From Geosiphon pyriformis uo1 (Eukaryota > Fungi > Glomeromycota), in the NCBI GenBank assembly GCA_016748015.1, contig JAAOMT010000633.1:9112-73111 (forward strand): a stretch of 64,000 bases of DNA, read 5' to 3'. Positions 1 through 64,000 of the stretch are shown piece by piece; position 1 is the first letter of the stretch; every line of letters starts with the position of its first letter. A program made the position numbers and the translations under genes. A model generated the notes under the pieces. The model did no database searches. It was not told the origin of the DNA and saw only the letters and a list, made by a program, of their open reading frames with translations.

Positions 1-60
1 CACAGTATTGAATTAATGATTTCGAATTAACTTAAATTCTGTTTTAATTTATAATATCTA
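1..60. repeat. Terminal-inverted-repeat-like end of a DNA transposon extending left out of the window
   Basis: Bases 1-58 are the near-perfect reverse complement of 2830-2887 (gatattataagttaaaacaaaatttaagttaattcgaaatcattaacttaatactgtg). Confidence 0.55.
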
Positions 61-344
61 CATAAATTTTTTTACTGAATAAAATTTCAAAATTGATTTA
101 ATAATATTTCTTTTAAAATTTTTTTTTACTAATTATCAACTGTTAAATTATAGAATATTGGGCTCAAAAAAGATATTATTATATTAATTGAAAAAAACAT
201 TAACTTTTTAAAATTATAAAACAAAAAAATAGTTATTAAATTTGTTATTTTAAGAAACAATGAAACAAAAAATTACAAAACAGTAAATTAAAAATTATAG
301 TTAACAAAAAAATTATGATCAAAAATAGAAAAAAATAATATAAT

Positions 345-632
345 TGTTCTTAAAAACTAATTTAAATTATATTTACTGTTGTTAAAGTTTTCTTTAAGGC
401 TATTTTTGTAATTGGTTAAAGTGTTTCTTTAATTTAAAAACATAAAATATTAATAATTTTAAGTATTTTTTTTAAATAAAACAATAAAATTTTTTATTAA
501 TTAATAACAATATAAATAATTCTGATTAAAGATTATTTTTTTAATAGATTTAACTAATAAATGATAATATAATTTAAAAAATAAATACAAATAAATTTTG
601 TGTTAAATTTATAACAATAATTTAATTTTTTT
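345..632 (-). mobile_element. Highly decayed fragment of a family-alpha LTR
   Basis: Colinear with ~5315-5600 and ~14725-15005 (e.g. aaggctatttttgtaattg, acaataaaat.tttattaattaataacaatataaataat); most C/G are replaced by T/A. Confidence 0.65.
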
Positions 633-1832
633 GATTAATTAAAAATTTATTCTAATAAAATTAGAACCAAAATAAAAGCTGTTTTTTTATATATATTAAA
701 ATTACTATATATATATATATGTTTTTAATTTTATAAAATATTATTTTTAATAATTTTAAATAGTATTTACAGCTATTATATTATAATATTTATTGTTATT
801 ATAAAAAACAAATTTTTTAATTATTATGTAATAAATTTGTAAATTTTAGATTAAATTTTACAAAATTTATTTTAATATTTTTTAAAGTTATTAGTTAATT
901 TTTAAACAATTTTTTGGCAAAATTTTTCAATATTTATTAATAAATATTAAGATAATTTTATAATTATTATTAAAATTTGGTCAAAATATTTAATTTTTAT
1001 TAAAAATCTATAATATATTAAGATTATTTTGTTAAGAAAAAATTTTCAAAATTTTCAAAATTTTATATATTGATTATTATTATTATTATTTACTATTATT
1101 TTAATATATATATATATTAATTTTTTTGATTATAGTATTATCAAGTTTAAATAATTTTCAATTAAGAAACTTTTAATTTTAAAAAAAGTTTTTTTTTTTG
1201 GAAATCAAATTCTTATTTAAAGAATATTTTTTTAAATATTTTTTTAAAAGTTACATATGAATTTAAAAAAAAAGTTTTAAATATATATTTTAAAATTGTA
1301 CTTTTTATAAATATTTTTATTTAAAAACTTTTTATTCGTTTTACAATAAAATATATTTTCAAATATTAATGATTATAATTAAAACAGAAAAAATATACTA
1401 TTTATTATATAAAGATTTATAATTATTTATTAAAAAAATAAAGATAAAATGATATAATGATAAATTTTTTTCTTGTTTTAAATTAAGACAACGTTAAAAA
1501 TAAATTATATTATTTGAAAATTTGAAAATTTTAATTAATTTAATTTGTTTGAATTAAAAATTTATAACTTGGTAGTTTTTTTTTTTAAATTGCCAATTCG
1601 AGCATAAACAATTAAAACTATTGTAATTAGTTGATTAATATTTTATTTTGTTGTAAATTTTAAGAAATTATATTCCTTTGGATTGATAATATTAGGAATA
1701 TAATAAATCATATGAAATAATTTAATAATAATTAATAATTTACTATATTTCACTTAATAATAATAATAATAATTCTTATGTTAAAAGGTTTTTATTATTC
1801 TTGAATAACGTTCCATCAAGCAACATACATTG

Positions 1833-1871
1833 ATGGATTGATTGATTGATTGATTGACTGATTGATTGATT
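1833..1871. repeat. (GATT)n microsatellite
   Basis: gattgattgattgattgattgactgattgattgatt. Confidence 0.85.
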
Positions 1872-2390
1872 TAGATGGTATAAAAAATATGGTAAATTGA
1901 AAATAAAGAAAAATAATAATAATTCAAAATTACCAATAAAAGTTATTAATAAACTTTTTAAGGAGGTATATTTTTATTGGTTTAAAAATTTATTTTATAT
2001 GGAGACTTGCGAAAATACTTAAAGATCGATGGGCTATAGCGTTTAGAATTCATTCTATTGGGTATAGTTCAATTGTGACCTATAGTCGGGCAATATTTTA
2101 TATAATCAAGATTGGGTAGGAATTTATAATCTCGGATTAAATTAAACTTGAAGGGAAAATATTATTTTTTTAGGTTTGAGAGAATACTTTATAATAAATT
2201 GATAAAGGAATGAATGAATGATTAATTAATTAATTAATTAATTAATTCAACAACATTATTATTATTAATATAATTTAAAATTATAATATAATAAAGGTTA
2301 TCTAAGAATATATCCTTTATGAAAAGATTCACCAAGTGATTAACATGATTATTACAAATGGGAAATGAAGATAACCGATCACGATTAGAT

Positions 2391-2824
2391 TCATTTAGAC
2401 TCGTCTAAATATATTATATATATAGCAAAATAAATAAGTGTTAAAAAATAGCATATCCATAAATTTTATATTCAACCTTTTTTAAATTCTTACCTTTAGG
2501 TAAATAGACTAATTCTTTTAAAATAGAATAGTAAAGTAAATTAAAGTAAATTTTTAATATACTGTATAATAATTAAATCAATGAATTAATCAATGTAAAA
2601 ACTCTAATAAATTAAATAAACTAACCTTTAGAAAAATCAATCATTTCCAAAGTTAAAACACGACTTGTATAAACTGCTCCTGGATGAATACGAGTTGACG
2701 TTCTCGTTGTTGATTGATTTGTTGTCACTTTCTGCCATTTCTTTTAAGTGTTTATCTGATTCTCTAAACTGAAGACTTATAGTTTTAAACTCTTCTATCA
2801 TTGAAACTTCATCTTTATCTTTTA
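2391..2824 (-). pseudogene. 3' exons of a truncated host gene, probably the C-terminal tail of a Glomeromycotina tyrosine-kinase-like protein
   Basis: The minus strand reads ...ISLQFRESDKHLKEMAE/(frameshift)VTTNQSTTRTSTRIHPGAVYTSRVLTLEMIDFSK. It continues through a GT-AG intron, a 15-nt microexon (2494-2508), a second intron and a last exon (2391-2404) with TGA. QF.E...HP.A.YTSR.L resembles the tail motif I recall for the expanded AM-fungal TKL kinases. CpGs are retained, unlike in the flanking repeats. Confidence 0.6.
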
Positions 2825-2890
2825 CAGCCGATATTATAAGTTAAAACAAAATTTAAGTTAATTCGAAATCATTAACTTAATACTGTGTTA
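2825..2890. mobile_element. Left terminus of a putative Tc1/mariner-like DNA transposon inserted at a TA in the kinase-like exon
   Basis: TA|CAGCCGATATTATAAG... begins exactly where the coding-like sequence stops. It is an inverted copy of 1-58. No transposase is recognisable downstream. Confidence 0.45.
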
Positions 2891-3540
2891 ATTTCGAATC
2901 AACTTAACCAATTATATTATTTGGTTATTTAACTAGTAAAAAGTTTTCTTTTTATTAGCCAATAAAAAATCAAAGTTTTGATATTTAACATGTTTTTTTA
3001 TGGCTTTTTAATATTATTTATTATTAATAAATTATAAATAACTTACTAAAAAAACGTTTTCTGATCTTTTTAAAAGCTATTTATTAACTAAAAATAAAAA
3101 AAAACAAGCCAAAACTTTGCTTTTTTAAAATTACATAAACCAATACATTAAGATATTAAAAAATATCTCTAAAGAAAAAAACTTCGATTTTATATTGTAC
3201 AAGTCAAAAGGCAAGATATATTTTATTATAAAAAAACAAAAAAACCAGTCTGTTTAAAAGAAAATTATATAAAAAACTATGTATATTTTATTTAGAAATA
3301 GAACATAGAGGAATAAACAAAACTTATAACATGGTATATAATATTAATTTAATTTTTTATATAAATAAATATTGTTATTAGAGATTTTTTTATTCTTTTT
3401 TTAATGTTGTTAATACTATTTTGTTTTTAATTTTGTTATTGATAAAAGTTAATAAATTTTTAATAAGCTAATTTTTTTTAAAGTATTTCTCTATACTTTA
3501 AACTATATATATTATTGGGCTTATAATAGAATGACCAATT

Positions 3541-3670
3541 ATTTGTATAATTATTTTGTAGCAAAAATCAATTTTTTTACAAAATAATTTTGTTTGTAAG
3601 TTTTTCAAAAATGTGTATAATTACTTTGTTGTAAAAGTCAATTTTTTTACAAAAAATTTTGACTATAAAC
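3541..3670. repeat. Imperfect ~70-bp tandem duplication
   Basis: at(t/g)tgtataatta.tttgt.g.aaaa.tcaatttttttacaaaa.aatttt occurs at 3541 and 3611. Confidence 0.75.
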
Positions 3671-5139
3671 TATCTAATAATATAAAAGAAAATAAAAGAA
3701 AATAAACTAAAAAAAAATAAGAAAATGTATTAAAAAAGTTCTTTTGGATCCAAATCTAAAAGTTATTAACAGTTTACTAAAATTAATAGCTAATTAATTT
3801 CAAAATATTAATATAAAATGATTAATTTCGAAGCTATAATAATTAAAAAATTTTATGTTTTTAAGTAAGTTTTATTAAAGTTGATTTGTAAAAAAAATTT
3901 TTTTAAGAAAAAGTATTTGATAAATAATAATTCTAAATTAAGATATATTTTTTTAAAAAAAGAAGCTTTTCTTTTATACAATTTATTGTAATACTATTTT
4001 ATGATTTAGCACTTTTTTTTCTAATATTTAATAAATTAAAGATACATTTTGTTAAATTACAAATTATTTTGGTAAACTATAAATTATTTTAATGAACTGT
4101 TTAATATATTACATAATTTAATTATTACAATTTGGTTATATTTGTGTTCTCTACAAATTAGATTATTAATTAAATAATAAATTGGATAATTTAATAAGAT
4201 AATAAGTAATAAATTAAAACAATAATATATACCAATTAATAATAATAATTATAGAAATAATTTCATGCTAATTAATATTTTAAATTTTAGTTAATAATAA
4301 TATTAATAATTTTTTATTTATAAATTAAATATAAATATGCTTAAATGCTTAAAAATTTAATAAATTGTTTTGTTTTTGCTGTATTAAATATATTATATAA
4401 TAATTTTTAGTTTAACCAATAATTGCAAATTTGATTTTAGTAAAAGACTTCATATATTATTTATAAGTAAACTTAATTAATATGTACAATCGACCAGATA
4501 ATTTTTATAAATATATCTGTTATGTTTGGGATTATTTTACAAAGTTTTTTTATATTATAACTCTTTTTTTTAAAGAAGCAAAAAATAGCAAGCTTTCTTT
4601 TTCAATTTTTTACCACATTTAGACTTTTAACTATTTTTTAAACCAATAATAAAAAAGAGTTTACAGTTAATATAATTAGAAAATTAACAAAAATATGATC
4701 AATTATTTTTATTATAAATAAATACTCAAGATATTTTTAATTTCAAAAATTAATTAAATAAGCAAATAATATATTTCAACAAAAATTTTCAAAATAATTA
4801 CTAATTTATTTTTATATTTAAATATAATAAACATAAAAGTTTTTATAATTATTAACTTTTTATCTTATCAAATAGTGGTTGAATAAAAATTTTACATAAA
4901 TTTTTTTTTTTGAATTTTTTTTTGAACAATCAATTATTTAAGAAGAAAATCTTTTTAATAACTTAAATATAAAGCCAGCTAATAAAAAACCAATTCAACA
5001 AAAAATTAAAAACAATAATAACTAGCAATAAAACAAGTTACAACAACAAGATAATCAGTAATAGCAATAAAATAAATAATGACAAAATAACCAACAGCAA
5101 CAAAAGCAACAAAATAATAGATAACAAGATAATTAGCAG

Positions 5140-5650
5140 TGTTATAAAATGATTTTCTTGATTATTTTAATTGACAATATCTTATTTTAATTGCAATCAG
5201 TCTTTTATAAGTTCCTCAATTCTATTTGTGTAATAATATTGATATTTATACTAAAGACTTTCTTTTGATGTCATATTTTTTAATTTTAATTGTTGTATAT
5301 ATTTATGTATTTTTTCTTAAAAGCTAAACTGAAATTTATCCACTGTTTGGAATCTTTTTTGAGGCTATTTTTGCAATTGTCTAATGTGTTACTTTAATTT
5401 AAAAATACAGAATATTAATAGTTTTTAGCACTTTTTCTAATTTTTACAATAAAGTTTTTATCAATTAGTAATAATATAAATAATCTTGATCAGAGATTAT
5501 TTTTTTAAGAGATTCAGCCAATAAATAATAGTTTTATTTAATAAATAATACAAGTAAGTTTCTTAATATATTGAGTTGTAATAATTCAGTTTTTAATATT
5601 TTTTCATTTTTTTTTATTAAAAATTTTTGTGAATATTTATTTTAAAAGTA
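5140..5650 (-). mobile_element. L0: family-alpha LTR interrupted by element E1
   Basis: Starts tgttataaaatgattttcttg and is colinear with 14539-15065. Homology stops abruptly at tttaaaagta (5650), where the E1 LTR begins. Confidence 0.85.
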
Positions 5651-5651
5651 G

Positions 5652-6307
5652 AAACTTGGTTAAAACTCATATTTTTTATTAGTTAACACATATATTAGCC
5701 ACTAATATCATATAATTAGCCACTCTATTTTTAGATAGTGATTATTGACCTAGCTGTTGACTTGATTATTGACTACTTTTGAGAAGTATATAAGCAATAA
5801 AACTCTTAGCTATAGAAAAGCATGTCAAAAATCAAGGAAATAAAATAAATAAAATAACAACTTTTATCTCAATTCTTCTCTTATTGCTAATTTCTCTTTT
5901 TCTACCTTCAAGTATCTGAATATCTTGGGATAAAAAATTATTTGTTGATTATTCTCTACCTTTTTTCTAAAATGTATAATTGTAGTATTTGAAGATTATT
6001 GAATAAAACATGACTGAAGAGTATATTTGATATCTAATATTGAATTCTAAGAGCACCAATATAAGGCATAGAATTATACTAGTGTGTGATCATTTGTTGA
6101 CAGTATGAACTATTTCTTTACCTTTAGATTTTCTGGTTATCTTTTAAAAAGTATAAAAACTAAGATATTTTATAAGACTAATTTCGCACATTGAATCCAT
6201 ACTTATTTAATTTGCTCTTTAAAGTTGAATTCTCTTTGATTCTTTTTATCACCTTATAATCCTGTTTTCTCTTGCTATCTATTAGCTTATTATTCTAACT
6301 TGTAACA
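5652..6307 (+). repeat. E1 5' LTR (left boundary approximate)
   Basis: tggttaaaactcatattttttattagttaacac (5657) matches tggttgaaacttatactttttattagttatcac (12607). Ends TGTAACA. Confidence 0.75.
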
Positions 6308-6419
6308 TAAAAGTAGTGCTTTTTGTGAAATTGTTAAAATTCACTTTGTTTTCTATTATATAAGTAATTATTCATATCTGCTACAACAATCAAAAAATTA
6401 CTTTGAAGCATACAACAAA

Positions 6420-9400
6420 AATGATCTAGATTTTATTGAACTCAATCTTTTGCTCTTTTGCTTAATTTGCTTCTCCATTGAAAAACAATCTAGTAGACAA
6501 TTCCAAAACTTTTGGAACTGGTTTCTGAATGAACATTTAGCTGAAACCTATACAGCTTATACAACCTATTATTTTAACCAAGCTTATTTTGAAAACAACT
6601 TTGAAGAAAAAAACAACAGCATTAATTAACTTTTATATTTCACAACTTTTGAACAACAGCTCTCTGATTTCGAATACTTAAATCACCAAATTCACATGTA
6701 GATTACTGTCCACCAATTAGCTGAAACACCTTTTGAAACAGAAAAAGAAAGCTATTAAACCACTCCTGTTTTTGATCTTTTTCAAGTGAATTAAAACATT
6801 TCACACAAACAGCTACTTCTAAATTAATAGCTAATAACCCTATACAACAAACCATTCTGATTGCTCTCCAGAGTATACAAACTACATTAGGGTAAAGAAA
6901 CAATACCTCATTAGTATTATTTAAAGGTAATATATAAGATCAAATTAAATAGTTAGATGATTTTGAAAGAGCTACTACAGCCAATTAATATAATAATAAA
7001 TACAAGTTCCAAATAGTTGGTGGCTACTTTCAAGGCTTTTTTGCTACTTGATTCTCACAAAAAACCAATACCAATGCTCAGCAAAAAATCATTAGATGGT
7101 CACCAGCAAATGCTAAAAAAAACAACATTTCTTTTACTATCTGGTTTAAAATAAAATTTAAAACTTCTATCTTAATATCCAAATGGCACATAGAATTAGA
7201 AAAAAAAATGCAAAGTTCTGGTAAAGTTGTAATTGAATATGCCAAAGCAATCAAAAAGTTAATCAAGAGGATAAACTCTAAAAGAAATTGAACAGAAAAG
7301 CAAAAAATTCACTTCTTCACAAAAGAATTAAGAACTAATCTTTTATATGCTTTTTGGCTTCTGGCCCTGAAAAACAATTTCATAATAAATATGGCCCAAC
7401 AAATTGAAGACAACCAAAAGATGCACTTGGAATTCACATTTCTAGTTTTTGCTCTTGCTCTTCAAATGGCTGCCACTTTTTTTGCTGCCCAAACTTCAGA
7501 TCCCAATAAACAATTGATAGATAGACTCACAGCCAATCTTGTCTGGTTACTAGAACTCTTAGCACAAGCAGTCAGAGATAATCAGCAACTACAAAGACCC
7601 AAATTTGAATTCCATTTTAATCAGCTTTAACAACCCTCTTATCAAAGACAACAAAATTGTGGCCTATCTGTATGTTATTGCTGTGGATTAACTGAATATT
7701 TTTCCAAAGATTGCAACAATTTTTCTTTACCTTCTTTAGTTCTCAGAAACAATAATAATTAAAACAACAAAATTATTAACAATAATGTCTCTAATCAAAA
7801 ACCCAATCATGTCAACATAAATTTCTTTAAAGAAGATCCCTTAGTTAAAGTCATTGTTTATAAGCCTTTAAACTGATAAGTACACTTCCAAAAAGTGAGA
7901 GTGCAAGCCAACCAGAAAAAAACCTTTTTTACACTTTTAATTTAACTGATAATAATTATGACATAGATAAACTAACAATCAACACTTCTGAATCAACAAA
8001 AAAAAAGAAAAAAACCAAGATTGATTTCGTTCTGGATCCAAATAAAGCATCTATATCAACTATTAAAAACAATAAACCACCAAAGACTAAAGTTTTTAAG
8101 AATTCTCCAAAATTGAAATCCCCAGAAATAGTACAAAAATCTGGTCCTTATTCTGTTGTTAAAAATCTTATGAAAACCCCAGCTCACATTACTTTTGGCC
8201 AGCAAATGACCCATCCACAATTCAAAAAAGATCTTTACAAATTTTTAATTCTAAAAAAGAAAACACCAAAAACCAACAAGTGTATTTACCAAGCTAAACT
8301 CGCTAACAACAGCAATGTTACTCCTCTAATTTGCAAAGCACAAGTGGCTGGCTACTTTATTAATTTAATCTTAAACAGTGGATCATCTGTTAGTGTTATT
8401 GCCAAACATTTTTTTGAAGCAATTGGCAAAAAGATTAATGAATTCTTAATTAGATCAATAACTAATGTACATAGCAGCAAAAAAAAAAAACTGAGTATAA
8501 CCAAAGCAGTTTCTGTTCACATCAATGACATCAGCATTGAAACTAACATAAAAGTATTTAAAGCAAAAAAGTACACCATAATTGTTAGCAATAAGTGGCT
8601 CAAAAAAACCAAAGCACTACTTGACTATAAACTTTGTAAGCTAACCATCAGATGTGGTAAGAAGCCTATTGTGGTTAAATAATGTTATTGAACAACTTTT
8701 TTAGTACCCAAGAAGAATCAAGAAAATGAGCAATTAGATGAATCAGATAATGATAAGAGTAATAAAAAAGAAAATCAAAAAAAAACAAGAGAAAACTGCT
8801 GAACTTGCTTATATTATTTTCACCAGTAATGGCAAGCCACTAGACAATATTAAAGCTGACAGAAAAGAAATCATTGTAAATGACAAGCTAATCTGCTGGC
8901 TCTACTATGATATTCTCAGAAAAATCTTTGATAGAAAGCCTGACAAGAAAGCAAAATACAGTTATTGGTGATATGGTCTTTGTGCCTGGTGCTGGTGTAA
9001 TAAACTCTTGTATTCTCCTAGTGATAAATACAAATTCTGCCTAATTTACTACAAAGATTGGGAACTCATTAGCCTAATATTAAGAGAAGAATTAAGAAAA
9101 GTACAAAAGTTTTTTGAAAATGAACCATCTGAGATTCAATCACTTACAGTAAAACAAAAAAAACTCTTTTCTGAAGAAAAAAAAGTGGACATTGAAAATC
9201 TGTTGGCTAGAAATAGTCTAATTATCACAAAAAAAGATGAAACTTTTGGACAAATCCATGTAATACAACACATTATTACCACCAAAGAAACTTGTTCTAT
9301 CCATTTGAAGTCTTATTAATCCAATTGACCCAATAATGAGTTCATTAAAAAAGAAATAATCCAAATAAAAAATCTTAAATTTATACAAAAAACCAAGAGT

Positions 9401-10557
9401 GAATAGACTTTTTCAGTTGTAGTGGTATTTAAGAAAGATGGAACCCTATGCTTTTGTGTCAAGTATCACCAATTAAATATCATTACTATAAAAGACATAT
9501 ACTTATTCTCCAAAATTGATGCAATGTTAGACAAATTTAATGGTGCTACTTTTTTCTCAATTATTAACTTAACTGCTGAATTTTGGCAAATAGAGATGGA
9601 TCCAAAAAGTAAAAAGAAAACTGTTTTCATTACCAAGTATGATATTTACAAATTCACAGTCATGTTTTTTGGTCTTACCAATGCTCTTCCTACCTTTTAA
9701 TACCTAATGAACAAAGTATTTGAATTAATAAAAGAAAACTTTGTTCTGGTCTATTTGGACGACATAATAGTATACTCAAAAACCTGGGATAAATACTTTA
9801 AACATTTGCAAAAGATTTTTGATCTCCTTAGAAATGCTGACCTTAAGATAAACCCAATTAAATTTTTTTTTAAACAACAGTCCACCCAGTTTCTTGTTAT
9901 TTTATTACAAAAGATGGAATCTTCTCTGATCCAACCAAAGTTGAAAAAATCCAAAACATTAAACAACTCATGAATGTTCTTGAACTATGCTCTTTTCTTA
10001 GTTTGGCTTTTTAATATCACAAATTTATTAAGAATTTTTCTAAAATCGCTTTCTCTTTTAATTAGCTACTCAGAAAAAATGTCAATTATCATTAAAGCAC
10101 TTATTAACAAAAAGCTTTTGAAACTTTAAAGAAAAAACTTGTTACTAAACCAATCCTTAAACAACTTGACTTGGACCAATCTTTTATTCTGCACATTAAT
10201 ATATTTGGCTATAGACTTGGCACTATTCTCTTTCAAAAAAATGAAGATAACAGAAAATATACTATAACATATGTCAGTAGAACTCTCATACCAGCAGAAA
10301 AAAACTATTTAGTTACTAAACAAAAATGCTTAGCAGTAGTTTGGGCTACTAGTTACTAGAACCAATATTTTTTTGGTGTAAAATTCCTAGTAGTAACAGA
10401 TTATCAAGTCTTGGTTTGGCTATACAATAAAAAAAAATTAGAATATAAATGAATAACTCACTGAATATTTCACTTGGATGAATTTGACTATAATATTTAA
10501 CACTACAAAAAAGCAAATTATTAAAATGCCAACACTCTCTTTAGACTTACCATCTAA
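6420..10557 (+). pseudogene. gag-pol: E1 ORF1: Gag-protease-RT-RNase H (start approximate; many stops)
   Basis: Capsid-like LDDFERATTAN (~6950), knuckle CYCCGLTEYFSKDC (7672), protease LILNSGSSVSVI, RT FGLTNA and YLDD (9752), RNase H EKNY...CLAVVWA. Ends NANTLFRLTI* at 10557. Confidence 0.85.
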
Positions 10558-10623
10558 TAATAGTACAATTTTTCAATCAAACTAACTTAATTATTTATAA
10601 TACTCTTATAAATAAACATAAAA

Positions 10624-11912
10624 ATAGACTTGGACAACTACTTTGCTTTAATAAAATTTTTGGGTAAAGAACAATACCCACCAAAATACACTTAACAGCA
10701 AAGAGAACATTTGTGCAAACAATCAAATTTCTATTTGATTTGCTAAAACCAATTATATAAAAGAAATAAAAAAGATCTTGACCACTCTCAAAGAGTTATT
10801 AGATTTGAAGAAAAAGAAATTGTAATATATAATATGTATACTGACCCATTAGCTAAATACTTTAGAAAAACAAAAACAATACAGAAAATTTTAGCTTACT
10901 ATTATTGGCCTATCTTGAAAAAAAACATAGCTGAATATATCAAAACCTGTAATACCTACCAAAGAAGAGAAAAACCCAATTACAAAGAAAATATCCATCC
11001 AATTTCTGTTGGTCAACTATTTAACAGAATTAGTATAAATGTTGTTGGATCCTTAATAATAACTCTTAATAGCAACAGATATATTATTACAGCTACTGAC
11101 TATTTTACAAAATGAGTAGAAGCAAGAGTCACTCCAGACCAAACAGTAGTATTAATCGTCAATTTCATATATGAAGATATTATCTGCTATTATGACTGTT
11201 CTAAAAACTTGTATCTAATAAAGGAAGAGTTTTTTTTAGTACACTAATTGAAAAACTTTGTAGAAAAATGAAAATATGTCATAAACTTTTTTCTTTTTAC
11301 CACTTTTAAACAAATAGCCTATTAGAATATTTTAATAGAACACTATGTAAAACCTTAGCCAAAACCAGTAAAGAAACAAATTTATGAGACAAAATACTGC
11401 CTTTAGCTTTGTTTGTTTATAGAACTGTAAACTATAACATAACAAGTTATGAATTTTTTTATCTGCTCTATAAATACATGGCAATACTACCAATAGAAAC
11501 TAACATTAAAACAATACTCTTTGAAGAAATTACAATAAAGAGTTATAAAGACATTTTACAAAAAAGACTTGGTATTATTTTTGACTCATTGGTAGAAGCA
11601 CAAATAATTGTCTTTAAAAAAATAAAACAATTCCAAGAAAAGCTTAAGGAAAAGAAAACTTATAAAACACTTTCTTTAAGTGTTGGTAACTTAATATTAA
11701 AATACTATTCAGACAAAAACAATGTCTATGATAATAAATTTTCTAGCTGATAGAAAGAATCTTTTTTAGTCAACAAAGTTTTAAACAAAGATTTTTATAT
11801 TCTTCAAGATTAATTCAGAACAATCTTCAATGATTATTCTGTTCATAATACATGACTTAAGAAATATTATAAATAATCTGATTGGTTGTCTGTTGTAGTA
11901 ATACTGATTTAA
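10624..11912 (+). pseudogene. int: E1 integrase, separate ORF
   Basis: YYWP...IKTCNTYQ, FNRISINVVG, ATDYFTK(W) and a GPF-type C-terminus. The presumed start ATG is decayed to ATA at 10624. Confidence 0.8.
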
Positions 11913-11932
11913 ATAATCAGCAAAAATCAAGT

Positions 11933-12583
11933 ATAAATAAATGCACTATTCTCAAAACAGAGATATTTTCAATTGACATAAATAATTATTTCCTAGATCA
12001 AAACATTCAAAACACTTTCTATACTCTCCATGAATATTGAATTAAAAACTATCCAAATGCTATTTTGACTATTAAAAAACTGACCACCATAATTAATAAC
12101 AATGAAACACATATTGTTATTAGACTTAAAAAAACCATTACTAGAAGAGAAAAAATTGGTAACAAAATAAATAAATATCTGTTAAAAAGTATAACAACAG
12201 CTATACTCCCACTTTTTAAAACAATTGAAAAAACAATTCAAGAAATCTTGCCCATAGACAAAAATTTGTCATATGAAAGACAATTAGAACTCTATAGTTG
12301 CTTTGGTGAAATTATAGAGAACATAAAACTAATAAAAAAACAACTTTAGAGATACAGAAAAAAATTTTGGGCATTATATGATTAGATGTTCCAAGAGTTT
12401 TAACTATTGCTAAAAGAGCCAAAACTCTAATACAAAAATTTGGTTTCTTGAATACAAAACTCATTTCATCTCAAATATTATATACCTTATCTATCAAAAA
12501 CTTTAATAAACTAGTTAGTTTTGAATTAAACAAACTCTTCAAATAAATTATCCCATAAATAGCTTGATTTTGTCAGAGCTTAA
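11933..12583 (+). pseudogene. E1 ORF3, unknown accessory protein
   Basis: Open segments (e.g. 12065-12349) lie between IN and the PPT. It ends ttt gtc aga gct taa, a decayed F-x-G-A-Q motif shared with the other families. Confidence 0.6.
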
Positions 12584-12639
12584 TTTCTTTGGAGAGGATA
12601 ATATTATGGTTGAAACTTATACTTTTTATTAGTTATCAC

Positions 12640-13406
12640 TATTACTCATAAAAAAAAACATACAAAAAAATAGTAGGAAAAATAGATAAACCAATAAAAA
12701 AATAGTAGTTAATATGTAAGCATATTGCTTAAGAAATTATAGCGTATTGCTTAAAAATGTGAGTGATCTTAAAGAACTCAAATTATGTATATATAGCAAG
12801 AGCATTAAAAGCAAAAAAGACAGAATCTTCAGCTAAAATTAATATCAAGATCAAGTAAAAACATATTAGTTAAAATTATTAATATCAATAAATAATTATT
12901 CACTATCTAAATTACTCTTCCCACTATTAACACTTTATGTTGATAGTCTTTGATACTTAATTACACTAGATCAATAGCTCTTGATCATAGCTATTAATGG
13001 AATACTAACTCTTTATTGTCTTGGCTTATTTCTTTATTTTCTTTATTTTTTTATTTTATTTTTTTTTCTTTTGTTTTATTTACTAATTGATTAAAGATTA
13101 ATATATAGAGTTATTAATGTCAAAGTAACTGGTAAAAGACTCAAAAATAAGGGTAAAACATTCAAGAATTGAGGATATCTTACCAAAAAAATTACTGGCC
13201 ATTATACTGAAAAATAAATTTGATGAAATTGCAATTCTGAGAAGTGATAGATAAAACAATACTTGAATTTCTGTCCATTATACAAAGAACTTAACTAAAA
13301 CCTTCAGACAACCAAAACCTTCAGATAATACCAATCATATCAAACTATTGAGCATTAAGTTACAGGTTTGTTATTTAATTTGAGATCCCAAATATTATTT
13401 GTAACA
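12640..13406 (+). repeat. E2 5' LTR (767 bp)
   Basis: tattactcata...tgtaaca; the TATA-onward part is homologous to the E4/E5/E7 LTRs. PBS at 13409-13425. Confidence 0.85.
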
Positions 13407-13468
13407 TTTAGTGCTCTCTGTGAGGTATAATTTTACAGAGAACTAGCACTAACAACAACTATCTAAAA

Positions 13469-14538
13469 GTGGCAGAATCAGAAAGAATAGGGACAAACCA
13501 TTTAGGATTTGCTAAATTCTTATTTTAATATTACTGTTAACACTTGAGATTAACCAGCAATTACCTATTTACAGAATTAGCTTTTAATTTTTATATTAAC
13601 AAAAAAATTTCTTATTTTTTAGGAGCACCAGTAGATATTGAATTAGCAAGAGGAAATTTTTACAATAAATTAATTCAAAACACCAGCTTAGCAGTAAATC
13701 ATAATTTTGCATCTATTATTACTAAAATCAATAGAAAAATTAAAAATCACACTCAACAAAGATATTTAATCACTTACACAAACAAGGGCAAAGAAAAACT
13801 ACAAACACTAGCAGTAACACCTCAAAAAATACAATTACCTATTGGAAAAAAACAAGAGTTGAATTACTAACTAATCCATTATACTACTATATATCTGAAA
13901 GTGACATCAACATTTTATTAACAAGCACATTCACATCAAATACAAAAACAGCATTAGTCCAACTTTTGTTTTAAAATAAACAAAAGAAAGCAGAGTTATT
14001 AGAAACCTACAGTGATTATTTTGAAGAATTTAATTCATGATCACCAACATTATCAGAATTCTGATTACCACCATCTCAACCAGATTTTGGAACTGCAAGT
14101 CCTTGAAAAGTAACAGAATTAGAAGAAGAGAATGAAAAGCAAGAATTTAACTATAAAGAACCAATCTCAAAAAACCTGAAAATCCAAACTTTGATTGTTC
14201 TAACTCAGCAAAATCAAAACAATCCAAACTTTGATATTACTAATCAGCAAAACTTACTTCCAGTGATTATGATTGATCTATTACCAGTTGCTGTACTATC
14301 ACAACAGCCATAGCCACAATCTTAGCAACAACCACCACCACTACAATTTCAACAATAACTACAACAACCAATGGCCTATGCTTCAATTGCAAAACTTGAA
14401 AAATTCACCAACAAAGAGAATAATGCCCAAGCCTGATTGAACAGCATCATTAAAGCAATCATAGCAAATAACTGAAATAATGCCAGAGCACTTCAAACAA
14501 TCTCATATTTTTTCTAAAATACTGCCAATTTATGGTAT
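13469..14538 (+). pseudogene. gag-pol: E2 ORF1 part 1: Gag N-terminal domain and start of capsid
   Basis: KVAES...NHLGF, ELAFNFYINKKI and MAYASIAKLEKF, homologous to E4/E5/E7. Confidence 0.85.
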
Positions 14539-15412
14539 TGTTATGGAATGGTTTTCTTGGTATATTTAATTGCCAATATCCCATTTTAATTGCAATCAGT
14601 CTCTCATGAGTTTCTTAATTCTATTTGTGTGATAATGTCACTGTTATACTAAAGGCTTTTTTTTTAATATCACGATGTAAGTTATTTTTCAATTCCTGAT
14701 TGTTGTGTGTGTTTATGTACTCCTTCTCAGAGGCTGAACTGAAATCTACTTGCTGTCTGGGGTCTTCTCCGAAGCTATCCTTGCAATTGCCTGATGTGTT
14801 TCTCTAATCTAGAAACATGAAATGTTAATGGTCTTTAGTGCTTTTTCTAATTCTCACAATAAAGCTTTTATCAATTAGTAATAAAGTAAATAATTTTGAT
14901 CAGGGATTATTTTTCCAAGGAATTCAGCTAATGAATGATAGTTTCATTCAATAATTAACACAAGTAAGTTTCTTACTACTTTGGGATTATAATAATTCAG
15001 TTTTAAATATTCTTTTTCATTTCTTTTTGATTTAAAAATTTCTTGGAATATTTAATTTAAAAGTATGATTTAAAGTAGAGTTTGTTGGATAAATTGGATC
15101 TCTTGCTTGATAAGTTATGATTTTTATTACTTGATTGATTTTTCTCAATATTAAAGCTACTGTATATATACATGTTTGTAGTTCTATGAGAAAACATATT
15201 GTAATACTTTCTTTTTAATATTTCAACCTAGTATTTGCTGCTATCACCAGTTGGTGTTGACTGCTATTGTGAACTGGTGCTTGTCACTATCACAAGATGA
15301 TGTTTATTACTATGTTAATTATTACCTTTCTAAGATTATTACTGTGCTATATTATAATTTAATAGTTTATATTATTTTTATGATTCTTTTTCTAAATTCT
15401 TAAATCATAACA
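14539..15412 (-). repeat. E3 3' LTR (874 bp)
   Basis: tgttatgg...cataaca; reverse complement of the E6 LTR at 35745-36610. Confidence 0.92.
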
Positions 15413-15425
15413 TTATCTCTTTCTT

Positions 15426-16094
15426 TCAAGATTGAGCTCTATTGAAATTGAAGTTAATTTTTTCATTAAATTCTAAGTTACTATAGTGGTCCAATACTGT
15501 GTTATTAATTTGTTGTTGTAATTTTTGAAATTGTGAATTGGTAAGTCATCCAATACTGTTGGTTGTTATTATGTTCATAGTTGGGTCTAACAATAGTTTG
15601 TGACAGTTTTCAAATGCTTTGAAAATTCTGTAAACTGTTTTTGAATGGAATGTAGTGTTGGTTTTTTCAATAAAAGATTTCAATAGCTGGATTGTTGTTT
15701 TGTCAAACATTTTAGTTGAGTCTTTTAAGTATAATGTTTGTATGTTCAAGTGCTTTCCTAGTTGATAATAATAGTAGTTAATTGGAAATTTCGTTTTCAA
15801 GTTGCTAAATATGTCTGGTATTAATTCATTTATTTTTATTTCTTCTATTATTAATATATTGCCCAATGCTATCTCTAATTTTTCAATAACTTTGCTGATA
15901 AATTTGTTGTTATGTTTGGTAATATTATATAGTTCAAAATTATGTTCTTTTCTTGTTTTTGGATTTTCTATTGTTCTTTTTATGTATGTTATTTTGGAGC
16001 TATTAACTGTGATTTTCAGATCAAATTTTAATTGTTGTAAGCTTTCAACTAATTGTTGAGCTATATAGTTGATGTTTTCTGGAATAAGTATCAT
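15426..16094 (-). pseudogene. E3 ORF3 (~222 aa, one internal TGA)
   Basis: MILIPENINYIAQQL...YYYQLGKHL...TVYRIFKAF...NRAQS*. Largely covered by track ORF 15546-16136. Confidence 0.8.
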
Positions 16095-16178
16095 TGTTTT
16101 AATTTTGACTGCTATTTTGGAATTTTTTGCATGCATTTTTATGGTTGTTAAATCATTTTTGCTGTGATCTAAGATTAC

Positions 16179-17558
16179 TTATCTTTTTGAATAATGTTTA
16201 ATTAAAACTATTGGTTCCAAATCTCATAAAATTTGTTCTGGTAGAATTAAAAGTAATTGTGTTCTAATTCTGGGTGTTTTTGTTGTTATTACTGGTTTAC
16301 TGTAATAGAATTTCAGCTGGTTATCATGTGCTGCTTTTCTTAATATTTTATCATTTAGTCTTAGCTTGTATGCTCTATTTCCAAGTATTTCATAATTATA
16401 AAATGGTCTATCCCACTTGTGATCAAATTTTTCACTCCATTGTTTTTCTATTTTTGTACGATGCAACAATACTTTATCTCCAATTTTGTAGCTAACTATA
16501 TTATTTGGTAACTGGTTATCATGTTTCACTTTTTGTTGTTCTTGTGATTGTTCAATATTTTGTGTTGCTTTTCTTCTTTTGTTTTCTAAAGTTTCCATTA
16601 ATTCATATGTTCTTCTAAATAGTGTTTTTTGGAATGTTGTTTCAGTGATAGTGTTACTTAGATAAGTTGGGATAGTAAGTTCAACTGGTAATGTGGCTTT
16701 TCTTCTATAAACTAGTTCAAATGGTGTGAATTGTGTAGTATTTTGTTTTATTGTTCTATATACTAATAGTATTGCTGGTATAAACAAATTCTATTCTTTT
16801 TTATGTTCATTACTAATTTTCACCAGTAATTTGCATAATGTGTGATTAAATCTTTCAACTAATTCATTTGTTTGTGAGTAATATGGTAATGACAGTGGTT
16901 GCTTGATTCCAAATTTTTGGCTAAGTTCATATAAAGTGCTATTTACAAAGTATTTGCCTTGATCTGATAGCAATTCTTGTGGACATCCATGCCAGCAAAT
17001 TAAGTCTTCATGTACGAATTGAGCTACGGAAATAGCATTAGCTGTTTTAATAGCTCTAGCTTCTGGCTATTTGGTAAAATAGTTTACAACTACTGCAATA
17101 TAACGATTGTTTCTTGTTGTTATTGGTAAGAGTCCAATTAAATCAATTCCAATTCTGTCAAATGGCTGTTTAACTTTTATTGGTCTTAATAATTCTGTTG
17201 TTTTTGCTTCTCCTTTTAATTAGCATGAGTCACAATTTCTTATGTATTGGATTATGTCTGAACTCATTTTTGGCCAATAGTAATGGCTAGTTGCACGTTG
17301 GATGGTTGCTGTTTTTCCAAAGTGGCCTAAATGAATATCTGAATGCATGTTAAATAAGATTATTTCTTTTTCATTTGTGGTTATAACTCTTAATGAATTA
17401 TCTGGATTTTGTTGATTCTGGTAATAAAATATGTAATTTTGGATGAAATAGTGTTTTGCTAATTTTTAGAGCTTAATTAGCTCTTTTACTGACATTTTTT
17501 CATCTATTTGTAGTGTTTCCAAGTATTGGCTGAGGTTTTTGTAAAGGTGGTTGTTTAT
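16179..17558 (-). pseudogene. int: E3 integrase, separate ORF (1380 bp)
   Basis: HHCC remnant, LSDQG, VERFN and KWDRPF. Same length as E6 IN; the start is decayed to ATA. Confidence 0.88.
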
Positions 17559-17587
17559 TGTTGTTGTGGCAGGTGGGTTGGTAATTT

Positions 17588-20023
17588 TTATGTGTGTCTC
17601 ATTCTTGACAAATAGTTAGCATTAGCATTTTTGGTATCTTCTTTGTATTTGATAATATAATTATATGGTGCTAATGTTTGTAACTATTTGGTGTATTTTC
17701 CTTTTAGCACTTTTTTGTTATTTAACCAGATTAAACCTCTATGATCTGTGGTAATCTCAAAAAGTTGGTACTGTAAATATGTGTCAAAGTGAACACAACT
17801 TCAGACTACTACTAAGCATTAAAGTTTGTGTGCTATGTAGTTTTGCTCTGCCGTACTGAGACTTCTGCTAACATAAGTGATTATATTTTCTTTTCTATTA
17901 TCATTTTTTTCTAACAGAATGGCTCCAAGTCCAGTTCCAGAAACATCTGTAGCCAAAATAAATTTCTTGTTGAAATTCGGATAGATCATTATTGGTATTT
18001 TAATGAGCTTTTGTCTAAGGTACTCAAAAGCTTTTTGTTGTGCTTTAGTCTATTCAAATTTCACATTTTTGGATAGTAGGTAATTAAGGGATTTGGTAAT
18101 GTTTAAAAAGTTTTCTACAAAGTGGCAGTAGTAAGATGCGAGTCCTAAAAAGCTTCTAACTTCTGAAATGTTTTGAGGTACTGGAAAATTTTTCACTTTG
18201 TCTATTTTTGATGAATTTGGTTTTATTCTATCTTTTCCAATTACGTGTCCTAAAAATACTAGCTCATTTTTCCCAAAGAAACATTTTTCTAAATTTAGTT
18301 TAAGTCTAGCATGTCTCAATCTCTCAAAAACTTGTTGCAAATGTTGGAGATGATCCGTGAATTTTAACAAGAAAACATTTGTATCATCCAAGTAGACAAC
18401 AATAGATTGCCACAGGATTTTGAAGTAAATTAAGTTCATTAGTCTTTGGAATGTCATAAGAGTGTTTGTCAATTCAAATGGCATTACATTAAACTCATAA
18501 TTGCCATTTTGTGTTGTGAATGCTGTTTTATGCCTGTCCTTTGGGTCCATTTCCACTTACCAGTATCTACTGATCAAGTCTAGTGTAGAAAACCATTTTG
18601 CTCCTTCAAAAACGTCAAAAATTTCGTCAATTAACAGTATTGGATATGAGTCTTTGGTTGTTTTGCTGTTTAGTTTATGATAGTTGACACAAAATCTAAT
18701 TTGTTCATTCTTTTTCCTTACTAAAACAACTGATAAGAACCATTGATTCATTGATAGTTGGATTATTTCTTTTTCCAACATGCTTTGGACTTTTTCTCTG
18801 ATAAAATTATGCTCCATTAGTGGAACATGGTAAGCACATTGTTTTTCAGATCTGGCATCTCCAGTGGAAATTTGGTGTTGAACCAAATTGGTTCTTCCAA
18901 ATTTGTCATTTCATAAAAATATATCAGAGTATTTTAAAATTAATGCTTTTAATTGTCACTGTTGGTCAGGATCCATTGTTTCAATATTTAATTTGGCCAA
19001 TTTTTCTGGTGTAAATTGATAGCATTCCAATGGTTGTTGCCAATTTATTAAAGTGAGTTCACAGTAGAGGGCAATTTCTGGGAAATTTAAAATTTCTTGT
19101 GATGTTGACACGTTTTCTAACTCTGTTCTGAGGTATCCAATGATGGTATCTTCCGAAATGTAGACAAGTTCTTCTGTGGTGTTTGCAATAGAAATTTTTA
19201 TCTATTAAGCTTTATTAGCTGGAATAAAAAAATTAGTAAGTCCTATGAGAAACTGTTGACAAGTTTCTGGGTAGAGCTCAAATATTAGGTCTTTTTCTTT
19301 AATTGTCTTTTTTATTCTTATTTCTGATTTTTTATATGGTAGGAGCATGATAGACTGCTCAGTTTTAATTACTTTGCCTTTTTCTTCTATTGTTTCAGCA
19401 AAATTTGCTTCAATTTCTTTTCCTGTCGATCTGAAACCAAAAGTTCCTTTCATTATTTGTAACAATTCCTCACAATTTTTTACTGGCACAAATTTCCCAA
19501 TTTTTACCAATGGTAGAAAAATTGCTTGTGCAATTTTTTCCTTAGATTCAATGATATAAGGCTTTTCTGAATTGTTCTGTAGTAAAACCATCAAATTTCC
19601 AGAGTATCCAGAGTCACTTACTCTTCCTTAAACACTTATTCTTTTTTTCACAAGACTTGATTGTGATGCTATTTGAATCATTATTTCTGGGGGAATTTCA
19701 ACCACTATTTTTAGGTCAATTTTGGTGATGCTTCTGGGTGGATTTGTCTTTCAGATAACATAGATCAAATCCAGTGTCAGTTGGATAGGCTCTTTTGGGT
19801 ATTATTCTTAAGTGTCTGTTGTCAAAATATTGGATGTCAATCATCTGTTCTAGGTCAGTATAGACTACAAATTTTTTTGACTCAGGACCATCAAATGAGT
19901 CTTGTTGATTTATTGATTGATTTTGAGACTGCTGATTCTCAATTTCTATTTTTCTTTCTAAGTCTCTTTTGTCTTGACACTCTTCACAGCACTGAATTTG
20001 GCACGGGATAAGACAGTTTTTGC
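17588..20023 (-). pseudogene. gag-pol: E3 ORF1 part 2: dUTPase-RT-RNase H
   Basis: TGFDL, KIAQAIF, FGFRSTG, YLDD; ends SRMRHT*. Confidence 0.9.
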
Positions 20024-20877
20024 TGTTATAGGTAACTATTTCTGGTGTTAAATTAAATAACAAACCCATAACTTGGTGCTAAAAGTTATTTGCATTGATG
20101 TTATTAATCTGAAGGTTTTGTATCTAAAGGTTTCAGTTTGAGTTCTTTGTATAATAAACAGAGATTCAATAGTGGTTTTATCCATAGCTTCTCAGAATCA
20201 CAATTTTGTCAATTTTTCTCTCGGTATGATGGCCAGCAATTCTCTAGTAAGTATTTCATATTTTTTGTATGTGTCCTACTCTCTTGCAAGAGTCTTTTAC
20301 CAAGCAATCTTTAATGTCAGTAATCTAGCACTTTATTCACCCAATTAGTGCACAACAATAAAATAAAAATAAAATAAAAAAAAGAAATAAAAGAAAATAA
20401 AGAAAAAAAAAAAATAAGCCAAGATGATTTGCAAGTTAATATTCCGTCAATAGCTGTGATCAAGAGCTATTGTTCCAGTGTGGTTAAGTATCAATTATTA
20501 TCAACATGGAGTGTTGATAGTGGAATTAGGTTTGAGATACCAAATAGTTATTTATTGTGTTTGGAAAGTTGTCTAGATGAAATCTAAACTTGGAGGTCTG
20601 TTTCTTTTAGCTTCTCATACTACTGCTATATATACATAATTAAGATTTCTCAATTCCTCAATTTTTCACAACAGGAATTCTGGAATTTCTGGAATGCTGC
20701 AATTTCTTTGAGAAGAATCCTGGAATTCTGGAATCCTGCAATTCCTCGTAAGACTCCTGTAATTTCTGGGATCCTGCAATTCCTGAGAAAAATCCTGGAA
20801 TTCCACATTTACTACATCTACTTCTGATTGGCTAATAACTATGCTAATATATATTCCCTATATTTCTATGAGTAACA
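20024..20877 (-). repeat. E4 3' LTR (854 bp)
   Basis: Direct repeat of 48829-49682. Confidence 0.93.
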
Positions 20878-20890
20878 TTATTCCCTCCTT

Positions 20891-21520
20891 TTAATATTGA
20901 GCTCCATTGAAATCCAATTCTGTTAATTCCCTCTCTTGAAGTATTTTCTGAATTTTGTTTTTGAGAATTACTTGTGCTATTTGAGTCTGTAATTCTTCAA
21001 ATTGAGTGTTGGTGATCTTTCCTAATTGATTATTGGTAACTGTATCTATTGCTTTGTTGAGTAAGATTCTTGGTCAATTTTAAAATGCTGTGTGTATTCG
21101 GTATATGGCTTGGATCTGTGTGGATAAGTTGTTCTTTCTCACAAAATGTTCTAATTGTTGTAGTATTCTTGTGTCAAATAATTACTTTGTTTTATCTGTA
21201 TATAGATTCTAGATATTCACGTGTTGTCCCAAGTAAAAATAACAATAGTTTCTTGGAAATTGTTGTATCCACCAATTCCAAGTTTCTTTAGTCAACTCTT
21301 GGTATAGTGACTCTTTTGACGACTCTTTTATTGCTAATTTTACTTTTGCTATGATTTTGTCAATAGTATTTTCTGTTTTCTTCTGTGTTCTATGTGGCGA
21401 TGTCTTTCTAGTGTCTTGATATTAGATGGTTTGTTGATTAATTGTAATTTCCATCTCTTGGTGTTGAATTAATTAAAAGAGTTGTTGTGCTAGTGAGTAG
21501 ATGTTGTTTGTAATTTCCAT
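20891..21520 (-). pseudogene. E4 ORF3 (630 bp)
   Basis: MEITNNIYSLAQQL...WNWWIQQFPRNYCYFYLGQHV...DFNGAQY*. Same length as E5 ORF3. Confidence 0.8.
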
Positions 21521-21545
21521 TTTTTTGATATTTCTTGTCACATCT

Positions 21546-22580
21546 ACCATGTCTTTATATATTCTTTTGATGGATTAATTAATGTGTTGTTGTCAATAAT
21601 AATGATTGGTTCCAGATCTTGTAAAATCTCCTCTGGTTGGACTAGTATCTTCTGTACTCTTAATTGTAGAATATTATTGGTGGATTGTGATGTAATGTTG
21701 TGGTATGGTTTTAGTCAATCTCTATGTGCTGCTTTGGTTAAGATTTTGTTATCCAGTCTTAATTTGTAAGCTCTATTTCCTAGAATTTCTTCTATGTGAA
21801 ATGGTCCATCCTATTTGGAGTCAAATTTTCCACTTCATTGTTTTTCCGCTTTGGTATGATGTAAGAGTACTTTGTCTTCAATTTTGAATTCAACTGGTTT
21901 GTTTAATAGTTGATTATCATGTCTTTCCTTCTGTTTTTTTGTAACTTTTGTATGTTATCAGCTGCTTTTCTTTGTTTGTTTTCTAATGTTTCCATTAGGT
22001 CATATGTTTTTCATAATAATGTCTCTTGGAAATTCTCTTTTGTTATTGGTTCAGTTAGATATGTGTTAACCTCTATCTCAACTGGTAATGTTGCTGTTTT
22101 ACCATATATTAATTTAAATGGTGTTGCTTGTGTGGTGTCTTGTTTTATTGTCTGATAAGCAAATAATACTAATAGTATGAACAAATCCTATTTGTCCTGG
22201 TTTTCTTGGCTGAGTTTTGCTATTGCTTTACACAATGTTCTATTAAATCTTTCAACTAATCTATTGGTTTGTAGATAGTATGGTGATGATAGTGGTCTCT
22301 TAATTCCGAATCTTTGGCTTAGTTCTGCTAATGTTCTATTCACAAAATAGGTTTCTTGGTCTGATAATAGGTTTTTTGGACATTCATGTCAACAAATCAG
22401 ATCTTGATGGATGAATTTGGCAATGAATTCTGCATCCACTTTTTGGATTGCTTTTGCTTCTGGCCATTTAGTAAGATAGTCCATGACTACTACAATGTAT
22501 CTATTGCTTCTGCTGGTAATTGTCAATGGTCTGACTAAATTAATTCCAATGTGGTCAAATGGTTGTCCCACTTTGATTGG
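21546..22580 (-). pseudogene. int: E4 integrase, core and C-terminal part (N-terminal part at 42101-42479)
   Basis: KPLRP|IKVGQPFDHIGI is joined across the E5 insertion; MDYLTKWPEA; GPF module. Confidence 0.88.
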
Positions 22581-23470
22581 TGTTATTCATAGAATATAGG
22601 AAATATAGTATTATTAGTCAGTAGATATTAGTCATCAGAAGTAGACATAGTAAATGTGAAATTCCAGAATTCCTCTCAGAGGAATTGCAGGATTCCAGGA
22701 ATTTCAGGATTCTCTGATGAGGAATTGCAGAATTCCAGAATTCCAGAATTTTTTTTATCAGGAATCGCAAGATTCCAAGAATTCCAGGATTCCTGTCGCA
22801 AAGAATTAAGGAATTGAGGAATCTCACTTATGTATATATAGCAGTAGAATTAGAAGCTGAAAAGGCAGATCTCTCAGTTTAGATTTAATCTAAGCAACAT
22901 TCCAGTTCTCAATCATCAAATAAATAATTATTCTATATCTCAACTCACTCTTTACTATCAACACTTTATGTTGATAGTAATTGATACTTAACCACGCTAG
23001 AACAATAGCTTTTAATCACGGCTATTGACGAGATACTAACATACCAAATTGTCTTGGCTTATTTTATCTATTTTCTTTATTTTTATTTTCTTTATTTTAT
23101 TTTCTTTCTTTTTTTGATTTTGTTGTTGTATACTAATTGATTAAAAAATTAAGCACTGAGTTATTGATGTCAAGGATAGCCTGGTAAAAGACCCAGAAAT
23201 AAGGGTAGGATTTTATATATTATCAGATAGCTTACCAGAAGGGCATGACTGCCAGACTAAATCAGGCCACCATGCTGAGAAAAAAATTGAGAAAACTTTT
23301 GGAAAGATACATCTACTATCAACACTATTAAATCTCTGTCCATTATACAAAGGACTTCATCAAAATCTTCAGATACAATACTTGCAGAACTTTATCCACA
23401 GAAGTAGCTTTTGAGCACCAAGTTACAGGTTTGTTATTTAATTCAACAGCAGAAATAATCACCTGTAACA
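22581..23470 (+). repeat. E5 5' LTR (890 bp)
   Basis: tgttattcatagaa...acctgtaaca; direct repeat of 41227-42100. Confidence 0.95.
22655..22845 (+). promoter_or_regulatory. U3 array of degenerate GAATTCCA/GGATTCC units followed by a TATA-like box (tatatata, ~22833-22840)
   Basis: The same array plus TATATATAGCAGTAG occurs in all E4, E5 and E7 LTRs. Promoter function is inferred from position. Confidence 0.6.
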
Positions 23471-23472
23471 TT

Positions 23473-23489
23473 TGGTGCTCCCTGTAAAA
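23473..23489 (+). other. Primer-binding site of E5 (family consensus TGGTGCTCCCTGTGAGG)
   Basis: Lies 2 nt after the LTR and starts TGG. Homologous sites at 6314, 13409, 48810-48826(-) and 59371. Confidence 0.8.
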
Positions 23490-23532
23490 TATAATCTTAC
23501 AGAGAACCAGCACCAACAACACCAAACCAAAA

Positions 23533-26500
23533 GTAGCAGAATCAGAAATAATAGAGACAAACCATCTAGGATTCGCAAAATCATTATTTCAACAGTACAG
23601 CCAGCAGTTAGGCCTAAACAACAACCATTACCCAGCAGAATCAGCTTTCAACTTTTACGTCAATGAAAGAATCACAGATTTCCTAGGAAGACCAATTGAC
23701 ATTGAATCAGCAAGAGAAAATTTCTATTTGGAACTAATCTAACACACCAACTTACTCAGAAATCACAGCTTTGCACCCATCATTAAAGAAATCAACTAAG
23801 AAATTGAAAGATATACACAAAAAACATTCCCTATTACTTACCAGGACAAAGACAAAGAAAAACTACAAACACCAGCAGTAACACTCAAAGGAATACAAAT
23901 TCTTAATTGGAAGAAACAAAGAATTAAATCTTTGATATATCCATCATATTATCACATGCCTGGAAGTACCATCAACATCACATCAGTAGACACGTCTATC
24001 AATACAAAGACACTGTAGCAAAAATTGCATTTTGGAGTAAACAAAAGAAAAATGAACTATTAGGAGCATATGGCAATTATTTTGAAGGATTTAAATTGAG
24101 ATCGCCAACACCATCAGGATTTCAATCACCACCTTATCAGCCAGATTTTGGAACCGTCAGTCTCTGGGAAATTACTGAATTAGAAGAAAAAAAAGACGAG
24201 GATCAAGAATTTAATTACCAAAACCTGATGCTAAAAGACCCGAACATTCAAACTCAGCAACATTTAGAAAATTCGGAAATCAAAACTCCGAATATTCGAA
24301 CTCCGCCAAATCAAAGAAATCAAAACCCCAAGTTAATTTATCAACCAAATTTACCTTCAGTTATTGTCATCAATCAACCATCTATTGAGCTGATCGGTAA
24401 GCCAATTAAACTACTTCAAGTACCATCCCAACAACTGTTACCTCTTTAACAACCACTTTAACAGCCACCACAACCACCCAACTTAGATTTAATGGCCTAC
24501 GCACCAATTGCAAAACTTGACAACTTTATCAGCAAAGAGAACGACACTCAAGTATGGCTGAATAATGTAGAAAAAACCATCACAGCCAATAGATGGAATG
24601 ACGCCTGGGCAATACAAGCCATTCTCTACTTTCTCAAGGATACTGCTGATTCATAGTACCAAAGCTTGATTAATAAACCACAAGATTTCAATGCCTTCAA
24701 AGTGGAATTTCTAAGATACTTCAGCAACAATAACAGCATCAATTGCCTAGTCAATATATTTACCACCATGAAACAAGGAGAAACTGAAGCAGTCACCACT
24801 TACCTGAGATGCTTCCATTGAAATCTGTGCCAAATTCAAGCAATTGATGCCAACTACTTCACAGCACCACAAATCCTCAACCAGTTTATCCGTGGCCTGC
24901 ACAGCAGCATCCTGCAACATGTACGTCCATTGCATTCAGGCACACTTCAAGACACAGTCACATGCACCAGAGATTTTGAATCCATTGAGTTAGAGACCAA
25001 CCACATCCAAGCCATTAATCTAGTAATGAACAGATCATCTGAATTGGATTCCAAATTGGAGAAGTTCAGTGAATCAATTAATAAGAGATTAGAAGGATAC
25101 TTAACTGACAATTACACCATTTATCAGCCTCCACAACGACGCAATAATCAAGGAAACTCTACTTGTGGCCAAAATCAACCACGTTCATCTTCATCAGCCA
25201 ATCAACAGTGGCAACAGGAAACACATATCTGCCACTATTGTGGTAGACAAGGACATATTCAAATCAACTGCTGCCAGTGTTTAAATAACCAATGATTGGG
25301 AAATCAATATCAAAATCCTGATTGCTGGTTCTCAACTCCAAATCATCAATCAAACTCAACACAATATCAAACTACTTACTTGCCAATGATACAGCAATCA
25401 ATTTATCAACCACCAGTATATCAAGTTCCAACTTATCAACCAACGGCCCCAATTTATTAGCCACAGCCACAGGTAATATATCAACCACAACTGCCAACAA
25501 TCTATCGACCCCAAACAATTCAGATCTCACCACAAAACTTACTAGCCAGTAGAATCCAAAGACTGAGAATTACACAACAAAACTGGAGATCATCGATGGT
25601 AGTTTATCAGCCAATCCTCAGCTTTTTCAGTCAAACAGGATCTCGTCAATGGAATTTGGGTGCCAGGAATTCCCAAAACCCAAATTTCCAGAACTATTTA
25701 AGTCTCCTGGTTACCCCAGAAGACGTCTCACCCAGCAACCAGGAACCCACCCAAAAACAACAAACATGTACCAGCAATATTTCACCAGCAACAGTCACCA
25801 ATGACAAATCACTGGACACCATTTTCTTATTCAAACTCGAGAAACTGTCAACTATGCCATTATTTAGTAGAGCCGTACTGGAAGAAAAGCCAATTACTGC
25901 CATATACACTAATGCAAAAATTGATGGCTATCTCATCAAACTAATTCTTAACAGTGGTTCAGCAGGCAGTATCATTACACGACAACTCATGGATCAATTA
26001 GGTTGCTGAGTTGATCGTGCTGCTAGCACCAGAATCATCACAGCTGATGGAGAGACCAAAACTCCAATCGGTGAAATCGATGACTTACCAATCAAAATTA
26101 ACGGCATTACAGTACCAATCAAAGTACTCGTTATGGAAGCCACCTAATACTAAGCTCTAGTTGGTAATAACTGGCTGTCTAAGACAAACGCCACTCTGAA
26201 CTGGAATACACAAGAGCTTCAACTTAGCCAGAATGGGCAACACACGTGAGCACCAGCAACATGTGGCCACTTTAAGGCTACCAACACCACGGCACCACTA
26301 ATCAATTTCGAGAAAGAAAAACCAAAACCTACCTGGGAAGCCTACCAAGTGTCGTGGGCTGATGAAGAGCACAATGAGCTGCCACCAATACTCTCTTGGG
26401 ATGACAACAGAAAAGAAAAGCAGACAAATGAACTTACCTGGAAAACTGATGATCTGACTTGGACCGACAACAAACAAGAAGAAACCTCCAGTTGGGAATA

Positions 26501-27262
26501 AAATGAAGATAAGAGAAAAAAAAAAAAAGGAAGAAGGAACACCACCAACCACTGCCATTTATAATTTCTACACCCACCACACTTCACAACAATCCAATTA
26601 TCGACAGCCAAAGCTTGTATGTGTCGATTGCAGTAAGAAACTGTCGTCAATGGGCACATACTATGGCGACAATGAAGAATACCACACCGCAACAAAGTTC
26701 TATTGTCATCCATGCTTACTCGAATGCTTTGGATGACCAATAAGGCAAGAAAAATGGGATAACCAACTTTGTCTCACTTGTGAGGAGACTCTGCTAGATG
26801 AAGAGATGTGGAATGACATCCCAGAATGTGGAGGAACATGTAATGCATCATGTCAATACATGATTCTAATAAGCAACTGGGTAAAGAAAAGAACACCAAT
26901 AGAAGCAGCCTAAAGAAGAGCCATGCAGTGGCTGGACAATTGTCCACATGACAATGATAAAATTTGGAGAATGGCAATCAGCAAAATAGAAGAAGTGACA
27001 CCCGAAGAGATCAGAGAAATCAAAAACAACCCACCAAAACCCATCAAGCTTGACTGAAACACAGAGCCAGTCATAAATTTTCTGGAACCAAAAGAGTTCC
27101 ATGAACACTACCAGAACATGGCACCCACTAGAAAAAAACAAGAACAATGGTTAGCACAGTTGAATACAAGACTGTGTCGCCATTGTTTAATTTCCAGTGA
27201 CTTTAAATATTGTGACAATTGTAATTGCATTTACAATCCACCACTACGCATGATCTACACAA
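23533..27262 (+). pseudogene. gag-pol: E5 ORF1 part 1: Gag (CCHC), protease, Cys-rich domain
   Basis: MAYAPIAKLDNF, CHYCGRQGHIQINC, LILNSGSAGSII, and CVDC/CHPC/CLTC/CRHC/CDNC motifs. Confidence 0.9.
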
Positions 27263-28010
27263 TGTTATGGTTTAAGAATTTAGCAAAAAGAATCATAAAA
27301 ATAATACAAACTATTCAATCAAAATATAGCACAGTAATAATCTTAGAAAGGTAATGATTAACATAGTAGCAAACACCATCTCGCGATAGTGACAAGCACC
27401 AGTTCACAATAGCAGCCAACACCAACTGGTGATAGCAGCAAGCACCAGGTTGAAATATCAAAAAGAAAGTATTTTTTTGTAGAACTACAAACATGTATAT
27501 ATACAGTAGTTTTAATATTGGGAAAGAATAAATCAAGTAATAAAAATTATAACTTATCAAGCAATAGATCCAATTTTATTCAACAAACTCCACTTTAAAT
27601 CATACTTTCAAATTAAATATCCCAAGAAACCTTTAAAATCAAAAAAAAATGAAAAAGAATATTTAAAACTGAACTATCACAACCCAAAGTATTAAGAAAC
27701 TTACTTGTATTATTTATTGAATGAAACTATCATTCATCAACTGAATCCCTTGGAAGAATAATCCTTGATCAAGATTATTCACGTTGTTACTAATTGATAA
27801 AAGCTTTATTGTGAGAATTAGAAAAGTGCTAAAGACCATTAACATTCTGTGTTTCTAGATTAGAGAAACACATCAGGCAATTGCAAGGATAGTCTCAGAG
27901 AAGACCCCAAACAGTGGGTAGATTTCAGTTTAGCCTCTGAGAAGGAGTACATAAACACACACAACAATCAAGAATTAAAGAATAACTTACATTGCAACAG
28001 TAAAAAGAAA
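27263..28010 (+). repeat. E6 5' LTR (3' end lost in the gap)
   Basis: Direct repeat of 35745-~36492, roughly 97% identical by eye. Confidence 0.93.
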
Positions 28011-28458
28011 NNNNNNNNNNNNNNNNNNNNNNNNNNNNNNNNNNNNNNNNNNNNNNNNNNNNNNNNNNNNNNNNNNNNNNNNNNNNNNNNNNNNNNNNNN
28101 NNNNNNNNNNNNNNNNNNNNNNNNNNNNNNNNNNNNNNNNNNNNNNNNNNNNNNNNNNNNNNNNNNNNNNNNNNNNNNNNNNNNNNNNNNNNNNNNNNNN
28201 NNNNNNNNNNNNNNNNNNNNNNNNNNNNNNNNNNNNNNNNNNNNNNNNNNNNNNNNNNNNNNNNNNNNNNNNNNNNNNNNNNNNNNNNNNNNNNNNNNNN
28301 NNNNNNNNNNNNNNNNNNNNNNNNNNNNNNNNNNNNNNNNNNNNNNNNNNNNNNNNNNNNNNNNNNNNNNNNNNNNNNNNNNNNNNNNNNNNNNNNNNNN
28401 NNNNNNNNNNNNNNNNNNNNNNNNNNNNNNNNNNNNNNNNNNNNNNNNNNNNNNNNNN
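28011..28458. other. Assembly gap (448 N)
   Basis: N run hiding the LTR end, PBS and Gag start of E6. Confidence 1.
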
Positions 28459-31400
28459 CACCAGCTCAAACGCCAAAGAAAACTGTCACTCAATCAATAA
28501 AGAAACAACGTATTTATTCACCAGAAGATAAATCATACCATTTTTCACCAGAAAATAAGATACAAATTCCATTAGGAGCTGCATCATCATCAACATCAAC
28601 TCCACAAACGCCAAAAACTCCTAGTTATATTGATAAAATTAAACAACATAACTGGGAAGACATACCAATTACAGGAGGATATTTATCACTATTCCAAAAC
28701 CCTCTTTTTCAGCCAAAATTTAGAACGGGGTTTGAAAACCGTGAAGAGGAGTCTGAATCAGAATCCGAAAAAGAGACCAGCGAAAAAACAATCACAAGAC
28801 CAGTCACTGGAACAAGCAGCCAGTTCAGAAACCAAGAAACTCATAATCAAGAGGAAGAACCGGATATAAGGGAAGCCATCTTTAGGAATGCTCAAGGAAA
28901 TATTATCCCACCTCCTCTTAGACCAATAAACCCACCAGCAGAAAACGGCAACGAAATGACCACACCATACATTGCAAGACTAACAGATTTCTCAGGAGAG
29001 GAAGAAGAAACGGACATGCACACATGGCTCAGAGAAGCACAAAAAGCCATCCAGGCAAATAACTGGAACAGCCAAAGAGCAATTCAAACATTACTTTTCT
29101 TCCTGAAAGGCACAGCCGACTCGTGGTATCAAAGCCTGGAAACAAAACCCACGAGCTTCGCCGAATTTAAAAATGCACTCCTGGAGTATTTTAGCGACCC
29201 AAATGCTGTAATCCAACTACAGAACGAATTCAATACTATCAAGCAAAATACCAGTGAAACTGTCACCCAATACCTTGCTCGATTCAATTAAATTCGCCAT
29301 CAGATTGAAGTGATTGAACAAAGATACTACACTGATCCTCAGGTTTTAAATCAGTTTATTAGAGGATTAAAAAGCAGCATTTTAGAAAAAGTATGCCCTG
29401 CCCACCCTAATTCCTTACCAGAAGCCGTTACGCTCACCAGAGCCCTTGAATCGGCTGAGAAAGAAGCTAACCATAGTCAAATGGTTAACATGGTAATGGA
29501 GGAAAATAAGACAGAAACATTAGAGAAAAGAGTAACGCAATTAGGGGAGGAACTCTCTAAGAAAATAGAAAGTTACCTCATTCTGGATCCGAGAAAAAAT
29601 ACATACCAACCACCCCAAAGACGCAGCCAGGAAGTCAGTGACAGTCGAAATAATCGCCCGTCGCGCCAGGAATTCAGAACAGAAACACGCGCCTGTTATT
29701 TTTGCAAACGCATAGGACATTTGATTAGTCAATATCAAATGCAAATGATGCAGGAAGCACGCGAAAATAATTACTACACGTCACTCCAAATGCCCAGAAA
29801 CCAGTACACGCCAATACCACACCAATATCCCACCACGTATCAAAATCAAGGAGCTTACCAGCAACAGCCCATAATAGCCAACCCGAATTGGCGTCCCGAG
29901 GACCGAAATCAGCCCATGTAAAACCAGAACGCATTGGTCCAGAGGAATCCAAACCACGCCGGAACCAATCAGCAAACCAATCCAAACTACCAAAATTATC
30001 AACAAACTTACCTTAATATACCGGAAAACCTAATTATCGGAAACAATGATGGTAGAAACATAAAAAGAACCAAAAATTTCTCCAAATTGAGCCAGACAAT
30101 ACCACCAGCAGTTGCCACCAAAGATAGCAGCCTCGCAGCTATTTTTCCTTTTGAATTAGAGGAAAACAAGGCTATGTTCAGTGGAGCAGCATTGGACGAA
30201 AAACGCCCAATCACTGCTATATATACGGAAGCCACTGTAAACAATACCTCAATCAAACTTATCTTAGACAGCGGATCCGCTGGAAGCATCGTAACACTTC
30301 AACTAGTAAACCAACTGGGTTTCAAAGTTGATCGTGCTGCGACGTCCCAAATCATAACAGCTGATGGAAGTACAAAGCTGCCTTATGGCGAAATCGACTC
30401 ATTCCCTTTCGAAATTAACGGCATAGTAATACCTACAAAAGTATTAGTAATGGACACTACACAATATCAAGCGTTAGTAGGAAATGACTGGCTAACAAAA
30501 GCCAACGCCACCCTAGACTGGACCACCCAAGAGCTTCTGATCAATTATAATGGCCACCAGGCCAAAATTCCAGCCACCTGTGGCCACTTCCAAAAACCCA
30601 GTGCCAACCAAAGACCTACCTTTGAATTTGAGGAAAATCCAGCACTACCAGCCATCGAAACCTATCAGCTCTCTTGGGCTAATGACCAAAAAACAGGACT
30701 ACCAGCAGTACCAACGTGGACCAGCGAAGAAAGATCCGAATGGAACCAGGTAAGTTCACGAAGAAACCACCAGCGATGCAGACCAAAGCTAGAATGCTCG
30801 GTTTGCAAGAAAAAACTCTCGTCTATGACTGCGTGCAGCGCACCGGACGAAGACCCAAGAAACCCCACTCACTACTATTGTAACCGTTGTAACAAAGAAA
30901 AATATGGTTACTCAGAAAGACACGGAAAATGGGACGAGGAACCGTGCCTCGCTTGTGGAGAACCATTACCAAGAGGGTGCGACTGGAACAACTTACCAGG
31001 CAGAGGAGGAACGTGTGACGCAACTTGCCAATACATGATCCTTATCTGTGACTGGGTAAGAGGAGGAATGCCGTTCGAAGCAGCGTTCAACAGAGCGTTA
31101 AAAAAACTACAGCACTACCCACACGACGAGAACGAGTTGTACAACACCACACAAGCCAAAGTAAGAGGAGGAACTGCCGAAGAAATACGATGTTGGAAAG
31201 AGTCAGCCGAAGTAGCCGATGAAGTCACCAGCTACAACATGTTTGACCCAGTGGACGAATTCCAAGACTACTACCAACAACTATGCCCCACTTGACAAGA
31301 GCAAGAACAATACCTCGCCCAAATCAACACTTACCTCTGCGAAAACTGTTTCATCCCATGCCAAAGTCAGTGCTGTGAAGAGTGTCAAGATGAAAGGGAC

Positions 31401-31556
31401 TTAGAAAGAAAAATGGAAATTGAGAATCAGCAGTCTCAAAATCAATCAATAAATCAACAAGATTCACCTGATGGTCCTGAGTCAGAAAAATTTGTAGCCT
31501 ATACCGACCTAGAACAGGTAACCGACATCCGATACTTCGACAACGGGCACTTAGGA

Positions 31557-31952
31557 ATAATACCCAAAAGAGCCCATCCAACCGACACCGGATTCAATCT
31601 ACGTTATTCGGAAGACCAATCCACAACGTTACCACCCAGGAGCATCACCAAAATTGACCTAAAATTAGTGGTTGAAATTCCGCCAGGAATAATGATTCAA
31701 ATGGCATCGCAATCAAGCCTCGCGAAAAAAGAAATAAGTGTTCAAGGAGGAGTAATTAACTCCGGATACACTGGAAATTTGATGGTTTTGCTACAGAACA
31801 ATTCAGAAAAGTCTTATACCATTGAATCTAAGGAAAAGATTGCACAAGCAATTTTCCTACCATTGGTAAAAATTGGGAAATTTGTGTCAGTGGAAAATTG
31901 TGAGGAATTGTCACAAACAACGAGAGAAACTTTTGGTTTCGGATCGACAGGA
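31557..31952 (+). CDS. dut: dUTPase domain within E6 ORF1
   Basis: All five trimeric dUTPase motifs in order: TGFNL (AGFDL in E4/E5), SQSSLA (RSSLA in E5/E7), GVINSGYTG, KIAQAI, R..FGFGSTG. Confidence 0.92.
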
Positions 31953-33358
31953 AAAGAAATTGAAGCGAATTTTGCTGAAACAATAGGGGAAAAAGGCGAA
32001 GTAATTAAAAATGAGCAGTCCATCACGCTCCTACCATATGGAAAATCAGAAATAAGAATAAAAAAGACAATTAAAGAAAAAGACCTAATATTTGAGCCCT
32101 ATCCAGAAACTTGCCAACAGTTTCTCATAGGACTTACTAACCTTTTTATTCCAGCTGATAAAGCTCAATGGATAAAAATTTCTATTGCAAACACCACAGA
32201 AGAACCCGTTTACATTCCGGAAGATATCATCATTGGATACCTCGGAACAGAGCTAGAAAATGTGTCAACACCACAAGAAATTCTAAATTTCCCAGAAATC
32301 GCCCTCTACTGTGAACTCACTTCAATAAATTGGCAACAACCAGTAGAATGCTATCAATTTACGCCAGAAGAATTGGCCAAATTAAACATTGGAACAATGG
32401 ATCCCGACCAACAGCGACAATTAAAAGCATTAATTTTAAAATACTCTGATATATTTTCAAGAAATGGCGAATTTGGAAAAACCAACTTGGTTCAACACCA
32501 AATCCCTACTGGAGACGCCAGACCTGAAAAACAATGCGCTTACTGTGTCCCACCAATGGAGCATAATTTTATCAAAGAAGAAGTCCAAAGCATGTTGGAA
32601 AAAGGAATAATACAACCATCAATGAGCCCATGGTCCTCACCAGTTGTTTTAGTAAGGAAAAAGAACGGAAAAATTAGATTTTGCGTCGACTATCGCAAAC
32701 TAAACAGCAAAACAACCAAAGACTCATACCCAATACTATTAATTGACGAAATCTTTGACGTTTTTGGAGGAGCAAAATGGTTTTCTACACTGGACTTGAC
32801 CAGTGGGTACTGGCAAGTGGAAATGGACCCAAAGGACAGGCATAAAACAGCATTCACAACACAAAATGGCAATTATGAGTTCAATGTAATGCCATTTGGA
32901 TTAACAAACGCTCCCGCGACATTCCAAAGACTAATGGACGTAATTTACTCCGGAATCCTGTGGCAATCCGTTGTTGTTTACTTGGATGATACAAATGTTT
33001 TCTCGTCAAAATTCACAGATCATCTCCAACATTTACAACAAGTTTTTGAGAGATTGAAACACGCTGGACTTAAACTAAATCTAGAAAAATGTTTCTTTGG
33101 AAAAAATGAGCTAGCATTTTTAGGACACGTAGTTGGAAAAGATGGAATAAAACCAGATCCATCAAAAATAGACAAAGTGAAAAATTTTCCAGTACCTCGA
33201 AACGTCTCAGAAGTTAGAAGCTTTTTAGGACTCGCATCTTACTACCGCTGCTTTGTAGAAAACTTTTCAAACATCGCCAAACCCCTTAATTACCTACTAT
33301 CTAAAAATGTGAAGTTTGAATGGACTGAAGCACAACAAAAAGCTTTTGAGTACCTTAG

Positions 33359-33529
33359 NNNNNNNNNNNNNNNNNNNNNNNNNNNNNNNNNNNNNNNNNN
33401 NNNNNNNNNNNNNNNNNNNNNNNNNNNNNNNNNNNNNNNNNNNNNNNNNNNNNNNNNNNNNNNNNNNNNNNNNNNNNNNNNNNNNNNNNNNNNNNNNNNN
33501 NNNNNNNNNNNNNNNNNNNNNNNNNNNNN
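33359..33529. other. Assembly gap (171 N) within RNase H
   Basis: N run; the equivalent E3 segment is ~390 bp, so the gap is undersized. Confidence 1.
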
Positions 33530-33601
33530 AACTGCTAATGCCGACTGTTTGTCAAGAATGAGACACACATAAAAATCACCAACCCACCTGCCACAACAAC
33601 A

Positions 33602-34981
33602 ATGAACAACCACCTTTACAAAAACCTCAGCCAATACTTGGAAACACTACAAATAGACGAAGAAATGCCAGTAAAAGAGCTAATTAAGCTCCAAAAATTA
33701 GCAAAACACTATTTCATCCAAAATCACATACTTTATTACTGGAATTGACAAAATCCAGATAATCCATTAAGAGTTATAACCACAGATGAAAAAGAAACTA
33801 TCTTATTTAACATGCACTCAGATATTCATTCAGGCCACTTTGGAAAAACAGCAACCATCCAACGTGCAACTAGCCATTACTATTGGCCAAAAATGAGTTC
33901 AGACATAATCCAATACATAAAAAATTGTGACCCATGCCAATGAAGAGGAGGAGCAAAAACAACGGAATTATTAAGACCAATAAAAGTTGGACAGCCATTT
34001 GACAGAATCGGAATTGATTTAGTTGGACTCTTACCAATAACAACAAGAAACAACTGTTATATTGCAGTAGCCATGGACTATCTCACCAAATGGCCAGAAG
34101 CTAGAGCTATTAAAACAGCTGATGCTATTTCTGTAGCTCAATTCGTACATGAAGACTTAATTTGCTGACATGGATGTCCACAAGAATTGCTATCAAATCA
34201 AGGCACACACTTCGTAAACAGCACCTTAAAAGAACTTAGCCAAAAATTTGGAATCAAGCAACCACTGTCATCACCATATCACCCTCAAACAAATGGATTA
34301 GTTGAAAGATTTAATCGCACATTATGCAAATCACTGGCGAAAATTAGTAACGAACATGAAAAAGAATGGAATTTGTTCATACCAGCAGTACTACTAGCAT
34401 ATAGAACAGTAAAACAAGATACTACACAATTCACACTGTTTGAACTAGTTTATGGAAGAAAAGCCACATTACCCGTTGAACTTACTATTCCAACTTATCC
34501 GAATGACACTATCACGGAAGCAACATTCTAGGAAACACTACTTAGAAGAACATACGAATTAATGGGAACTTTAGAAAACAAAAGAAGAAAAGCAGCACAA
34601 AATATTGAACAATCACAAGAACAACAAAAAGTGAGACATGATAACCAGTTACCAGATAATATAATTAGCTACAAAATTGGAGATAAAGTATTGTTACATC
34701 GTACAAAAATGGAAAAACAGTGGAGTGGAAAATTTGATCACAAGTAGGATGAACCATTTTATATTCACGAAATACTTGGAAATGGAGCATACAAGCTAAG
34801 ACTAGATGATAAAATATTAAGAAAAGCAGCACATGGTAACCGGCTGAAATTCTATTACAGTAAACCAGTAATAACAACAAAAACACCCAGAATTGGAACA
34901 CAATTACCTTTAATTCTACCAGAACAAATTCTACGAGATTTAGAACCAATAGTTTTAATTGAACATTATTCGAAAAGATAA
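33602..34981 (+). pseudogene. int: E6 integrase, separate ORF (459 codons, a few point stops)
   Basis: MNNHLYKNL..., HSDIHSGH...CDPC, IGIDLVG, LSNQG, GLVERFN and PFYIHEILGNGAYKL. No chromodomain. Confidence 0.92.
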
Positions 34982-35065
34982 TTAATCTTAGATCACAGCA
35001 AAAATGATTTAACAACCATAAAAACGCATGCAAAAGATTCCAAAATAACAGTCAAAATTAAAACA

Positions 35066-35731
35066 ATAATACTTATTCCAGAAAACATCAATATAACTCA
35101 ACAATTAGTTGAAAGCTTACAACAATTAAAATCCGATCTAGAAATTACAGTTAATAGCTCCAAAATAACATACATCAAAAGAACAATAGAAAATCCAAAA
35201 ACAAGAAAAGAACATAATTTCGAACCATATAATATTGCCAAATATAACACCAAATTTATTAGCAAAGTTATTGAAAAATTAGAGATAGCATTGGGCAATA
35301 CATTAATAATGGAAGAAATAGAAATAAGTGAATTAATACCAGACACATTTAGCAACTTAAAAACTAAATTCCCAATTAATTACTGTTATTATCAACTAGG
35401 AAAGCACTTGAACATACAAACATTATACTCAAAAGACTCAACTAGAGTGTTTGACAAAACAACTATCCAACTATTAGAACCTTTCATTGGAAAAACCAAC
35501 ACTACATTCCATTCAAAAACAGTTTACAGAATTTTCAAAGCATTTGAAAACTGTCACAAATTATTGTTGGACCCAACCATGAACATAATAACAACCAACA
35601 GTATTGGATGACTTACCAACTCGCAATTTCAAAAATTACAACAACAAATTAATAACACAGTATTGGACCACTATAGTAACTTAGAATTTAATGAAGAAAT
35701 TAACTTCAATTTCGATGGAGCTCAATCTTGA
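35066..35731 (+). pseudogene. E6 ORF3
   Basis: Homologous to E3 ORF3; the start is decayed to ATA. Ends FDGAQS* abutting the PPT. Confidence 0.8.
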
Positions 35732-35744
35732 AAGGAGGGGATAA

Positions 35745-36610
35745 TGTTACGGTTTAAGAATTTAGCAAAAAAAATCATAAAAATAATACAAACTATTCAA
35801 TCATAATATAGCACAGTAATAATCTTAGAAAGGTAATGATTAACATAGTAGCAAACACCATCTCGTGATAGTGGCAAGCACCAGTTCACAATAGCAGCCA
35901 ACACCAACTGGTGATAGTAGCAAGCACCAGGTTGAAATATCAAAAAGAAAGTATTTTCTCATAGAACTACAAACATGTATATATACAATAGTTTTAATAT
36001 TGGGAAAGAATAAATCAAGTAATAAAAATTATAATTTATCAAGCAATAGATCCAATTTTATCTAACAAACTCCACTTTAAATCATACTTTCAAATTAAAT
36101 ATCCCAAGAAACCTTTAAAATCAAAAAGAAATGAAAAAGAATATTTAAAACTGAACTATCACAACCCAAAGTATTAAGAAACTTACTTGTATTATTTATT
36201 GAATGAAACTATTATTCATCAACTGAATCCCTTGGAAGAATAATCCTTGATCAAGATTATTCACATTGTTACTAATTGATAAAAGCTTTATTGTGAGAAT
36301 TAGAAAAGCGCTAAAGACCATTAACATTCTGTGTTTCTAGATTAGAAAAACACATCAGGCAATTGCAAGGATAGCTTCAGAGAAGACCCCAGACAGTGGG
36401 TAGATTTCAGTTTAGCCTCTGAGAAGGAGTACATAAATACACACAACAATCAAGAATTAAAGAATAACTTACATCGCAACAGTAAAAAGAAAGCCTTCAG
36501 TGTAACAGTGACACTATCACACAAATAGAATTGAGGAACTCACGAAAGACTGATTGCAATTAAAGCGGGATATCAGCAATTAAATATAACAAGAAAACCA
36601 TCCTGTAACA
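35745..36610 (+). repeat. E6 3' LTR (866 bp)
   Basis: TGTTAC...GTAACA terminal inverted repeats. Confidence 0.95.
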
Positions 36611-39088
36611 ACGATCCCCAAAGAGGAAAAACCAATCAGCAGTTGCATATTGAAGTTGGAATCGCTGCTCAATCCCAATTCAAACCCCAACAACAATGAT
36701 GACAAGAATAATAGTTCCAGCTCCGTTCAAAATAGCAATGACAAGAACAACGATATCAACTCAGATTCAAACTTTGACTCAAACTATGAACAATATATCG
36801 CACTTCTTGACCTCACTAAGGAACAAGAACTGAAATGGTTCAGCAATAATAATGAAAGTATTATGCCAGAATGCATGCACAATACTAATGCAGGATTTGA
36901 TCTGAGATATCCAGAAACAGAAGCCATCAAATTGGAACCACATATGCACACCTGCATCAATTTGAAAATAGCACTAAAAATTCCAGCAACAATAATGGTT
37001 TAATTAGCATCTAGGAGTAGTTTAGCAAAAAGAGAGATTAATATAAAAGGAGAAATAATTGACATGGGATATGTGAGAAATATTATCACTATACTACAAA
37101 ATGACTCAAACAAGGCCTATATAATAGAGCCAAACAAAAAGATAGCACAGGCAATATTCTTACTTTTGGTTAAGATAGCTTAGTTAGTACTGGTGGGAAA
37201 CAGGGAAGAGTTAAAAATAACAACAAGAAAGATACAGGGATTTGGGTCAATGGGTAGAATAAATGTATCAGTTAATATGGCAGAGGAAGAAATTGTTGGC
37301 CAAAGAAAAATTATCTCAACCAGCCAAGCTATTTCCATTCCACCATATAGCCAGTATATGCTAACAATAGAAAGGAAGGAAAAAAAACAAGAACAGATTT
37401 TTGAAGCTGAAACAAGCCTTTGTGAATCAGAAAAGATTGGACTGATCAATTTCCACATACTAGCCAAAAGCTATAGCCACATAAAAATTCCCATCTACAA
37501 CAACACTGGCAATGTCATCAACATACCAGAAAGAACCACCATCGGATATTTAACCACAAAAATAGAAGACCAACCACCAAATCCCATTCCAGACTTTCCA
37601 CACCTTTGTGGATATGTCGACATTACATTACAAACAATCTATGGATGAGACAAATGTTATTTACTCCAACCAGAACATTTGGAACAAATGAACATGAAAA
37701 ACTTAGATTCACTTCAATGTATACAGCTCAAGATGTTGCTCAACAATTTTAAAGACATCTTTGCTAGTGAAAATGAGTTTGGCTGAACTGACATCATCCA
37801 GCATCAAATCAAGACTGGAGATGCAATGCCAATTAAACAAAGAGCATACAAAGTGCCACCAGCCAGCCATGAGATCATCTGTCAAGAGATAAACTGAATG
37901 CTTAACAATGGGCTAATTCAACCATCAATGAGCCCATGGTCATTACTAGTAGTACTTGTTTGTAAAAAGAATGGGAAAATCCGATTTTGTGTGGACTACA
38001 GGAAACTCAATAGTGTAATACGTGGAGACAGCTATCCAACTCCACAAATACAAGAATTATTCAATGCTTTCGGTGGGAACAAATGGTTTTCAACATTAGA
38101 TTTGGACAGTGGTTATTGGCAAGTAGCCATGAATTCAGCTAACAAAGAGAAGACAGCATTCACCACTAGAGAAAGGAATTTCAAATTTGAAGTGATGCCA
38201 TTTGGTTTAACCAACACACCAGCCACTTTCCAATGGCTAATAAAAATTGTCTATACTGGCTTATTGTGGAAATCAATAGTTGTATACTTGGACAACACCA
38301 ATGTATTCTCAAAAACATTTGATAATCATCTTTACCATCTTCAACAAGTGTTCGAAAGACTAAGAAGAGCAGGACTAAAGTTAAATACAACAAAGTGCTT
38401 CTTTGGCAAGACAGAGCTAAAATTTTTGGGACACATAATCAGTAAAGACGACATCAAAACGGATCCAGAGAAAATAGAGATAGTAAAGAACTTTCTAGTA
38501 CCAACCAATATGACTGAATTGAAATCATTCTTGGGATTCACAAGCTATTATCAATGCTTTATAAAGAACTTTTCAGAGATAGCTCAACCACTCAATAATC
38601 TGCAAATCAAGAATACCAAATATGAATAGACAGAAAGTCAACAAGAAGCTTTTGATATTCTCAAAAGAAAGCTCATTCAAGCTTTAGTACTGATCTACTC
38701 AGATTACAACAAACCATTCATCATTACTACTGATGCATCAAGCCAAGCATTAGAAGCAGTATTATCTCAGAGAGGACCAGATGGCAGAGAACATCCAGTA
38801 GCATATGTCAGCAGAGGTTTAACACCAGCCAAAAAAAACTAAGAAACACCAGAACAAGAACACTTAGCAATATACTGGGCAGTCATGAAATGGAAAAAAT
38901 ACTTGAGCCAGAAATTTGAAGTATACACAGATCACAAGGGATTAACATCACTCCAAAAACAAGAATTTGGAGATGAAAGACAGTCAAGATAGAAAATGGC
39001 ACTCGCACCATACAATTATACTATATATTACAAAAAAAGAAAAGACAATAGAAATGCTGATAGTTTGTCGTAAATGAGACAAATCTAA
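36611..39088 (+). pseudogene. gag-pol: E5 ORF1 part 2: N/D/S-rich linker, dUTPase, RT, RNase H
   Basis: NAGFDLRYP, QGFGSMG, FCVDYRKLN, YLDN(D), TDAS; ends MRQI*. Confidence 0.9.
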
Positions 39089-39147
39089 GAACATTTTAAC
39101 ACAAAATATAACAAAACCAGAACAATACCAATGAAAAATAACAAAAG

Positions 39148-40530
39148 ATGAACATACAAAAATATCAACAATTTCAACATTATATAAACATTCAACAGTT
39201 CAAGGAGAATTTATCTCAAATGGAACAAAAGAGGATTAAACAACAATCAAAATATTTTATCACTCACCAAAATATACTTTATCGAAAAAATAAAAGGGAT
39301 CCAGATCAGCCAACCAAAGTGATTACAGAGCCAGAAAAAGAGACAATATTATTTAACATGCACTCAAATCCAACAGCTGGACATTTTCACAAAGAAGCAA
39401 CCATGAAAAGAACCAAAAAAAGATGCTATTGGCCATTAATGTATCCAGACATCATCCAATATGTTAAAAATTGTGATGCTTGTTAGCAAAGAAGAGGAAC
39501 AAGACCCAATGAACTATTAAGACCAATCAAAGTGGGACAACCATTTGACTGGATTGGAATTGATGTAGTCGGACCATTAACAATTACCAGCAGAGGAAAC
39601 AGATATATAGTAATAGCCATGAACTATCTCACTAAATGGCCAGAGGCAAAAGCAATTCAAAGAGCGGATGCAGAATCCATTGCCAAATTCGTTCATCAAG
39701 ATTTAATTTGTCAACATGGATGTCCAAAGGAATTATTATCAGACCAAGGAACTCATTTTGTGAACAGAACATTAACAAAATTGAGCCAAAGATTCGGAAT
39801 TAAGAGACCACTATCATTATCATACCATCCACAAACCAATAAATTAGTCAAAAGATTCAACAGAACATTGTGTAAAGCAATAGCTAAACTCAGCCAAGAA
39901 AACCAGAACAATTGGGATTTGTTGATACCATTAATACTATTTGCTTATCAGACAATGAAGCAAGATACTACACAAGCAATACCATTTGAATTAGTATATG
40001 GTAGAACAGCAATACTACCAGTGGAAATAGAAGTCAGCACATACCCAACCGAACCAATAACAGAAGAGAATTTCAAAAATACTTTGTTGAAAAAAACATA
40101 TGACTTAATGGAAACATTAGAAAACAAATGACAAAGAGCAGCTGATAACATACAAAAGTCACAAGAAAAACAAAAAGAAAGACATAATAACCAACTACCA
40201 GATAAACCAGTTGAATTTAGGATTGGAAACAAAGTACTACTATATTATACCAAAGTGGAAAAACAATGGAGTGGAAAATTTGACCCCAAATGAGATGGAT
40301 CATTTCACATAGAAGAAATTCTAGGAAATAGAGCTTACAAATTAAGATTGAATGACAAAATCTTGACCAAAACAGCACATGAAGATCGACTGAAACCATA
40401 TCACTATATAGCATCATCATCCACTAGTAATATTCCACAATTAGGAGTACAAAAAATACTAGTTCAACCAGATAAGATTTCATAAGACCTGGAACCAATC
40501 ATTATCATTGACAACAAAATGTCCAATTGA
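39148..40530 (+). pseudogene. int: E5 integrase, separate ORF (460 codons)
   Basis: MNIQKYQQF..., HSNPTAGH...CDAC, IGIDVVG, LSDQG, GSF(GPF) module. Confidence 0.92.
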
Positions 40531-40583
40531 TTGACAAAAGAATATATAAGAACATAGTCAATGCAACAGAAAAGAGCAGAAAA

Positions 40584-41213
40584 ATGGAGATTATGGACAA
40601 TATCCATTCACTAGCCCAACAAATTTTTTAATTAATCTAACACCAGGAGATGAAAATTACCATCAATCAACAAACTATTCGTTACAAAAATATGGGAAAA
40701 ATACCACAAAACAAAGCATAGAAAAGACTTGAAAACGTGGTTGACAAGATCATAACTAAGATAAAATTGGCCATGAAAGAACAACAAATAGTCGGATTAC
40801 ACCAAGAACTTACCAGAGAAACTTGGACTTGGTAGATACAACAATTTCCAAAAAACTATTGTTATTTTTACTTGGGACAACACGTGAATATCCAGAACTT
40901 ATATATGGATAAAACAAAGTGGTTATTCAACACAACAATACTACAACAACTAGAACATTTTGTGGAAAAAAACAACTTATCCACACAAGCTCGAGCTATA
41001 TACCAAATACACACAGCATTTCAAGATTGACCAATAATCCTACTCAACAAAGCAATAGATACGGTTATCAATAATCAATTGGAAAAAATCACCAATGCTC
41101 AATTTGAAGAATTACGGACTCAAATAACACAAGTAATTTTTGAAAATAAAATTCAGAAAATACTTTAAGAGAGAGAATTAAATGAATTGGATTTTAACGG
41201 AGCTCAATATTAA
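40584..41213 (+). pseudogene. E5 ORF3 (630 bp)
   Basis: MEIMDNIHSLAQQI...NYCYFYLGQHV...DFNGAQY*. Confidence 0.8.
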
Positions 41214-41226
41214 AAAGAGAAAATAA

Positions 41227-42100
41227 TGTTACTCATAGAATATAAGAAATATAGTATTATTAATCAGTAGATATTAGCCAATCAGAGGTAGACGTAGTAA
41301 ATGTGGAATTCCAGAATTCCTCTCAGAGGAATTGCAGGATTCCAGGAATTTCAAGATTCTCTGACGAAGAATTGTAGGATTCCAGAATTCCAGAATTCCT
41401 CTCATCAGAAATTGTAGAATTCCTGTTGCAAAGAATTAAGGAATTGAGGAATCTTACTTATGTATATATAGCAGTAGAATTAGAAGCTAAAAAGACAGAC
41501 CTCTTAGTTTAGATTTAATCTAAGCAACATTCCAGTTCCCAATTATCAAATAAATAATTATTCTATATCTCAACCCATTCTCTATTATCAACACTTCATG
41601 TTGATAGTAATTGATACTTAACCACACTGGAACAATAGCTCTTGATCATGGCTATTGATGAGATACTAATGTACCAAATTGCCTTGGCTTATTTTATTTA
41701 TTTTCTTTATTTTTATTTTCTTTATTTTATTTTCTTTCTTTTTTTGATTTTGTTGTTGTATACTTATTGATTAAAAGATTAAGCACTGAGTTATTGACAT
41801 CAAGGATAGCCTGGTAAAAGACCCAGAAATAAGGGTAGGATTTTATATATTATCGGATAACTTACCAAAAGGGCACGACTGCCAGACTAAATCTGGTCAC
41901 TATGCTGAGAAAGAAATTGGGAAAACTCTTGAAAAGATACATCTACTATCGACACTATTGAATCTCTGTTCATTATACAAAAGACTCCATCAAAACCTTC
42001 AGATACAACACTTGTAGAACCTCATCCACAGAAGTAGCTTTTGAGCACCAAGTCACAGGTTTGTTATTTAATTCAACAGCAGAAATAATCACCTGTAACA
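41227..42100 (+). repeat. E5 3' LTR (874 bp)
   Basis: Direct repeat of 22581-23470, 16 bp shorter within the U3 array. Confidence 0.95.
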
Positions 42101-42479
42101 TTGGTCTCAATGGTTTGTTGGGTCTTGTTCCTTTTCTTCTTTGACAAGCATCACAATTTTGCACATATTAGATGATGTCTGGATACATTAATGGCCAATA
42201 ATATCTTTTTCTGGTTCTTTTTATGATTGCTTCTTTATGAAAATATTCTACAGCTGGATCTGAGTGCATGTTGAACAGTATTGTTTATTTTTCTGGTTCT
42301 GTAATTACTCTGGTTGGTTGATCTGAATCTTTTCTATTTTTTTGATAAAGTATATTTTGGTGAGTGATAAAATATTTGGATTGTTGTTTGATCCTCTTTT
42401 GTTCCAGTTGAGATAATTTTTCCTTGAACTGTTAAGTATCTATATAATGTTGAAGTTGTTAATATTTTTGTGTGTTTAT
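42101..42479 (-). pseudogene. int: E4 integrase N-terminal part (HHCC region)
   Basis: MHSDPAVE...YYWPLMYPDII.YVQNCDACQ; the start is decayed to ATA. Confidence 0.85.
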
Positions 42480-42540
42480 CTTTTGTTATATTTTCGTGAA
42501 TATTGTTTTGGTTTTGTTATATTTTTGGGTTGAAATGTTC

Positions 42541-45500
42541 TTAGATTTGTCTCATTCGTGACAAACTGTCAGCATTTCTATTGTTTTTTCCCTTTTTATA
42601 ATGTATAGTATAAGTATATAGTGTAAGTGTTATTTTCTATCTTGATTGTCTGCCATCTCCAAATTTTTGTTTCTGGAGTAATGTTAATTCTTTGTGATCT
42701 GTATATACCTCAAACTTCTGGCTCAAGTATTTTTTCTATTTTATGACTGCCCAGTATATTGCTAAGTGTTTTTGTTCCGGTGTTTTATAGTTCTTTCCAG
42801 CTGGTGTTAAACCTCGGCTGGTGTATGTGACTGGATGTTCTCTTTCATCTGGTCTTCTCTGAGATAGTACTGCTTCCAATGCTTAACCTGATGCATTAGT
42901 GGTGATAATGAATAGTTTACTATGATCTGAATAGATCAATACTGGAGCTTGAATAAGCTTTCTTCTTAAAATGTCAAATGCTTCTTACTGGGTTTCAGTC
43001 CATTCATACTTTACATTTTTGGTTTGAAGATCATTGAGTGGTTGTGCTATCTTTGAAAAGTTCTTTATGAAACATCTATAATAGCTCACGAATTCCAAGA
43101 ATAATTTCAGCTCAGTTACATTGGTTGGTATTGGAAAGTTCTTTACTATCTCTATTTTCTCTGGATCTGTTTTTATGCCATCTTTGCTAACTATGTGTCC
43201 CAAAAATTTTAGTTCTGTTTTGCCAAAAAAACATTTTGTTGCATTCAATTTTAATCCTGCTTGTCATAGTCTTTTGAACACTTGTTGGAGATGACATAGA
43301 TGATTATCGAATGTTTTTGAGAACACATTAGTGTCATCCAAGTATACAATTACTGATTTTCACAATAAGCTAGTATACACAATTTCCATTAATCATTAAA
43401 AGGTTGCTGGGGCATTGGTTAAGCCGAATAACATTACTTCAAATTCGAAATTCCCTTCTCTTGTGGTGAATGTTGTTTTTTTTTTGTTGGCTGGATCCAT
43501 GACTACTTGCCAGTAACCACTATTTAAGTCTAACGTTGAGAACCATTTGTTTTTACTGAAAGTGTCAAATAATTTTTGTATTCATGGAGTTGGATAACTG
43601 TCTCCACAAATTACACCATTGAGTTTTCTGTAATCCACACAAAAGCAGATCTTTCCATTTTTCTTATGGATGAGTACTACTGGTGATAACCATAGGCTCA
43701 TTGATGGCTGAATTAACCCATTGTCAAGCATTTGGTTAATCTCTTGACAGATGATTTCATGGCTGGCTGGTGGTACCTTATATGTTCACTGTTTGATTGG
43801 CATTGTATTTCCAGTCTTGATCTGATGCTGGATAATATCAGTTCTGCCAAATTTGTTTTTACTGGTGAAGATGTCATTGAAATTATTGAGTAATATCTTT
43901 AGTTGTATCTGTTGAAGTGGGTTTAGATTTCTTATGTTCATCTGTTCCAATTGTTTTGGCTGTAACAGATAACATTCGTTTCATCTGTAGATGGTTTGTA
44001 ATATAATGTCCACATATCTACAAAGCTGTAGAAAATCTGAAATGCTGCTTGGTGCTTGATCTTCAATTTCTATGGTTAAATATCTGAGAGTGGTTCTTTC
44101 TGGTATCTTTACAACATTTCTGGTGTTGTTGTAGATGGGAATTTTGATATGATTATGGCTTTTGGCTGGTATGTATAGATTGATAAGTCCAATTTCTTCT
44201 GATTTACAAAGGGTTGCTTTTGCTTCAAAAATCTGTTTTTGCTCTTTCTCTCTCCTTTCTATTGCTAACATATATCGGCTATATGGTGGAATGGAAATTG
44301 TTTGACTGGTTGAGATAATTTCTCCTTGGCCAATAATTTTTTTCTCTACCATATTGACTGGTACATCTATTCTACCTGTGAATCCAAATCCCTGTATCCC
44401 TCTTGCTGTTATCCCTAATTCTTTTCTGTTTCCTACTGGCACTAATTAAGTTACTTTAACCAGAGGCAGAAATATTGCTTGTGCTATCTTTTTGTTTGGT
44501 TCTATAATATAGGTCTTTTCTGAATCATTTTGTAGCATGGCAATAATATTTCTTACATATTCCACGTCAATTATTCCTCCTCTTATATTTATCCCTCTTT
44601 TTGCTAGATTACTCCTAAATGCTAATTGAATCATTGTTGTTGCTGGAATTTCCAGTGCTATTTTCAAATCAATGCAGGTGTGTGAATGTGGTTTCGATTT
44701 GATGGCATCTTTTCTTGGATACCTTAGATCAAACCCAGCATTGGTATTATGTGTGCATTCTGACATAATACTTTCATTATTATCACTGAACCATTTAAGT
44801 TCCTGTTCCTTGGGGAGGTTAAAAAGCACAATATATTGTTCATAGTTTGGATTGGGGTTTAAATCTGAGTTAGAATTGTTGTCATTGTTCTTGCCATATT
44901 GGACAGAACTGGAACTGGTGTTTTTGTCATCATCGTTGTCGGAGTTTGAATCAGGATTGAACAGTGATTCCGATTTCAATATGCAGCTGCTGATTGGTTC
45001 TTCCTCTTTTGGGATTGTGTAGATCATGCATGGTAGTGGATTGTAGATAAGGTTACACTCATTACAATACTCAAAGTCACTGGGAATTAAACAATAGCAA
45101 CACAGTCTTGTATTTAATTGTTCTAGCCATTGCTCTTGCTCTTTCCTAGTGGAAGCTAATTCTTGGTAGTGTTTGTAGAATTGTTCTGGATTTAGAAAAT
45201 TTATGACTGGTTCTGGGTTCCAATTAAGTTCTATGGATTCTGGTGGATTGTTTTTAACTGTCCTGATTTCTTTTGGTAATGCGCCTTTGATTTTGGCGAG
45301 TGCCATTCGCCATATTTTGTCATCGTTGTGTAGACAACTGTCCAATCAATACACGGCTCATCTCCAAGTGGCTTTGATTGGTGTCCCTTTCCTAATCCAG
45401 TTGCTAATGAGAATTGTGTATTGGCACAATTCATCATACATTCCCCTTCTCCCAGAAATGTTGTTCCACATTCCTTTGTCAAGAAGAGTTTTTCCACAAG

Positions 45501-48500
45501 CTAAACATAATGTATTATCTCATTTTTCCACTCATTTTGGTCTTTCAAAGCATTCAACAAGACATGCGTGGCAATAAAACCTAGTTGCTGGTATTCCTCA
45601 TTGTTGCCACAGCATGTGCCCATTAATGACAATTTCTTGCCACAATCAGTGCATATTAGCTTTGAACAATGATAGGTGGATTGGTGTGATATAGTATAGG
45701 CATAGAGATTATGAGTGGTAGTGGTTACTTTTTTTTCTTTTTCTTTTCCTTTTCCCTTTGTGTTCTCTTCCTCTTATACCCAGCTTGTTGTTGGTTTGCT
45801 TTTGTCATAATCAGTCCAGATCAGATTGTCTGTCTTCCAGATAGGTTTTTCTCTTTGTTTACTCTTTCTGTTGTCATCCCATGAGAGTATTGGCAGTAGC
45901 TTATTGTGTTCTTCATCAGTCCACGAGACTTGATATGCTTCCCAGGTAGGTTTTGGTTTGTCTTCTTTGAAGTCAATTAGTAGTGCTGTGGTATTGGTAG
46001 CCTTAAAGTGACCATACATTGCTGGTACTCACATGTGTTAACCATTTTGACTTAGCTAAAGTTTTTACGTGTTCTAATTTAGCATTGTATTAGTCTTGGA
46101 CAGCCAGTTATTCCCAACGAGTGCTTAGTATTAAGTGGCTTCTATCACCAGAACTTTGATAGGTACTACAATGCTATTGACTTCAATTGAGAAGTCATCA
46201 ATTTTGCCAATTGGGGTTTTGGTGGCTCCATCTGCGGTGATAATCCTGGTGCTGACAGCACAATCAACTTGGTAACCTAATTGATCTATGAGTTGTCATG
46301 TAATGATGCTGTCTGCTGAACTACTGTCAAAGATTAATTTGATGAAGTGGTCATCGATCTTGGCATCAGTATACATGGCTGTAATCAGTTTCTCTTCAAG
46401 GGCTGCTCCACTGAATAATAGCATATCTGATGGTTTTTTGAGTTCAAATGAAAAGATAGCATCCAAAGATTTATTTTCGGTGATTGTAGCAGGTGAAATA
46501 TTATTGGTAGGTGGTTGTTGTTGTTCGATTCTCTGATTGCTGGATGTGGCATCTTCTAGAGTTACCAGAATGCTTAAATAGTGTTGGGAATTCGGATTTT
46601 GGATGAGACTGGTGCCCGAATTCCACTGACAAGATCCTGATTGTTGGTGAGAAAAGCTGGAGATTGGTTAATGTACAACCATTGCTGATCTCCAGTTTTG
46701 GGTGATCTTTGATCTTGGGTTCCCTGATGTCATTTGAGCTGGGTTTGCTGGTAGTGTTTGAATGGTAGGTGTTTGATAGATTGCTGGTGGCTGCAGTTGA
46801 TATATTACTTGTGGCTGTGCTTGATAAATTGCTTGTGGTGGCAGTTGATAAACTGGCAGTTGATAAATTGGTTGGTGTATTATAGACAGATAAGTAAGTT
46901 GGTATTGGTCTTGATTCGGGTGATGGTTCAGAGTCTGGAACTGGCAATCAGGGTTTCTATATTGATTTCCCGATTGTAGATTGCTATAAGTATGGCAGTT
47001 GGCTCTGATGTGCCTTTGTTTACCACAGTTGTGGCAGATGCATGTCTCTGGCTGCCATGACTAATTGGATGACGATGATAAACATGACTGATTTTGAAAA
47101 TGATTCACATTTTCTTGATTGTTATGCCGTTGAAGAGATTAATAAATTGTGCAATTGTCAGCTAAGTATCCTTCTAATTTCTGATTAATTGAATCACTGA
47201 ATTGCTTCAATTTGGAATCCAATTCAGATAATCAATTCATTGCTAGATTCACAGCTTGAATGTGATTAGCTTCTAGTTCAGCTGCTTTAAAATCCCTGGT
47301 GTAGGTGACTGCGGTTGGAAGGTCTATTGGGTGCATTGAACATATTCGTTGTAGAATGCTACTGCACAATCTTCTAATAAATTGATTTAAAATTTGTGGC
47401 GCTGTGAAATAGTCGACTTGGATGGCTTGTATTTGGCGTAGATTTTTATAGAAGCATCCCAAATAAGTAGTGACTGCTTTAGTGTCTACTTGTTTGATCA
47501 TTGTAAAGGTGTTAGTTAATTTGTTAATACTATTATTGTTGCTAAAGTACTGTAAGAATTCAGTTTTAAATCCATTAAAATTTTGGAGTTTAACAGTGAA
47601 GCTTTGATACTATGCATCAGCAGTATCCTAGAAAAAATAAGGGATCACTTGCATTGCTCTAGCATCATCCCAATTATTGGCTGTAATGGCTTTGGCCATG
47701 TCATTTAACCAGACTTGGGCATTGTCTTCTTCACCATTGAATTTGTCGAGTTTTGCAATGAGTGTGTAAGCCATTTGTTGTTGCTGTGGTGATAGAAGTT
47801 GTTGTTGTTGTTGAGGTAGTACTGGCAGTTGTTAATTTTGTTGGTTTGGTGGTTGGATGGGCTGGCCAATTGGTTCAATGGGTGGTTGATTGATGACAAT
47901 AACTGGAGATAAGTGTTGATTAATTACTTCAGAGTTTGGATTGTTTTGATTTGGTGGGGTTTGAATATTCAGAGTGTCATTTTCCTGATTGTCTAAATTT
48001 GGCTGGGTTTGACAGTTTGGAGTTTTAATTTTCAGGTTTTCTAGGATCAGGTTTTGGTAAGTAAATTCTTAATCTTCAGATTCTTCTTCTTCTTCTACTT
48101 ATTGTTCTCCTTCTGATTCAGTAATTTCCCAAGGACTCATGATTCCGAAATTTGGTTAAGGTGGCGGTAATCAAAATCCTGATGGCGTCGGTGATCAAGA
48201 TTTAAATTCTTCAAAATACTTACCATATGGTCCTAGTAAATCTTTTTTCCTTTGTTTACTTTGGAATGAGAAACGTCCAAATGCTGATGTCACATTTGAT
48301 GTGGACGTGTCTGTTGATAATATATTGATGGCACTTCTAGGAGTATAGTAATAAGATGGGTTGTTTGGTAACTCAACTCTAGTTTTCTTCCAAGTAGGTG
48401 GTTGTATCTTTTGAGGTGTTATTGCTGGTGTTTGTAGTTTTCTTTTGCCTTTACTTGTGTAAGTAATTGAGTATCTTTGCTGTGTATGATGTTCAATTTC

Positions 48501-48767
48501 TTTGTTGATCTCAGTAATGATAGATGCAAAATTATGATTTGTGGGTAGGCTAGTGTTTTGAATTAATTTGTTGTAAAAAGTTTCTCTCACTGATTCAATA
48601 TTCACGGATGTTCTCAACAAATAGGCAATTTTTTTGTTGATGTAGAAATTAAAAGCTGATTCTGCTGATATGTGATTATGGGTTAATCCCAAATGTTGAT
48701 AGTAATGTTGAAATAAGAATTTCACAAATCCTAGATGGTTTGCTCCCATGTTTTCTGATTCTGCCAC
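42541..48767 (-). pseudogene. gag-pol: E4 ORF1: uninterrupted Gag-PR-Cys-rich-dUTPase-RT-RNase H
   Basis: Track ORFs 48195-48827, 44446-45345 (AGFDL, RSNLA, GGIID, KIAQ) and 43981-44442; YLDD near 43340; ends ADSLSRMRQI*. Confidence 0.92.
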
Positions 48768-48828
48768 TTTTGGATAGGGTTGTTGGTGCTGGTTCTTTAT
48801 AAGATTATACCTCACAGAGAGCATCAAA

Positions 48829-49682
48829 TGTTACAGGTGACTATTTCTGGTGTTGGATTAAATAACAAATCTGTAACTTGGTGCTAAAAGTTATTTGCAT
48901 TGATGTTATTAATCTGAAAGTTTTGTATCTGAAGGTTTCGGTTTGAGTTCTTTGTATAATAGACAGAAATTCAATAGTGGTTTTATTCATAGCTTTCCAG
49001 AATTGCAATTCCATCAATTCTTCTCTTGGTGTGATGGCCGGCAATTCTCTGATAAGTATTCCATATCTTCTGTATATGTCCTACTCTCTTGCAAAAGTCT
49101 TTTACTAGACAATCCTTGATGTCAGTAATTTAGTACTTTATTCATCCAATTAATGCACAACAATAAAATCAAAATAAAATAAAGAAAAGAAATAAAAGAA
49201 AATAAAGAAAGAAAAAAAATAAGCCAAGGCAATTTGCAAGTTAGTATTCCATCAATAGCCATGATCAAGAACTATTGTTCTAATGTAGTTAAGTATCAAT
49301 TACTATTAACATGGAGTGTTAATAGTGGAATTAGGTTTGAGATACCAAATAGTTATTTATTGTGTTTGGAAGATTGTCTAGATGAAATCTAAACTTGGAG
49401 GTCTGTTTCTTTCAGCTTCTCATACTACTACTATATATACATAATTGAGATTTCTCAATTCCTCAATTCTTCACAACAGAAATTCTGGAATTTCTGAAAT
49501 CCTGCAATTTCTTTGAGAGAAATCCTGGAATTTTGGAATCCTGTGATTCCTTATAAGAATTCTGTAATTCCTGGAATCCTGCAATTCCTGAGAGGAATCC
49601 TAGAATTCCACATTTACTACATCTACTTCTGATTGGCTAATAACTATGCTAATATATATTTTCTATATTTCTATAAGTAATA
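48829..49682 (-). repeat. E4 5' LTR (854 bp)
   Basis: Direct repeat of 20024-20877, with the PBS adjacent. Confidence 0.93.
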
Positions 49683-52600
49683 TCACAGAGATAAGTGTTG
49701 ATTTGGGCAAGATATTGTTCTTGTTTTTGTCGAATAAGGCATAGTTGTTGGTAGTAGTCCTGGAATTTGTCTACTGGGTCAAACATGTTGTAGCTGGTGA
49801 CTTCGTCAGCTACTTCAGCTGACTCTTTCCAATATCATATTTCTTTGGCAATTCCTCCTCTTATTTTGGTCTGTGCAGTGTTACACAACTCGTCTTTGTC
49901 ATGTGGGTAATGCTGTAGTTTTTTTAATGCTCTATTAAACACTGCTTTGAACAGCATTCCTCCTTTTACCCAGTCACAGATGAGAATTATGTATTGGCAA
50001 GTTGTGTCACACATTCCTTCTCTGCCTGGTATGTTGTTCTAGTTGCACCCTCTTGGTAATGGTTCTCCACAAGCAAGGCATGGTTTTTCATTCCATTTTC
50101 CATGTCTTTCTGGGTAATCGTATTTTTTTTTGTTACAACAGTTACAATAGTAATGGGTAAGATTTCTTGGGTCTTCATCTGGTATGCTGCACACAGTCAT
50201 AGATTAGAGTTTCTTCTTGCAAACCAAACATTTTAGCTTTGGTCTGCATTGCTGGTGGTTTTTTCATGGATTTATTTAGTTCTATTTGGATCTTTCTTTA
50301 CTGGTCCATATTAGTATGGCTGGTAGTTCTGTTTTTTGGTCATCAGTCCAAGAGAGCTGATAGGTTTCGATGCTGGTAGTGCTGGATTTTTCTCAAATTC
50401 AATGATAGGTCTTTGGTTGGTGCTGGGTTTTTGGAAGTGGCCACAGGTGGCTGGAATTCTGGCCTGGTGGCCATTATAATTGATCAGAAGCTCTTGGGTG
50501 GTCCAGTCTAAGGTGGCATTGGCTTTTGTTAACCAGTCATTTCCTACTAATGTTTGATATTATGTAGCATCCATTATTAATACTTTTGTAGATATTACTA
50601 TGCCATTAATTTTGAAAGGAAATGAGTAGATTTTGTCATGAGACAGCTTTGTACTTCCATCGGCTGTTATGATTTGGGATGTCGCAGCATGATTAACTTT
50701 GAAACCCAGTTGGTTTACTAGTTGAAGCATTATGATGCTTCCAGTAGATCTGCTATCTAAGATAAGTTTGATTGAAGTATTGTTTACAGTGGCTTCTATA
50801 TACATAGCAGTAATTGGGCATTTTTTGTTCAATGCTGCTCCACTGAACATAGCCTCATTTTTCTTTAATTCAAAAGGAAAAATAGCTGTGAGACTGCTAT
50901 CTTTGGTGACAACTGCTGGTAGTATTGTTTGGCTCAATTTGTTGAAGGAATTTTCAGTTCTGTTTATGTTTCAACTATCATTGTTTCTAATAATCAGATT
51001 TTCCAGTATATTAAGATAAGTTTGTTGATAATTTTGGTAGTTTAGATTGGTTTACTGACTGGTTCCGGCATGGTTTGAATTCCTCTGGACCAATGCATTC
51101 TGGTTCCACATGGGCTGATTTCAGGGCTCAGAACACCAATTCGGGTTGGCTATCATGGGCTGTTGCTGGTAAGTTTTTTGATTTTAATACATGGTGGGAT
51201 ATTGACATGGTATTGGCATATACTAGTTTCTGGGCATTTGGGGTGGCATGTAATAATTATTTTCATATGCTTCTTGCATCATTTGCATTCAATATTGATT
51301 AATCAAATGTTCTATGCATTTGCAAAAATGGCAGATGTGCATTTCTGTTCTGAATTCCTGGTGTGATAAATGATTATTTCAACTGTTGCTGACTTTCTGG
51401 CTGTATCTTTGGAGTGGTTGGTATGTATTTCTTCTTGGATCCAAGATGAGGTAACTTTCTATTTTTTTAGAGAGTTTTTTCCCTAATTACATTACTCTTT
51501 TCTCTAATGTTTCTGTCTTATTTTCCTTCATTATTATGTTAGCTATTTGACTATGATTAGCTTCTTTCTCAGCTGATTTAAGGGCTCTGGTGAGTGTAAT
51601 GGCTTCTGGTAAAGAATTAGGGTGGGCAGGGCATACTCTTTCTAAAATGCTGTTTTTTAATCATTTAATAAACTGATTTAAAACCTGAGGATTAGTGTAG
51701 TATCCTTGTTCAATCATTTTAATCTAATGGCAAATTTGATTGAATTGAGCAAGATATTGGGTGACAGTTTTACCAGTACCTTGCTTGATAGTATTGAATT
51801 TGTTCTGTAGTTGGATTATAGCATTTGGGTCGCTAAAATACTCCAGGAGTGCATTTTTAAATTTGGTGAAGCTCGTGGATTTTGTTTATAGGCTTTGATA
51901 CCACAAATCAGCTGTGCCTTTTAGGAAGAAAGATAATGTTTGAATTGCTCTTTGGTTATTCCAGTTATTTGTCTGGATGGCTTTTTGTGCTTCTCTGAGT
52001 CACATGTGTATGTCCGTTTCTTCTTCCTCTCCTGAGAAATCTGTTAGTCTTGTAATGTATGGTGTGGCCATTTTGTTGCCATTTTCTGCTGGTGGGCTTA
52101 TTGGTCTAAGAAAAAGTGGGATAATATTTCCTTAAGTGTTCCTAAAGATGGCTTCCCTTATATCCAGTTCTTCCTCTTGATCACAAGTTTCTTGGTTTCT
52201 GAACTGGCTGCTTGTTCTAGTGACTGGTTTTGTGATTGTTTTTTTGCTGGTCTCTTTTTCAGATTCAGATTCAGACTTTTCTTTATGGTTTTCAAAACCC
52301 GTTCCAAATTTTGGCTGAAAAAGAAAGTTTTGGAATAATGATGAATATCCTTCTGTAATTAGTATGTCTTTCCAGTTATGTTGTTTAATTTTATCAGTAT
52401 AACTAAAAGTTCTTGGCATTTGTAGAGTTGATATTAATGATGATACAGCTCCTAATGGAATTTGTATCTTATTTTCTGGTAAAAAATGGTATGATTTATT
52501 TTCTGGTGAATAAATACATTGTTTTTTTATTGATTGAATGACAGTTTTCTTTGGTGTTTGAGCAGGTGTTCTTAGTTTTTGCTGGTTACTTTTCTGATTA

Positions 52601-52950
52601 GTTCCTAAATTTTTTTTGGTTTTGTTGGCATGTTCTTTAGTGTTTTCTGTGGATATTGGAAAATTTTTGTTGGTGTATTGCTTAATTTCTCAATGGATTT
52701 TGACAATAGTTGCAGCTATTACTGCTACTTCCTTTGTAGTGTATTGTGATAATTCTCTATACAATCCAAGTTTTGAATCATGTGGTTCTTCTTCATTTTT
52801 TATATGATAATTTATTCTGGCATTGATATAATAAGTGAGGGCAGATTTTACTAAACAACACCCTTCTAGAAATCCAAGATCACTTTGATTTTGTGTGTAA
52901 ATAGCATGGCAGAATTCAAAAACAGTAAGGTTAGAGGTTTTTGTTGCCAC
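49683..52950 (-). pseudogene. gag-pol: E3 ORF1 part 1: Gag, protease, Cys-rich domain
   Basis: Colinear with E6 28459-31340; LILDSRSTGS. Supplies the Gag N-terminus hidden in the E6 gap. Confidence 0.9.
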
Positions 52951-53031
52951 TTTTGTTTCTTCTTTTTTAGCAATAAATTATTGCTAATTATTATTTTTTT
53001 TTGATTTTCTTTTTTTGTAGAGTTCACCAAA

Positions 53032-53415
53032 TGTCATGAGATGGTTTTCTTAGAATATTTAATTTAAAAGTATGATTTAAAGTGGAGTTGGATAAATTGG
53101 ATCTCTTGTTTGATAAGTTATGATTTTTATTACTTGATTGACTTTTCTCAATATTAAAGCTATTGTATATATACATGTTTGTAGTTCTATGAGAAAACAC
53201 ATTGTAATACTTTCTTTTTAATATTTCAACCTAGTGTTTGCTGCTATCACCAGTTGGTGTTGGCTGCTATTGTGAACTGGTGCTTACTACTATTGTGAAA
53301 TAGTGTTTGCTATTATGTTAATCATTACCTTTCTAAGATTATTACTGTGCTATATTATGATTGAATAGTTTATATTATTTTTATGATTCTTTTTCTAAAT
53401 TTTTAAACTGTAACA
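53032..53415 (-). repeat. E3 5' LTR with a ~490-bp internal deletion (384 bp left)
   Basis: Both LTR ends are present; the junction lies in a 19-bp direct repeat (14553 and 15039 in the intact LTR). Confidence 0.88.
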
Positions 53416-55004
53416 GTATTAAAATCTCATCAACAAACCACTAAACTTTAATGCATTTAAAACCACGTTTCTACAGCATTTTAGTGATAATAATAGTATT
53501 AACTGCCTAGCCAATAGTTTTACTACAATCAAATAAGGTAATATCAAAGCAGTTATCACTTACTTGGAACACTTCTACAAAATTCTGTGCCAAATATAAC
53601 CCATTGAAGCTGACTACTTTACAGTATCACAGATTCTAAATTAGTTCATCTATGAATTGTACAGTAGCTTGCTACAGAAAGTATGTCCAATGCACCCAAA
53701 TACACTTTAAAATGCAGTTACACATGTCTGAAATTTCAAATCAGCAAAGTTAAAAGCCAACTACAGCCAAGCCATAAATTTAGTAATGAATAAATTATCT
53801 GGATTAGATTCCAAATTAAAACAATTCAGTGATTTAATCAACCAGAAATTGAAAGAATATTTAGCTAACAGTCAGGTCATTTATCAATCTCTATAACAAC
53901 ATAATAATCAAGGAAACTCAAATTATTTCCAAAATCAGTCATGTCTTTTATCATCAACCAATTAACCATGGCAGTCAGAAATGTGTATTTGCCACAATTG
54001 TAATAAACAAAGTTACATCAGAATCAACTGCTATTATAATGGAAATTTATGATTGAAAAATTAATATTAAAATCTTGATTGCCAGTTTTAAACTCCAAAT
54101 TATTCACCAAATCAAAATCACTATCAATCCTATTACCCATTCATAACACAACAAATATATTCATCTCCTATATATCAAACTCCAGCACCAGTAATATATT
54201 AACCACAGCCACAAATTATCTATCAACTTTAACAACTTCAAACACTATCACAAATTGCAGCTCAGATAACACCTAAAAATCAAAGGCCAAGAGTAATTTA
54301 GAACTGAAAATCAGTAATAGTTATTCATTAGCTGATTTCAAGCTTCTTAAACCAACCATCAAGATCACACCAGTAAAGTTCAGAAACTGGATATGCCCAA
54401 AACCCAAATTCCCAAAACTATTTAAGTCTTCTGATTACTTCAAAAAACACCAAACTTAGCAAACAAGAACCCAATCAAACTCAACTATTCACTAACAACA
54501 TACTTCTAGCAATTATCACTGAAAACAAATCACTTACTGCTATCTTTCCTTTTGAACTCAAAAAATCAGTCAAAATACTACTATTCAGTAAAGCCACCCT
54601 AAAATCTAAATCCATTACTGCAATGTATATTAATATAAAAGTCAATAGCCATCTTATCAAACTTATCTTTAATAATGGTTTAGCAAACAGCATTATTACC
54701 AAGCAACTCATGGACCAATTAGGTTGTCAAGTTGATCATGCTGCCAGCACCCAAATTATCACTGCTAATAAAGCAATAAAGACTAATATTATGCTTGACT
54801 GGAATATTCAGAAGCTATAACTTAGTCAAAACAGTCAACACATTCGAGTATCAACCACTTGTGGTTATTTTAAAACTACCACCAATGAACAGCCACTAAT
54901 TGAGTTGGAAGAAGAAAAAAAAACCTATCTGGGAAACATATCAGGTATCATAGATTAAAGAAGAACACAATGAATTACCTCCAGTACCTACATAGAAAGA
55001 AAAG

Positions 55005-55069
<65 letters not shown>

Positions 55070-58040
55070 ATCTAGACAACTACCTCTACATATATTTTAT
55101 ACAGCACTACTACTCAATGCCAGCCAAACTATTATTGACCAAAATTAATTTGCATCAATTGTGACAAGAAATTGTTAACAATAGGTGCATATTATGGCAA
55201 TAATAAGAAATGACTAATAGTTACCAAATACTATTGCTACTTATATATTTTTGAATGCTTTAGACAACTAAAAAAACAAGGAAAATAAGACAACAAACCA
55301 TGTCTTGCTTATGGGAAAACTCTTTTAGACAAAGAAATATGAAATGACATTTCTGGTCATAAAGAAATATGTAATAAATTGTATTAATATATGATTCTGA
55401 TTAACAATTAAATAAGAAAAAAAATACCCATAAATGCTGTTTGAAAAAGAGCTGTAAAATGACTGGATAGTTGTTCATACTATAATGACAAAATATGGAA
55501 AATAGCAATCACCAAAATCGAAGATGTAACATCAAAAAAATAAAAATAATAAAAAACAACTCACCAAAACCAAAAGAGATCATTTGGGTCCCAAATTCAA
55601 ATATTATTCTTAATATAATGAATTTTGAACAATTCCATAAACACTACCAAGAATTAGCACTTATTAAGGAAGAATAAGAACAACATTTAGAAAAGCTAAA
55701 TACTTAACTTTGTGACTACTGTTTAATATTATGTAACTTTTAATATTGTAATAAGTGTGATCTCATTTACAATCCACTACTATATATAATCTACATAATT
55801 CCCAAAGAGGAAAAACCAATCAACAATTGTGTCTCAGAATCAGAATTGAAGTTCAAGCCCAATTCAAACTCTAATAATGATAACAAAAACAATAGTTTCA
55901 GCTCAGTCCAAAATAACAATACTGATAACAATAATTCAAACTCCAATTCAAACTTAGAATTATACATTGCACTTCCTAGATCTAGTTTAGCAAAAAAAGA
56001 AATCAACATTAGAAAAAGAATAATTGATACAGAATATATAAAAAATATTATTGCAATGCTACAAAATGACTCAGAAAAAGAATATATCATTAAATCAAAT
56101 AAGAAGATAGCACAAGCAATATTCTTATCTCTAGTGAAAATAGCTTAATTAGTGCTAATAGAAAAAAGGAAAGAATTAGGAATAACAGCAAAAGAGATAA
56201 GTGGATTTAGATCCATAAGGTGAATAGACATACTAATTAATATGACAGAGGAAAAAATTATTAACAAAAAAAAATTATCTTCACCTGTCAATTAATTTTC
56301 ATTCTGTTATATGGCCAATACATATTAATCATAAAAAAGAAAGTAAAAGATCAGACTTAAATTTTTGAAATAGAAACTACAATTTGTAAATCAGGAAAAA
56401 TTGGACTTACTAATCTTTACATACTAGCCAAAAGCTCTAAACACATAAAAATTTTTATTTACAATACAACAGGAAAGATTATTGAAATATTAAGCAAAAC
56501 TATCATTGAATACTTAAGCACCGAAGTTGAAAACCAACCATCAAGCACTATTCCAAATTTTTCACAACTTTGCTAATATGTGGATATCACATCACAAATA
56601 ATATACAGACAAAAATAATGTTATTTGCTCCAACCAGAACAATTAAAACAAATAAACTTGAAAAACTTAAACCTACTCCAACAGATGCAGCTCAAAATAT
56701 TGCTTAACAATTTTACTGATATCTTTGCCAGTAAAAATAAATTCAGCAGAACCAACATTATACAACATCAAATCAAAACTGGAGACATAATACCAATCAA
56801 ACAATGAGCATACTGAGTGCCACCAGCCAGCCATAAAATCATCTGACAAGAAATTAACAGAATGTTGAACAATGAATTAATTCAATTATCAATAAGTTTA
56901 TGGTCATTACTGGTAGTACTAATCCATAAAAAATTCACTTTTGTGTAAATTATAGAAAACTCAATGATATAACTTGTAAAAACAGCTATCCCACTCCACA
57001 AATTCAAGAATTATTTGATGCTTTTGAAAGAAAAAAATGGTTTTTTACTTTAGACTTGAATAATAGTTACTGGCAGATAGCTATGAATCCAGTTAACAAA
57101 AAGAAAACTGTGTTTACTACCAGAGAAAAAAATTTCGAATTTGAAATCATGCCATTCAGTTTTACCAATGCTCCAGCCACATTTTAATGACTGATAGAAA
57201 TTGTTTATACCAGACTGCTATAGAAAACAATAGTTGTATATTTGAATAACACCAATGTGTTCTCAAGAACATTTAATAATTATTTGTATCATCTCTAGTA
57301 AGTGTTTAAAAGATTGCAAAGAGCAAGATTAAAACTAAATGCAACCAAATGCTTTTTTGGCAAAACAGAATTAAAATTTTTAGGACATATTGTAAACAAA
57401 AATGGCATTAAGACAGATTTAAACAAGATTGAGATTGTTAAAAACTTTTCAGTATTAACCAATATGACAGAACTACAAACATTCTTGGAATTTACGGAAT
57501 ATTACTGTTATTTTATCCAAAACTTCTCCAAACTGGCTCAACCACTCTACTAGCTTCAAGCCAAAAATGTAAAATATAAATAGAATAAAACACAACAAAA
57601 AGCTTTTGACACTTTAAGAAAAAAGCTCATTTAAGCACTAGTATTAATTTATTTAGATCACAACAAACCATTCATTATTACCACTAATGTATCTGGTCAA
57701 ACATTGGGAGCTGTACTATTTCAGAGAGAACCAGATGGACAAAAACATTCAGTAATATACACCAATTGAAGTTTGAGTCCAGCTGAAAAGAACTATGAAA
57801 CACTGGCACTAAAACACTTAGCTATCTATTGGGCAGTCATGAAATAAAAGGAATATTTAAGCCAGAAATTCAATATATACTGATTACAAAAGATTAACAT
57901 CAATTTAAAAGTAAAAATTTGGAGATAACTACCACACCAGATAAAAAATAAAACTTTCACTATTCAAATATATAGTACATTATAAAAAGAGAAAAGAAAA
58001 CAAAAATGCTAACAGCTTATTATAAATGAGACAAATCTAA
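53416..58040 (+). pseudogene. gag-pol: E2 ORF1 part 2: capsid to RNase H, heavily decayed, with deletions in PR and dUTPase
   Basis: Colinear with E5; RSSLAKKEI, KIAQAIF, KCFFGKTELKFLGH; ends MRQI* at 58040. Confidence 0.88.
55005..55067. repeat. 63-nt poly(A) run inside E2 ORF1
   Basis: Occupies the position of the purine-rich Lys/Glu tract seen in E4, E5 and E7. Confidence 0.9.
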
Positions 58041-58070
58041 CAACATTTCAACCCAAAAATATAACAAAAG

Positions 58071-58572
58071 ATGAATACACAAAAATATCAACAACTTTAG
58101 CAATATATTAATACTCAAGAGTTTAAGAAAAAATTATCTCAAAAAAAACAAAACAACATAAAACAACAATCAAAATATTTTATTACTTAACAAAATATAC
58201 TATATTAGAAAAACAGAAAAAATTCAGATTAATTACTCAGAGTAATCACAGAATCAGAGAAAAAAACAATACTATATAACATGTACTTAGATTCAACAAC
58301 AGAACATTTTTATAAAGAAGCAACTATAAAAAAAACTAAGAAAAGATATTATTGGCCATCAATGTATTCAGACATTATCTAATATATTCAAAATTGTGAT
58401 GCTTGTCAAGGAAAAAAAGAAACAAGATCCAGCAAACTATTAAGACCAATTAAAGTGAGACAAATATTTAATAAAATTGGAATTGACTTAGTTGAACTAT
58501 AAACAATAACCAACAAAGGCAATTAGTATATAGCAGTAGCTATGAACTATCTTATAAAATAACCAAAGGCAA
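58071..58572 (+). pseudogene. int: E2 integrase N-terminal part, interrupted by E7
   Basis: MNTQKYQQL, YYWPSMYSDII...NCDACQ, IGIDLV. Confidence 0.85.
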
Positions 58573-59368
58573 TGTTACTCATAGAATATAAGAAACATAT
58601 ATTAGAATAAATTAGCCAATAGTAAATATGAAATTCCAGGATTTTTCTCAAAAAGAATTCCAGAAATTTCAGGATTCTCATATAAGAAATCACAGGATTC
58701 CTGGTGTGAGGAATTAAGGAATTGAGGAATCAAAGAATCTTAATTATATATATATAGCAGTAGTATTAGAAAGAGAAAAAAACAGAATTTTTTTAGTTAG
58801 AGACCTTTCAGTTTAGATCTGATCTAAGCAATCTTCTATTCACAAATATCAATAAATAATTATTCACTATTTCAATCTATTCTTCACTATCAACACTTCA
58901 TGTTGATAGTAATTGATACTTAACTACACAGAAACAATAGCTCTTAATTATGGCTATTAACAGGATACTAACTTGCAATTGCTTTTGTTTATTTCTTTAT
59001 CTTCTTTTATTTTCTTTATTTCCTTTGTATTTTTTGTTGATTGACTAATTGATTAAAAATTAAAGCACTGAATTACAGATGTCATAGAAACTAGTAAAAA
59101 ACCTGTGAAACAAGGGTAGGACATTTATAGATTTGAGAATAGTTTACCAGGAGGATTACTGGTCACCATGCTGAGAAAAAAATTTGATAGAATTGCAATT
59201 CTGGGAGGCTACTGAAACAACTATTAAATCTCTGTTCATTATACAAAAAACTCTACAACAAAACCTTCAGATCAATTAAACCTTCAGAGATCAACACCAG
59301 AATACCAACCAAGCACCAAGTTACGGATTTATTATTGGTTTTGAGACCCCAAATAAACATCTGTAACA
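58573..59368 (+). repeat. E7 5' LTR (796 bp)
   Basis: tgttactcatagaa...ctgtaaca; homologous to the E4/E5 LTRs. Confidence 0.9.
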
Positions 59369-59430
59369 TTTGCTGCTCCTTGTAAGGTATAATTCTACAG
59401 AGAACCAGCACCAACAACAATCATCCAAAA

Positions 59431-62400
59431 GTGACAGAATCAAAAATCATAGAAGCAAATCATTTAAGATTTGCCAAATCCTTGTTTTAACAGTACAGCC
59501 AACAATTAGGATTAAACAATAACCACTTCCCAACAGAATCAGTCTTTAACTTCTATGTCAATAATAAAATCACAAACTGCTTAGAAGAAATAGTTGATAT
59601 TGAATTCGTAAGAGAAAACTTTTATACAGAATTATTTCAACACACCAGCTTACCAAAAAACTACAGTTTCACACCAATTATCAGAGAAATCAATTAAACC
59701 ATTGAAAGGTATACACAACAACAATTTTTTATCACCTACACAAACAAAGGCAAAGGAAGATTGCAAACACCAGCAGTAACACCAAAACAAATACAACCAC
59801 CCACTTGGAAGAAAACCAGAATTGAATCACTAACAAATCCAATATACCACTATACACCCAGAAGTGTCATTAACATCTTATTAACAGATGTGTCCACATT
59901 ACGCACAACATCAACATTTGAATGACTCTTATTTCAAAATAAACAAAAGAAAGCAGAATTACTAGAAACCTATGGCAATTATTTTGAAGGATTTAAATTG
60001 TGATCGCCAATGCCATCAGGATTCTGATCACCATCACTTCAATTTGATTTCAGAAATGCAAGTCTCTGGGAGATAATGGAATCAGAAAAAAAAGAAAAAA
60101 AAGAAGCCAAAGATCAAGAATTTACTTACCAAAACCCAATTTTAAAAAACTTGAACATTAAAGCCCCGAACTTTCAGATTCAGCAAGATCCAAATTTAGA
60201 AAATCCAGAAGTTGAAACTCCAAATTTTCAAACTCAGCAAAATTGGAACAATCAAAACCCCAGCATTAATAATCAACAACACTTACCCCCAGTAATCATC
60301 ATCGATCAACTACCAATTGAACCAATTATTGAACCAATTTAATAGCAACCACTTCAACCACCCCAACAATCACAACAGCCACTGCAACAGCCATAACCAC
60401 TACTTCAACAACAGCAACAACAATTCATGGCATTTGCACCAATTGCAAAATTGGAAAAATTCACCAGCAAAAAAGACAATGTCCAGGTGTGAATCAATGA
60501 CATCACCAAAGCAATTATGGCAAATAACTGGAATGACAACAGAGTCTTCCAAGCAATTCTATACTTTTTTCAAGATACTGCCAACTCATGATATCAAAGT
60601 TTAGCCACCAAACCTTAAACATTCCAAAAATTCAGAGTTGTATTCTTGGGATACTTCAGTAATAATAACAGTATTAATTATCTAACCAACATCTTCATCA
60701 CAATTAAACAGGGAGAAACTAAAGCAGTTACCATTTACTTGGGATGTTTCCACAGGAATTTGCACCAAATTCAAGCAATCTAAGCTAACTATTTTACAGC
60801 ATCACAGATTCTAAACCAGTTCATCCATAGACTGTGCAGTAGTCTTCTTCAATGCATATGCCCAATGCACCCACAAACTTTCCAGAACACAGTCATCAAT
60901 GTAAAAGATTTTGAATTGGCAGAACTTAAAACAAACCATGCCCAAGCCATTAACCTGGTCATAAATAGATTATCTGACTTGGATTCCAAATTGAAACAGC
61001 TTAGTGATTCAATTAATCAGAAATTGGAAGGATACTTAATTGACAATTATGCAATTTATTAGCCATCTCAATAATGTAATAATTCTGGAAGCATAAATCG
61101 CCCACTAAATCAGTTGTGTCCATCATCTTTAACCAATCAGATATGACAGCAAAAGATGCATGTTTGCCATTATTGTGGTAAACAAAAACATTTGAGAATT
61201 GACTGTAGGTTAAAACTAGATAACTAACAATCGGAAAATCAATATCAAAACTCTAATCACAGGTTTCAGATTACAAATTATCAATCAAACCCAAAACTGT
61301 ATCAACCAAATAACCTACTTATAACACAACAGCCAATTTATTAACCACCAGTTTATCAGCCAACAACACCAGTAATCTATCAACCACAGTCCCAGTTTAT
61401 CTATCAGCCACAGCCTCAAGTAATCTATCAACCCCAACAAATTCAAACACTGCCACAAAACTTACCTCAAAACAGAACCCAAAGGCCAAGACTGACACAA
61501 CAGAGCTGAAGATCGTTAATAATAGTCCATCAACTGATTTCCAGTTTCTCAAACCAGCCATCAGGATCTCGACAATAAAATTTAGGCACTGGGTATATCC
61601 AAAACCCAAATGCTCAACAGTATTTAAGTCTTCTGATTACACCAGAAGATGCCTCACCCAACAATCAGGAATCCAAACAGAAGTAGCTGCTTACCAGTAA
61701 TATTCCACCAGCAATCATCTCCAATGAAGATATTCCTAGCAGCTATTTTTCCTTTTGAACTAAAAAAAACCACACCAGTCTCATTATTCAGTGAAGCTGC
61801 TCTTGACACCAAACCAATCACTGTCATATACATTGATGTGAAAGTTGATAGTCATGCCATCAAACTAATTCTAGACAGTAGATCAGCTGGCAGCATCATT
61901 ACATGACAACTCATAAACTAATTAGGTTGCCGAGTTGATCACACTGCCAGTACATACATAATCACTGTTGATGGAGCAACTAAAACTCCAATCAGCAAGA
62001 TTAATGACTTTTCTATAGAGATCAATAGCATTATTGTACCAATCAAAGTATTATTTATGGAGACTACCCAATAGCAAGCACTCATTGATAATGATTGGCT
62101 GTTTAAAGCCAACACAATGCTTGATTAGAACACCTAAGAGCTCCAGATTAGTCAAAACAGTTAACATCTATGTGTACCAGCCATGTGTGGCCACTTCAAG
62201 TCTATCAACATAATATTAGCTCCACTCATCAAGTTTGAAGAAAAGGAAAAGAAACCTACCTGGGAAGCCTACCAAGTCTCCTAGACTGACACAGAACACA
62301 ACAAACTACTGCCAATATTATCATAGAATGACAAAAGAAAGGAAAGAAGAGAAGAAGAACTTACTGGAAAAACCAACCAAAGTTATTGGGACAGTAATAG

Positions 62401-64000
62401 TCAAAGCAAGCAGGCACCAATTTGGACTTGGGAAGAGAAGAGAAAAGAAAAAGAAGAAGGACCAAAACCAGTTACTACTCCAACATATATTTTATATACT
62501 TACTCTCAACCACCACAATTATATTATTGTCAACCAAAGCTCATATGTGTTGATTGTGGTAAAAAATTGTCATCAATAAGTGCATACTATAGTAACAATG
62601 AGAAATACCTAACAGCAACTAAATTTTATTACCATCTATGCATCATTGAACACTTTGAAAGACCAAAACAAGTTGGAAAATGGGATAATGAGCTGTGCTT
62701 GGCTTGTGGTAAAACTTTTCTTGATGAAGAAATATGAAATAACATTTTTGGAAAAGAAAAACATGCGATGAATTGTGTCAGTACACAATTTTCATAAGTG
62801 ACTGAGTAAGAAAAGGAATGCCCATAGACACTGCCTAGAGATGAGCAGTCAAATGCTTGAACAAATATTCACATAATGATGACAAAATTTGGTGAATAGC
62901 TCTTGTCAAAATTAAAGAAGTGTCACCAAAAGAAATAAAGATAATCAAAAATAACTCTTCTGAGCCCATAGAATTTGACTGAGACTCAGAACCAGTTATA
63001 AACCTCCTAAATTCAGAACAATTTCATGAACACTATCAGGAATTAGCACCTACTAGAAAAGAACAAGAGCAATGGTTGGAAGAAATAAATACAAGACTAT
63101 GTGACTATTGTTTAATCCCATGTAACTTTCAATATTGTAATGAGTGTGATCTCATTTACAATCCACCAATTCACATGATTTACACGATCCCAAAAGAGGA
63201 GAAACCAATTAGCAGCTGTGCATTAGAATTGAAATCAGCTTTCAATCCCAATTCAAACTCCAACAATAACAACAATGAAAACAATAGTTCTAGCTCTGCT
63301 CAATATGACAATAGAAAATATAGCAATTTGAACTCTGATTTAAAACCCAAAACATACATTGCACTCCCTGATCTCACCAAAGAACAGGAACTTAAATGGT
63401 TTAGTGATAATAATAAAGGTATTATGCCAGAATACACACATGATACTGATACAAGGTTTGATCTGAGATATTTGGAAAAAAATTCCATCAAATTAGAACT
63501 CTATTTGCACACCTGCCTTAATCTCAAAATAACACTGGAAATTCTAGCAACAACAATGGTTCAGTTAGCATCTAGGAGTAGTTTAGCCAAAAAGAAAATC
63601 AACATCAGAAGAAGAATAATTGATGCAGAATACATAAGAAATATTATTGCAATGCTACAAAATAACTCAGAAAAGACATATATCATAGATCTAAATAAAA
63701 AAATAGCACAAACAATATTCCTGCCTCTGGTTAAAATAGCTCAATTAGTATTAGTGAGAAACAAGAAAGAATTAAAGATCACAGCTAAAAAAATACAGGG
63801 ATTTGGATCCACAAGTAGAATAAATGTACCAGTTAATATGGCAGAGAAAGAAATTATTGACAAGAAAGAAATTATTTCCACCCATCAACCAATTTCTATT
63901 CTATTATATGACCAGTACATGGTAGTCATAGAAAGAAAAGTAAAAGATCAGATACAGATTTTTGAAGTAGAAGCAACACTTTGTGAATCAGAAAAGATCG
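59431..64000 (+). pseudogene. gag-pol: E7 ORF1 (partial): Gag-PR-Cys-rich-dUTPase
   Basis: MAFAPIAKLEKF, CHYCGKQKHLRIDC, LILDSRSAGSII, RFDLRY, RSSLA, QGFGSTS. Confidence 0.9.

Follow-up and report, generated by a model that had tools for sequence, protein, structure and literature searches.

Does the third open reading frame (ORF3) found in the env position of LTR retrotransposons of the glomeromycote fungus Geosiphon pyriformis, read in the sense direction and situated between pol and the 3' LTR, represent a genuine gene, and what might its product do? We addressed this in the window (the whole 64-kb stretch of DNA analysed) and in homologous sequences from gene models and environmental data.

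Genomic context of ORF3

The window consists of LTR retrotransposons nested in one another, with Pfam matches to aspartic protease, dUTPase, reverse transcriptase (RT), rve and an SH3-type integrase tail. The flagged ORF3 is carried by the beta element E5, which itself interrupts the beta element E4 and has the alpha element E6 nested inside it. The order of protease (PR), RT, RNase H (RH) and integrase (IN), the TG...CA LTRs, the polypurine tract (PPT) and the target duplication place the elements in Ty3/gypsy (Metaviridae). Their layout is Gag-PR-dUTPase-RT-RH, a separate integrase ORF, ORF3, PPT and LTR. The parts of E5 are as follows.

From 22581: 5' LTR of E5; a TTGG target duplication flanks E5
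27263..36610, plus strand: alpha element E6, nested in E5
37898..38626, plus strand: reverse transcriptase of E5, with a dUTPase-homologous region upstream
39160..40560 (ends approximate), plus strand: integrase frame of E5, separate from RT-RNase H, with an rve core and an SH3-type C-terminus
41214..41226, plus strand: polypurine tract of E5, directly 3' of the ORF3 stop
41227..42100, plus strand: 3' LTR of E5, TG...CA

E6 is the youngest element among those compared (23 differences in 748 aligned bases of its LTR pair), and its Gag, PR, dUTPase, RT and RNase H lie in one frame interrupted only by scattered stops. Differences between paired LTRs are almost all transitions, e.g. 22 of 23, 65 of 68 and 81 of 84, and the window is depleted of CpG (observed/expected 0.27). 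A cysteine-rich region between protease and dUTPase (30650-31400) gave a weak PHD-like zinc-finger match (E 0.036).

Decayed copies of a conserved frame

All eight peptides quoted in the first-pass annotation of this DNA were located in the window, and its coordinates held. It had proposed that the alpha and beta families carry alignable third ORFs, and four homologous copies were indeed found.

40584..41213, plus strand: ORF3 of beta element E5 (the flagged copy), 209 codons and a stop, six internal stops; a pseudogene copy
20891..21520, minus strand: ORF3 of beta element E4, 630 nt, six internal stops
15426..16094, minus strand: ORF3 of alpha element E3, one internal stop; in the integrase frame, 30-odd codons past the integrase stop
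35069..35734, plus strand: ORF3 of alpha element E6, ATA in place of the ATG start, one internal stop at 35609

The E4 and E5 copies are both exactly 630 nt long, as had been noticed, and their alignment is free of gaps; alpha and beta ORF3 share 32-36% identity (tblastn E about 1e-23). A point absent from the earlier annotation is that these frames are not open in the window. The E5 copy is interrupted at codons 16, 19, 46, 84, 149 and 195, and E6 has an in-frame 3-nt deletion besides its lost start. The flagged copy is thus dead, and so are the other three. Of the ten stop positions in the two beta copies, eight are private to one copy and face CAA, CAG, TGG or CGT in the other, and codons 16 and 149 are stops in both. 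Given the transition-dominated LTR differences and the CpG depletion, post-insertion decay of cytosines is the likely cause of the stops. Undamaged counterparts exist: a stop-free beta gene model of 209 aa (P0001) aligns with the flagged frame over its full length (71%), and contigs from the sequencing runs X2 and X3 carry Arg at the position of the alpha ORF3 stop.

ORF3 is under purifying selection

Selection was measured with a codon model with free transition bias on two pairs of copies, one beta and one, younger, alpha; raw Nei-Gojobori values were set aside, as transition bias lowers them in shifted frames too. For the beta pair (E4 against E5, 199 codons) the dN/dS of ORF3 was 0.32 (likelihood ratio test, p 1.1e-5). 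The values in this pair were 0.29 in IN and 0.21 in RT, and six non-coding LTR control frames gave 0.79-1.34. None of 2000 context-preserving permutations of beta ORF3 reached the observed value. The alpha pair gave a weaker signal: dN/dS was 0.37 with p 0.0045, yet 144 of 2000 permutations reached this value, and alpha RT stood at 0.75. A dN/dS near 1, which the first-pass annotation had named as the outcome that would speak against its proposal, was therefore not what the beta pair showed. ORF3 is under purifying selection and was functional during the divergence of these subfamilies.

E4 and E5 (39520-41213 against 20891-22585) differ unevenly at synonymous sites: the divergence is 0.36-0.38 for IN, 0.68 for ORF3 and 0.74 for RT, a hint that beta subfamilies have recombined.

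The ORF3 family and its lineages

All 105 matches of a first homologue search were Geosiphon pyriformis gene models, as were all 79 of a second search with the ORF3-slot gene of element E1 (gamma) and 50 of the 51 of a third. A full-library profile search with ORF3 gave 97 matches, and among ten divergent ones looked up, eight came from Geosiphon and two were environmental proteins. Hence at least 180 Geosiphon "hypothetical proteins" (the 105 and 79 matches) match retrotransposon genes of the ORF3 slot and are likely not cellular genes. Five Geosiphon lineages were distinguished, namely alpha, beta, delta (P0279), epsilon (P0214) and zeta (P0271), together with two environmental ones (P0235 and P0246/P0277). 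Intact versions are at hand in P0001 (209 aa), P0279 (211 aa), P0271 (239 aa), P0235 (234 aa) and P0246 (230 aa). Many copies, some of them intact, and purifying selection are what a functional additional ORF (aORF) of an LTR family would show.

The earlier annotation had left room for a known Env or a previously described ORF family. Sequence searches with ORF3 in Pfam, PHROGs, NCBIfam and PDB returned no family over the cut-off, and no relative of P0235 was found in viral contigs. The DUF1016 N-terminal domain (DUF1016_N of YhcG, PF17761), which is helical and unassigned as described in the excerpt of PMC1189080, matches weakly and in register over the helical core of ORF3 (E 0.037; 14.6 bits against a cut-off of 32.8; one of 21 ORF3 members). 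A profile-profile comparison (hhalign) that took in 11 YhcG relatives gave E 0.12-0.14, with one of 30 shuffles as high. The match is a weak hint, with a score below the cut-off and a profile comparison that is not significant; ORF3 also differs from YhcG in having no nuclease domain downstream.

A more distant equivalent had been proposed for element E1.

11978..12632 (ends approximate), plus strand: gamma ORF of element E1, in the ORF3 slot, frameshifted in the window copy

This is a real gene in the same slot, with intact models of 218 aa and a gap-free alignment in 20 of 79 matches, and it reads on through the PPT into the LTR. Its homology to alpha and beta ORF3, by contrast, is only borderline as judged from the sequence comparisons: the profile-profile probability is 0.1-0.4, one collinear pairwise match links gamma to the metagenome homologue P0246 (E 0.002, none of 500 shuffles as good), and three other gamma copies scored z 2.6-4.6 against that homologue. 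The later part of the LTR behind the gamma ORF (12603-13407) is similar to the beta LTR, and a beta-like gag comes after this LTR; the arrangement may be one of tandem elements with a common LTR or a recombinant.

A free-standing integrase precedes ORF3

In E1, E4, E5, E6 and the metagenome contig L001, the integrase is an ORF of its own, in another frame after the RNase H stop. It starts a few dozen bases past that stop (33572-33602 in the window, 772-801 in L001). ORF3 is therefore literally a third cistron. L001 represents an independent case of this layout: it carries RT-RNase H, a stop, a separate integrase, a 316-nt spacer, the intact 230-aa ORF3 of P0246, the PPT and the start of an LTR. 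The suggestion that ORF3 is linked to a split integrase was borne out, as a separate integrase precedes the gene in the ORF3 slot in all four lineages with readable DNA context (alpha, beta, gamma and L001). No chromodomain was found at the integrase C-terminus, the IN of L001 and the IN tail of E3 matching SH3_Tf2-1 only. Between lineages, IN is 53-68% identical and ORF3 27-36%.

ORF3 is predicted to be a soluble helical protein

The env slot and the sense orientation would suit an Env or a movement protein. A hydropathy scan (no dedicated predictor) of eight ORF3 proteins showed neither a signal peptide nor a C-terminal transmembrane anchor in any of them: the best 19-residue window reached only 0.27-1.32, and no hydrophobic run lay at either end. 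The furin site R-x-K/R-R was absent from all eight, each has 0-3 cysteines, the proteins measure only 209-239 aa, and no Env family was matched. The claim of the first-pass annotation that ORF3 is soluble and not an Env thus stands, and the Env or movement reading, already largely refuted, is highly improbable.

A structure was predicted with AlphaFold from a 59-row alignment headed by P0246 (mean pLDDT 77.8, about 90 over residues 81-200); an earlier run on 20 alpha and beta rows (pLDDT 41) was not used. The model starts with an N-terminal helix and hairpin of lower certainty, passes through a basic linker that is disordered, and ends in a confident helical core with a long last helix, the predicted helices spanning residues 82-95, 100-119, 126-141, 146-160 and 185-220. 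Together with the measured selection, this core agrees with the earlier view of a selected and mainly helical accessory protein.

Conserved residues are aromatic, Gly, Asn, Arg and Lys: K52, Y102, G108, N145, R155, F160 and L167 occur in all seven lineage representatives, and K143 and N178 in six. The turn that joins helices 126-141 and 146-160 contains K143 and N145, and from the secondary-structure string and the conserved residues we infer a possible helix-turn-helix. No column of Asp, Glu, His or Cys reaches six of seven among the representatives, which argues against an enzyme. Windows of net positive charge cover residues ~31-75 in all eight proteins and ~121-165 in most. A strict bipartite nuclear localization signal (NLS) pattern is present in the basic linker of P0246/P0277 and P0235, i.e. 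two of eight lineages (3-4% of shuffles), and is absent from the linkers of the alpha, beta, gamma, delta and zeta representatives.

With the whole model, Foldseek found no match at E 0.001 in PDB or BFVD, and the best hit of the VIA fold search had Z 5.4 (rmsd 3.1, 64 aligned); helical nucleic-acid-binding domains (PNPase, Orc6, Chd1 C-terminal, ParB) scored Z 4.1-5.3, which is background. For the predicted model, the fold searches thus neither give a fold nor show a new one. Homodimer prediction scored 0.01 and speaks neither for nor against a dimer.

DNA motifs flanking ORF3

Two DNA motifs accompany ORF3 of E5.

41200..41205, plus strand: GAGCTC motif, just 5' of the PPT
41306..41422, plus strand: GAATTC/GGAATT-type repeat cluster in the beta LTR of E5, 7 sites; candidate binding sites

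GAGCT(C/T)AAT stands about 10 nt before the PPT in all six junctions read, including 41200-41205, 35716-35725, 12575-12585 and L001 3092-3097. It is kept at the DNA level in two different reading frames and is therefore likely a cis element, probably a signal for plus-strand priming. We do not regard the conserved C-terminal "F-x-G-A-Q" as a motif of the protein, since the same DNA reads E-L-N in L001 and gamma.

AATTCC occurs 9 times in beta LTRs against 0.8 expected (none of 200 simulations had as many), and the LTRs of alpha, E1 and L001 hold 0-1 sites of the GAATTC/GGAATT type. Alpha and beta have ORF3 in common but not their LTRs, whereas the LTR behind the gamma ORF matches the beta LTR at 74-82% over 45-220 nt although gamma and beta ORF3s barely align. 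Across the three families, similar LTRs do not go with similar ORF3s, which speaks against simple ORF3-LTR co-evolution.

Contigs of the alpha element with intron-like skips

Contigs of X2 and X3, from two studies, skip many short stretches in E6 (28539-32331 and 35694-36610), and of 12 skips tested, 8 have ends consistent with GT-AG introns on the minus strand (3% by chance); the DNA run X1 is without these joints. The skips may reflect an antisense form of an alpha copy with several introns, which would extend from the RT/dUTPase region across gag and into the LTR, the runs being labelled "DNA?" or "RNA?" and the contigs strandless. In the sequence of the window copy, the joined exons contain no reading frame above 101 codons and are thus likely non-coding. 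No sense splice occurs among the joints shown, which leave aside 80 further ones. One contig, like the others carrying no strand information, covers alpha ORF3 (35232-35976), and beta ORF3 has next to no cover in X2 and X3, a figure that does not bear on its expression. We do not take the alpha gene models of 259 aa for the true product, since their last exon falls inside the 3' LTR (36337-36525) and the joint is absent among those shown.

Two further contigs touch ORF3. A deep X2/X3 contig matches 38 nt around the alpha ORF3 start (35041-35078) with 5 differences and then diverges, as would the ORF3 start of another family or a chance match. At 35694, the final 50 nt of ORF3, the PPT and the LTR follow 187 unrelated letters in a long X3 contig, which is either an internally deleted copy or an assembly chimera.

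What might ORF3 do?

From the earlier interpretation, the selected, soluble, helical, non-Env accessory protein stands, and none of the four functions it listed (anti-silencing factor, transactivator, integrase-packaging adaptor, targeting factor) is established. The anatomy of ORF3 leans towards a nuclear regulator that binds nucleic acid. ORF3 is a third gene maintained by selection in a clade of fungal Ty3/gypsy elements with a free-standing integrase gene. Our tentative preference, held at somewhat less than an even chance, is that its soluble protein enters the nucleus, binds the DNA of its own element and activates it or prevents its silencing. The basic linker would mediate nuclear import, the unit of helix, Gly-Lys-x-Asn turn and helix would contact DNA, the family-specific LTR repeats would be the target, and the outcome would be activation or anti-silencing of the own element. 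This self-acting, DNA-level regulator is favoured by the family-specific divergence (divergence faster than that of IN fits a family-specific factor), the basic, non-catalytic conserved residues, the private beta LTR repeats and the signs of methylation decay; methylation of transposable elements and small RNAs are documented in Rhizophagus in the excerpt of PMC8647823. Against it count the restriction of the strict NLS pattern to two environmental lineages, the mismatch between LTR and ORF3 similarity across alpha, beta and gamma, and the alpha LTRs, which are without a comparable repeat cluster. Moreover, LTRs commonly contain repeat clusters, to which host factors may bind.

A role of ORF3 as partner of the integrase, which is translated separately, would account more directly for its constant association with a split integrase. 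ORF3 would then package integrase into particles, escort the pre-integration complex to the nucleus or guide target choice as a substitute for a chromodomain. ORF3 abuts the end of IN (start and stop overlap in beta, and alpha lies in the same frame behind one stop), the IN of L001 is without a chromodomain match, and the basic linker is equally suited to nuclear import. However, the 316-nt spacer of L001 is AT-rich and shows that this coupling is not conserved, an alpha IN tail running into ORF3 was seen in 0 of 312 proteins (from length-limited or clustered searches), ORF3 diverges much faster than IN, and split IN and ORF3 may simply mark one clade. We consider a partner role rather unlikely. 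An extended version, in which a three-cistron design yields integrase separately from Gag-Pol while ORF3 takes care of its packaging and brings the integration complex to nuclei, so that spread from nucleus to nucleus in coenocytic cytoplasm would replace Env within the cell, is quite unlikely.

Caulimovirus P6/TAV and Rev are precedents for action on RNA, and ORF3 could help the three-cistron RNA of the element to be translated, exported or spliced, or suppress RNA silencing. One LTR promoter must serve three ORFs, basic helical proteins bind RNA too, and the spliced antisense form of the alpha element in two runs could feed small-RNA silencing. We nevertheless judge an RNA-level role unlikely: no RNA-binding family was matched in Pfam, PHROGs or NCBIfam, and in both environmental lineages the bipartite NLS pattern suggests a nuclear location. 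ORF3 might instead be cargo captured from the host, of no more than indirect benefit to the element or with an effect on the host, its core presumably resembling a large, high-copy protein family of Glomeromycota. That family did not appear in the homologue searches, which recovered no copy shown to be a cellular gene, and three distant homologues end in a peptide that results from reading through the PPT and LTR start, so they too lie inside elements. Although gene capture by LTR elements is known (excerpts of PMC7264820 and PMC5408684), such cargo is very unlikely here.

Comparison with known systems

To our knowledge, almost no extra ORF in the env slot has an assigned function, and fungal cases are barely described. 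ORF3 is tractable in this respect: it offers intact natural versions, measured selection and a confident model that names residues, and it travels with an unusual free-standing integrase. The self-acting regulator that we tentatively prefer has a precedent in foamy-virus Tas, an element-encoded accessory protein acting on short repeats of its own family. VANC of the Arabidopsis VANDAL elements, as presented in the excerpt of PMC6719617, similarly acts on short repeats in its own family and may serve as a working model only, VANDAL being a DNA transposon. An element-encoded activator or integrase escort, if true, could help to explain why LTR elements are strikingly expanded in Geosiphonaceae and Ambisporaceae (excerpt of PMC11952901).

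Additional sense ORFs between pol and the 3' LTR of plant Ty3/gypsy elements were reviewed by Vicient and Casacuberta in 2020 (PMC7264820). ORF3 resembles these aORFs in position, presence in most copies of a family, pol-like conservation and a function that is not known; a nuclear accessory role has been proposed for antisense aORFs such as Grande gene23 (PMC7264820). It differs in that the plant sense aORFs are Env-like with transmembrane runs and ORF3 is soluble, that its host is a glomeromycote fungus, and that the integrase of its elements is a separate ORF. The non-Env genes in the ORF3 slot of dUTPase-bearing LTR elements of bdelloid rotifers are, in the excerpt of PMC5408684, recognisable enzymes (GDSL esterase, DEDDy exonuclease), whereas the fungal ORF3 has no conserved set of acidic, His or Cys residues. 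Among fungal Ty3/gypsy elements, the excerpt of Novikova et al. 2010 (PMC2864245) describes a dUTPase between PR and RT in one family and, in a figure legend, an "additional ORF of unknown function"; it deals mainly with chromodomain elements and gives no sequence family, selection test or split integrase. Our literature search, which excluded supplements and the Geosiphon genome paper, where a prior mention is possible, found no description of the ORF3 family or of a split integrase in Glomeromycota. Thus, extra ORFs in the env slot are of a known kind, and what is new here, within the literature searched, is this ORF3 family and that it occurs together with a free integrase in a glomeromycote.
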